The notes under the pieces: generated by a model
Told to the model about the DNA's origin: nothing
What the model saw: only the letters and a program-made list of their open reading frames with translations
Databases searched by the model: none
Shown here: piece after piece, positions 1 through 64,000 of the stretch
How the letters are laid out: each line of letters begins with the position of its first letter
Numbering within the stretch: the stretch's first letter is position 1
Origin: Podarcis melisellensis
Taxonomy: Eukaryota
Direction: 5' to 3' (one strand)
Assembly (NCBI GenBank): GCA_964234715.1
Contig: OZ174275.1
Length of the DNA: 64,000 nucleotides
Made by a program: the position numbers and the translations under genes

Positions 1-1424
1 TTTCCGCAGCCACTCTGGGTGGCTCCCAATATTAAAAACACGATAAAACATCAAATATGCTGGACGGTGAAAAGTGCAGACTTTTAATCTGCATATACCT
101 TACTGTGCAGCAGCCCTCAAATATAGTAGATAGCTGTCCGTTATAACATAAAATGTACTCTCTGTGACAGTGCAACTATCTACTCTGCTTAGGTGTGCCA
201 AATGTAAGGATACCAAAACCAGCCTATTTCAGATCCATGCCACTTTCACATTGGTTCACTCACAGGGCCATTCCACTCCATTTCCAGATCTGAATGTGTA
301 TTTAAATATGCATTCTGAACATATTTGCTCTTGAGTTATGTATTTCTAGCAGAAGCGGCTTACTAGGTGGGCTGGATCCGCTATACTTACTTCCCACCAG
401 GCGGGTCGCTGTTTTTTTTCTGGGAGGGAAAGGGAGACGGAGAGGCAGCAAGGAGGTTGGTGTTGTGTCATATGCAATTTTGGCCTAAATTTGGACTCGA
501 ATGAAATAAATAGGCTTAAGGAATCGTAACTGTGTGCCGGACTGTGCTCACACTACAATATTGCATACCGAGTTGGCTTGCCCAGGATAATGAGTTTTCA
601 CACAGCTTGCAAACTAAATTCTTGTGGTACAAGCCATAACAAAATGGCTTGCAGCATCAGACAGTGAACCTGGAAAATGATCTCTTAGGATAACTTCCAA
701 GTGACCTTGTGATGGAGCTTATGTTATCGCTGTGCAATGTGACCCCTGATGGCCTTCTGTACTGTAAAGATATTTTAAGCAATTGCAGTCCAGGCCCTAT
801 CAGTGGTCACTGGCACATGTATGCTAGAGAAATGTTTTCCAGGGTTGAGTGTGTGGAAAACCTAATGGGGGAGAAGGTGTCATGATGGGGAAGGAACAGT
901 CTGAAGGAAAGAGATAGAAAGCAGGGACAGTACAGAGGCCCTCCACAGAATATTTCCATTGGAAAGCCAGTCCCCCCCCCCCAGTCCTTTTTGAGTTGTT
1001 TTTGTTCTCACAGGTAGGACTGAGGGGCCATTCATAACAATTTTCCTTGCAAAAATATAATATAAAGAGATTAGGCCTCATGGCAGTCACAGAGATCACA
1101 GGATAGATTTTCCTTTAAAACAATAACACAAGCAGACATATGTAAAAAGTTTTGCGCAGTCTTCCAGAAAGAAACGGCAGCCAATATATTTTTGTGATGT
1201 CTTTCTCGGGAGTGATATACACATCGCATAATACCTCCATTCTCAAAACAAATTGCTCATACCCCCTTTAAGGAATAATAAGCACAATGCAGTGAAAAAT
1301 AACTGACTGTTCAAAGCTTGCATGAATTCTCATGATTTCCAGAGACTTTGTACTTTGCGCATATATCATACCCTCCAACATTTCTCCAATGAAAACAGGG
1401 ACGTCCTATTCCATAACATTAAAA

Positions 1425-1735
1425 TTCTATTATTTATACCTCGCCCATCTGACTGGGGACTCAGCTACACTGGCAAAGGACAAAACACTTTATATGCATT
1501 GTTTATGCATTCTAACACTGTGACACCAGATGGTGCTGTGGAGTTACGTTTTTTGCTAACCCGATTTCTCTCACAAAGTTTGCAGCGCCTGAAACACTCC
1601 TTTGATGTGTCTAGAATCCAGCCTGGGTTGCCCCAGCCACTCTGAGCAGCCTCCAACATATATAAAAACATAATGAAACATTAAACATTTTTTTAAAACT
1701 TCCTTATACAGGGCTGCCTTCAGATGTCATCTAAA
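1425..1735 (-). mobile_element. L2-clade LINE 3' end, interrupted by a short insertion (approx. 1456-1622); another 3' end at 1-55
   Basis: Reverse complement of the L2 tail seen at 12300-12484 (gcccatctgactggg...ttgccccagccactctg...), split in two. Confidence 0.65.
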
Positions 1736-1910
1736 GTTGCCATATGTCCTCTTTTTCCAGGACATGCCCTCTTTTTCATGGGTAGAGTTGTCAAAGCAAT
1801 CTATAGTTAAAAGTAGCACTTGGCAAATGTGTCCTATTTTTTCTCTCTTCAAAATATGACAATCCTATTAACCCTCCAACATTTTCCCGATGAAAATAGG
1901 GATGACCTAC

Positions 1911-2046
1911 CATACCCTCCAACATTTTTCTGATGGAAATCGGGACATCCAAAGGAAAAGTGGGACCTTCTGGGATCAAATCTGAAACCAGGACGGCTTC
2001 TGTAAATCCAAAACTAAACCTGGAAAATACGGACACTTGGAGGGTC
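1911..2046. mobile_element. Non-autonomous DNA transposon with cataccctccaa / ttggagggt termini; related ends at 1367-1408, 1870-1910 and approx. 40090-40188
   Basis: Inverted termini and repeated cataccctccaacattt...gatgaaaa.aggga motif. Confidence 0.55.
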
Positions 2047-2051
2047 TACAC

Positions 2052-2373
2052 CAGGGGTCAGCAACCTTTTTCAGCCATGGGCCGGTCCACCATCCCTCAG
2101 ACCATGTGGGGGGCCAGACTGTATTTTGAAGGGAAGAAATGAACGAATTCCTATGCCCCACAAATAACCCAGAGATGCATTTTAAATAAAAGCACACATT
2201 CTACTCATGTAAAAACACCAGGCGGGCCCCACAAATAACCCAGAGATGCATTTTAAATAAGAGGACACATTCTACTCATGTAAAAACATGCTGATTCCTG
2301 GACCATCTGTGGGCCAGATTGAGAAGGCGATTGGGCCGGATCTGGCCCCCGGGCCTTAGGTAGCCTACTCCTG
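2052..2373. mobile_element. hAT-type MITE with internal approx. 71-bp tandem duplication
   Basis: CAGG...CCTG termini; perfect 8-bp TSD gtctacac (2044-2051, 2374-2381); unit gccccacaaataacccagag... at 2155 and 2226. Confidence 0.85.
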
Positions 2374-2437
2374 GTCTACACATATACAGGGATTTGCCAA
2401 AAGATGCACAGGACATGCCCCTGGATGAAATATACTG

Positions 2438-2658
2438 CAGTGGTTCCTCGGGTTAAGAACTTAATTTGTTCTGGAGGTCCATTCTTAACCTGAAACTGTT
2501 CTTAACCTGAAGCACCACTTTAGCTAATGGGGCGCTTCTGCCGCGCCGCCGGAGCACAATTTCTGTTCTCATCCTGAAGCCAAGTTCTTAACCCGAGGTA
2601 CTATTTCTGGGTGAGCGGAGTCTGTAACCTGAAGCGTCTGTAACCTGAGGTACCACTG
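2438..2658. mobile_element. Tc1/mariner (pogo/Tigger-like) MITE, copy 1 of 8
   Basis: TIR cagtggt(a)cctcgggtta; TA flank; internal gtaacctgaagcg repeats. Confidence 0.85.
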
Positions 2659-3846
2659 TATTTGTATGAATTGAAGCAACAGGATCATGGGCAATATCTT
2701 GGGAACTTAGTGATTCAATAAAATGTTCTGTCTTGCTCTCTCTTTCTCACAACTGGTTTTTCCTCCCCCCCCCCCCCAACAGACCTGCTTGTTGCTCTGG
2801 AGAGCAAATTGCCGAGACATGGAATATCGAGCAACAGCCTGTAAAAGTATTTACAGCGCCCTTTCCATTTGTACTAGTCTGAAATGTGTCTAGAGCCTGC
2901 CCTTGAGCGAATATACACGGTAACAAATGCTTCCATCTCTTACAGAGAATGGCCTTTAAAATCCTCTTGTGGACAAGCTAGCTATGGCTCCAAGATCCTT
3001 TTTTTTCTGGGTGAATCAATACCTAGGTCCTGTTTCAAAACCACATAAATGTCAGCGATAGACTTTGTGCGTGAAACGTAATGAATGGTAAGAGGAACAG
3101 CTGGCATTGGAAACGAATTGGCTGACTTGAAATATATTTATTGAATTCATAGGCTGTTCTGCCCAACAAGAGGAGAGCATAATGGCCAAGCGCGCCCATT
3201 TACCTATTGGCAAATAGCTTCCAATTAAAAAACAAATTGCTCATTGAGATTCAGTGTGCCAGAAGCTTAGAAACAAATTTATTAGCATAATTAGCAGCAT
3301 CAGAAAGAAATAGCACATTGGGAGCTTAAACGCTGATTTTACCAGCATAATATAACAATCATTGTCAATGCGGAATGGATAGCCTAGACTACTTTTTATT
3401 ATGGTGAATGTGTATTTTTTATTGTTTGATGAGGAATGCCTAAAACCGAAATAATCACAGGCCACTTTCATAACGTGGCTGGAGTCTAATGGTACTCAGT
3501 AGTCAGACAATATTTCATTGATCCATTTAGGACCAAGCTTCATGGGTGCTTTTTAAAGGGGGCCCTCTATCTGGTGATTGATGGATATGTAACCCATGCA
3601 CGGTCTTTGTTTTTCTGCCATCCTTTGCTGGCAATCTATACCAAGTTTTCTATGACTCTCTGGTAGACCTGGCCAAGTATTTATAAATAATTGCCTTAAC
3701 AGATGCCACAATTAAACGTGGAATTCACTGCTACAAAAATGTTTATGGGCAGTTGCATGGATGGTCTTAAGTAAACAACGATTTCATAAGATCATAGAAG
3801 TTATGTTTGTCAATGCCTACTAACTATGATAGCTAAATGTAACTTA

Positions 3847-4182
3847 CCATATATACTTGAGTATAAGCCGACTTTATCAGCACATTTTTTATGCTGAAAA
3901 AGCCCCCCTTGGCTTATACTTGAGTGAGGGTCCTTTTGGGCTGCTCCTCCCTCCTCCTCTGCCTTTGCCGCTGCCGGTGAGGAACGAGCAGCCCAAAAGC
4001 AGCCCTTTTGGGCTGCTTGTTCTTCCTCCGCCGCTGCCGCCGCTACCGCCGCTACCGCCACCACCACGTTTGTGGTGTGGTGAACCGGCTTATACTTGAG
4101 TCAATAAGTTTTCCCAGTTTTTTGTGCTAAAATTAGGTGCCTCCGCTTATATTCAGGTCGGCTTATACTCGAGTATATACGG
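3847..4182. mobile_element. Tc1/mariner-type MITE (ccgtatatactcgagtataagccgac TIR family)
   Basis: About 26-bp TIRs, TA TSD, internal duplicated ccttttgggctgct unit and (CCG)-rich tract. Confidence 0.8.
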
Positions 4183-5245
4183 TACATTTACAGAAGCAGT
4201 ATATCTCTTAATATCAAGCACTGGGGACAAACAACAGGGAAAGACCATCACCTTTGTGGCCTGCAAAGGTCTCCCCCATGAGTGGTCTGGAGGGTGGCAA
4301 CAAGAGAATGGGGACTTTTCTTCAGTGGCTCCCCATCTGTGGAAAGCTCTTCCCGAGGAGCCTCACCGGGCACCTTCATTACATATTTTTAGGCACCAGG
4401 CAAAAATGTTTCTCTTCAACCAGGCGTTGGGCTGATTAACATTTTATGGCCTTTGAAATGTATCTGCTGGAAGGAGTTTATTGTTTTGTTTTACTTTCAT
4501 TTGCTTTATTATGTATTTTGTGTTTTTATTTTGCATTCTTATGTCTCTGGCTTTTCAAAGTTAGAAACAGAATGCTGAACAAAATGGATTTTGATCTGCT
4601 CCAGTAAGGACCAGACCAAGAAGGACTGGAGTACAAATGTTCAGTGTTTTTAATAGAAATATTAAGCCTTCAGTCCCACTTACCTGGGAGAGTAAGTTCC
4701 TTTGAACTTGCTGGAGCTTACTTCTGAATGCACAGGACTTTGTTTTTGATTAGGTATTCTGTATCATTCAGCAGCCTTTTCATTCCATGGAAATTTACTT
4801 TTTGGAGGACAAACATTTTCGAACCAATGTGTTATCTACCACACATTATGGCCCTTCTCTACTTGACGCAAGCAAGCAAATTTATTCATTCATTCACTGG
4901 AGCTACCTGTGAAGGTTCTGTAATAATAAAGTACATTCTTTTCTGATTCCTCAACTAGGAAATGATAACAGAGATACAAAGGCCCTTGTAATGGGAACTC
5001 CCCTCTCTTTTAAAATACCTCTGATAATAAAGTCATCAGTCCTTCTGGCAGTGTGAGAAGATAGTTCTCTTTATGGATAATAGAAATAAATATTAAGATA
5101 TACAATATTAATTAAATAAAATTTAAAATGATATTAGATAAATATTAAGAAATAAAAATATCCCACTGGGGAGAAATACAGCAACTGATATAGAACATTT
5201 AGGAGTCTGGTCCTGGGTTGCTGAACAAGACAGGAAGCAGCCTGC

Positions 5246-5439
5246 TTGTTGTTGTGTTGTTGTTTAGTCGTTTAGTTGTGTCCGACTCTTCGTGACCCCA
5301 TGGACCAGAGCACGCCAGGCACTTCTGTCTTCCACTGCCTCTCGCAGTTTGGTCAGACTCATGTTTGTAGCTTCGAAGACACTATCCAACCATCTCGTCC
5401 TCTGTCGTCTCCTTCTCCTTGTGCCCTCCATCTTTCCCA
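5246..5439 (-). mobile_element. RTE-BovB LINE 3' fragment
   Basis: GKMEGTRRRRRQRTRWLDSV...AWRALVHGVTKSRT is the BovB C-terminus; (CAA)n tail. Confidence 0.9.
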
Positions 5440-5618
5440 TTCTGTTAGGCAATATGATACACCCAGTTCTCCCTGAGTGACTTCACTCTATGAATGATTC
5501 TAAAAGTTGGCACTGCCTGGAAGTGCATGAACCCATAAGCAAATCCCTTCAGCAAGCTGGAATCAGCTGGGAACACTCTTCCCCTCCTTCCTCCTGACTT
5601 TCTTTGGTTCCTCTTGGC

Positions 5619-5753
5619 CAGGCTTCCTCAAACTCGGCCCTCCAGATGTTTTTGGCCTACAACTCACATGATCCCTAGCTTGCAAGACAGTGGTCAGAGA
5701 TGCAGGAAATTGTAGTCTCAAAACACCTGGAGGGCCGACTTTGAGGAAGCCTG
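5619..5753. mobile_element. Palindromic hAT-type MITE; relatives at 9130-9236, approx. 20759-21199, approx. 22855-23235, 58592-58728
   Basis: Long TIR caggcttcctcaaa.tcggccctccag; perfect 8-bp TSD ctcttggc. Confidence 0.85.
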
Positions 5754-6020
5754 CTCTTGGCAGCCGCCATTCCATGGCCAATGCATATGCTCAGTCCTTA
5801 GTGGAATATTTTTGCTTCCCTTTATTTTTCTGCAATAAGTAAATGGCAGAAACATGGCAGTTGCCACAGCCAATGTGGGCAATTGAAGGCAAGGAGGAAG
5901 AAAATGGTGACGAGAAGCAGCAGTCAAGGGAGCAAACTCAGGGTTGGAGTTTTATTGAACCCTTGGTGGTCTTTGGAATAGTCAGGGCTTTTTTTCAGCC
6001 GGAACTTGCCAGAACTCAGT

Positions 6021-6390
6021 AGCAGTGACTACATTATTACCTGAGCACTGTTACACAGCATTTGATATTTTCATTTACATACATTCATTCGAAATAAGAT
6101 GAGTTTATGAAGCAATTTTATATCCTCCCACCATGCTGACGAAGAATTCTACGAAACAGTAGTCAATATCCGGAATAACTGTTTAGTGTTGGACATTATA
6201 TTTGCTGAATACACAAAGCTTCACAGCTTGTCTTTCGTCGTTCAAAGTCTGGTACCTCGCTTCATTTAAAGATTTTCAGAGACTTTGAGACTAAAGATTT
6301 CATTTTGGACTTGTTATGGTTTGAAGGAATTCTATAAAAGATTGTCTATTGCGTATGTACATAGTCATCATGTTGCCTAGACACTGCTGA
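6021..6390 (+). mobile_element. 370-bp insertion with 10-bp TSD and hammerhead-like core, possibly Penelope-like, nested in a hAT-like element (approx. 5982-6480)
   Basis: TSD agaactcagt at 6011-6020 and 6391-6400; CTGACGA...GAAAC...GTC at 6136-6164. Confidence 0.5.
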
Positions 6391-6671
6391 AGAACTCAGT
6401 TCTGGCACCTCTCAGGTGGGTGCCATTGCCATTATAAGAGAATGAGGGAGGCATTCGTGGTGAGTTCGGCACCTCTTTTTCTATAACTGTGGAATGTGGT
6501 CATCAGTGCTCATGTAAATCTTCAATATCTTCATCCCACCACCACTCATCCCCAAGATCTGATGGGGAGGCAAGGCTTAGTCCTCATCATGAGATCCAAA
6601 GGACAAGTGAAGCACCCATGAAACAGATGCTTCTGTTATCCAAAAAAGTTACCAGAGAAACCCCTAACGCT

Positions 6672-6774
6672 TGTTGTTGTTTAGTTGTTTAGTCGTGTCC
6701 GACTCTTCGTGACCCCATGGGCCAGAGCACGCCAGGCACTCCTGTCGTCCACTGCCTCCTGCAGTTTGGTCAAA
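6672..6774 (-). mobile_element. RTE-BovB LINE 3' fragment
   Basis: BovB 3' end; TSD ctaacgct (6664-6671, 6775-6782). Confidence 0.85.
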
Positions 6775-7606
6775 CTAACGCTAAGAATATACGTTTTGTT
6801 TCCAGTACATTTTAATGCCCCACAGATAACAATATTCAGAGAAAATATTTGTAGCAGCTTCACAGAACTCTGTATTTACTTGTTTTTGTTTACGCATGAT
6901 TCCTATTTCAAATGCTAATTATTAATTAGTGACCCTTTCTTCATTTCCCCCCCTGACAACTATTAATCTCTCTTTTTAATTAAGGAATAATAGTTCCATT
7001 ATTTTCTGAAATGTGTTTCTCAAAAGCTTTTCTTTTGAGGGCAGATTAACAGCCTATTCAGATGCAACCCATCACCGACACAGAGGATAACGGTGGGTGG
7101 TGTCTTGGGAGAAACCTGGAGATTATGATTCTGAGTTTAGCGCAATGATGAATTAGTGTTCTATTATTTCCTATTCTCAGCTCAGCCTCTATCAGGAGAA
7201 TTTCAGATTTTCCTATCTTCGGTTCTGATTACAGTCTGTATCAGGAGAATGAGTTATCCTGGACTTTAATTTGCCTATTACAGGTTCCTCATTTCATTAT
7301 ACATTCTTACTGATAGCAGCACCAAATGTAACAGCAGAAATTGGCACTCCATTCATCCATTGTCACGATAAAGATTCCAGATGAAAATAGCCAAACATAA
7401 ATCAGGTCTCTGGAAGACACTCTGAAGATTTTAAAATGAATAGAACATGCAGCATTTGTTACTCTTTATAGCAAAGACAGTAAAAGAACAGAAAGTGAAA
7501 GGACTTGTTCAGAGGCAAACTTACAAACTACTTTAATTTGAACAATGAATAAATTAGAGGGTGTTCCCTAACACCTTTCACTGTTGCAGGTATTACTGTA
7601 ACTAAA

Positions 7607-7816
7607 TGGAAAAGACCCTGATGTTGGGAAAGATGGAGGGCACAGGGAGAAGGGGACGACAGAGGACGAGATGGTTGGACAGTGTTCTCGAAGCTACCAG
7701 CATGAGTTTGACCGAACTGCGGGAGGCAGTGGAAGACAGGAGTGCCTGGCGTGCTCTGGTCCATGGGGTCACGAAGAGTCAGACATGACTAAATGACTAA
7801 AGAACAACAACAACAA
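7607..7816 (+). mobile_element. RTE-BovB LINE 3' fragment
   Basis: EKTLMLGKMEG...AWRALVHGVTKS followed by (CAA)n tail. Confidence 0.9.
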
Positions 7817-7896
7817 ATGCAAAGGAGGACAGAGCTTCTGTATCTTTAACCATTCTGAGCATATGATACAGATTTTAGATGTAGATGTTCTTCAGT

Positions 7897-8092
7897 TCCA
7901 GTTACAGATAGGTAGCCGTGTTGGTCTACCATAGTCAAAACAAAAAAATTCCTTCCAGTAGCACGTTAAAGACCAACTAAGTTAGTTCTTGGTATGATAT
8001 CTGAAGATATCTGAAGAAGTGTGCATGCACACGAAAGCTCATACCAAGAACTAACTTAGTTGGTCTTTAAGGTGCTACTGGAAGGAATTTTT
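7897..8092. mobile_element. Penelope-like element, inverted-arm insertion
   Basis: Antisense arm then sense arm containing hammerhead; 12-bp TSD atgttcttcagt (7885-7896, 8093-8104). Confidence 0.8.
8008..8043 (+). ncRNA. Minimal type I hammerhead ribozyme motif (Penelope-associated)
   Basis: TAT-CTGAAGA-A-GTGTGC-AT-GCACAC-GAAA-GC-TC^ATA: conserved core, stem II hairpin, palindromic AGCT in place of stem III, TAT/ATA stem I. Confidence 0.72.
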
Positions 8093-8189
8093 ATGTTCTT
8101 CAGTGTAAGTCACTTGGAGACCTACTTGTGACAAAGACAAGAGACTGTTTGTTGTCAACTGTTAATGACTGCACTTGGTCTTATAGGAA

Positions 8190-8424
8190 ACAGCAAGGGG
8201 CGAGATGGCTAAAAATAGCTTTATCATGTATAATGAGATAAGAATCCAATGTCTCTAATTCAGACCAGGTCTCTCCATGGTTTTAAGTTTGGTAATAAGT
8301 TGCAATTCAGTAACTTCTCTTTCCAGTCTGTTTCTGAAATTATTTTGTAATAAGGCAGCTACTTTGAGATCTTGTATAGAATGTCCTGGGAGACTGAAGT
8401 GTTCTCCTACTGGTTTCTCTGTCT
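8190..8424 (-). mobile_element. Penelope-like element fragment: C-terminus of GIY-YIG endonuclease domain plus 3' flank
   Basis: Minus strand reads TEKPVGEHFSLPGHSIQDLKVAALLQNNFRNRLEREVTELQLITKLKTMERPGLN then (frameshift) RDIGFLSHYT*, typical of the Penelope ORF end. Confidence 0.8.
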
Positions 8425-9534
8425 AGTTCGGCTTAGTTTATTGAATTTCTGAGTCACTTCCCGCAACAGACAAAGCAATTGCTTACTTGTGGCAGTCCAG
8501 GGGCCTAGCATGGGAGGGGTGTTACCGGGGTGATTGGCCTGGGCACAATTTTTTTTAGGGGTTCACCTCTGCAGCTGCCAGTCCAATTGAAGGTGCTTCC
8601 CTTCCTGCCTTACCTGAGCAGCATGCCAAGCAGTAGCCAGGAGAGGACGGACCCTGTCATCCCTCGGCTGTGTGGTGACCCCCGCTGGGAGGGGAGGCTG
8701 GCAAAGAGCGAGACTCGCGGTGGCAGCGGCACCCCAGTCGGAGGAGATGCACACACATGTCCTGCCACTGCTCCACGGCGTCACATGGAGACACCAGTTT
8801 GGGGGCGCAATACTTTACTTGCCCTGGACACTAGCAACCCATGCTACACCACTGCGGGAGCCTTCCACAAAAATCAGGTGCATGTTTTCTAATATACTGC
8901 AACTTATAAATATGGTAATGAGACATGCCACCTTTAAAAATAATAATAATAGTGGTGTTCTGGTTCACTCGCGCCAGAATCTTACAAAATGTAATTATAA
9001 CCAAGTCCCATTGAAAGCACTGAAATGAAACTTGTCCATGATTAACAAGTCCCATTGACTCCAATCTCTCTATTACATTTCATTGAATTGTTTTCCAGGT
9101 GAAGAAAACAACTCTATTGAGATCTAGAGCAGGCTTCCTCAACCTCGGCCCTCTGGGTGTTTTGAGACTACAATTCCCAGCATCCCCGACCACTGGTCCT
9201 GCTAGCTAGGGATCATGGGAGATGTAGGCCAAAAACAGGACCACCTGTTCCTCAGTGGGTGCCCTTCCTACTGAGGTTAGGTGAGTGGAAAGAGCACATC
9301 AGGCCTCCTATTGCTACCCCACGTCTGGGCGCCTAAGCCCTCCTCCCAGGAGTTTTCAGCACCAGGTGTAAACAGGTTTACATTCTTGGAAAAACCTAAC
9401 CAACAAATAAAATTTACTGGTGCAATTTTGAGCTCTGTTGACAACAAGACTTGCACATACAATGAAACAGGGTGCCGTCCATGGTGTTTTAAGAATTTAA
9501 TTTCTGATCAGTTCATGTTCTCTTCCCTTCTCAG

Positions 9535-9726
9535 CCTTTGGAAGAACAAGTCTGGGACCTGTTACGTGAAGCGGACAAGACTGCAGCTGAAGCCAAAGAT
9601 AAAAGCCAGGTGTATGATGCTATGGCAGAAACCATGGGAGATGCATGGGATTCTCTTGTTATTGTCCTGGAGAAGCGCAAGGCGCTTTTGGAGCTGACCT
9701 CTGATTTTTTTGAAAATGCGCTGGAG
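9535..9726 (+). CDS. CCDC141: CCDC141 coding exon (approx. exon 3), 192 nt, phase 0-0
   Basis: ttctcag|CCT...GAG|gttcgt; encodes PLEEQVWDLLREADKTAAEAKDKSQVYDAMAETMGDAWDSLVIVLEKRKALLELTSDFFENALE, closely matching the CCDC141 N-terminal region as I recall it. Confidence 0.93.
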
Positions 9727-11476
9727 GTTCGTATGTAGAAAAAAATAATTGTAAAATTATTATTTTTTAAGTAACATATACAACAATATATTTCAGTTTG
9801 TTTGGTTAAAAAAACAACAACGAAACACCATTCCAACTAACCCACAAAACACTGGGCTGGTATGCTAGACCTTGAAGCCCTTTGGTCAGATTCAGCAGAG
9901 CTCTTCTTACTTGCCCTGAGGGAGAATCACCACTGCTTGAACTTAAATAAGATTCCAAAGCACGATGAAATCCATGACTGTTTAGTGGTTTGTTTGTATT
10001 ATGGTGAGCTTGAAAGTGGGTCATTCTCTGTAACACTTAACTCTAAAGAAAAATCTTTTGCGGGGAGAATTCAAGCATGTGCCAGTAATTTAGGTTTACA
10101 CCGCTTAAAGTGGATTAAATTGCATCCTGTCGCCCTGGCAAGATAAATTCACTTGTTTGCTTTTTTAGAAAACAGTCTTTTTGCCATTAGGAAATTGATG
10201 AGGAACTTCATTGAGAAGTGTAGGATAGATGAATGCTTGACAGAAAGACACCCCACAAGCAAGTTACAATGAACGTTCAGTGTTGTGTACTTGCCCAACA
10301 AATAAATCAGAACGAATGCCAAAGATCAGACATAGTCAAATCTCTCCATAAGCTTTGTGGAAGCAAATCAGGATGAATGCTGAATAAACAGGTCATACCT
10401 TGTTTACAACATTCCATTACAATACAAAGAAATGTAAGATAAAATCAGGTGTGCTTCCGCTTCAGCTGAAAAGGGAACGATCAGGACAAAATCTGGAGTG
10501 AAAATATCTGGGGAAAGTATTCCAGTATTGTGGTATCTTACCTAAGGATAATCTAAACATATAGATGTTGTAAAATTAGATGGCTACAAAGGTTATTGAT
10601 GTGTTGGGATGACAGAGCCTCCAAATTCAGCTTGAGATGCTGCATCTTCTGAAAGTCTGTGACAATTTAGGGACGGGTGGTTCCTTTCTTTAAAAATACT
10701 CACTCCGCTTATTGAAATTACCCTAGATTCCTGGGTATTATTTAGGAGCCATTTCTGATTCCTTCTGTATTCCTTATATGTTTCACCTGTTTAGGAGTCT
10801 TCAAATTTGCCTTGATAATGCTAAATACTAGTTTTATTTATTTTTATAGTGACATCCCTGCGTATGGTTCTTTACAAATAATATTGTAAGGGGCTTACGA
10901 TCTACAAAACAGATTTGAAGAAGTAAGAGGTGGTACTGAGACTGGCACCGGACTTCAGGCCCCCTGGGCATGGTTCTAACAATGCGTCAGTAATGGATTT
11001 GGGGCAGTGCTTTTGAAAGGGAGCTAAACTTGGCTCCCATCCATGGTGGCCATCTGCTGCCTTACGTTACCCAAAATCCAGTGCCCTGACCCATAGATCT
11101 ATGCAAGCCATAGTCCTACTGAAACTACAGACGTATTAATACATTTCATAGATCAGTGGACCAGGGCATTACATTACGGGTAACTTAAAATGGCAGGTGG
11201 CCACTGCAGATGGGAGCTAAGCTGTTCAAAAGTGACCCTGTCTACTGAGAAGTGCCTACTAAGGGATTGTGGTCTGCTGCTTCTACTTGTGCTGGGGAAG
11301 GAGCAGTCCTGGCAAAGTAACAGAAGAAGGGAGAAAGCAATCTGAACTGAAGAAGAAAAGCATTTTTATCCCCTCCAGCATAATGCCATTTCCCTGCAAC
11401 CAGGCTGTGGGGAGGTTGGACACTGCATGCAAGGAAATGGGGCAGAAGAATGATTAAGCACTCCTCATGCTTTGCT

Positions 11477-11917
11477 GGTTTTCCCAGTAGTGATGTATGG
11501 CAGTAAGAGCTGGACCATAAAGAAGGCTGATCGCCAAAGAATTGATGCTTTTGAATTATGGTGCTGGAGGAGACTCTTGAGAGTCCCATGGACTGCAAGA
11601 AGATCAAACCTATCTATTCTGAAGGAAATCAGCCCTGAGTGCTCACTGGAAGGACAGATCGTGAAGCTGAGGCTCCAATACTTTGGCTACCTCATGAGAA
11701 GAGAAGACTCCCTGGAAAAGACCCTGATGCTGGGAAAGATGGAGGGCACAAGGAGAAGGGGATGACAGAGGACAAGATGGTTGGACAGTGTTCTCAAAGC
11801 TACCAACATGAGTCTGACCAGATTGTGGGAGGCAGTGGAAGACAGGAGTGCCTGGTGTGCTCTGGTCCATGGGGTCATGAAGAGTCTAAACATGACTAAA
11901 CAACTAAACAACAATGG
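11477..11917 (+). mobile_element. RTE-BovB LINE, 5'-truncated
   Basis: VFPVVMYGSKSWTIKKADRQRIDAFELWCWRRLLRVPWTARRSNLSILKEISPECSLEG...; 11-bp TSD catgctttgct (11466-11476, 11918-11928). Confidence 0.93.
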
Positions 11918-12054
11918 CATGCTTTGCTTATCCACTGCATGTTGCATCCTTTCCATGAAGAAGCTTCAGCAAAGATCCTGGCTTGTTTGATGCTGAAAAT
12001 GTACATTAGCCAGGTCTATCATTTCCCCCCTCTCCCTTAGTTATGCACACCAGC

Positions 12055-12135
12055 CTTTCCCTTCCTTTCCCTTCCTTTCCCTTCCTTTCCCTTCCTTTCC
12101 TTTCCCTTCCCTTCCCTTCCCTTCCCTTCCCATCC
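12055..12135 (+). repeat. (CTTTC/CTTCC)n polypyrimidine microsatellite
   Basis: Direct reading. Confidence 0.9.
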
Positions 12136-12184
12136 CATCCCAATGGCCCCTTAAGTTCATTTCAAAAGAAATTATTTAGCTCCC

Positions 12185-12423
12185 AGAGCCTTCTGGTGGT
12201 TCCCTCACTGCGGGGAAGTGAGGTTACAAGGAGCCTGGCTGAGGGCCTTCTTGGTAGTGGTGCCCGCCCTTTGGAACGCCCTCCCATCAGATGTCAAGGA
12301 AATAAGCAACTTTCTGAAGGCAGCCGTGTATAGGGAAGTTTTTAATATTTAATGTTTTATTATGTTTTTATATATGTTGGAAGCTGCCCAGAGTGGCTGG
12401 AGCAACCCAGTCAGATGGGCGAG

Positions 12424-12469
<46 letters not shown>

Positions 12470-12484
12470 CTTTATTATTATTAT
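12185..12484 (+). mobile_element. L2-clade LINE 3' end with (TTA)n tail
   Basis: LLVVPSLR... / ctttggaacgccctcccatcagatgtcaagg motif and shared 3' UTR. Confidence 0.8.
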
Positions 12485-13325
12485 TTGCCTCTTCTCTAGC
12501 TTGGGGAGCAGAGCAAGTTCTCATCTCCACCTTTCTGTTATACTTTAGTTGTTGACCCAACTTTGAATCATGACCCAGTGTAGAAAAAGCAGCAATACGT
12601 AAATTCCGCAGGGTCCCAGATGATATTTATGGCACCCGCCATTGCAATTCTGGGTTGAAGCAAATATCTCTGAGAAGAACACAAAAAAGTGACTATCAGA
12701 CAGTTTGTTAGAACATTGTTTTTTTGCTCTCAGAGTACTGCAAGGCAGCAGGAGTGGGACCAAGGATCAGGCCTCGTGTCCTGAAACATCCAAGCAGAGG
12801 GGCGAATGGGAAATGTCATATTGACTTAAAATGGAAATACTGGAAAATTCTCACTGAAATGTTTTGCTTTAAATGACAGAATGTGATTATGTGTAATCTT
12901 TGTTTTATTATGATAAAGTGCAAGCCTCATCTCTAGGATATTCTTTAATGAAAATCAGAAGTCAAATCCCAAACGTTGAAGGATAATGGATTTGTTTTAT
13001 ATCGTAAAGAGCATAAAAAAAACCCCAGGATGGAACATGTGAGGAAAAGCAGGCAGAGCAGAAGGCTTATTTCTCATCATCTTTCTTAATTTCGTCTGAA
13101 GTTTCTGCATCCCCAACTTCTGAGATTTGCTTGATTATTTATTTATTTCGCTCCGACAGTTTCAGCCCACAGGATATTTGCCCTACTTAAAATGCAGCAT
13201 GAGATTTAGAAAGGAGCAAAAATGATGCCAAGGTTGCGTGTTGCTTAAATACAAACTTCTAATGTTCACTAAACAAAAAACAAAAACCGTTTCCTTTTGC
13301 CCCTGCCATATTTGGCAGGCTGGAC

Positions 13326-13348
13326 TGTGTGTGTGTGTATGCATGTAT

Positions 13349-13383
<35 letters not shown>
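13326..13383. repeat. (TG)n-(CA)n self-complementary microsatellite
   Basis: Direct reading. Confidence 0.9.
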
Positions 13384-13384
<1 letters not shown>

Positions 13385-16320
13385 CGGGAGTACCCCAGCC
13401 CCCAGCCCCACCCCCAAACAATAGGAGGCAATGCTATTATAGTAAAATGGCTAGGAAAATCTAGTCAGGTGCCTGTCAGTCATGTTTTAGGTCAGAGGCA
13501 TGCATGCATTGCCAATTTCCATCTTAGATGCATACTCTATGTGGGACTACCCTTGAAGGCCATTTGGAAACAGCCTTTAACCCAGAACGTCAAGGTTATA
13601 GGCTAGTACTCACTGCCTGGAGCAATACATGTCCTTAGGCCACTTTATTGGTTCACAATTAGTTAACAATTGGTGCAGTTCTGAGTATTTGTTTTGCTAT
13701 TTACAATCCTAAAAAGTTTGGACCCAGGGTACTTAAAGGACAGCATGCTCCCATAAGAACCTGCCCATTTGCTTAAGTTATTGTTTGATGTCCTGCTGTA
13801 TGTCCTTCCTCCTTCTGAGGATAGGATGATGGCTGTTAATGTGAGAGATCTTTTCCGTGGTGGTCCTTTGGTTATAGAACTACATCTTCAGGAAGTTCTG
13901 TCTGCTATTCTTCTACCTCTCCTTCAGGAAACAGCTTAAAAGATTCCTATTCCGGTGGCATTTTGAGCTGGATGTGGCTTGAGTATTTATACTGATGTGA
14001 TTTATTTTGTTTGTTTGTTTGTTTGTTTATCTTGCTGCTAGGTGTTACGATTTGCATTGTTCTCGGTTGGATTTGATGAAGTGGCTTATATTTTTGTCTT
14101 TTTGTAATTGTATGGGTTGTCAGCCTCCTTGGTTTTAGGTAGAGCCAGAAGACAGGGTATAAACATGTTGTTGTTGTTGTTGTTGTTACCTTCTGCCTTT
14201 GAGTATATGGCTTTTCAGTGTTCTTTCTTCTATGATTCTCTGCCTCCTGAATGTAAATTGGAAAATTGATGTGCTTATTATTGAGTTAGAAGTTAATGTA
14301 ATTTGCTTCAAGCAATAGGTTGTATTCAATTGTTTCCATACACTGGCAGAAGGTTCGTTCCACTAGGGCTCTGGGTTAGCCGAATCCTGGCTGTTAAAAC
14401 TACACAGAAGCTGTTCCTTCAAAATCACCCTAATTCATGATGATTTGTCTAAAATGCATGTGTATCTTCCATGCCAGCAGCAGCTATCACCACAAATGTA
14501 CATCACTGGGGTGGAAGCCCTCCATGCGTGTGGTGCTATAAACCACATAATGAATATGCTGCTAGACTTTACAGCCCCAGGATTCAGGGCTCTTTTCAGC
14601 CCCTGCCATTTGGCGACTCGTTAATGCGTTAATTGGTGCAAGGACACTAAACAGCAGAAGTTCAATGCAAGGAGGGGTAAGCCTTTGCTGGCTAGATGCA
14701 GCCTGTGAAGCTTACATTACTCTCCTGCTGCTCTTTCCCTAAGGAGTATTGTGACAATGAAGATTGAAAAGTTAGGGCTTGTCCAAAAAGTACCTCAAGA
14801 TGAGCTTCCTATTTTAATCTTAAAATTTCAAAGCGTTATTTTAAAGAGATTGTTTTGTTGCATGTTTTCGCTAGAAATGTTGATATTTTTTATATTCTAA
14901 TAGGATGGATTTATCCTGAATTTTCATTATGGGTGTTTAAATGTTAATGCTTGTACTTCATAAGCCGCTTAGAAGCCTGTTTGGCTTTAAGTGGTACATT
15001 AATTGTTGTCCTGTTCACTCTGGTTCTTGTCGTATTCCGATTCTTGAGGACTAATGGTTTGGGGCCACGACTTCTGGTCCTGTCGCAGCATCATATCCTT
15101 GGCTGGCTCTGCCCTTCTGAGCTGTGTGAAGGAACCTATGAGAGTATAGCTGGCTTGTTACCTCTGCCAAACACATGTGGAAACCAGAGGAACAAAGCCA
15201 GACGGGTGAAGAAGCTGCAGACATGCCGTTGTCAAGAGCATGGCAAGGAAGCACAGTCCCACTTCCTCTCCATGCATTAGACCTCCACACGGATGGCTAA
15301 TGGGTGAATAGGGCAGCGGGCTACAATTGTTCCTTAAACATTGCCTGCTCCTACTCATCCAGAGGTACATAGGTGGGAGCCATTGTGTTCTGCATGGTGA
15401 ATACTGGCAAATCTTTTCCTTTCTCCTCTTTGGCCTCACTTAATTGAAAGTACACTCATTTGGAATCAAAGGGACTTTCTTCCAAGATGATTGCATTTGG
15501 GATCATGGTTTATTTGATGGCTACTGGCTAATCTTGTCTATCCAGGTGCTGATTGACCTCTAGATAAGGCCTTGCACTTGCAATGCTGAGAGCTTAGTGA
15601 GCAAGGGGTGCCAAGCATGCTCATTTCTCTCAGATCCAACAACTCTGATTACTTGTTTAGGGTGGCAGGACTGAATACATCAACAGACAAAGCTGTCCTA
15701 TACAGGGTCAGACCACTGGTAGATCTATCTCAGTACTAGCCGTGGCTCTCTAGAGTTTCAGGCAAAAGTCTTTTCCAGCCCTCCCTGGAGATGCCAGAGA
15801 CTGAAGCTGGGACTATCTGTGAGCAAAGTATGTGTTTTAGCAATAACTGACCTACAGGTTCTTCCTTTAGTTACCCCATTTTCCTCCCTCCCTCCCTTTC
15901 ATTGGGTGATCAGTGCCATTTGCTCTGCAAAGAGATTCTCATAGGCAGCAGTGAAGCACACATGCAGTCCAGTGCTGTGCATTAGGTTAGACTCCTTGGG
16001 CCAGAACAGTAGACACTAGCACTGTTCATTCCAGTGGTATTCACCAAAGAACCCAAGGCTTTTTCACAAGTCTTCTTCCCCACCCCACCCCCCAGCATTG
16101 GTGCACATGGCTGCCATGACTGTTAGAGCTAGAAAACAGATCAAGTCTACTAATTCTCAAAAAGACAATTGTAGGATGAAGGATATGCTGGGCCATCACT
16201 GTAAATGCTTCCCACCTTTCCGAGAGCTAATGCTAAGTCCTGAGATGAGACTTTTCAGTTGGGATGTTGTCACGTGTAACTAAATTGTGGTTTCTGTCAT
16301 CCTTCTTGGCTCTTCAACAG

Positions 16321-16429
16321 TTTGCAATCAAAATTGACCAAGTTGAAGATTTCCTGCGGAATTCCCAAGAGTTTGAGAATCCAGAATCTCTGAGAGCAAT
16401 CCTGCATCAGCATGAACAACATACAAGAG
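16321..16429 (+). CDS. CCDC141: CCDC141 coding exon (approx. exon 4), 109 nt, phase 0-1
   Basis: ttcaacag|TTT...AGA G|gtacag; FAIKIDQVEDFLRNSQEFENPESLRAILHQHEQHTR, in frame with previous exon. Confidence 0.93.
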
Positions 16430-16736
16430 GTACAGATGGATATTCCCCCCTTCTTTAATTTAGAAGATTCCTAATTATTACATATTTAGAATTGGGTCGT
16501 GGATAAATGCTGCTCCGCTTCTGTTGAAGGAAGTGAAAATCTAAAGTAATTTTTCTGGACTGCTGTTCTAATTTTACTAGTACTTGAAATTATAAACATG
16601 TAAAGGTTTGCCTACCTTTCCTTATTCTATCTATTTTCATTTCTTTCCTCCCTCCCCTTTCCTTACTTTTTTAAAAAACCGTTCCATTTCTCCCTAGAGC
16701 CCAGTCTTGCCTGATTTTCAGTGCAGTCTATCATAG

Positions 16737-17525
16737 GAAGGAAGTTGAGCAGTTGGGGGAGTAGTGCAGGAAAAACAACTTACTCCTTAACCTAAAGAAA
16801 ACAAAATAGATTATTGTGGACTTTAGGAAATGTAAATTGAATATTCAGCCACTTATTATTGAGGGGAAGCGTGTGGAGCAGATCTTGGTGTTTCGATTTC
16901 TGGGAATGGAGTTGAGAGATGACTTAACTTGGGGAGAAAACAGCAAAGACCTGATGAAAAGAGCACAGCAGAGGTTATATTTTCTGAGAATCCTCTAGAA
17001 AAATAATCTCTCAAAGGACCTGTTGATGGCATTTTACCATTGTACTGTTGAGAGTGTATTAACTCATGGTCTGTGTGTGTGGTTTGGGAGCTGCAAGGTC
17101 AGGGAAAAAACAATGTTGTCCAGGGTTGTAAAGACTGCGGAGAGAATAATTGGGTGCACTCTCCCTACCTTGGATCAAATCTATGCTTCCAGGTGCCATA
17201 AGAAAGCTGCAGAGATAGTGCAGGATAGTGCGCACCCCACAAAATGATCTCTTTCAGCTTTTGCCTTCTGGAAGAAGGTACAGGGTTATAAAGACTAGGA
17301 CTAGCCACCTGAGAAACAGTTTCTATTCAAATGCGATTTTGGTTTCAAACGCAGTGTAAGGTAGTCTCTATGGGAGTATATTGTATTTAATTATGGGGTA
17401 TCAGAGTTTTTAGGGGGCTAAGCAGGCTGGGATAGCTGGGATAGCAGGCTTGTTGGTTTTTGAATGTTTGATGTAGATTTTTAATTTCGTTGTTCTGTAT
17501 GGGACAATGACAATAAAGATTATCG
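16737..17525 (+). mobile_element. Rex1/Babar LINE, 5'-truncated and degenerate
   Basis: VDFRK...FRFLG...DLTW...KRAQQRLYFLR...FYHCTVESVLT...VWFG...LFQLLPSGRRYR; AATAAA and tatcg tail; TSD tatcatag (16729-16736, 17526-17533). Confidence 0.88.
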
Positions 17526-18659
17526 TATCATAGTGGGTGGGAACCTGTGGCTTGACTTCCTGTGAGTTGGAGGTCCGGAGAAGAGAAGGAGTGGGAAAGG
17601 GAGAAGCTTAATGTGTGGAACAGCAGGAGGTCTGGGCAAAAAATCCCTCTTCAGCGAATCAGTTCAGGCCTCTGGCCAGAGTGATGTGTCCCTCTCCAAG
17701 CGAGGCGTGAGTGAGCACCCCAAAAGCTTCTCCTGAGGCTTAAGGGTCCTCAGCAATAGTGTGGAACATATGGGGCAATAGATGAGGGTGCCCTCCCCCA
17801 AATCTATAGATGAGGGTAGTTCTCTCAGATCAAATGGAAGGTACTTTCTGCAGCCATAGTGGAGCCTGTTGAAGACGACGTAAGCCTGATTTCTCCCCTC
17901 CTCCAGCAGTCCATGTGCTCCATCATACTATTGAGGTTCCCCAACCCTCCGGTTCAAAAGGCTTTTCATGAGCTTTAGCAGAGAGTAAAGGGTTGAGAAT
18001 TCCCCAGCTTCAGTACTCCTTGTACTTATAGTAGGTTGGATGCAATCCCAAAGGAGATGGGTAATTACAATTGCATAGCACAGCAGGATAGCATCTGTCT
18101 CCAGAAACATATCTTAAAAAGCTTGGGGCTTCCTTCTAAGTAATTGTAAAAGACAGGGTCAGGCTGGCCTCCTGTTTGGAGTAAGGTGCTAGGAATTCTC
18201 GCTTGCCACCCTGCCTGCCAGCTCTCAGCTCATCTACTAGCCAGCCTCGCTTCCAGGCTACCAGCCCTGATGCTGGAAAGCAATCTGAAACCGGAACCAA
18301 AAATATGCCACAATTCAGAAACGAAACGAATAGTCCCGGGGGAGTGGACATTGGATGAGTTTTACAGTTTTGCCTGCCACAAATATGCAATTGGGTATAT
18401 TCCAGAGGAAATGGAATGATGGATTTTTACAATGCAGTAAGCGTGGCTTCGTGGTGTTCAGCCGAAATATTTATGACAAGTTTTGCATGGGAAAACAAGT
18501 ATGTTCCAAATTTCAGTGTACGCTGCATTTCAGGGAAATGACATTTAAAAACAAAACTGAAAACACCCAGCAGCAAATCTTGGAAGCCTGCAATTGGCTT
18601 GAGCCGAGCCACCTGGCAGCTGGGCCTAGTTTAGTGGGACTCATCTTGGCATACATTTC

Positions 18660-18985
18660 TCTGGGAAAGACAATTACCATGACTTTGGAGACCTGCGCTC
18701 AAAATGGTATCTGTCAAAGTAGTTTTAAGCAGAGATGCACCCTTGGAACATGGAAGGATAGGAGCCAAAGACATTGGAAGCAAGGTCTGTCAGGGATGAC
18801 CAAGCCTTGGTGCAGGACCAGTGTTGAGAGTTGGCATGATGGCATATATGCCGGTGCCTCACAGTCTGGGCAGGGGACCTGCTGCCAAACGCCACCTGCA
18901 GTGAGGAGGCAGACTCAATGAGGGAGGACAGAGAGTCCAGGGATGGTATCTTGCCCAATGGTCTTCAGAAAAACTGAAGCCATCC
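18660..18985 (+). mobile_element. Possible old degenerate RTE-type LINE 3' fragment
   Basis: Weak resemblance to RTE C-terminal RPAL..IC...W.DRS..W motif; boundaries uncertain. Confidence 0.3.
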
Positions 18986-20852
18986 TTGATCGGTGGCAAG
19001 AGGCAACTCACAGTTTCCTAGGGACTGTGGCTTACACAATCCATTATGCTTATACACAACCTATATACCGGTCAAATCAGATGGCTTGGGTGTTTGCCAG
19101 TCCGGATTTGAACAATCTTTGGTTGAACAGTGCTCCTTTGCAGGCCTGTCTGCTCTAGCTGACGCCACTCTGCATGGAACTATAGAACTTAGTTTCTGAT
19201 TCCAGAACCCGACAGCGTTTTTTTATTGGGTGCATACCTTCATTTTACTCCTCACCCAGGTAATGCCAAAAAACGCAATCAGTTTGTGGCACTGGGCAAT
19301 TGTGTGCTGTATAGGTATCCGGTTCAGTGCTGTTGTCCATCATTGCTGGGAGGCTGGATTAGCAGGATAAAAAGGAAGCCGCAGGCAATGATCTGGCAAC
19401 ATGGAAAGGAAATGCGCAGCAGTCACATTTCCATTTTATGTTGTATCTAGGTATTTAGGATGACTCCGCCCTAGGCAACTGCTGTTTGATACACCATCTG
19501 AAAGTGTCTGTTTCTGTAAAAGCTGCAAAAATACAGCTCCAAGGCTCTTAGCTGCCAGAAACTACACAGAGAAGCTGATGGGATATTTAAAGGGCTTTTA
19601 AAAAAGCAATGCTAGTTTTAGCACAGTGATGCCAGCAAACGGCAATTGGGTACAGTAGAGAGAAAGCTCACAAGACGCCTTCAGTGGCACTATGCAGTTA
19701 AAGCATACGCCGTCCAAGAAGTTTAGACCCAAAGGGTGTGTGGTTTCTAAAACAGCTCCTTGTGTATTTCACTCCCTCAATTCTTATTATTTATTACAAG
19801 TGGGAACGAAATGTTGCAATGTTCTCTTACCTTCTAGCATAAATGCAGCAGTTTATTGGAGGTCCCACCTGTGATAAATATTAATAAAATTGGGATCTCA
19901 AGGAGGGCTTTCTCCCCCCACCCCTGGATTCTGTTTTTCTTTTTTGCCTGAGGTAGAACAAGCCATAGTGTCTGAACATACTGAATCCTCATTGGGTGGC
20001 TGTTTTGGGGAGGGGGAACATGACCCCTTAGGGTTTCTTTTAAATTAAATTTGTTCTTGTGCGAACTTCAGGGTTTACCTGAACATGTTGTTTATATAAA
20101 GCCTTTTGGATACACAGGCCAGCTCTTATTGCTTAATACCTAGCAGTCTAAAGATTTTTTGTTTCAGAGGCTACCTCAACCTTCCAGAGCAGATTTACAG
20201 GGGGTGTGGGGCAGAGTGGGGGCACAGGGAGAGGAGAAGGAGGGGAAGTTTTCATTGTGCGGTTAAAACTCATTGCACTAATTTAGCTGGATCCCACCCA
20301 ACATATTTAAGTAACCTAGGATTTGCATGAGGCACCCATTTCCTTTTGAGCGACTAGGGTTGTTATCCAATATATGGATGTTGGTTCAACAAAGTCCTTG
20401 CATGCTTTTCGTATTATTTAAATGAGTATGTGATGGCATGCCACGTTCCTTACTGTAAACATCACTCCTATGGATGTTCGTTTTCTGCGTTTGAGGGAGG
20501 AAGCTATCTTTCTATGAGAAGATTGAATGAAGGAATAAAAGGGAAGGCTATTCTTAAAAAGAAAAGAAAAATATAGCAAGATACAACCAAGAGTATGTCC
20601 CCCAACAGTTAGAGCTTGTTCAGAGCTGTACCTTTGTAGGGTAATGTACAAAACAGTCTAGCTAGGGAACACTTTGTACAGGTTCTTAAAAACTGGAGTC
20701 AGCTTTACCACTTAAAACCATTTGGTCACTACTCTTAATTGTGATCTAGAATATATACCAGTTTTCCCCAGTCTGGTGACCTCAAGAGGTTTTGCTAGCT
20801 GGGGCAGATGGGATTATAGCCTAAAACATTTGGAGAGCACTAGGTTGAGGAA

Positions 20853-21181
20853 CACGGGTGGCGCTGTGGATTAAACCACAAGGCCTAGGGCTTGCCGATT
20901 AGAAGGTTGGCGGTTCGAATCCCCACGATGGGGTGAGCTCCCGTTGCTCGGTCCCTGCTCCTGCCAACCTAGCAGTTTGAAAGCACGAAGTGCAAGTAGA
21001 TAAATAGGTACTGCTCCAGCAGGAAGGTAAATGGCTGCTCTGGTTTTGCCAGAAGCGCCTTAGTCATGCTGGCCACATGACCCGGAAGCTGTACGCCAGC
21101 TTCCTCAGCCAATAAAGCGAGATGAGCGCCGCAACCCCAGGGTCGTCCGCGACTGGACCTAACGGTCAGGGGTCCCTTTAC
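20853..21181 (+). mobile_element. Sauria SINE, full length, nested in a hAT MITE
   Basis: tRNA-like head (gtggcgctgtgg...ggttcgaatcc), cctttacc tail; 13-bp TSD ctaggttgaggaa. Confidence 0.92.
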
Positions 21182-21283
21182 CTAGGTTGAGGAAGGCTGG
21201 GATACAGAACCTGGTTCTCTCTGTAAATGAGTTTAACATAGAAACTGCGTTTGATTTCAGTGGAGGTGTAAAATAACAACAAC

Positions 21284-21455
21284 AATTTTATTATTTATAT
21301 GTCGCCCATCTGATTGGATTGCCCCAGCCACCCTGGGCAGCTTCCAACAAAGTATTAAAAAACATAAAAACTCAAACATTAAAAAAAAATCTACCTTCAG
21401 ATGCCTTCAGATGTCTTTGAAAATTCAGATAGCTGTTTATTTCCTTGACATTTGA
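21284..21455 (-). mobile_element. L2-clade LINE 3' end
   Basis: Reverse complement of 12290-12430. Confidence 0.75.
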
Positions 21456-22272
21456 TATATTTCCAGGCCTGAATAAACTGATATGTTTTAATTGCTATAA
21501 AAACAGTATTTCCACACAGTGATCCCTGCCATATAAACATTACAAATATGACACTAAAGCATCTTGTGGAAACTAAGGACAATTGAAATGTATTTGAAAA
21601 GCCTTTCTAATCCTTCATGAGTTTATTGCTCCCACTGAGATTTAGACATGTGGTTTTAGTCAAATGTTATGTTTACAATAAATTTAAATTGCAGTTGATA
21701 GTTTGATGCAACAGTAACTACTTTCATATTTTTAAAATCTCTTCTCTCTCTCTCGCTTTTGCATGGTTGAGTCTAGCTGGTTCAGAAGCTAGTGGCTTGA
21801 ATCGTATGTAATTCTGTTCAAGACGACAGAATAGTGAATTGAAGCCTGGTCACTTTAATATGTGTTTGGTGGTCTCAATTCAATCTCCATTGGTGTGAAG
21901 CGTTCATCATCACACAGCAATTTGGCCTTGGAACAGTTGATAGTGATTGATTGCCATTGCAAAAAAAGAGGTCCATCACTGAAAACAATCAAATGAAATT
22001 GTTTGCCACAAGGAAAACGGTCTTGAAAAATATGGCTTTCCCCCAAAGGGGCAAGAGTTTCTATCCAATACCATTTATTCTTTGTTTTTACGTCTTTTCA
22101 GAAAGATAAGGATTCAGAAGTGGGTAGTTATGTATGTAATTAAAATTGTCTTCTGTATTGTTCACTTTGTGGTGTGGGCAGCTGAATCAGATTTGACGAA
22201 CGTGTAAGCAGATGAGGAGAAAATACTCCAGTCATTAATGAAGTATAGTCATTACCTCAGTTTTGCCAAAAC

Positions 22273-22277
<5 letters not shown>

Positions 22278-22323
<46 letters not shown>
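22278..22323 (+). repeat. (CT)n microsatellite
   Basis: Direct reading. Confidence 0.95.
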
Positions 22324-22327
<4 letters not shown>

Positions 22328-22365
22328 CTTTCTACCCACCTGCACTAAACCTTTAAAATTGTATC

Positions 22366-22616
22366 ATTAAACAGCCATGACCTGCCACAAAGAATCATGG
22401 GAACTGTAGTTTGCTTGGTGCTGAGGGTTGTTAGGAGACCCCCTATTCCCCTTACAGAGCTACAGTTCTCAGAGTGGTTTAACAATTGGTCTCCCTTCCC
22501 AGAGCACTCTGGGAAATGTAGCTCTGTGAGGTGAATAAGGGTCTACTAACATGTTTCAGCACCATGCAAACTACAGTTTCCAGGATTCTTTGGGAGGGGA
22601 GCCAGCACTGTTTAAA
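22366..22616. mobile_element. Long palindromic MITE (approx. 250 bp); partial relative at approx. 48940-49315
   Basis: caaagaatcatgggaactgtagtttgc...gcaaactacagtttccaggattctttg and inner acagagctaca/tgtagctctgt arms. Confidence 0.7.
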
Positions 22617-22950
22617 GTAGCATGGTGCTTCTTTTAAATGTGGCCATATTTTCTTTCTTGATATGTCTGGTGGTGTTTTTCAGTTCTCAACTCTGTCCTG
22701 CTGGCCTGAAATTAGATAAACAAATGAGGCATGTATCATTTGTCCACTCTAACCCCTGCATTTGGCCTAACTCTGCCCATTCTCCCATTAGCCTTGACTT
22801 TATTGCAAAATGTTGGCTGAATTGCTTCTGGGGATACAGCTTAAGGGTATAGGTCATGGGATGCCAAGGTGGCGAACCCTCCAGGTGTTTGGGCTCCAAC
22901 TCTTATCAGCTTCAGCCAACATGGTTGATGGTCAAGGTTGATGGGATTTA

Positions 22951-23192
22951 CAGTGCTGCTTTGGGTTACATATGCTTCAGGTTACATACGCTTCAGGTTA
23001 CAGACTCTGCTAACCCAGAAGTAGTACCTCGGGTTAAGAACTTTGCTTCAGGATGAGAACAGAAATCGTGCTCCAGCGGCATGGCAGCAGCGGGAGGCCC
23101 CATTAGCTAAAGTGGTGCTTCAGGTTAAGAACAGTTTCAGGTTAAGAATGGACCTCTGGAACGAATTAAGTACTTAACCCGAGGTACCACTG
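22951..23192. mobile_element. Tc1/mariner MITE copy 2, nested in hAT MITE
   Basis: Same family as 2438-2658; TA TSD splits gggattTA|tagtcc of host element. Confidence 0.85.
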
Positions 23193-24193
23193 TATAGTCC
23201 AAAAACATCTAGAGAGCACCTCATTGGCTACCCCAGGTATAAGTGATTCAGCGCTGCATTTCACATTCGATTTTTGACAGATACTCTCTGAAGAGGAACA
23301 CCTTTGTCAAAGCATTTATGTATTATCATTTTGACATAAAATTAACATGCATCTCAGGGGCATTTCTCCCGAGAAGGCACAGATGTCTTTCAAAAGCAGA
23401 GCAATAAGATGTCTCTCCCCCCCGACCCGTTCCCAATCAAATCACATTCTGAGGCTTTTCTCATTATATCAAGAGAAAGTTTTATCCCCTGTAAATTACA
23501 CCATGTCTGCTGTTTTGTGATTTTTTTCATCAGTTGCAATAATCACTATTTGTCAAGACTCTGGGAAATGTCAATTGGTAAGAGCGTCTGTGTGGTAATG
23601 AACATGTGAAGTACTTGAGCAAATTGTTCTGCCAGAGAGAGAGAGAGAATGTTGGCACTTATATGCTGAACTCTGCCCTTTTGTGTTTTTGAGAAAAAAT
23701 AATTTTAGTGGTGGTGCTCAGACTGCCTATTATCATATTGTGATGGCTACACATTGCTGCACAGTGTTTTCTTTCCCCCGCCCCCTCACAAAATGTAAGG
23801 CATTTTGAACAAGTATTGCAGTGGAAATGTGCAAATGTATATAAATACCACTGGCATAATATGCAAATTACATGCTCAATATTTTGGGCTTCAGAAGCTG
23901 TCGGCCCTGCCCAATAATATGCAGATGTCTGAATTGCTTCTGTGATAAGTCACCTGGTAATAAATGTTGTGTTTGCTGAATGTCATCACTGCCCTCTGCT
24001 GGATATAACATTAATGTGTATTTGAATCCCTATCAGTACAGGTTTGGTTTGGTTTATACCCCTGCCAGCTGAAAGCCAGATCACACATTTTTTTCAAATA
24101 TTGTGTAGTTCACAGCTGAATAATGCAGCTTTTCTACTGAAAGCCAGAGAAGAGATACGTAGCCTTGGTCTTGGGTAGTTTATGTGCTGTATA

Positions 24194-24549
24194 GGTAAAG
24201 GTACCCCTGCCCGTACGGGCCAGTCTTGACAGACTCTGGGGTTGTGCGCCCATCTCACTTAAGAGGCCAGGGGCCAGCGCGGTCCGGAGACACTTCCGGG
24301 TCACGTGGCCAGTGTGACATTGCTGCTCTGGCGAGCCAGAGCTGCACACAGAAACGCCGTTTACCTTCCCGCTGGTAAGCGGTCCCTATTTATCTACTTG
24401 CACCCGGAGGTGCTTTCGAACTGCTAGGTTGGCAGGCGCTGGGACCGAGCAGCAGGAGCGCACCCCGCCGCAGGGATTCGAACCGCCGACCTTTCGATCG
24501 GCAAGTCCTAGGCGCTGAGGCTTTAACCCACAGCGCCACCTGCGTCCCC
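24194..24549 (-). mobile_element. Sauria SINE, full length, distinct subfamily
   Basis: Head cacagcgccacctgcgtcccc (reverse complement), ggtaaaggta tail; 12-bp TSD atgtgctgtata. Confidence 0.92.
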
Positions 24550-24681
24550 ATGTGCTGTATACAGCACAATAAAATACAAGTTACACATTTAGAGATCAGG
24601 TAGGGCAGAACTTTCCAGACTTCTTGTTGGTGGGACACTTTTTAGACATGCATCATTTTGTGACACCGTAATTCAGTTTTA

Positions 24682-24888
24682 CAGTGGTACCTCGGGTTAC
24701 ATACGCTTCAGGTTACAGACTCTGCTAACCCAGAAATAGTGCTTCAGGATAAGAACAGAAATCGTGCAGCAGTGGCGCAGCGGCAGCAGGAGGCCCCATT
24801 AGCTAAAGTGGCGCTTCAGGTTAAGAACAGTTTCAGGTTAAGTACGGACCTCCGGAACGAATTAAGTACTTAACCCGAGGTACCACTG
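24682..24888. mobile_element. Tc1/mariner MITE copy 3, nested in hAT-like element 24606-25019
   Basis: TIR cagtggtacctcgggtta, TA TSD; host termini cagaactttcca / tggaaagctctg. Confidence 0.88.
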
Positions 24889-25299
24889 TACTAGCAAACC
24901 GGAGGTTAAACTAACCCATTTCCAGCCCCAGAAGGAACACAGGGAGCATTCATGTGGCACACCTACACACTGCAGCCAACACACTAAAGTGTCACAACAC
25001 ACAGTTTTGGAAAGCTCTGAGTTCGAGAGCTGCAGTGTGTTTGAGGTATACTGTGCTTAGAACCTGAGGTAGTATGTGGATAGAAGCTACAGACCCAGGG
25101 AAACTGAATGTGCCACAATGAAGGGGTGTGTGTGGAGAGACAGTTCTATGGTTTATCTTCTACTTAGATATATGACAGGGAATCTTAGATATATATGCCA
25201 ATAATCCTTTTGCACGTGGTCCACCCTGAACATCACACCATGTATGAGGAATTAACCACCTTTCTTCTCTCTGCCTATTCCCCTCCCCCTCCGCCACAG

Positions 25300-25553
25300 A
25301 GCTCTTAGAAAAGTCTCTGGTCCTCTTGAACAAAAGCCACGACCTTACCGAATTCATAGAGGAGTTCAAATCTGATGGGCCGAATGTGAACCCAGAATTC
25401 GTTCAGGGAGCCCACAGCAGCTGCACGAAAATTGGCAGCCTCCTCGAAGTCCTGCAGGACAGGAGAAGGCAACTGGACAAATACCTGAAGCTGCAGCGCC
25501 AAGGACTGGAGCAGGTCTTGCAAATCTGCCAGTGGCATCACCAGGAAAACCAG
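25300..25553 (+). CDS. CCDC141: CCDC141 coding exon (approx. exon 5), 254 nt, phase 1-0
   Basis: ccacag|AG CTC...CAG|gtagga; (E)[33 protein letters not shown]...[13 protein letters not shown]...[11 protein letters not shown]. Confidence 0.93.
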
Positions 25554-25880
25554 GTAGGAAAGAGAGACATTTATAACTGTATATATAAATGCATGCATGC
25601 AAACAGGACTGCGAAGTGAGGCTTTAATGTGATCAGATAAAGCACATGGATGGGATGCGATATTGGTGTGATCATTAGGCTTGCACCCAGTGGGACTCAA
25701 ATCTGAGTAACAGTAGCCCTATTTATTGTGTTATTCATGTGCACGGCCTTACCGTGATTACTTCGAGCGGGGGAAGGGGCAGAGGAAGGGGTGGGGGGTG
25801 CGGTCCACTGAGGGGGTGACAAAATGACGGGCAGCACTCACCACGGGGCCTGCAGAGCGCCAGAGCCACACGTCTCTCCT

Positions 25881-26136
25881 GGGAGAGAGCCAGTGTGGTG
25901 TAGAGGTTAAGAGCGGTAGACTTGTAATCTGGTGAACCGGGTTCGCGTCTCCACTCCTCCACATGCAGCTGCTGGGTGACCTTGGGCTAGTCACACTTCT
26001 CTGAAGTCTCTCAGCCCCACTCACCTCACAGAGTGTTTGTTGTGGGGGGAGGAAGGGAAAGGAGAATGTTAGCCGCTTTGAGACTCCTTCGGGTTGTGAT
26101 AAAGCAGGATATCAAATCCAAACGCTTCTTCTTCTT
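25881..26136 (+). mobile_element. tRNA-derived CORE-type SINE with (CTT)n tail (Squam3-like)
   Basis: A/B boxes tggtgtag.gg / ggttcgcgtctcc, gggtgaccttgggc core; near-identical copies at 49033 and 56445. Confidence 0.85.
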
Positions 26137-26619
26137 GGGTGTGCGCAGACTCCTTGCTGCCCAAACGGTCTGCCCGCTGCCTCCCCCCAGCTGTAGGGCA
26201 GCTGAGTGGGAGGAGGCAGGCAGACTCTGGAGGCCCCATGGTGTACCCCTCCCCTATGGGCGGCTCACCCTACCCATGGGCCGCCGCAGGTGCCTGAGTG
26301 GACTTCCCCCCTGACGTAGCATCACCTTCCTCAAACAACCACACACTGCCCGTGGTTCTTTGAAGAACCCCCACCCCCCAGCATGCAAGCTCTTGGGTGT
26401 CCCAGTCACATGAAAGCCCTACGCCAGGGCAGGAACTCTTGTGTTGGGGTTTCCCTTCGGGCAACTGAGGCAACATGGATGTTTGGGGAAGGAGATGCAA
26501 CGTCAGGAGGCAGAGCTTGAAGCACCTCCAGGTTCCAATAAATCATGGCACAGGTTGCTGCCACAGGATGAAGTGCTACTTCAGTCGTTATGTGGAAGAG
26601 GGAGTGTAAGCAGGCACAG

Positions 26620-27050
26620 TGCAGCCCTATAAATGTTTACTCAGAAATGAGCTATTGAATTCAATGGGGCTTAGGATTGCAGCTACAGTCCTCTGCACGT
26701 TTACTCAGAAATAAGTCACACTGTGTTTAATGGGACTTTAACACAGTCCTGGCATTTGGGAGCCTTCTTATCAGTGCTATTCAATGCCATCCAGCTATTA
26801 AAGGCACAAAAATCCAGCTGGGAAAAGCTGGGATTGCTACAGAAGCCACGTCACATCCTCAGACCTCCCATTCCATTCAATTTTTAATGTAGATATCCTG
26901 ATAACAGCACCATAGGCTAGTGTTCAGATGGCGTTTGGAGTCAAATCTCAACCTTATGTATGAGATTTGCAAAGTAATCCTGTGCATATTTACTCAGAAG
27001 TATGTCCCACTGGGTTCATTGGAGATTACGCAGAAGTAAATGTGCCTAGC
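26620..27050. repeat. Three copies of a short interspersed unit (gtttactcagaa.taagtc.cactg..ttcaatggg); also near 4670, 9000, 44350-44630
   Basis: Recurrent motif; family not identified. Confidence 0.55.
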
Positions 27051-27158
27051 ATCATAGCAGGAGAGGGAGGTAATGAAGTTTCGGCAACATAATTAATTAC
27101 ATATTATTATTATTATTATTTGCAGAGCGGGGGGAAGGAACCCCAGTGTTAACAAATA

Positions 27159-27383
27159 CAGTGGTACCTTGGGTTAAGAACTTAATTCATTCTGGAGCTC
27201 TGTTCTTAACCTGAAGCACCACTTTAGCTAATGGTGCCTCCCACTGCTGCCGTGCCGCCGGAGCACGATTTCTGTTCTCATCCTGAAGCAAAGTTCTTAA
27301 CCCGAGGTACTATTTCTGGGTTAGCGGAGTCTGTAACCTGAAGCGTATGTAACCTGAAGCATATGTAACCCAAGGTACCACTG
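27159..27383. mobile_element. Tc1/mariner MITE copy 4
   Basis: TIRs and TA TSD. Confidence 0.88.
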
Positions 27384-27701
27384 TACCTTGCTTACATTCA
27401 CATGACGTGAATCTGGTCATGACAACAAACGAAATTTCTGCATCTGTTTCCATTTCTTATTGGGACTTTCTGTCCGATTTTCCTACTTACAGTACATTCA
27501 AAAACATAAACCTCACATTATACCATGAATAGAATTCCTACAGACACCTTCCATTCATGCATACAAAACAAACCCTCTGTTACAACTATGGAAAACTTTG
27601 GCAGCACCCTAATAACAGAACCCAACATCATCTCAGTCCATCAAAAGCCTGTGGGGAAAGTTAAGTCCTTACCTGGTACTGAAAAGATTACTGCAAATAT
27701 T

Positions 27702-27798
27702 GGTGTATCTGAAGAAGTGTGCATGCACACGAAAGCTCATACCAAGAACTATCTTAGTTGGTCTTTAAGGTGCTACTGAAAGGAATTTTTTTTTGTTT
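27702..27798 (+). mobile_element. Penelope-like element, single sense arm
   Basis: Same sequence as 8008-8092; 10-bp TSD tgcaaatatt (27692-27701, 27799-27808). Confidence 0.8.
27706..27741 (+). ncRNA. Minimal type I hammerhead ribozyme motif
   Basis: Identical 36-mer to 8008-8043. Confidence 0.72.
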
Positions 27799-28869
27799 TG
27801 CAAATATTATGTGGCCCTTGATGACAAGAAGGGCCTCACACCTGTATTATGCTTTTTATGGTATCAGTCAGATATGTTCTATGAACCCTCCTTTTACTCA
27901 TTGACAATCAGTATTAACTTCCCAAGACGTCGTAAGTCATAGCATAGGAAGGAAGTTTAGTTTAAAACTGAAAAGTCGTATAGCATTATACAGAGATCAT
28001 CTTAACAAACATGTAAGGAAATAGTGCCTTGTGTTCTTTGACATAGTTGGCAGCCTGGGTATATAAATTAAATATGCAAATGGAAGCAGCGTCACTTTGT
28101 CGTGGCTTTTTCTCAAAGCTCTTCAAATAGCCCCCTGGAGAGCATCACATTACCTGTTTTGTAATGCGCTATGGGTACATTATAAATCACAAATTGTTCT
28201 TTGCATTTTTATATAACATTCCCCCAAGTAAAGCCTTATGAATTTGCTTGGGCTTGCTAGGAAACTCTGAAGCATCCATCAGATGCTTGTAATTGCCCAT
28301 GGGAAGACTAGATTTACCAGTTTCTTGACTAGATTGATCTGTACCCAGAATGACAAATCCCGTCTTCCTTCAGAGGTGTCAACTTCACAGCCGTTGGCTA
28401 TAGTCTGGTAGCTGAGAACAAATCCCCATTTTAAAATAATATAAAGAGGGTTGGTGTGAAAATTACAAAATGTGAGCTACACAGCTATTGGTATGCAAAT
28501 CATGAGGATACCACAAGCTATAGTTCAGAAGGCCCAGAGTGACGCCATGTTGGTTGTTGTTTTGCTCTGTCTCCTGAGAAATGCTCAACCGAGGATCTGC
28601 CTAGGAATACAATATTTTCATTACTGAGATAGGTTCTCACTGGTTAAAACCAATGTTGCGAAACAAATTTCATGAAATAAATTTGAAAAATACCTCATTG
28701 AAAAGGATTCATTCTTTATCCTGTACATTTTGTTTGATAATATCTGGTACAAGTTTGCCAGCAATGGGGATTTTGTTTCCAGTGTGAAAAATTCACTAGT
28801 GTCACCATCACCATTTAAAATATAGTAGAAAGGGCTTTCCTGCCATCTGTCCATTTGAATCCTGGCCAA

Positions 28870-29738
28870 TATCGCCAGGCTGTGTGGGCGGGGCTTGGGA
28901 GCGGACCAAAGTGGAGCAGGCTTCACTCTGGTCCACCCCAGCCCTATAAAAGCTGGCTGCCCCTGACCCCAGGGACTGCAGTCAGCTGAAGAACATCTCT
29001 CCCTCCCTACCCTATTGAGTAATGCTTTGGGTTTTGTATGCTAACCTTTCCCTTCCAAGTCAAGAAGGAATTTGCCTGCAAACAGGTTTGCAGGTTTTGT
29101 CTTCCCCATAGCAATAGTCACAACTTTAGAAGATAAGGCATTGAGTGGAATCCTTTCAGTCTAGCACCATGCAGGGGGGAAGTGGTGTATCACCCCCACC
29201 TCAGGACTGTGCAATAACAGGGTACCCCATTAGAGGGGTCTCGTTGATCTCTGTCCAAAAGCCAAGGTGTGCAGCAGATGGGCCATAGACATTCCTTCAG
29301 CAGCTTGTGATGGCCATTCATGTAGACGTGCATCTTGCAGATGACCCATTAATCCTAGGCTAGACCCTGTCATTTGTCAGCCCTTCACCAGGGGAGCTGA
29401 AAGGGATATGCACCTGATGTCTAAGCCAAATCCAAACTACACCTGGAATCAAAAAAGTTGTGGACAATTTTTAAATTCCAGAATGCTGTCCTGTCCATTT
29501 TGTTCACCTTCACAGGAGAAAAGCCTTGCTCTCTGGAGAGGGGTCGCTGTGAGTGGGTCTGCAATAATTTCCACTGGTCCACTACAGTATGGCCATGCCA
29601 GACGGGAACATGGAGGAGGGCATGGAATGAAAGACTGGTTATACAGGATTGTAAAGGGTTTCAGAGCAGGCGAGGAGCCCACCTCCCCACACAGGTGCTA
29701 TATACTGTGTCCAGAATTTGTAAACTTTGGTATCACAA
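28870..29738 (+). mobile_element. Old solo-LTR-like element distantly related to 40735-41525 and 56047-57010
   Basis: GC box, ctataaaa, shared ggaattt...gcaat.gtcacaacttt segment; boundaries approximate. Confidence 0.35.
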
Positions 29739-31094
29739 ATGGGACATGAAAGAGAGTTGGCTATCGGCTCCATTTCCCACGATCTCACTTTAGGAGCTAG
29801 AGTAACAACCTCAGTTTGCTTCAGTACAGCAAGAAACAGCTCAGCTGGGAGCAGGCATTTAGGTAATAATGCGTTAAAAATGGCATATTTCCCCTAACCG
29901 CAGTGCAATCATCTGAAAAACATCGTAATCCCTGGCAGCTGCAAACTATTCTTTCTCAAATATTTTCAGCAAATCCCTTTTATTAATGAAAAATAAAGGC
30001 AGGCAGGGCTGTTTTGTACATAATTAGTTCGGCAAGCAGATCCGTTATTAATGTATATGTGTTCATACATTTCTCAATGGCTCCCAATTATGTCTTTGTG
30101 AGGAGAACCACTAAATCACGGTTATTCAAGGCTCCCGAGCTCATTGATTCACAGCTTGCTGCTCCGAGGTGGACAGCAAGGTCAGAGGTTATGGTTTGTT
30201 AAATAATTGCCCACAAGTAAAAATCCTGGCACACCTTTTATGAACAATAATTCAGATCCTCAAATGCCCCCGATGAAGTAGACATTTGCCTGTGAAAGCT
30301 ATGGACATAATAAATATATTAAGTCCACAATCCAAACGCCATGGCCAGCAGTGGTGCAGGCTTAAAGGAGCGGAACAACAATCACCGCATCCACAGCCCC
30401 ACCACTTGTTACCTAGGATAGAAGATCCTAGGTCAGATAGCAGGAATACTGGTGTAGCAGAAGCATCTAAGTGGAATGTAGACACATATAAAAAAACGCT
30501 ATGAAAATGCTATTAAAAAAGTTTTGAAAAATATATTGAATTTCCCATAGTTCAGCATCGCCATCTAGTATCACATTTGTATAATGCATTTCACAACACA
30601 CTTAAAAACATTTTATCTGCAGCTGTATAGCTGAGTCCCTAGATCAGGCCTAGTGCTGGCATGTGACAGTAGCAGGGACAGGTTGTCCCTATCCCACAAA
30701 ATGCCCATTTTAGAAGATTCTTCCAGAGACTTCTGGTGGCAATGCCCTCATTCCCACTATTTGGGAAGGCATATTGGCGCACTCCTTGGCAGCAAGGCTT
30801 CCTCTGCCACCGTTCTTGTGTTTGCTATAAGCATACTCACGTGGCACCTTCTCTAGAATCTTATATCAAGATTGTAATTTGCAAAGCACTGTCCAAATTC
30901 TCTATTGTCATGTTGCAATCAGTGCAGCCATTTCTTGCTTTGCTTCAGATACAGCAATACATAGAAACAAATTGAAGCTTTGTTTCTGGAGGGAGGGGAA
31001 TCTTCTGAATAGTTCAGGCATGCTGAACGCAGCTGGCATGATCCACAAGATCATTTCTTTGTAATATTTCCTCTTTAAAGTGATGTGGGTTGAT

Positions 31095-31323
31095 GGTAAA
31101 GGTAAAGGTACCCCTGACCGTTACGCCCAGTCACAGACGACTCTGGAGTTTCACGCTCATCTCGCTCTATAGGCCGAGGGAGCCGGCGTTTGTCCGCAGA
31201 CAGCTTCCGGGTCATGTGGCCAGCATGACTCAGCTGCTTCTGGTGAACCAGAGCAGTGCACAGAAATGCCATTTACCTTCCTGCTGGAAGGTACCTATTT
31301 ATCTGCTTGCACTTTGACGTGCT
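31095..31323 (-). mobile_element. Sauria SINE, 5'-truncated
   Basis: (ggtaaa)n tail and body homologous to 33256-33594. Confidence 0.88.
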
Positions 31324-33255
31324 CAAATCCCTTTCTGGACCTTAGTCTTCCAGGAGTCATTTCTTATGAGTCATTCATCAGATTCACCACTAACCCAAAG
31401 CACATATTCTCACGGGTAGCAGTGCAGTTTCAGCAAGTTATTTTACGAAATCCATGTTGGACTTTGTTGTGAGTCCCTCTAACAATCATGAGAAACTGGT
31501 TAAATCTGCTATCCCCTATCCCCTCCACAGCAGGGTGAAGGGAGAGTAAGCTTTCTACAGTGCTTAGTGAATGCTTATCTCTCTTAGTGCTTCCGTGGCT
31601 CTGCTTTTCAAATCTTCTTTAACAAATACACACCTCAGGCAGTGAGGATGCAGGCACCTGCCTAGTAGCTGATAATATATTACTGCATTTCAGCACATTT
31701 CAGAGTGTTAACATTGAGAGCACAATTATCAATTAGCACAGCTTACTCAATTTTGCTGGGTGGCTTTTCATTTTTATAACAGCGTAAGTGTATCTTACCA
31801 TGCAATCGTACACTTGCCTAATTGGGTAATATGCCTGTTCATGGACTTGCGCTCCTCTCAAAGGAGCAGGTGTACAGTCAGGGGGCAGTCATGCACCCAT
31901 TTTAAGTCACTGGAAGCCCAGCTTCGAAAGATAGACATAGCCAAGTAGCTGGGATGTGAGAGGTTATTTCAATAGGGGGTCTCAGGGACTGGGCAGAGGA
32001 GGAACGGTGGAGATAGCCTCCTCAGCCTGACCCTTCCAGAGAAGAAGGAGACAATTCAGAATTACAACAGAGGGTTGAGGGAGGTCACAGCTCAGACGCA
32101 GATGAAGTGAAAAGCTGGAAAATATTGGGAGAGGAGGAGGCAGAAGAGGAAGCACCACGGACTCAGTGTCTTTAAAAGCATTCCAGCCCCCCCTCCCAGA
32201 ACACAGCGGGCCTTGAAAGTAGGAGAGCAAAGAGCTCAAAGGCCGAGGGCACTTTCTAGCACTCTTAGCGATGATTCATGAGGAAGTGGGAGAGATGGAG
32301 GGGGTGGAGATTCACTCAGAGCAACGCCATTATTCCGAGAGGCCGCATTCCCAAGCCTCTTTATGTGAATATTGAATAAAAGAAGATGTTAAGGGCTTTT
32401 CCTTGTCTTGTCCGTTCCTGGCAACCCGCCGTGGGGGTTGGTTCTCTGCTGCCTGACAAGGGGCAAACTTTTTAAGTCTTCCTTTTGTCTCTGCTGCAAA
32501 CATGGATAGGGGAGTTTGGTGTTGTGCTATCTGGCTCTGCTCCCAATCTCTATGTTCAAAGTGCCTTTTTAAAAAAGCAGAAGCCTAAATGTTACCTGTA
32601 TCGGGGGGGGGGGGGCAGAGCGGGGAGAGGCTGCCATGGATCACATATCAGGAGACCACACTATATTCAGGTGTATTTGTATAGAAGGCACCTTTTTAGG
32701 TTTTTAGGTCTGTTTCCCTAGCTCCCTGGAATAGACACTTTAATTCTAATCCTGCCTCCCAGCTGTGCATAACAGCTCCTTGTTAAGTATTGCTTCTCAT
32801 GGAGAATTTAGATGTCCTTCCTTCCGTGGAGTTTTATCCCTGACATTGCCTTATTCATTATTGTCCAGGACTGAGAGGTCAGTGTATTCCATTTGGCACT
32901 CAAGAGTGAGAATGTTGCACTTTCCTCCCTGCCTGGCCCTAGATTCTGTCATGTCTCTGACCAGCTTCCATATAATTAAAAACCATATAGAGTTGTATCC
33001 AACGTTACATGAGCAAAATGCAGCTTCCTCCACCCAGTTATAGGCCATTCCCTCTGTCCACTGCAGCCCCCTATGACATAGCACACAGTGTTTGGTAGCT
33101 CCCCACAATCTCCAAAGAAGCTACAAGTGAGAGGTGCAGGAGGAGAGGGGGGAAAGGTAAAGTTTTGTTGCATGAGCTTACTTTCAAGTCACATGGCACT
33201 GAACGTAACCTGCCTTTCTTGTCCTGCTGATTCCAAGTAGGGTAGCCCAATGTTA

Positions 33256-33594
33256 AAGGTAAAGGTAAAGGGACCCCTGACCATTAGGTCCAGTCGTGGC
33301 CGACTCTGGGTTTGCGGCGCTCATCTCACATTATTGGCCAAGGGAGCCGGTGTACATGTGGCCAGCATGACTAAGCCGCTTCTGGCGAACCAGAGCAGCG
33401 CACGGAAACGCCGTTTACCTTCCTGCCAGAGCGGTACCTGTTTATCTACTTGCACTTTGACGTGCTTTCGAACTGCTAGGTTGGCAGGAGCAGGGACCGA
33501 GCAACAGGAGCTCACCCCGTCGCGGGGATTCGAACCCCCGACCTTATGATTGGCAAGTCCTAGGCTCTGTGGTTTAACCCACAGTGCCACCTGC
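33256..33594 (-). mobile_element. Sauria SINE, near full length
   Basis: Head and tail present; imperfect TSD agcccaatgtta/agcccagtgtta. Confidence 0.92.
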
Positions 33595-35372
33595 AGCCCA
33601 GTGTTAGGAGCAAGCTTTTGTAACATCTTGTCATAGAAGGTAGTGGATGGCTGCAGATCCACTTCCATTTAGGGGTTCTGATGACTACAGAAAAATATAT
33701 TGGACACATTCAGTATTCCTCCCAATATTTCCTGCTGGAATAAACAGTGACATGCCTCAGATTTATGTGCTCCCTCGTCCCATTTCCCTCCCCAAGCTCA
33801 GTGGTGGCGCTGGCCTTCCAGGATCAGATCAGAAGCTGGGATGGCTTCTGCAATTCTGGAACCGTCTGTGAAAAACTGGGACATTTGAAGGGCATGCCAT
33901 AGTGTGCCGTTGCATCTGAACTGAGCCACTCAAATCATAGTGATAGCCAGTCTCAGAGTAGACCCATAAATTTACTTTAAGTATTACTTATCCCCTTTAG
34001 TTGTTAAGAAACACTGAGCATTATATATATATATTATATATATAATCTCTCCCCACCTCTCCAGTACTGTGATTTAAAAATGAAATCAGGCCTCGAACGA
34101 GGAACATATCAAAATGAATAAATTGGAAGCACTTAGGAAGCAGCTTTGTGGTGTGACATCAAACTAAATTTTAATTACATTAATTATCTCTTTATATCCC
34201 TTGCTACACCAAACTCCTTAGGTAATTCGCTGAGTGTGTTGTTGTAGATTTGTGGGAAGCATTTTTGTTTACTTTCAGAATATTCATAGAGGAATACTTA
34301 ATAGCTCCAATTGTGACATATAAGGGCAGACTAGGGCCTCAGTCTAACACAGTTCTGTACCCATGCTTAAGCCCCACTGAAATTAAAGGAGGTTAAGCAT
34401 AACTCTATACTGGATTGTGGTGTATATGTAGGTAATGATCCAATACACCAGTAAATAAAATAGCTGCATTTTAGCCCATGTGATATCAAATTCCACATAC
34501 CTCTTACTCTGTTTAGGCATTATATGAATTAATGGAATAGAGGGAAGGATCTTGCATGCTTGACTTCCTCATGTTCATTTTAATGCTCGAAAGAGCCTTT
34601 GTGCACACAACTGCATAAGCAAAGGATTCCAGGTCCCTGGTCATTTATTCCTCATTCTCCAGGGTGAGGGATTGTCATAGGATAGTTACATGCAGGCCTT
34701 GAGCTAAAAGTATATTCATTCTGCTTGGGGGGTCACTGGTTTCCTTCCTCTTTTTGTGCCCACAGTTCAGAAGATAGGTTCTGTCTTAACATCCTGCAGC
34801 TTTATAGGATTAAAATAGAGTAGACGTGGATGTGAAATAATTATAGTTCCTAGGGCAATGCTTTCCTTTATCGAATAAAACAGCATTTCACAAAACAAAG
34901 TGAAGACTGAAAACAAGTCCTCATTCATTGTAAACAGGATTTGTTTAAAACTTCAGTGCGCAGACGACTGGGCTATTGAAGCCCAGCCTTTATTAGACTC
35001 ATTTACAAATTTCCTATTCTTTTGGCTAAGACAAGATTTTTCACACGCTCTCATTAAAAATGAAGCTAAACTGGGTTGCTGTTTTTACATGAATAGATAA
35101 CTCGCAATGTAGCAGTACAGTTCAAACCAATTCACAGGAGGCTGAGTTATTTCTAAAAAGATATAGGTTGAATAGCAGTAAGCAGGATATAAGAGTTCTT
35201 ACCATTGTGCTGGATCCATTCAGTGATTGGGAATGTGATCCTAATCATCTATGTTTATTGCTTATGATTAATCTCGTTCAACACACTATGGGTTATTATA
35301 TAACTATCCTTATGATTAATCTCACTTCAGTAGTTACATACCAGTCCTTCAAAATATTGTTTCTTTTTTCAG

Positions 35373-35492
35373 ATCACCTCTTGGTACAAGAAGAACATAA
35401 AGGATTATTTCCATAAGCAAAAGCTGGGGTCATCTTTAAAAGAAAATGAAGAATTACTCCAGGAGCACAAGGAAATGGAAAATAAGGTTAAA
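35373..35492 (+). CDS. CCDC141: CCDC141 coding exon (approx. exon 6), 120 nt, phase 0-0
   Basis: ttttttcag|ATC...AAA|gtaaga; ITSWYKKNIKDYFHKQKLGSSLKENEELLQEHKEMENKVK (frame not in ORF track). Confidence 0.9.
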
Positions 35493-35729
35493 GTAAGAAC
35501 CATCTTATCTAAAACATGCTCACTGTAGTCCTTCAATTTCTTACAGTGGACTATTGTATTGATATAGCAACACCTTTCCCTGAGGATTATCATTTCACTC
35601 ATTAAATCATGGGCTCTTCATTGCTTGGACTAATCTACACTGGTGAGTTATAACATTAAAAATACGTTATAAAATGTGACACCAGAGCAGCAATCCGTTG
35701 TCAATGGGATATATAGATATACATATATA

Positions 35730-35971
35730 CAGTGGTACCTCAGGTTACATACGCTTCAGGTTACATACGCTTCAGGTTACAGACTCCGCTAACCCAGAAA
35801 TAGTGCTTCAGGTTAAGAACTTTGCTTCAGGATGAGAACGGAAATCGCACTCCGGTGGCGCGGCAGCAGCAGGAGGCCCCATTAGCTAAAGTGGTGCTTC
35901 AGCTTAAGAACAGTTTCAGGTTACGTATGGACCTCCGGAACGAATCAAGTACTTAACCTGAGGTACCACTG
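35730..35971. mobile_element. Tc1/mariner MITE copy 5, inserted in a (TA)-rich tract
   Basis: TIRs and TA TSD. Confidence 0.88.
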
Positions 35972-37778
35972 TATAGATATATATATCAGGGTTTTTTATA
36001 CCATTTTTCTTAGCAGTGTAGATCCAGCCCTAGTTTATATGTTTTTGCCCAGTTTGGGAAGAATATGTATTTGCTCACGGTTTCTGACAAGTGGCAACCC
36101 CTCTCAAGGCAGGTCACTCTTAAAAACTATGGTGCTAAGGTTCCATTAGCAGACAAATTACCGTAATAGAAGGGGAAATATATGAATGGTGGTTAGCTAA
36201 ACTAGTTAAGAAATGCAAGCCAAAACTCAGTGTGTCACTGAGGTTTGGGGCTGCTTCCCCATTGCAAAAGAAGAATGCACACTACAGCTTCTTTACCTAT
36301 TACATATGGGGTGGCTGTTGAGAAAGTCAGCTATTTTGTTTTAAATAATCATTTTACATGTTGCTTTACATATTCCACCCACCCCCAGTTTTTTCTTCAT
36401 CCTTAGCAAAATCTTAGTCTCATGCTTCATTTCCATTTATGTATCCTTAAATTTCAAGAAGAAGAAATCAACTCTAAGAGTGTCTGTCCCAATGATGGCT
36501 TTTTAAGAAAATAAACATTCTGAATACAGCCCAGAAAGCTAAACAAATTTAAGTATCATTGACTTCAGTGGAAAAGAGTTAATCACTATAATTGGATACA
36601 ATGGGACTTAAAAGTCATTAACTTTGGCTGGTTCACACCCAGTATTTTTCTGCAATTCAGTGTGCATAGGAGCGCTTCTTTTTTCTCAGCTGCTTCATGT
36701 TTTTGAAAGCCTCACAGCCTCTTTTGAACAAAAGGGTCCAGATTTTATTTATTTATTTTTTTAAAAACCAAAGTATAATTTCACCCTGTCTGCACCAATC
36801 TTTTCAGAAGTGCCAGATCAATCAAGAGATCTACAAAGGGGCTCCATTTCTGTGCCAAATGGAATATTGAGAACTGCAATTTTAAAGGTTATTTACTGAG
36901 AAGGCAAAAAAGTAAAATAGCATGACCTGTCTGTGGAGAGACACTGAGCACAGGTTATGTATAATGCTGTGTGTCCTCAGAGGTACTTAGGTAGCTCAGG
37001 GAATCTGCAGAGGCATGGCAACATCAGGCTTTTTGCTGCTCTTGGTGGAAAGAAGTCATGACAGCGATGTCATGCCACAAAATTGCACGCAGTATTAAAA
37101 CAGTAATGTCTCTGGCTGCTGTGGATCCCTGCAGATGACAGCTGATCCTCTGTGCTAAGCAGCTCACTTATAGAAGTTCATCCTTGTAGATGAAATCATT
37201 ATCTCAGCAGTCCTGCAGAGAGGCAAGAAAAGGGCTTTGTGCCTGTGGCTTCGAAGAGAAAATTCCCCAGTGTACACAATGAACCATACCCACCAGGCTT
37301 ACTCACCACATAAACATTAGTGAGGCGTTCAAGGGACGGGGCATCAGATCCTGATCTTGATCTTTATACCACCCACCCCATTCCTGATGTAGATCTTCAC
37401 TCACCTCTTCTTCCCCGGCTGGGAGGGGACACCATTTGGTGGTTTGCCTCAGGCGCCAAAATGTCTTGCGTCAACCCTGGTCCTGCCTCTTAAGACACCC
37501 ATGCGCATGCTGGCTGTGCCCCGTGGCCTACGCAAGATTGGTGTCAACCCAAAGAGGGCCTTATACACATGTCCCTGTCTCTGAGGGACACCCCCCCCCC
37601 ACAGTTACATATATAGCACCAAATTCCCGAATAGGGATGGAAACCACGTTTGTGATATCTAGCAGACTCCTCCTTGCCAGCTTAGCATACTCATTGGCTA
37701 TTAAAGGACACAGAGGGATAAGACACACCACACATGGCTAATTCAGTTGCAACCACTTTTCTTCAACAGGGCAGAGAT

Positions 37779-37802
37779 TGTGTGTGTGTGTGTGTGTGTG
37801 TG
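37779..37802 (+). repeat. (TG)n microsatellite
   Basis: Direct reading. Confidence 0.9.
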
Positions 37803-38747
37803 TTGTTGTTGTTTTTTAAAACGTCATTATTGTAACCTTTCCTGTAGAGCTTCTTTCTTGAGTGCAGAGATCCAACATGATATACTGTAGTGAGTAGAAT
37901 GTTGGACAGGGACTGGGGAGACCAAACTACAAATCCACACTCAGATATGAAGTCCACTGGGTGACACTACGCCACCCTCCAAGGTACTGGGCAAGAATCT
38001 TTCCCAAACCTGACACCTGAGATCCTTTTAACTAGATCTGCCAGAGAATGGACCTGGGACTTCCCGCAGTACAGGAATCCTCTGTGCTTTTGACCTCTGA
38101 GATGGCAACCTTTCCATTTAGAAATCTTCTAACACCACCAATAAACACCAAAGTGCGTCAAGTTTACCATAACCCATACCAGCAAGAGAATATAATGGGG
38201 AATATTTCCTTCTTTATTGAACAGATTTATTTATTTATTTTAAAGCCATGCAAGACCCACAATGAAGTCACATAGGAATGAAACTGAGCCCTGGTGATCT
38301 TTGACCAATGTGTGGCTCTGATCCAGCAGATCTGATGTGATTGCAAAGCCCTCTGTGTTCAGGCAGCGTCTCCATATTCAGTGGGCGATCTTGGAATGCT
38401 TGCACACAAATAGCTCCCCTTCATAGGAAAGGGCAGAGGGTCACTGCGCTGACTGACTTTTGGACACGGTCCATTTTTAAGGAGATAGGATTACCATTAT
38501 TAGAATCAATGGGATTTAAGCATTACAGTAAAACACTTAGGCTCGTTGATTTCAAGAATACATTGGCATGCATAGCTTGCGCTGGATTCCTCAGTAGTGA
38601 AACTTGGCAAATTGTTGATAATTCCATTGTGTCAAATAACTGAATGCATGTGGTTGCATTTTAAATGATAGCAAGATGCCCATATGTTTGTTCCTAAGCA
38701 ATGTAATTGAATTTTGAGGGTACTGTCAACCATTCATAGTAGCACTA

Positions 38748-38988
38748 CAGTGGTACCTCGGGTTACGTACTTAATTCGTTCCGGAGGTCCGTTCTTAACC
38801 TGAAACTGGTCTTAACCTGAAGCACCACTTTAACTAATGGGGTCTTCTGCTGCCGCCGTGCCGCCGGAGCACGATTTTTGCTCTCATCCTGAAGCAAAGT
38901 TCTAACCCGAGGTACTATTTCTGGGTTAGCGGAGTCTGTAACCTGAAGCGTATGTAACCTGAAGCGTATGTAACCCGAGGAACCACTG
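38748..38988. mobile_element. Tc1/mariner MITE copy 6
   Basis: TIRs and TA TSD. Confidence 0.88.
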
Positions 38989-40310
38989 TACTATGAACAT
39001 GGTAGTTGCTGACCCTTATTCAGTAGGATGGGAGTATTTTGCAGCTCAGCAGGATAGGTAATTGAACAAAAGGCTTGTAGTTCTTTGCTGCTGTTTCCAA
39101 TTCATCCCGGGGGAATGGTTTTCCTATTTATTAGCCATATAATAACCTATGCATGGGAAGCAGTTGCTGTAACTCTTTACACTATCTCTACACTGTAAGC
39201 CAGTGCTGCCTTGGTATACGGCTTTGTTTGTTTATTTGTGGTATTTGTATTCCATCCTGTTACATAAACCTCTGTAGATGGTTTACAATAAATCCGGGGG
39301 GAAAGAGAGTTGAAATACAAAGTAAAATATAAAACCATTTAAAAGGGTGGAGGAAACTCTTCTTAAATACAACAACAAAACTAGTTGCATTGAAGGAATT
39401 GTGAGGTGTCCAGGCACGGGGAAATTAGACTACCTGCTGCCATGTAGGCCTAATTATCCACAGGAAAAGAAATAGAAGTATACTAGTTTATTAGGTATTT
39501 TTGTGCTTTCATTTTTGGGTTTTTATCTTGTGGACCTGCCCTGTGATCTTTGGATGAAGGGTGGTATACAAATTTAATGACTAGTAATAATAATCTCAAA
39601 TACGTTTGTGTGAATCAAATGTCCTTGCTGGACTTTTGGGTATGACAACTGGAACCATCTGCACAACGGGCGAGTTTAACTGCCTACCTACCCATTGATG
39701 CTCCCTCTCACTGCCATGTTCTTTCCCCCCTCCTATCTGGGGTTCCTTAGCAAATGCTGGGGTCTTGAGGTTGCCCATCACCCGGACAGCACACTGAGCA
39801 GGCACACAGGTCACCTGATCACAATCTTCTTCACCATGATGAGATGTAATTTAAAAAGAAAGCAATTTTCTGAATTTGCATCTCCTTCCTTCCAAGACTT
39901 TGAAGCTAGAATCTTGGATGGCATGTTCCTGATTTGTTTTGTTTTATCACAAGAGAATGGGAGCCATTTGGGTTGCTGTAATCTCATGCAATTTTGCACC
40001 GCAGTTTCCTGTCCCCCCCCCCAAAAAAACACACACATTTTGGGCAGGCATGGCAGCCAAAAACAGGGTCCTGAAAAAAAGCGCTTTTTGGAGGGAAATT
40101 GCATTGCAAAATCGAGCGAGAGCATGGCCACTGTTCTCCAGCAATAAAAAACAATGTCCTATTTTTTCCAGGACACTTGTAGGGTATGGAATCTATGTAT
40201 GTAAATTAGCATGTGCAAGTTTTATTTAAATCTGTGACATCGTCTGTCTTTTTCGTTGGGTGGCTATCCTGCAGGCAGATAGCTAACTGAGGCGGACCTT
40301 CTCTTTCTAG

Positions 40311-40505
40311 GTATGGAGCTCCAGGGTGGAAGATTTGAAATCAGAGGCTCTCAAGATTCTGTTTTCAGAAGAGTATGCTGAAAAAGAGCACCTGAAGCTT
40401 TCAAATCAGAAAATGAACCTATTGCAACAGGAAGTGAACCGTTGTATGGAGGAGCGGAAAACCTTGTTGCAAGAAGCCAATGAATTCTTCATTGCAGCAG
40501 CGAAG
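40311..40505 (+). CDS. CCDC141: CCDC141 coding exon (approx. exon 7), 195 nt, phase 0-0
   Basis: ctttctag|GTA TGG...AAG|gttagt; VWSSRVEDLKSEALKILFSEEYAEKEHLKLSNQK...LQEANEFFIAAAK. Confidence 0.92.
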
Positions 40506-40734
40506 GTTAGTCAAAGGATTAACCAACCCACAACATGTGGTCCAGTTGCTTACACTATGCATATCGCACCACGTTTGTTTTCAGTTTGTCACAGTTCTGT
40601 TTCTAGTTTCAAAAAGAGAAACATTGCATTTATTTGTATGTATTTCTCTGTATGCAGAACATTTTGGGAGGGGCAGAGGAGTCCCTCCAAGGATTTTGCC
40701 TCCAGCAGTTTATATTCCAAGAAACAGGTGGGGC

Positions 40735-41525
40735 TGTTGTGCGTCAAGGCCCTGCACCCCCTCCCTCGAGGAATAAAAACACGTGGACACCAGTATTTAG
40801 GTTAATGGGCGAAAAAAGGTCACAACTTTTATTGGGTACAGAATGTGAATGGTATTGGCTTTAGGCACTGGACCCATTCCGACTATATCTGACTCCCGCT
40901 CACCATGCAGGAAGTCTCAAAAGGGTTAACCACCTTTAGCGGGAGCCCTGTTTATGTACATCAACTCGGAGCTCCCCCAGGGTCACCGGAAAGTTGTGCC
41001 ATGGCCCTAGCCACCGCCCAGGATTCAGACAGGATCCACGACCCCTGGGTTCCTTTAACGGAATACCCTTAAATTGGAGGGGTAGGTGATGGCCACAACC
41101 TCCCCTCCCATAAACCAAGTTTTCCCAATGCCTAACAGCCAAACCTTACAAAGTTGTGATGATTTGCTACGAGGTAGGCAAAAACCAAGTGGCTGGTGCC
41201 AATCTGCCAAGTGGAAAATTTCCTACCAGGCCGCTTCAACAGCCGACCAACCAAAGTCCATAGCAAGATCAAGGTGACTAACGCTAGAAGAAAGGGCAGG
41301 AGGGTGGGAGATCCGTAGTAGCAGGGAGCAGAAGGAATTACTCTCGGCTGCATGGCAGCTTAAATGCAGCTTAGCCACACACCCCAGCCAGCCGGATTGG
41401 CTGGCTGGGTTGTGACGCGTGCCGGGACTCCCTGATGACTAAACACGCCCCCCACTAAGGGCGGGAAGCGCAAGGCCCGTGCGCAACCCCTCCTCTCCCT
41501 GAAAAGGAGAGGCTTTAGTATACAC
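40735..41525 (-). mobile_element. Solo-LTR-like element, antisense to gene
   Basis: Colinear reverse-complement homology to 56047-57010; minus-strand AATAAA near 40830, CCAAT near 41396, ends in CA on minus strand. Confidence 0.55.
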
Positions 41526-41789
41526 TGTACTTGTTCTTAAAACTTTTTTTAAAATGTTTTGAGAGTTCTATTAAAATTGCAAAAATACCCCTCCAGAAAT
41601 ACTAGACCTTTTCTTGAACTTTGTGGTCTATGAGTCTGTACTGAGTTCCCGTTTGCTTATTTGTTTGCTTTCGTTATATCTTTTTGACCTGCTTCTCAAC
41701 CATGGTAGGCTCTTAATGAGGCTTACAATTTATCCGACATAAGAATGAGAGTATATTAGGTAAAAGTGGGACCTGCACCAAAATGATGC

Positions 41790-41925
41790 ATCCCATAGCT
41801 TAATCAATGGGGCATAAGGCTCTTAATCTCAGAGTGGTGGGTTCGAGGACCACACTGGGCAAAAGATTCCCGCGTTGGAGGGGGTTGGACTAGATGACCC
41901 TCAAGGTCCCTTCCATGATTCTGTT
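41790..41925 (+). mobile_element. tRNA-head SINE with CR1-like 3' tail; reverse fragment at approx. 50890-50940
   Basis: tagct.a.tc...ctcttaatctcag.gt.gtgggttcga head followed by ggggttggactagatgaccctcaaggtcccttcca. Confidence 0.7.
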
Positions 41926-42890
41926 TCTCACCTCCCCTATTCAGCATTCCATGGCCACGGAGCATGCTCAGTTTCCATTGGGCTGTTTTTTATTGACTGC
42001 CTTCATTTCTGCCAAACGATTGGCAATCTGGGGTTGTGTGTGTCACTTTCAACCAATCCTAAACATTTTGACACCACATCCAGCCATCTTCATATTTTGG
42101 ATAGGTTTTACCATGCCAGGGAATAAAACTCATGATCATTCCTTCTTTCCCTGCAATTTGTAACGATCAAGGAATTTGGGGATTGTATTCCTCTGATGAG
42201 GAAATAGTCTTGGTGGATACAAACTTCACTACAGGCAAAGAAGGCACCTGGAATAGGATTCCTTCTGAATATCTTAATGCCTGAAGAGGCTTGTCCCAAA
42301 CAACTGTTTTCTAACTTGAATAGAAGAAAACTAGATAACAGAAGTTGCATGAGACAAGGGGGTGGATTTGGAGGCATTCAGAGATTATAAAAGACTCAGT
42401 GATGTTGACTGGCAGGTTTATTTTCTGTAAACACACAGTAACTCAAAAAATAATAATTTACTGTATGTCACATATTGTGTGTGTGTGTGTGCGCGCACAA
42501 ATAACCTTACTGTAAAAAAGATTTCATACTCTGTTTACAATAGCAATTGACAGCACCAAAGAGTGAATAATACCCAGGGTGAGAGCAGCATTCATCATTT
42601 CATTTAGATAATCTGGCTTTATGAGAAGACTAGCTGATTTCTGTCAGAAGAGTGACTGGGCAGTTTAGTGCAGGTTGCTCTCTAAGTATTTATTTAGTAA
42701 TGTTACCTGCTAGAGAAGGAGAAACCTTTGTATGCTAATGTGAATGTGCTTAACTATTAGTTCTGGCTCTTTTGCCGTCTTTTATGTTATGAACCAATGT
42801 GTTAAAATTAATCAACAACAGGACTGCCATTTTCTTCCTTTTAAAAACAATGCCCTCTGAAACAGATCTGTTTCTCTGTATGTTTTTCAA

Positions 42891-42956
42891 TTCTTCTTCT
42901 TCTTCTTCTTCTTCTTCTTCTTCTTCTTCTTCTTCTTCTTCTTCTTCTTCTTCTTG
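42891..42956 (+). repeat. (TTC)n microsatellite, about 22 units
   Basis: Direct reading. Confidence 0.95.
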
Positions 42957-43421
42957 CAGTGCTTATGAAGGGAAAACTCTCAGTTTACATTTCTATCAGC
43001 ATTGCTGCGGAGGAGTAAAAAGAAGGGGGGGGTTAACTAAGCAGCTGTCTTGACAGGCCAGTGTACCACTGAGCTTGGCATTTCTAGCCCATGTGGGGTT
43101 TCAGGCAAGACTCTTTCCCATCCTCTGCATGCAGAGTATAGACTCTATCACTGACTTATGGCTCTCATCTCATACAGTAATAATCTCCCAGGTAGAGGAA
43201 CAGTGACAGTGGAGCTCCCCTCCCCCTCTGTAAAAGATCACTGCTATATTGAAGCAGTCCAATGGCCAGCTTTTTCAATGGTCCTGCTAATCCAATGAGT
43301 GGTAGGAGCTAGTGTCTGTATTCAGTGCCGGAGCCCTCTCTTGCCTTTGAGGTCAATAATCCAATAGCGCATCTCAAAAGGAGAGATATCTCACAGCACT
43401 GCTGAATTGTCTGGTGGGACA

Positions 43422-43850
43422 CAGCGGCGTCTTGCCCATAGAGGCAAGTGGTGTGGCACGCCAGGGTGCCAAGTTCTGGAGGGTGCCAGGGAAGAGGCGG
43501 AAGCTGGGCGTGGCGCCTCCTGGCATCAGCTCGCTGCCCTTGGCTGCCTCTGCCATGCCGCTCCGACGCAGCACCGTGGCCACCGCGGTACGGGCGCCAG
43601 GGATAAGGCTGAGGCTGGGAACAGCACCTCCCGGCATCAGCTTGCCGCCCTTACCCGCCTCACTGAACCAGTGCCGCGCCTGGAGCCTCTGCCTCTTCCC
43701 CACCGGAGGAGCTGCCCTCCAGCCGCTGCCCGCCTCCTCCAGCCCCGCAAAGCTGCCGGCAGCTCCGTAAAAATGTTGGCAGTTCTGGGGAAGGGGGGGC
43801 TCTGGAGGGATCTTTGCACCACGGGGCCAGATATACTTAAGATGGCCCTG
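43422..43850. mobile_element. GC-rich hAT-type non-autonomous element with internal repeats
   Basis: Imperfect TIR cag.g.c.tctt; perfect 8-bp TSD gtgggaca (43414-43421, 43851-43858); duplicated gccaggga...ggcatcagct unit. Confidence 0.8.
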
Positions 43851-44386
43851 GTGGGACACTAAACAACCTGCTGTGTCACTTCTCACCCATTAAAAGGAGA
43901 GCGCTATGACATTATTACGTTGAAGAGCAGTACAGGCGTTTCCCCGCCTATGTGAGGTTTACGTTCCTGGTTACCACGTGTATATGTGAAATCACCTATA
44001 GTAGGCAACACCATCTAAAAAGCCTGTAAACAACATCTAAACCTCTGGGAACCCTTAAAAAACCAGCAGCACTTGCCAGAAGCCCCCCCCTTTTGAAGCA
44101 AGCTTCCTAGTGCGTGGCCACATTAATCAACTGCAGCAGGCTGAAAAGGCCATGTTACCGAGTATCGTATTATGCTGAGTTGGCACCATCTATGAACTGT
44201 AGCAATATAGGAAGGGGCAATCCTGACAGCCAGAGTGGTTATCACAGCTGTCATGGAAAAACTCAACTTCAGAAGGCTACAGTCTTCAAACTTCCTACTA
44301 TATACAATGTTAAGAGTAGTGGCTTTAGAGCAGGTCATCTGTGACCAGTCTTACAACCCGACCCTATCCGTCTTTGCAAGGAAGTA

Positions 44387-44612
44387 CAGTGGTACCCCAG
44401 GTTACATACGCTTCAGGTTACAGACTCTGCTAACCCAGGAATAATACCTTGGGTTAAGAACTTTGCTTCAGGATGAGAACAGAAATCATGCAGCAGTGGC
44501 GCGGCAGCAGCAGGAGGCCCCATTAGCGAAAGTGGTGCTTCAGGTTAAGATCAGTTTCAGGTTAAGAACGGACCTCCGGAAGGAATTAAGTACTTAACTT
44601 GAGGTACCACTG
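44387..44612. mobile_element. Tc1/mariner MITE copy 7
   Basis: TIRs and TA TSD. Confidence 0.88.
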
Positions 44613-45235
44613 TAATTTCTACTGAGTTCAATGTTGTCTTTTCTGCTGAAGACCTTCCTCTTCCAGCAAGCCATTTCAGGTAGAGATCTTTCCCTGTCTG
44701 CATCCAGTACCTTTCGAAGAACAAACTTCATTACTAGTATGGTTTATGTCATGAAGTCCAGAGAATGGTATCCAAGTAAACAGCTCTACTAGCCCAACAT
44801 AAGCATTTTTGGCTCTGCCAATGGGATTTCCACTCCCTCTCCTCTTGTCATGTGCTGCCTAAATCTGCTCTGGAAGGTTGAGGAGAAACTCACAACAGAT
44901 TTTTTTTTGGGGGGAGTGCAGAGGGGGAGGGGAAGTTTCATTGTCCAGCCTGCACTATGGGACCTATATAGTTGTATACCGCCTAGAGTTCTTACCCAAA
45001 GGTTCCTGAGTTTTTCAAAACTGACTGGTAATTTTATTGTTGTGAGTGGCTTGAAGTCACTTTTGTTTAAAAAAGGCTAATATAATACTCACCATCACCT
45101 ACAATTCTAGGGTTTGAGAAGGGAAATTACATAAACTGGCTCACCCTCCACTGCTGCTGTCTTCTCTCGAAGTGATAATCCTGTCATTATATCCCCCACC
45201 CCATCCATTTTTCTTCTTCAGACATCATTCTCTTG

Positions 45236-45516
45236 TTACAGATAGGTAGCCGTGTTGGTCTGCCATAGTCAAAACAAAAAAAATTCCTTCCAGTAGCACC
45301 TTAAAGACCAACTAAGTCAGTTCTTGGTATGAGCTTTCGTGTGCATGCACACTTCTTGCACATGCTAATTTACATACATAGATTCCATACCCTACAAGTG
45401 TCCTGGAAAAAATAGGACATTGTATCTGAAGAAGTGTGCATGCACACGAAAGCTCATACCAAGAACTGACTTAGTTGGTCTTTAAGGTGCTACTGGAAGG
45501 AATTTTTTTTGTTTTG
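45236..45516. mobile_element. Penelope-like inverted-arm insertion with captured 69-bp local sequence
   Basis: Antisense arm 45236-45357, filler 45355-45423, sense arm to 45516; 12-bp TSD atcattctcttg (45224-45235, 45517-45528). Confidence 0.85.
45423..45458 (+). ncRNA. Minimal type I hammerhead ribozyme motif
   Basis: Identical 36-mer to 8008-8043. Confidence 0.72.
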
Positions 45517-46688
45517 ATCATTCTCTTGGTCATTTTTGAAAGTCAAACAAGCATCCATTTTTATTTTATTTTTTTGCTGTAAAAAGGACTGAAGATACTT
45601 TCCCCCACATTCTCACTTCATCATCTTTTTGGTAATACAGCAATTCAGACATTTCCCTCATAACTGAAGGCAGAGATACTCAGAAAAAGAAAAATGTGCA
45701 CCGGGAAGCCGAGAAGCCGATAATTTGGTTTCTGACATTTAACTAAAGAGCATTTTTAAACTGAAGGCCCCAGTCCAGTTGCCATTACTCTCAGCAGCAA
45801 GTTGCTTTACAGGTTTCTGCTGTACATGAGACTCTTGCCATGTAACAAGATATCTGTGCTCTCAGCTTTAGCAGCACTAGTTCACCAGGGAGGAGAGAAT
45901 CTGGATTCAATGTTCCCTTTCATAAATAAATGGTTGGCGTTGTAAGAACTGACAGTGCTGTCTATCTTGTCTGGTGCTGCCCCTGTAGCCTCATGGACAT
46001 ATGGATGTGCTCAATACTGACTGTGCATTGGCCCATCAGGCTCAGTATATTCGGACTGCCAATGGTCTCCACCACATTTGAGAGACCTTCCCTGCCCTCT
46101 ACCTGAGGTTCTTTTATGGAAAACACCAGAAATTGAGCCTAGAACTTTATGAACGTAAAGCAAGTGCCCAGCCACTGACCTATGACTCCTTCAGTTCCCT
46201 GTCTGCTAAGGAGAGCAGTGTGCACAGCTGAAGGTGCTTCATATAAGGACTTGATCAGGAGCAGAGCCTCCTTTGTGCATGCAGATTTGGTAGGAGCCAG
46301 CATATGGGAACTTGTTCCAAAACTATGGAACAACATGGTGTCATGCCTTCAGGGTAGTGGGCCCAACTCTATGGAACTCAATCACAGTAGAAATCAAGCA
46401 AGCCTCAATCATCCCTGCTGAATTTCAGAAGCCTGGTTAAAACTATTTTATTCCAGAAGGACTTTGCACCATGAATCTGCTCTGACATTTCAATCTCTGG
46501 TGCTTAATTTGTGTTTTAAATTTTGGATGTGTTTTGTAAGCCACCTTGGGATTCAGATGGTAAAAAGCGGGGTATAAATTCTTAAAACAAAATGGTTTCT
46601 ATGCTGAGTTGAAGAAAAACTGTTTTGTAATATGTTTTATTTAAAAGGCCCGTCTTTTACTTTTCAAAAACTGTATTTGTTTTGATAG

Positions 46689-46861
46689 GCGTGTGACGTA
46701 CTTAGAAATGTAGAGGCCTCCCTTAAGCTTCTTAACTCTGAAGGAATAAGCTTGCCTCTCTTGGCAATAAAACATGAGGAACTGAAGAAAGAGATTACAG
46801 AAGGATCAGCTGATGCCTTGAAGAAGGGACAAACCTTGCTTAGCAAAGGAGATGCCCACAG
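46689..46861 (+). CDS. CCDC141: CCDC141 coding exon (approx. exon 8), 173 nt, phase 0-2
   Basis: ttgatag|GCG...CAC AG|gtaagt; [57 protein letters not shown]. Confidence 0.92.
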
Positions 46862-47242
46862 GTAAGTTAAGGATGTAAGTGAAGAATCCCATACACATTT
46901 AGGAGTTGCCTCATAGGTATCAATTATTGCTGGGAAATTACATGGTCCTAAGCAGGTCAGAATACTCCTTTTCCACATGAGCACTGATCAAGGGGAACGT
47001 GGGGAGTTTTTAGGCAGAAATAAGGCAAATCCTGAAAATGAGGAAATGCAACCCTGGCTTTTATGAGCTTGACCATTCATTAGGATTGAATCCAGGGTGA
47101 TTCTCAGTGGATGAATTCTCTTCCTCACATTCTGGAAAGCATTCCTCACAGCCCCTTTCCCCCAAATTCACTGAGGCAAGGGGAAGTGATGGGGAAGAAA
47201 TACAAGTTGTTTCATATGCTGCAATTTCCCGCCAATGGTAAT

Positions 47243-47720
47243 TATTATTATTATTATTTTATACCCCACCCTTCTGGCTGGGTTTCCTCAGCCACTCTGA
47301 CCGGCTTCCAAGAAAATATTAAAATACAATAGTCCGTCAAACATTAAAAGCTTACCTAAACAGAGCTGCCTTCAGATGTCTTCTAAAAGTCTGGTAGTGG
47401 TTTTTCTTTGACATCTGATGGGAGGGCGTGCCACAGGGCAGGCGCCACCACCGAGAAGGCCCTCTGCTTGGTTCCCTGTAACTTCGCTTCTCGCAGTGAG
47501 GGAACCGCCAGAAGGCCCTTGGCGCTGGACCTCAGTGTCCAGGCTGAATGATGGGGGTGGAAATGCTCCTTCAGGTATACTGGGCCGAGGCCATTTAGGT
47601 CAGCACCAACACTTTGAATTGTGCTCGAAAACGTACTAGAAGCCAATGTAGGTCTTTCAAGACTGGTGTTATGTGGTCTTGGTGGCCGCGCCCAGTCACC
47701 AGTCTAGCAGCCGTATTCTG
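47243..47720 (-). mobile_element. L2-clade LINE 3' fragment
   Basis: LNGLGPVYLKE...TLRSS...LLAVPSLREAKLQGTKQRAFSVVAPALWHALPSDVKE, (TAA)n tail. Confidence 0.88.
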
Positions 47721-48004
47721 TCTTTTTATTCAGGGTCACATTTTGATAGGTTTACTTAATTGACGTAAATTTGTTCATATTTGTTTCCTCACAAGTTCTG
47801 GAGAGGAACTCATTTGAGGAAGGGAAAGTGTTAGAACAAAATCCACAAATGTACATGTCCTAGTTTCTCTGTTTTGCTGCAAATTAACATTATTGTTGGT
47901 TTTCCAAAGGCTAGCTGTGCAAAAGATCAGAATTGTTTTAATCTGCCTCCTATAATCCTACCTACCAGCAAAAATGCTAACTGTCATTTTGTTTCTGCCT
48001 TCAG

Positions 48005-48146
48005 TTCTTGGATGACTGGTGTTCAGGAAATGGTAAACTGCATTAACAAAAGAGTAGATGGGCTGCTCAAACAGTGTACTGCTTACAAGGAACTTGCCTC
48101 AGAAAAACAGCACTTAACCACCTCCTTAGACAATTATCTCAAGAAG
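48005..48146 (+). CDS. CCDC141: CCDC141 coding exon (approx. exon 9), 142 nt, phase 2-0
   Basis: cctttcag|T TCT...AAG|gtatat; (S)SWMTGVQEMVNCINKRVDGLLKQCTAYKELASEKQHLTTSLDNYLKK; phase complements previous exon. Confidence 0.92.
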
Positions 48147-48242
48147 GTATATGAAAACATGCAACCCATTCTGATAAATATAACTGAATGATAAACAGGA
48201 ATTGAAGTCCAATTTTATTGGACAGTGTGATTTTTCAGTGAG

Positions 48243-48440
48243 ATCCACTATATATTTTTGAAAGTTGTATATCTGCTTGGATGCCTCTTAAGGTACTGTA
48301 GCCAAATTTTGTATGAAGGTTCCTGGGATCAAGGTTCAGGTTTTCACCTATGTTTGGATACAATTGGACACCATGTTGAATCAAGATGGTGGACTCCAGC
48401 TTTAAAAAACTGCATTGATTTTAACCATTGATTTCAAAAC
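48243..48440 (-). repeat. Unclassified old interspersed repeat; inverted second copy at approx. 61458-61660
   Basis: ctgcattgattttaacca.tgatttcaaa and ttgaatcaagatggt are reverse complements of segments in 61458-61520. Confidence 0.65.
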
Positions 48441-48650
48441 TGCACCAGTTTTTTGGTTTATAAGAATTCCTGAGGAATGCTACGTGCCGGGCTCCTAGTA
48501 TATATACAAAACAGATTTAAATGCACAGTATACCTAAATATGTCACAAGATCTCACAAATTCCTGCAGGCAAACGTGCTTCCCTCCAGATTTCTATCAGG
48601 TATTGCTCTCTTTCTCTCACTTCAGTCCAGGAAATGTCTGTGCTCTCATT

Positions 48651-48776
48651 TATTTATTCTTTTAATTGGATTTTGTTTATATTCAGCTTTTTCGGATCAC
48701 AAGCTTCTATATATATATAGTGGCCTGTGAGCCGAAAAAGCAGAATATGAACAAAATTCAATTAAAAGAATAAATA
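48651..48776. repeat. About 126-bp imperfect palindrome centred on (TA)n
   Basis: tatttattcttttaattg.attttgtt.atattc.gctttttcgg.tcaca arm and its reverse complement. Confidence 0.9.
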
Positions 48777-49032
48777 TATATAATATTCCACTTTAAACAC
48801 TGAAACCACAAAGGAAATTGATCCATGAGGAAAGATATTCAGAGTAGAGAAAGAAAAAAGAGGAGAATAGGTTGAAACATGATAATAAAAAAGAACACAG
48901 AAACAAGTAATTAAACATGGAGAATGCATTCAAAGCACATTTCACCACTCAAGGAATTCTGGGCACTGTAGTTTAAGGGTTGCTGGGAATTGTATCTCTG
49001 TGAGAGGTAAAATACAGCGCCCAGAATTCTTG

Positions 49033-49277
49033 GTGTGGTGTAGTGGTTAAGAGTGGTAGGCTCGTAATCTGGTGAACCAGGTTCGCGTCTCCGCTCCTCC
49101 ACATGCAGCTGCTGGGTGACCTTGGGCTAGTCACACTTCTCTGAAGTCTCTCAGCCCCACTCACCTCACAGAGTGTTTGTTGTGGGGGAGGAAGGGAAAG
49201 GAGAATGTTAGCCGCTTTGAGACTCCTTCGGGTAGTGATAAAGCGGGGTATCAAATCCAAACTCCTCTTCTTCTTCT
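49033..49277 (+). mobile_element. CORE-type SINE with (CTT)n tail, nested in a MITE
   Basis: Near-identical to 25881-26136. Confidence 0.85.
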
Positions 49278-50525
49278 TTTTTGAGGGAATGAATGGGCTT
49301 CATTTGTGCTTTAAAGGTAGGGTGTATAAGTGGTCTGAGTCTCTCTCAGGTCTAGTTGGTCTTCCATGTCCAACCTTGTTGGGTGGGGAGAGAACAGCTG
49401 CACTGAACACAGAGCCTGTTTCCCTTTCAAAGTGTCCCATCAGCTTCTATTGCCCTGCCAGGACTTCACTCTCACTGTTATTGTAGAAACATCCTGAAGC
49501 CCTTCATTGAAAACAATTGTTTTATACCGAATTAATTATGCAGATTGTGTTTCATTTATGCAGAGTACCACCTAATACCTGTCTTACAAGTGGGGAAAAA
49601 ATTGCTTTTGATCATTGTTGTAAAAAAAAAAAAAAGACATTCACAAAATTGGGGAATGCTTTCTGAAATTTGAGATATAATGAATGCTTCTTGCTTCTAT
49701 GGGGAATGTGACTACCCTTTATAACCTTAATAGGTGTTTTCTAGTACAGTTCTCTACTAGCATAGAGCCCTATGAAATATTTGCTGCATGCTAAAATAAA
49801 CCCTGGCATTCGGTAGACACAGCTTAATCCAATTTAGATGCTTCTAAAAGTGTGCAACAGGAATGAATCCTCATAATGGCTATATATACAATATAATTCT
49901 ATATGCTAAGCCATCATGGCTATTTTTTCCATTCATGCTGTCACAAATGTAAATTTATGTGCATGATGCGCAATTACGTCCACAAGCCATAAGGCCAAAG
50001 ACTCAAAAATGTACTCAGTTTAAAAATGAAGAGAGTGTTCTTATGAAGGGAAGAGAGGTTTGTGAAATTAGTTATCCAGGCTACTTTTTACTACTTGGCT
50101 AATGAAACAGTAACTAATATGTGTTTGAATCGTAATGCTGGAAATGTAGTTAGAGGTTAGGCATTTCAGCATATATGTCTTTGTAGTCTTAATCGTGCAT
50201 ATGCAAAATCTCTGTCCCACAAAAAGGAACAGTTGAACATGCCTTCATTTTTAACTATATGGTGTCATTTTTACTAACTCAAATATATGTGGTGACACAT
50301 GGCATACTCTTTCAAAGAACTGTGCCATGTTACAACGCATGTGGGAGAATCACTTATCTGAAAGCACTCCCCTATCAAAACTTCTCTACCTGTGGAATGC
50401 TTATACCTACATCACAGTGAAGACTTCTAGCCCTTAATTATGCCACTATGTCCAAAACAAGCCTTGGTGGCATGCAAATTAGTAGTTCAATGTTTTTAAC
50501 TGGTTCTTTTTATTCAAAACCAAAG

Positions 50526-50645
50526 GCCTCTACAAAGATTAAGAACGTTGGTCCAATAGTCTCAGCTGCAATAAATCCTGGATCATCTGTCCCTGAATCA
50601 GAGAAAGTCCTGAACAAATACTTAGAGCTGGCAAATCAAACTAAG
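50526..50645 (+). CDS. CCDC141: CCDC141 coding exon (approx. exon 10), 120 nt, phase 0-0
   Basis: caaag|GCC...AAG|gtaaaa; ASTKIKNVGPIVSAAINPGSSVPESEKVLNKYLELANQTK; weak AAG acceptor. Confidence 0.87.
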
Positions 50646-50994
50646 GTAAAATACTTTTTTACACTGCATGTTGTTGTTTTTTAAAACCCGGTGTTGAGCC
50701 ATATGTTATTACTGTGCAAATTTCCCCAGGTATTTCAGAAATGGCTTGCTTTTCTACACCAGTCCTGCACACCAGTGAAGAATCTTGCAATGAACAGAGC
50801 CCCATTACGCCAGGGATAAGGAACTTGTGGTCCTCTAGAAGCTGCCTGATTACAACTCCCATTATCCCTGCTGGCTGGGATGAAAGCTGTAATCATAGAG
50901 TTGGAAGGGTCATCTATCCCAACCCCCTGCAATGCAAGAAATGTTTTAGCAAGACTGATTTTAAAATTGCTTTTTTATGGTTGCTTAGAGACAT

Positions 50995-51300
50995 TGCCAA
51001 TCAGAAGGTCGGTGGTTCGAATCCCCACAAAGGGGTAAGCTCCCATTGCTCCGTCCCTGCTCCTGCCAACCTAGCAGTTCGATAGCACATCAAAGTGCAA
51101 GTAGATAAATAGGTACCACTCTGGCGGGAAGCTAAACGGCGTTTCCGTGTGCTGCTCTGGTTCGCCAGAAGCGGCTTAGTCATGCTGGCCACATGACCTG
51201 GAAGCTGTACGCCGGCTCCCTCGGCCAATAAAGCGAGATGAGTGCTGCAACCCCAGAGTCGGCCACGACTGGACCTAATGGTCAGGGGTCCCTTTACCTT
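50995..51300 (+). mobile_element. Sauria SINE, slightly 5'-truncated
   Basis: B box ggttcgaatcc, cctttacctt tail; 10-bp TSD ttagagacat. Confidence 0.92.
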
Positions 51301-51733
51301 TTAGAGACATGGTGCTGGAAGAATTAATATGAAGCACATTTCATATTATTTTTCAATATTGTGATATTATACTTTAATTTTTGCTTTTTATTTAAATCTG
51401 CCATCACAACTCCCACCCACTCAAACCTACTACAGACCTTGGCGACATATCCCATAATGCTTAGGGTCCTCCAACCCTCAGGAAGTGCTGTGGTAGATAC
51501 AGGAAATCTTGGCGGGGAGAGGGGAATGGTTATTCCACTCCGCACAAGTGGAAACACTTTTTGCCATCGCTAATATCCTAAAATTGTTTATGCAGAGGGA
51601 GTTGTTTTGGTTTTTTCTGACCTGAGGGAGGGGTATAGATGAGTTGCAAATCTTCAAGGAGTGGCCCAGTTTTGGTTAGGCAAATTCGAATGTGTACATT
51701 GCATCTTATATTTCTCTGTTTATGCTGCTGTAG

Positions 51734-51925
51734 GAGATGGCAACTGAACTGGAATTAGCTGTGAGAATTTTTAAAGAGATGGAAGAACTGGAAACCACAG
51801 AAGTGGCCGTTTTCTCTAACAAAACTGATCTCCTGAATGAAGAACTGACAACACTTAACAGAAATATTAGTTCAAAACTGGAAATCCTGAAGCCGTATGT
51901 AGAATTTTTGAAGTCATCCGATGAG
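51734..51925 (+). CDS. CCDC141: CCDC141 coding exon (approx. exon 11), 192 nt, phase 0-0
   Basis: gctgtag|GAG ATG...GAG|gtactt; EMATELELAVRIFKEMEEL...ILKPYVEFLKSSDE; acceptor is a TAGGAG tandem. Confidence 0.9.
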
Positions 51926-52391
51926 GTACTTTCCCCCTCCACTCGAGAGTCATATTCCCTCGGGGTAATCTGTCAGGGGCTGCATGCCATTGGTGAAGGG
52001 GGCTGGGGTCAGTGGAAGCCAGCGGTGGGTGGGTCCACAGCCCAAAATAGATGCTTTTCTTTCTCTCATTCTCAGTTTCTGCCATCCTCCCTCCTTGTTA
52101 CCCACATAAAATTAGACAGAGGGACACAGGTTGCTCACACTTGTGTAGGTGGTACGGACCAATGTTGTTTAGAACGTAATGCAATAAACTACGAGCTCCC
52201 CAAGTACCTATGAGATGGTTATCTGAGTATTGTAGGTGGCATAGTAACCAACTTCTAGGGGCCAAGGGGTCTTCAGCACCCCCAAGAAAATATGCCCCAG
52301 TTGATGGGCATTGCCATTCAAATGGTGTGTGTGCACCACATCATGTGATCGGTTATGCGGGGCAGGGCTTGCCTGCCCCCCCCATATTTTA

Positions 52392-52642
52392 CAGTCATAG
52401 CTCAGAAGTCGGAACGCCTTGCGAGTCGAATGTTTTGGTTCCTGAATGCCGCAAACCTGGAAGTGAGTGTTCCAGTTTGAGAACGTTCTTTGGAACCCAA
52501 ATGTCTGGCATGGGTTCTATGGCTTCCGATTAGCTGCAGGAGCTTCCTGCAGCCAATCAGAAGCTGCACCTTGGTTTCCAAACATTTTGGAAGTCAAACG
52601 GACTTCTGGAATGGATTCCATTCGATTTTCGAGGTACGACTA
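52392..52642. mobile_element. Tigger/pogo-like MITE nested in another DNA element (approx. 52240-52661)
   Basis: Degenerate TIR cagtc.ta.ctc / gaggtacgact, TA flanks. Confidence 0.6.
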
Positions 52643-53780
52643 TATTCAAGTTGGCATCCCTGGCAGGGGGAAATAATTATTGCAGTGGTTTTGTTCTAAG
52701 ACTATATTTGGTCAGAGTCTAAGATTTGACAAAAGTCTCTTGAAGGACCAGAATGACTGGCAGATGTGACTTTAGTACTCAGCGAATGCCTCTGTCTAGG
52801 AATTGGCTGTTAAAATATGGTTTCTTGATTCAGAGATCTGTGGAACTATTTGAATGTGAAAGCTATGAGAAGGTGATTCCCTGATTTGAGAGGAGAGTGT
52901 ATGTGACTGAGTGTGAAAACTACCAAAATCAACTACACTTTGAGAGCATGAGAGAAACAGGAAAACAGAATGATACAGAGGGTACTTTCAAACAGTCTCT
53001 GTTTTCAAGGTGGGATTCAATTACATTCTGGCAAATTCAGGTTTCACAATTGAAGCCCACTTTCTTAAAAGATCAAACTTTTTGCAATAAGATGAATGAT
53101 GGGGGAATACACTGGAGAAAGCCATCATGTAACCTCCCTGCCAAAAAATAATAATAATTAGGACGAATGATAAATAAGTAGGTCATCTGGAAACACCCAG
53201 AGACAGAGAGCTGAACCCTGAAAGCACGGTGGGACATGGCAGGTACACCTCTCTAGAAATCTGATTGCAGTTAGGAGGTCTGCTGCCTCACTAGGCCACT
53301 AGCAGTGTAAAAGCCTCCACTGACAATGACACCCCACTTAGTGTGCAAGTAAATCAGATATTACAAAAACACTTGGCATTGCTAGTGACGAGGCCTCCAC
53401 CAAAGGGAGCCATACCCTAGTAAATGCTGCCCCTGAGACTTCTGACGGCGCAGAGAATTGGAGAGTACACAGTAAGCTCATTTAAAGGATCATCAGCCCT
53501 CGCAGGAAATAATTATATAGTGGCTGTTTAAAAAGGATCTACCCGTGATGCACTTGAGCAAAGTCCCTTTAAATGGAATAAAATTATCTCAGAAGAGACT
53601 ACGAAGTGCCCAGAGTTTTACAAAGATAAATCCCCACCTGTTCCCAGTTTTCTGAAGTCTGGAGTAGTGAAACTGGGAAAAAATTGGCATGGCATCCCTT
53701 TCCATTTGAACTAACTAAGGATGAAATTAATTTCAAAACGAACAACAAATAAGATAGTGAGTTGTTGAACAATTGCTTTG

Positions 53781-54022
53781 CAGTGGTACCTTGGGTTAAG
53801 TACTTAATTTGTTCTGGAGGTCCATTCTTAACCTGAAACTGTTCTTAACCTGAAGCACCACTTTAGCTAATGGGGCCTCCTGCTGCCACTGCGCCCCCAG
53901 AGCACGATTTCTGTTCTCATCCTGAAGCAAAGTTCTTAACCCAAGGTACTATTTCTGGGTTAGCGGAGTCTGTAACCTGAAGCGTCTGTAACCTGAAGCG
54001 TATGTAACAGGAGGTACCACTG
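53781..54022. mobile_element. Tc1/mariner MITE copy 8
   Basis: TIRs, right TA. Confidence 0.88.
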
Positions 54023-54139
54023 TATTTACTTTCCGTTGACTTCAGTGAAGGGATTCAGCTATTATACAGGCCAGAGTTAATCACAGAGAAACTCCAACAT
54101 AAATGTACAGGTTACCTACACTCATTTCTACCCCTTTAG

Positions 54140-54316
54140 GTCGGAGGTGATGCTCAGAGGCTGAAGGAATTCTATATAACGGAGGCCGTGCAAGAAGATA
54201 GCGAAGCTAAAAATGAGGCTTTGCTACAGTCAGCTGACGACCAGTGGCAGATGGTTTTAAAGAAGATTCTTTCCACTCAAGACATGGGACATGACTTTCT
54301 AAATTTAGTAAACATG
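54140..54316 (+). CDS. CCDC141: CCDC141 coding exon (approx. exon 12), 177 nt, phase 0-0
   Basis: cctttag|GTC...ATG|gtgagt; VGGDAQRLKEFYITEAVQEDSEAK...SADDQWQMVLKKILSTQDMGHDFLNLVNM. Confidence 0.92.
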
Positions 54317-55032
54317 GTGAGTCTCTCAGCAATGCTTTATTCGCTGACTTCAGCATTGACCGCCATTAAAAATCTTGGCACCATTTCCCTCAAAATATTT
54401 CCAAACATATACATATTGAAAATATCTGGGAAGGATCAGGGAAACATGGAACCATTTCTCAAAAGACAGCTCACAGGTAGAGCATGTGTGCTGTGGATAA
54501 AATGTCCTAGGTTCAATCCCAGGTATCTCCAGATACAGCTGGCAATCACCGTAGATTATATTGGGCTAGATGGACTAATAGAGAAAAGCAAGGAAGCCAT
54601 CTGAGTATCACAAGTAAGGGGCCAACATCAATGAAGAGTGGATTAACCTTACAATTGAGAAATCACATACACAAGTAAGAATTCAAGGAAGGGAAGCTTA
54701 GAAGAGAGATTGTTTGCTTATTTATCCAACATCGAAGAGAAGTATGGCAAAAAGGGGAAATAAGCTAGTTAGGTTAGGGATAAGGCTGGCATCATAGACT
54801 TCATGGGCTTTGTTTCCATGTGCAATAAAATATTATGGAAGAGAAAGGGTTCAGATTTCTCTTCCTTTTCTATACCACAAAGTGGGAGTTCTTGGTATCT
54901 TAAAAGTGGAGGCTGAAGGAAATTTTGGCTTTTTCTTGGCTCTTACTATTATGGGGATTTGGAAGTATCAAAAATTAGATTCCACCCCCCTCAGAAAAAA
55001 ATATTGAAGTTTCGTAATTCTTCATTCAACAG

Positions 55033-55212
55033 ATAAACGAGAATCTAATACTCAATGTGGGAAGTGTTGTGCAAGTAACTGAACATACTATTGATATTCT
55101 GAACAAAGAGAAGGAAGAATTGACACAGCTGTGGGCAACGTGGAAACTTAATATGAATCAAGTGAAATCCATCAAGCAGCAGTGTGGGAAATTTAATGAA
55201 CAATTTAAAACA
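55033..55212 (+). CDS. CCDC141: CCDC141 coding exon (approx. exon 13), 180 nt, phase 0-0
   Basis: ttcaacag|ATA...ACA|gtaagt; INENLILNVGSVVQVTEHTIDILNKEKEELTQLWATWKL...FNEQFKT. Confidence 0.9.
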
Positions 55213-55285
55213 GTAAGTGAAGAATATGTGATTGTTCCTGACTTTCTGCTTGCGGTTTTTATGGTGTCTTACGGTCTACCCGTTA

Positions 55286-55544
55286 CCGTATTTTTCGCTC
55301 TATAAGACGCACCAGACCATAAGACGCACCTAGTTTTTGGAGGAGGAAAACAAGAAGGAAAAAAAATTCTGAATCTCAGAAGCCAGAACAAGAGGGTTCG
55401 CTGTGCAGCAAAAGCAGCAATCTCTCTTGCTGTTCTGGCTTCTGGGATAGCTGCACAGCCTGCATTCGCTCCATAAGACGCACACACATTTCCCCTTACT
55501 TTTTAGAATGGAAAAAAATGAGTCTTATAGAGCAAAAAATACGG
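55286..55544. mobile_element. Tc1/mariner-type MITE (ccgtatttttcgctctataagac TIR)
   Basis: About 23-bp TIRs with TA TSD; internal cataagacgcac repeats. Confidence 0.82.
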
Positions 55545-56046
55545 TATTTTGATTTTGTCTAAGTTGATCAGAGAAACACTTAACAGGCCCCGAATCAAAA
55601 TCAATACTTGTCACGAGTAAGAAATATCCTGAACGAGCAAAGCATATTCAGGAGGATAATAAACTACAGTAGTTGAACTTTTAAAACAACCCCTCTTTAT
55701 TCCTAATGGCAGTACATTTTTTATTGTATTAGGTATTTTAAAATGTATAGGCTGCTTAATCAGAAAACTCTCTAAGAGATGCTCATAACGAAAAACAGCA
55801 AGATAATTTTCAATAAACTCCACACAAAATTAGCATATCTTATTTTTTGTTTTAAAAATGTGCACACGTGTGTCTAGAATTGCTGAAATAAATAAGGTTT
55901 CTAAATGTGTTTAGAACAATATGAAGGTTGCCTGCCAAAGCAAATAAATAAAATAGACAAGGCGTTCCAAAGCATAGGTGCCACCACACCAAAATAATGA
56001 CTTCATACAGATTTGGAAATGGGATCCTTTTAATGAGGGTCCTGGT

Positions 56047-57010
56047 TGTCGCGGGACCCTAAGCCACTCCCACTGGGAGAGTTGTTGCCAGGCATGGCTC
56101 AAGCCTTAACCGTTGGGCCCCGGGATCCCGCCAGGCTGTTTCGGCCAATCAGGGCAGTTGCCGCGATTCCTGGGGCCTATAAAAGTGGCAGCGCGGCGTA
56201 ACTGGGGGAACTTGCATCGTGCTGCCGAACACCCACCCTCCCTCCCTAATTTTAGGTACTGTTAATTTGGCCTTGCTTTGGATTGGGTCACCTGCTTTGG
56301 AGCAGGGGTTGGGTAGGAATTTTTCCATTTGGCAGATTGGATGTAGCCATTTGGTTTTCGCCTACCCCCTTAGCAATCGTCACAACTTTGTAAGATTTGG
56401 CGGTTTGGTATTGGCTTATTGAAGTGTGTGGGAAGGGAGGTGCGGCCAGTGTGGTGTAGTGGTTGAGAGCTGTAGACTCGTAATGTGGGGAACCGGGTTC
56501 GCGTCTCCGCTCCTCCGCATGCAGCTGCTAGGTGACCTTGGGCTAGTCACACTTCTCTGAAGTCTCTCAGCCCCACTCACCTCACAGAGTGTTTGTTGTG
56601 GGGGAGGAAGGGAAAGGAGAATGTTAGCCGCTTTGAGACTCCTTCGGGTAGTGATAAAGCGGGATATCAAATCCAAAATCTTCTTCTTCTCCATGAATAA
56701 GGGTATTCCGGTAAAGGAATCTGGGGGTCCCGGATCTCGTCCGAAGTCCCCTTGAGGGGCTAGGGCCATGCCAGGACCACAGGAACCCCAGGGTGAGCTT
56801 CATTGGTCTTCATCGATGTTGCTCCCTCATTTGGTGTTTACCCTTTCAGACAGAGAGAGGAGTCAGTTATAGTCTGTTGCCAATGCCTAAGCCAACACTG
56901 CTCACTTTGCTGCAGTCAATAAAGTTGTGCCCTAAATTTTGCCCAATAACTTAAACTAAAATTACGTGTCAGTGTGAAGTTATTTTCAGGGGGGGGGCTT
57001 GGGACGCAAC
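56047..57010 (+). mobile_element. Solo-LTR-like element, sense to gene, containing a nested SINE
   Basis: Begins TGT; CCAAT 56145, TATAAAA 56178, AATAAA 56918; homologous to 40735-41525; no clear TSD. Confidence 0.55.
56445..56690 (+). mobile_element. CORE-type SINE with (CTT)n tail
   Basis: Near-identical to 25881-26136. Confidence 0.85.
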
Positions 57011-57401
57011 TGAACATTTTATGGCACTTTGCAAGTCTGGGTTCCTCAGATAGAAGTGGTTGAATGGGCACCCTTCATCAAGAGACCACAGGGCAGTTTA
57101 CAGCATAAAACATAAAACACAAAATACGTAATATGTTTCCAAACATATATATATGAAAAACAGTTGGGCAGGAGCAGCGAAACATGGAACAATTTCATTT
57201 AAAAACAGCTCAGTGGTAAAGCACTTGCTGTGCACACAATATTGCATTTATATGAGAGTGTCCTTTTAAGATGTGTAGGTTTTCATTCACTGTTCCAGTA
57301 CTGTATACTATAGAGATTTATTTTGCATTTTTGCAAAAACATCCTGATCCTTTTCTTACTTCAACAGCATGTATTACCATATCTGTATTTATTTATTGTA
57401 G

Positions 57402-57527
57402 ACTACCCAAAGCTTAAGCATTCTTCAAGAGGCGCTCAGGTCTACGACAGCACTTGATCTTGGGAGTAACCTCTCAGTACTTATAGAACTGCAAAATAAA
57501 TTTAACCATATGAAGCCACGGTTTCAG
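57402..57527 (+). CDS. CCDC141: CCDC141 coding exon (approx. exon 14), 126 nt, phase 0-0
   Basis: attgtag|ACT...CAG|gtgaga; TTQSLSILQEALRSTTALDLGSNLSVLIELQNKFNHMKPRFQ. Confidence 0.92.
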
Positions 57528-58591
57528 GTGAGAAGAGAAATTAAGCACATCACGCCCTGTGTGAAACAAATCATTTCTAAGCGCTTGCTCCTACAAGTAT
57601 CTAAAGCAAGCTTTTCACTCCATGTTAAATTCAGCAGAAATGCTGTGCTGAATAATTTTGTGACAGAGAGAACTTCACATTTTTGGTATTGTGGATGGGT
57701 GCACATGTATAAGTTTATGAAACTGTTTTGCACGAAGTTGAAAAATGTGTCAGTTTATTTTATTATTTATTTATTTATTATGGAAATAGTTATCTAGAAG
57801 CTGTTTATAAAGTTTGTATTGAACATAGCATTTTGTGTGGAAAGGAAGTGGGGGGAAATTAGCTTACGTGGCAGAAATGTCACAAAACCATTCCCCAGTT
57901 ATATTTTGCATGCTTGAAAGAAGGAAGAAAAACAACAAAAAAACAAACAGAAATAAAAGTCTGAGATTAAATTTTTCAGGAGGGATTTAAACCTGGGCAG
58001 GCATCTTCCAGCTTCTGGTTTTCCCTTTCTGCCTAAACCCTGAGACAGGTGCCAGACAATCCACCTCATTCTGCCATAATCTGCTTTATATAGAGAATAG
58101 ATGAGAAGTTAGGGATGCTTGAGATATTTTCCTGAGAATTCTGATCTGAAATGTCTTGCTTCACACACCCTGGACTAATGTGCAGATCAGAAGTTAGCTG
58201 CCCACTTGGGTTTCACATCTCAGCTGAAACAAAATTGTATAAAACCATGAAGAGAAAATTCATTTAGAAAATACATATTTAAATCTGGATGTCGATGCAA
58301 ATTTTCATGCAGATTGGTGTTTTGTTTTGCTTTTTAAATCAGAGATTAATGCAGACACATGGCATGACAGTCTTATGAATGAGTACATACAAAAGTGGCC
58401 TGGAGGAGAAATGGACTGATTTCTCCATTGCTACTGAGAGGACAAATTTAATCTTGAATTAAAAGTCCTTCTTTTGAATGTGCCCATCTTTCAGAACAAT
58501 GGGATACAACAAGTAAGCAAGCAGACAACTCCCGGTTTAACATGAATGCAAAAGGTGGGGCAGAATTTAGGCAGATACTCAGATCTTAATC

Positions 58592-58728
58592 CAGGCATAG
58601 GCAAACTCGGCCCTCTGGATGTTTTGGGACTACAGTCCCCATCATCCCTGACCACTGGTCCTGTTAGCTAGGGATGATGGGAGTTGTAGTCCCAAAAACA
58701 TCTGGAGGGCCGAGTTTGCCTATGCCTG
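58592..58728. mobile_element. Palindromic hAT-type MITE
   Basis: Perfect TIR caggcataggcaaactcggccctc. Confidence 0.82.
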
Positions 58729-58881
58729 TTAGGGCTTAGCTTTGGAAATTGGGGGTGGGGTGGGGATTCACAGGCTAGGTGTGAACTCCACATTCAGAAA
58801 AGAAGGAAGAAGTGATTTGCTTGGATTATATGTGTGTTTCCCTTTTAAATTTCAATAATCTTCTTGCATCTGATTTGTTAG

Positions 58882-59070
58882 CAACTCAATGCTGAGGTGG
58901 AATACACATTAAAGTTATCAGAGCAGCTGAGCTTGAAAGGCGTGCCTGACATGGAAAAATCTGAGAAAGTAAGTGAGCTTATTCATCTCCATAAAGAGAT
59001 AAAGGAAAAGATGGCAGAATATGATGACATTTTCAACAAGACTATCAAATTCCATCATGTCAAAGAGGAA
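58882..59070 (+). CDS. CCDC141: CCDC141 coding exon (approx. exon 15), 189 nt, phase 0-0
   Basis: tttgttag|CAA...GAA|gtgagt; QLNAEVEYTLKLSEQLSLKGVPDMEKSEKVSELIHLHKEIKEKMAEYDDIFNKTIKFHHVKEE. Confidence 0.92.
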
Positions 59071-59335
59071 GTGAGTATAGTCACCTCTAACCTGGCAAGA
59101 ATTTATTTAACCTCAGAAGTTCTCTTGCATGTGTATTCTGTGTCCCATAAATGAACACATTAAACAAAGCACCTATGACTATATAATAACCATACTAAAG
59201 CATACACCAGCTCCTAACTCTGGATTCAGATCCAAATTTGTGTATGTCTTGAGCTTAGACATAATGGCATGTGACTGTAAAGTGGAGAGACAGAAGAATG
59301 GTTGTTAACGAAACATAATACGTTAATCTCCTCAG

Positions 59336-59515
59336 CTTGAAGGCCTCATAAAATCAGGAGGACTGAAGATCCCTGAAGCGAAAGATGTGCCCAGCGACAC
59401 TCCACATGCTAAGATTCACTTGAATAATGCTCAGGAGAAGCACGCACATATCAGGCACCTGTACAAATTGGCACTCACTCTTGGAATGGATATAATTTCA
59501 GCAGTGCAACATCCT
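59336..59515 (+). CDS. CCDC141: CCDC141 coding exon (approx. exon 16), 180 nt, phase 0-0
   Basis: ctcctcag|CTT...CCT|gtaagt; LEGLIKSGGLKIPEAKDVPSDTPHAKIHLNNAQEKHAHIRHLYKLALTLGMDIISAVQHP. Confidence 0.92.
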
Positions 59516-60384
59516 GTAAGTCAACAGAACGGCCCTAGCAGTGGAAGAAAGCAGGGATAATAACGGGGCATGGTGCTTCCTTTTCTCCATTACTTCTGGG
59601 TTGGGCTGTTTACAACAGATTTAGAAGGATACCAGAGATTGAACCTGACAATTGCCTATTTTCCCATATTGTATAATATGACAATTTCTATGACTGAGCT
59701 AGGCTATTTACAAGTTAACCCAAAGGCAACATCCAAATCCCTTCAGGCTGAGAGATTAAATGCCAGGATCGCTCAGCAAGCATCACATAATTGTATATTC
59801 CTCTATTACTTCCTCAGCATTCAAGAAAGGCTAATGTAGAACTAGACTCAGGCATTTAAACCAAATAAGCATGTTTCTATTGTACCTCAATGTACAGTTT
59901 GATAGAGGGCCTAATATAAAGAGTACACAATGGTAACAACACAATAAAAATAACAAAATGATAGATTATAATTTCTTTCAAAGACCCAGTGCTCAGTTGC
60001 TCCTCTGCATTCAGTATTAGCAACGAGGCATGTTTTCTTTGTCCAGAGGGATTCTCTGTCTGTATCTTCCATGACATAGCCACATGATTCACTCCTACCC
60101 CTCAAAGCGGTACCACACAAAAAAAGAAGATACTGTAGCAGGTTCAGAATACAAAAATCAGACAGTTAACTAGAACAATCTGGTGGGAATATATTTCCCC
60201 AAGTTTATGCCAATGTCAAGCTTCACGCCTTTTTTAGGCAGATGCAGAAGTGAACCCCATATTTTCAAATCTTGCCAGAATGTTACCACATCAACCTCTT
60301 GGAAGAACATAATCTTACTGTAAAATAGGTTAATTTTAAATTGAAGGGTTTTTTTAAATAAAAGACAATAACAAAACTGAAGTA

Positions 60385-60506
60385 ATGTAGCTTTTAATGT
60401 TTGATGTATTACAGTATTTTAATATTTTAAATTTTTTTTTGGAAGCCGCCCAGAGTGGCTTGGGAAGCCCAGCCAGATGGGCAGCACAGCAGGGTATAAA
60501 TAATAA

Positions 60507-60560
<54 letters not shown>
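60385..60560 (+). mobile_element. L2-clade LINE 3' end with (TTA)n tail, close to exon 17 acceptor
   Basis: ggaagccgcccagagtggct...cagatggg...gggtataaataataa. Confidence 0.8.
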
Positions 60561-60634
60561 ACAAATAGTGTTGCAGGTCAGTTTGCAGCCCCTGATGCCA
60601 CCTTTTTCAGCCAGATTTCTGCATCTCATTCTAG

Positions 60635-60784
60635 AATTCCTTTAATGTTTCTGTAAAGAACCTGCAGCAGCAGCTCATGACCCTTGAGTCTGACAGCGTG
60701 AACTGGGATTCCAAAGCTGAAAAGTATGAGGAAGATTTGTCGCACATCCTCCACTTCTGCACCACAAAAGACGAGATACGTGAG
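60635..60784 (+). CDS. CCDC141: CCDC141 coding exon (approx. exon 17), 150 nt, phase 0-0; gene continues beyond window
   Basis: cattctag|AAT...GAG|gtctgg; NSFNVSVKNLQQQLMTLESDSVNWDSKAEKYEEDLSHILHFCTTKDEIRE. Confidence 0.9.
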
Positions 60785-63700
60785 GTCTGGTGAAAAAAGC
60801 ATATTAAATGGTCAAAAGCTGTCGTGTCCTTTCACTTCTTTCTGTTTAGTAGTCTTCAGTAGAGCTATCCTTTCACCTCTATTTGGTTAAGTTTATGAGG
60901 GGGTGTGTGATTCACAAACCCATTTTTGAGATGCCACTTGTTTTCTTGAAGATAGGTTGGAAATGGTCTCAGCTCTCTGCAGTTTTACAGCCAGACTGCA
61001 CGTTATTGTGGTATATATAGTGAGGGCAGAGTTCATTTTTTAAAAATGCCTCTTGTCCCATGTAAAAAGTTATCTGCATGTAGTCAATGAAGCTGTCGTC
61101 ATGTTTCTAATTTAGCGTGCCTGATACTTCCTTTCTAATATGCTAATTTACTATACAGAGATTAGTTTCTACGTGTGAAAAGAAAAAAAATAACACATGC
61201 GTGTCATCTACAGTCTGAAAAGATGTGTTTTGTTCTTTGGCTTTTATGTGGTTTAGTTAAGTGGAATAGGCTTACAGAGATATTTGAACTGAACTTCGAG
61301 CACAAACAGCATTTTGGTACAGCAGAAATGTAGCCTTCTAGTACACAGTCTGAAGCACAGATGCCAAGTGAAGCATGTTAAATGGACTTTTAGCTCTTCC
61401 AAACATTATGATGCACTAGTGTCCAGCATTGCTGAGGAATTCTAAGAAACCAAAGAATTTGAAATCAGTGGTTAAAATCAATGCAGTACTGAAATGTTCA
61501 ATCTACCATCTTGATTCAAAATGGCATCCAGTTGGAGCCAAATAATACAGATGAACATCAGCTCCTTGATCTCAGGGACAATCATGCAAAAATTGATTAT
61601 GATATCCTAAGAGGTGTCCAAATGCAAACAAACAACTCCCACAGATAAATACATAGTAGATAAATTAATAGTTGTTGTCATCCAAATAGCTATTTGTCCA
61701 GAGGCTTGAACATCATCAGAAGGACTTTTGTTCTTGAAACAGTTGACGCCCCTCTCTAATGCCATATCATGGATTGCTCATTTCAAAGTTTCCTTCATTT
61801 CAAAATCAGTTTGCTACGAAGAACGGAGGGCAATAGTTCAAGAAAAACAAGCAGAAAGTCCCTTTAGATATGAGAAACCTCTGCAGTTCTCTAAACATAA
61901 TTAGGTGCGTCAGTATGTCAATAACGTACCATCATTTTTCTTACGCTTTCAGATTATTAGAAGCTTTATCTTTTCTGTGTCATGCAGTGGAAAGTTGAAC
62001 ATCTTATACCCAAATTATGAGCACATATGCATATGTCTGTGTCTAAGTGCGATTCTCTCCACCCCCTGTCCCCTCAACTGGTACTATTCTCAGCTTGTCT
62101 ACATAAAACATCTAGTGATCACATTTCACTTTTCCCAATCAGCTTGTCTGCACTCGGCTAGTTTCCAGTCCTTAGCAGGAGAGTCAAACTCACCATCTCT
62201 TTCACCTTCCTGTTAATTCCACCTCCCTTGATGAATCTGATTCCTCTGGGCCAGCTGGTTGAGCTCAACAGAAGCGTGAAACTGACCATTGTATGAAGTT
62301 GTGAATTTCACCTCAGTGGTGCCAAAGTTTGGTTTCATTCTTCTGTTAAGGAGTTTCTGTATCTTCAAGCACAGAAACAGTCTCCAACCAGCACCTTCCT
62401 TACTTTGCTCTCAGTATACAGCAGCCTAGAAGTACTTATCGTAGCCATCCTTGCCTTTCATAGTTTAGTCCTGCGACAAAGAGGAAAAGCCACTAAACCT
62501 GTCGTGAAACTGGTACAGGGAGAAACATATTTATGGACTGCTGTTTTAAATCCAGAGGGCTATGCAATTAAAAAGAAATTGTCATCTGGGCGAGAATTTG
62601 GGTAGTGTTTTCCTTAATGCATAACCAGCAATCACAAATGATGGCAGTATTCTGCCACACAGGACAGGAATGTTATGCTCAGTGGTGGAGCTTCATGTTC
62701 TGGCACCGGGGGGTGGAGAGCAGGTGGGGCGGGACTGGCGCATGTCCTGGGGGCATGGCGCATGTCCTGGGGGTGTAGCAAATTGCCTGCAGGGGCATGG
62801 CGCCCAGCGCAGGCAGGGGGGCAGCCGCGATGACACCCCACCAGGGACGGTGCATTCCCCTCACTCCTCTTCCTCCGCCAGTGGTTATGCTACTCTTGCG
62901 CAAACTTTAAAAGGGTTAGAGTGCCCAAGTGTTCTTCATAAATCACTTAAAAGTCGTATGGCATGTTCTTAAACTAGTTTAATCCCATTAATGACGGTCC
63001 CCTAAGTGGTTGGTGGTTTGCCATCTGCTAGCTATAACCTGCAAAAATTCACGTATAAAATAAAGCAGTGCAAGATGCCCTTTTTACACTGTAACTATTT
63101 TGGTCTATATTGCTTTAGGAGCACTAATCCAACAGGATTTTATAATTAAAGTAGTGAGTTTATTATGAAGCATATTGTAGCTATTGTTCAGTCAGCTTGA
63201 ATGCCTTCGACAGTTACAAATTCAGTGAATAATTAAATTAGTTGTCACCTTTGTGGTTTATCTCTATTTGCCTCCAGTAGTAAAACATGCGTCAAACAAT
63301 AAATTGAACATTGCCTACCAGGTAGAAGCAAACAAATGTTATACTACTGGAAGCTGGGGGAAAGCTGGTTATACTTAACAAGCACATACCTGTTCATGGG
63401 GACTTGTAGGTCCTTCTCCTAAAGGTTAGGAGGCCTCCTGGAGCAGCAGCAGCCTAGCCACACAATTCTGTCCCTCCCTTGAGCAGAAAGTCTTCCTGAT
63501 CATGCATGGCGGGGTAGGCTGGGCTTGGATATTGCCCATTCTTTGTACATCTCCAATTGACTGCACTAGATTTCATAAATGCTTTATTGCCCAAGATACA
63601 TTCATGTTTATTGCTCCAAAATATTTGTGTTCTTTTGGATGTGCACATTAGTTCCAAGGTGGAGCTTGGTTTAGAGCGAGGTGTACTTATACCGTTCCTC

Positions 63701-64000
63701 TTTAAAGAACCATGTGTTCCACAGTGGTGATCTTCCACCACCAGCAACATCTTATTTCACAGGAACAAACAACCCTGCAGTGAAAACCGAGGGTAGAATT
63801 CAATGTTGGTGGTGGTGGGGATGCACATGGGGAACAAGGTCTGCATGTGCAACCGGTCTTCTCCCCTCTCTTTCCCCTGTGTGCCCTCTAAACCTTTTCT
63901 GAGTCCCCCCCAACCTTCCAGAGAAGATTTGGGGGGGCAGGGGGAGGAGAGGCGAGGAACATCCCATTGCATTAGCAGACCCTGTTCCACCCACACAACA

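Follow-up and report, generated by a model that had tools for sequence, protein, structure and literature searches.

The locus and its host gene

The DNA analysed here is a stretch of 64,000 nucleotides from Podarcis melisellensis (contig OZ174275.1), referred to below as the window. It holds a 281-bp insertion in one intron of CCDC141, and the insertion contains a 69-bp filler that matches a donor sequence in the preceding intron of the same gene. That the host gene is CCDC141 had been proposed in an earlier note on this DNA, and two results bear the proposal out and place the gene on the + strand. An open frame at 40311-40502, which bears an AG acceptor and a GT splice donor, matches residues 302-363 of Alligator sinensis CCDC141 at 73% identity, with mouse CCDC141 also matched; the best match of this exon, which was searched singly against 1.8 billion proteins, is a partial protein of Varanus komodoensis (79%). 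When the alligator CCDC141 was mapped on the window, 13 colinear exons were placed on the + strand. By this mapping the exon between the donor and the insertion runs from 40314 to 40505 (alligator residues 302-365), and the next exon, also on the + strand, runs from 46689 to 46859 (residues 366-422), with the insertion in the intron before it. Given these flanking exons, the donor and the insertion lie in adjacent introns. A Pfam search with the CCDC141 exon gave no match.

Anatomy of the insertion

The insertion spans 45236-45516 and is flanked by the TSDs atcattctcttg at 45224-45235 and 45517-45528, which are identical at 12 of 12 positions. It begins with a PLE tail of 34 bp (45236-45269, - strand) that is A+C-rich (21/34) and is found on the left arm only. 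The left arm itself (45270-45357, or 45236-45357 with the tail) is antisense, lies on the - strand, and is 5'-truncated, ending inside the CUGANGA box of the hammerhead motif described below. It is followed by the 69-bp filler (45355-45423, - strand), which is the exact reverse complement of 40151-40219, and by the sense right arm (45421-45516, + strand), which reaches the 5' end common to the family. The description of the locus as a TSD-flanked Penelope-like insertion with inverted arms, in which an antisense arm, a filler and a sense arm lie between perfect 12-bp TSDs, is therefore upheld. The insertion is a short non-coding PLE unit of about 96-99 nt with an optional tail of 34 nt.

The two arms are alike in sequence and unlike in their ends. 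Their identity is 100% over 88 bp, and the arms, filler and TSDs together show 0 differences at 169 positions compared; the insertion is young. The outer end of the right arm is the tail-less RT start site in a T-run, which is the same as in the solo copy A of the family (27800), and the 34-bp tail is missing from both. The innermost bases of the right arm read atctg (up to tgtatctg), a stretch of 5-8 bases that the left arm is without.

The arms pair as a perfect stem of 88 bp, and the single-strand fold has an energy of -118.6 kcal/mol (z = -26). In CCDC141 pre-mRNA the hairpin would give a long double-stranded stem. Over the hairpin (45287-45497) Rfam reported sub-threshold matches to several microRNA precursor families, both plant and animal, the highest score being 73.7 bits where the gathering score is 119; we take these as the effect of any long perfect stem and not as microRNA genes.

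The element family in the window

A profile search of the window with the arms recovered three insertions (five arms) and nothing else. Copy A (27692-27809, + strand) consists of a solo, tail-less sense arm at 27702-27800 with a TSD of 9-10 bp, (t)gcaaatatt. Copy B (7885-8104) is arranged head-to-head within the 12-bp TSD atgttcttcagt and has a tailed, truncated antisense arm, whose tail is 39 bp long, together with a complete sense arm. At the centre of copy B lies a 10-bp tandem duplication, tatctgaaga, both units of which end at the 5' end of the element. The tail-less arm has the same start (tatctgaag) and the same T-run end in all three insertions, and in both inverted copies it is the tailed arm that is truncated. 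Each insertion has its own variant. In the insertion studied here both arms read actgactt; in copy B both read actaactt, and the solo arm of copy A reads actatctt. The sharing of the private variant actgactt by the two arms, already pointed out in the earlier note, implies that both were made on one RNA source.

Some further features of these copies were observed. In copy B, five extra bases (tccag) separate the TSD from the tail, and the truncated arm stops at most 2 nt from the predicted hammerhead cleavage site. Among the six nick sites inferred for the three insertions, the base pair after the nick is GT at four (gtc, gtc, gta and gta, at 45235/45529, 45223/45224, 7896/8105 and 27691/27692), a sample too small to speak of target preference.

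Head-to-tail tandem copies were sought in the window and none was found, the three dispersed insertions being the only copies, so that the family does not qualify there as a non-LTR retrozyme. Eight of the long ORFs of the window, three of them beside the donor, gave no match to Pfam, and no RT or endonuclease domain was found in them. The unit is only 96-130 nt long, and the ATG in its helix II meets a stop after 9 codons. Judged from their sequence, the copies are non-autonomous or extremely truncated, an autonomous PLE being recognised by an ORF with a telomerase-like RT and GIY-YIG, which they are without.

Two other kinds of repeated sequence were seen in the window. Short segments of 38-46 bp, about 97% identical and present in both orientations, recur at 24680-24740, 38914-38990, 35728-35765, 44385-44422 and 22977-23020 and presumably represent another interspersed repeat family. 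Identical repeat tracts at 12425-12469 and 60507-60559 match one another at 6-bp offsets.

The hammerhead motif

The minimal hammerhead ribozyme (min-HHR) was described by Cervera and de la Pena (2014, PMC4209133). It has the boxes CUGANGA and GAAA, one additional nucleotide in front of helix II, G10.1 paired with C11.1, a palindrome at 15.2-16.2 and 4-5 bp in helix I. By inspection against this description, a complete type-I motif was recognised at 45421-45460 (+ strand), in the right arm, where every one of the listed features is present. The order of the core is the 5' strand of helix I, CUGAAGA, an unpaired A, helix II, GAAA, the palindromic GC, U, C17 and AUACC, and helix I is formed by AUACC pairing with GGUGUAU upstream of the core. 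Helix II, gtgtgcatgcacac, is a perfect palindrome of 14 nt closed by G-C and occurs at 45434-45447, 27718-27731 and 8019-8032. From the hammerhead cut site to the first RT end there are 61 nt, followed by the A+C-rich tail of 34 nt.

The earlier note had called the insertion hammerhead-bearing. This applies to the right arm, with its complete putative core, and does not extend to the left arm, whose core is incomplete and stops inside the CUGANGA box. Rfam reported no hammerhead in the whole window at gathering thresholds and none at the locus at E values of up to 10, and copy A folded as RNA was unremarkable (z = 0.22). The motif is a putative ribozyme, and any self-cleavage would be expected to take place as a dimer.

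Origin of the two arms

The left arm had been regarded as the one that holds the 3' end of the element, and the whole as a hairpin copy. Work on the Poseidon element of Anolis suggests another view of both points. The purified Poseidon protein cleaves and extends both DNA strands in vitro, RT starts at two internal sites on the RNA, which are the same for both strands and the interval between which is a tail of about 34 nt, and the protein is predicted to act as a dimer on a multi-copy RNA (Frangieh et al. 2024, PMC11167929). The spacing in the present insertion, 61 nt from the cut site to the first RT end and 34 nt of tail, is similar. The extra 34 bp of the left arm are the tail that PLEs may or may not carry, delimited by the two places where RT starts (PMC11167929, PMC8557442), and both arms end at genuine RT start sites; the left arm then has no special claim to the 3' end. 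As for the hairpin copy, the right arm keeps inner bases that are absent from the left arm and ends at the tail-less start site. A right arm made by fold-back, that is, as a self-primed copy of the left arm, is ruled out by these inner bases and by the tail-less end, and the same two features require two independently primed cDNAs.

Two cDNAs, one for each 3' end of a cut with a 12-bp stagger, give the simplest account and fit best. Two such antisense cDNAs are complementary to one another only at the palindromic helix II, and they could pair there. Both cDNAs here ran past helix II, so that another route was needed to join them.

The filler and its donor

The filler agrees with the reverse complement of the donor (40151-40219, + strand) at 69 of 69 positions, and the match extends by 0 bases to either side. 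The donor lies to the left of the insertion at a distance of 5.1 kb, and it ends 91 nt upstream of the acceptor of the exon at 40311-40502. Both the perfect match and this distance to the exon had been given in the earlier note and were reproduced. A ctaac motif at 40283-40287 is the likely branch point, and the 3' end of the donor (40219) lies 67 nt upstream of it. The 5' end of the donor stands at the foot of a small 10-bp hairpin at 40151-40180 (acaatgtcc ... ggacacttgt), which is not significant against shuffled sequences, and the donor folded as single-strand DNA is likewise unremarkable (z = 0.60). The DNA-transposon relic whose end the donor spans according to the earlier note is a candidate only, the three long ORFs beside the donor having given no Pfam match.

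Overlaps of 3 nt, which had also been claimed, are present at both joins. The left one is ctt (45355-45357), common to the left arm and the filler. The right one is tgt (45421-45423), common to the filler and the right arm on the condition that ggtgtatctg of copy A (27702) is element sequence, and this condition is supported by the helix I pairing of the hammerhead. The chance of an overlap of at least 3 nt at both junctions is about 0.003. The 69-mer and all of its 16-40-mers are found at two places only within the 64-kb window, and in a self-BLAST of the window the 69-mer was the sole exact non-repeat duplicate of that length; the donor with 300 bp on either side gave no further match within the window. 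With two occurrences in the window and microhomology at the joins, the filler is well described as a templated copy of a local and apparently unique sequence.

It could be argued that nothing was captured at all, and that the 69-mer is a part of the element or a high-copy repeat, or that the join is a chimera of the assembly or the library. Palindromic PLE insertions do trouble assemblies (PMC8557442), and the copy number of the 69-mer comes from the 64-kb window alone. Such an explanation is nevertheless very improbable. The 69-mer, with its two copies only in 64 kb, is missing from the other four arms of the family and the flanks of the donor have no similarity to the element, so that the 69-mer as an element part was rejected within the window. 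The identity begins and ends precisely at the junctions with the arms, which would be unexpected for independent copies of a repeat. Intact TSDs and clean overlaps point to a biological join, and the window contains no Ns.

How the filler may have been acquired

Taking the anatomy, the exact donor, the overlaps and the independence of the arms as given, one may reconstruct conditionally the order of events, the end that was extended, the polymerase that acted and the use of DNA or RNA as the template. The endonuclease of the element would cut both strands 12 bp apart, and each 3' end would prime its own cDNA on RNA of the same source, the + strand end starting at the distal RT start site to give the tailed arm and the - strand end at the proximal RT site to give the tail-less arm. 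The result would be two antisense cDNAs facing each other, which, both having passed the palindromic helix II, would skip pairing there. One 3' end, most simply that of the left cDNA (...ctt), would anneal by 3 nt to a local single-stranded template, 69 nt would be copied in a single run, and the new end (...tgt) would pair by 3 nt with the other cDNA, after which the gap would be filled in. The filler needs no more than a single template switch and a single 3-nt annealing. The more likely template for this step would be DNA, namely the + strand at the donor 5.1 kb to the left, which 5' resection of the same end would have exposed; this amounts to a snap-back in cis.

This bridging at integration on a DNA template in cis is the explanation that we favour over the use of CCDC141 intron RNA, tentatively and with a little less than an even chance of being right. 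That the filler is a templated bridge is indicated by the identity at 69 of 69 positions and by the 3-nt overlaps at both ends. The donor is on the side and the strand of the left 3' end, and the filler is inverted relative to the donor, as a snap-back predicts. The donor's 3' end coincides with no recognisable RNA end. Resection over such a distance (5 kb) has a precedent, as 6.3 kb was inferred for a LINE-1 cDNA end annealed back to its own DNA end (PMC11702581). The junction also seems to be prone to switching, as the centre of copy B likewise has a templated repeat of 10 bp, both copies of which end at the same position of the element.

Several points weigh against the DNA template, the first being that there is a single event to go by. 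RTs jump between templates readily, and one was present on the site. If the left cDNA was extended, the template had to be of + strand sequence, either sense RNA or + strand DNA bared by resection; for the right cDNA it had to be of - strand sequence. If it was the right cDNA that jumped, and this cDNA stands at the 5' end of the element, the classical jump point, the template was the - strand, which resection from this break would not bare on the left side. A clean tract of 69 nt without untemplated bases is, furthermore, long for polymerase theta; a more processive enzyme, possibly the RT of the element working on DNA, is more likely.

The second possibility is that the RT, after leaving the element RNA, used CCDC141 RNA (sense pre-mRNA or the excised intron) as the template for 69 nt before the join to the other arm was made. 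The filler is antisense to CCDC141 on the strand that continues the left cDNA, and nascent intron RNA of CCDC141 would have been nearby the break at which the RT was present. A single clean tract of 69 nt suits a processive RT. The LINE-1 RT is documented to switch templates at the primary end, and chimeric RT products in inverted arrangement have likewise been recorded (PMC11702581); for PLEs, template jumps have been proposed as part of replication in Adineta vaga (PMC3846280). The earlier note had read the polarity of the filler as the one expected for sense pre-mRNA or intron RNA, with templated DNA repair as an alternative, but the polarity does not single out RNA: + strand DNA fits the polarity equally well, and two cDNA ends together with sense RNA permit either orientation, so that the match has little weight. 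The entry point at 40219 is internal to the intron and is not the free RNA 3' end that end-to-end jumps prefer, and the left cDNA ended 10 nt before the 5' end of the unit, with no run-off. Marks that only RNA could leave were sought in the filler and the donor, and no splice junction, poly(A) or RNA end at the boundary was found, a result with which RNA is still compatible; as the donor is a continuous piece of intron, the sequence reads the same for a DNA and an RNA template. On balance a jump to RNA is rather unlikely.

The data are compatible with a filler that was gained at integration or one that may have been gained later. In the latter case a plain head-to-head palindrome would have been formed first, and a later break or stalled fork at its centre would have been mended, by MMBIR/FoSTeS or by end joining with synthesis, through a microhomology template switch in which the donor 5 kb away was copied. 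Long palindromes are fragile and a central asymmetry stabilises them, and the filler does sit exactly at the centre of symmetry, between arms that form a perfect stem of 88 bp. Replication template switches typically show overlaps of 3 nt and copy, in inversion, sequence a few kb distant; related models have been put forward for inverted repeats. Set against this, the 0 differences over 169 positions leave little time between the two events, and the central repeat of copy B ends twice at the 5' end of the element, which resembles run-off copying and not random breakage. Later repair is judged unlikely, and gain at integration on a DNA template in cis is kept as the preferred reading.

Meaning for PLE integration

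The fold-back architecture is textbook for PLEs, and in this respect the insertion adds a clean case to a kind already known. It contributes a donor that is known exactly and lies in cis, with an overlap at each end of the filler, and it does so in a vertebrate; no PLE report of such a donor with overlaps at both ends was found in the open-access literature. The last steps of PLE integration are what is at stake, namely second-strand synthesis, the origin of the inverted repeats and the joining of the ends, and the sole in vitro study of a PLE stops at first-strand synthesis on both strands (PMC11167929). With its donor 5 kb away identified to the base, the filler is a rare snapshot of PLE end joining.

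A broader proposal would be that head-to-head PLE cDNA ends in the squamate genome are regularly joined by the copying of about 70 nt on the nearest single-stranded template, be it resected flank DNA or nascent RNA. We regard this as quite unlikely. Were it true, one could read from the fillers, in hundreds of young fold-back copies, how PLE integration is completed, by which polymerase and on which template. If more cases are present in the genome, statistics of orientation, distance and strand could separate an RT jump onto RNA from repair on resected DNA. The single case is a well-documented curiosity and is not evidence that such insertions record nearby transcripts, as the earlier note had suggested they might.

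Comparison with known systems

LINE-1 twin priming is a natural comparison. Its segments are adjacent, non-overlapping parts of one RNA, whereas the arms here overlap by 88 bp, and both copy the same region from defined start sites, so the insertion falls outside twin priming in this sense. The process was reportedly described by Ostertag and Kazazian in 2001. The likeness is that a staggered break offers two 3' ends, each of which primes cDNA, and that microhomology joins the products (Kojima 2010, PMC2912911; PMC11702581). Templated insertions and template switching by the RT are also known from LINE-1 sites (Mendez-Dorantes et al. 2024, PMC11702581).

Compared with the products of polymerase theta, the single clean tract of 69 nt copied from 5.1 kb away is atypical in both length and distance. 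Tracts made by this polymerase are templated close to the break. Polymerase theta insertions have a median of 7 bp and are mosaic (Kent et al. 2016, PMC4912351). The snap-back activity of the enzyme is similar in that the tract is complementary to a sequence of the same strand and that microhomology is found at the joins (PMC4912351).

Closer parallels are found among the PLEs of Adineta vaga, where unrelated non-coding host sequence has been seen between PLE pseudo-LTRs in one TSD-flanked insertion (Arkhipova et al. 2013, PMC3846280). Shared with the insertion described here are captured host sequence, palindromes at inverted junctions and the invoking of template jumps (PMC3846280). The spacers of Adineta vaga reach 0.9-1.5 kb, and nearby donors and junction overlaps do not appear to be given for them (PMC3846280), while here the donor is 5.1 kb away in cis and the overlaps are 3 nt.

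Among PLE insertions of the canonical kind, the Poseidon_Ac element of Anolis carolinensis has the same layout and a different sequence around the hammerhead and the tail, as judged by eye against its consensus. The canonical PLE insertion architecture is said to go back to Evgen'ev and Arkhipova in 2005. An inverted, 5'-truncated copy beside the main copy, with a tail of 30-40 bp at one end, is typical of these elements (Craig et al. 2021, PMC8557442). The insertion in CCDC141 agrees with the canonical PLE insertion in its TSDs, its head-to-head arms with one of them 5'-truncated, its one-sided tail of 34 bp, the minimal hammerhead in the repeat and the two alternative 3' ends 34 nt apart. 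It differs in being very short and non-coding, with no RT or endonuclease ORF nearby, and in carrying a foreign piece of 69 bp at its inversion junction.
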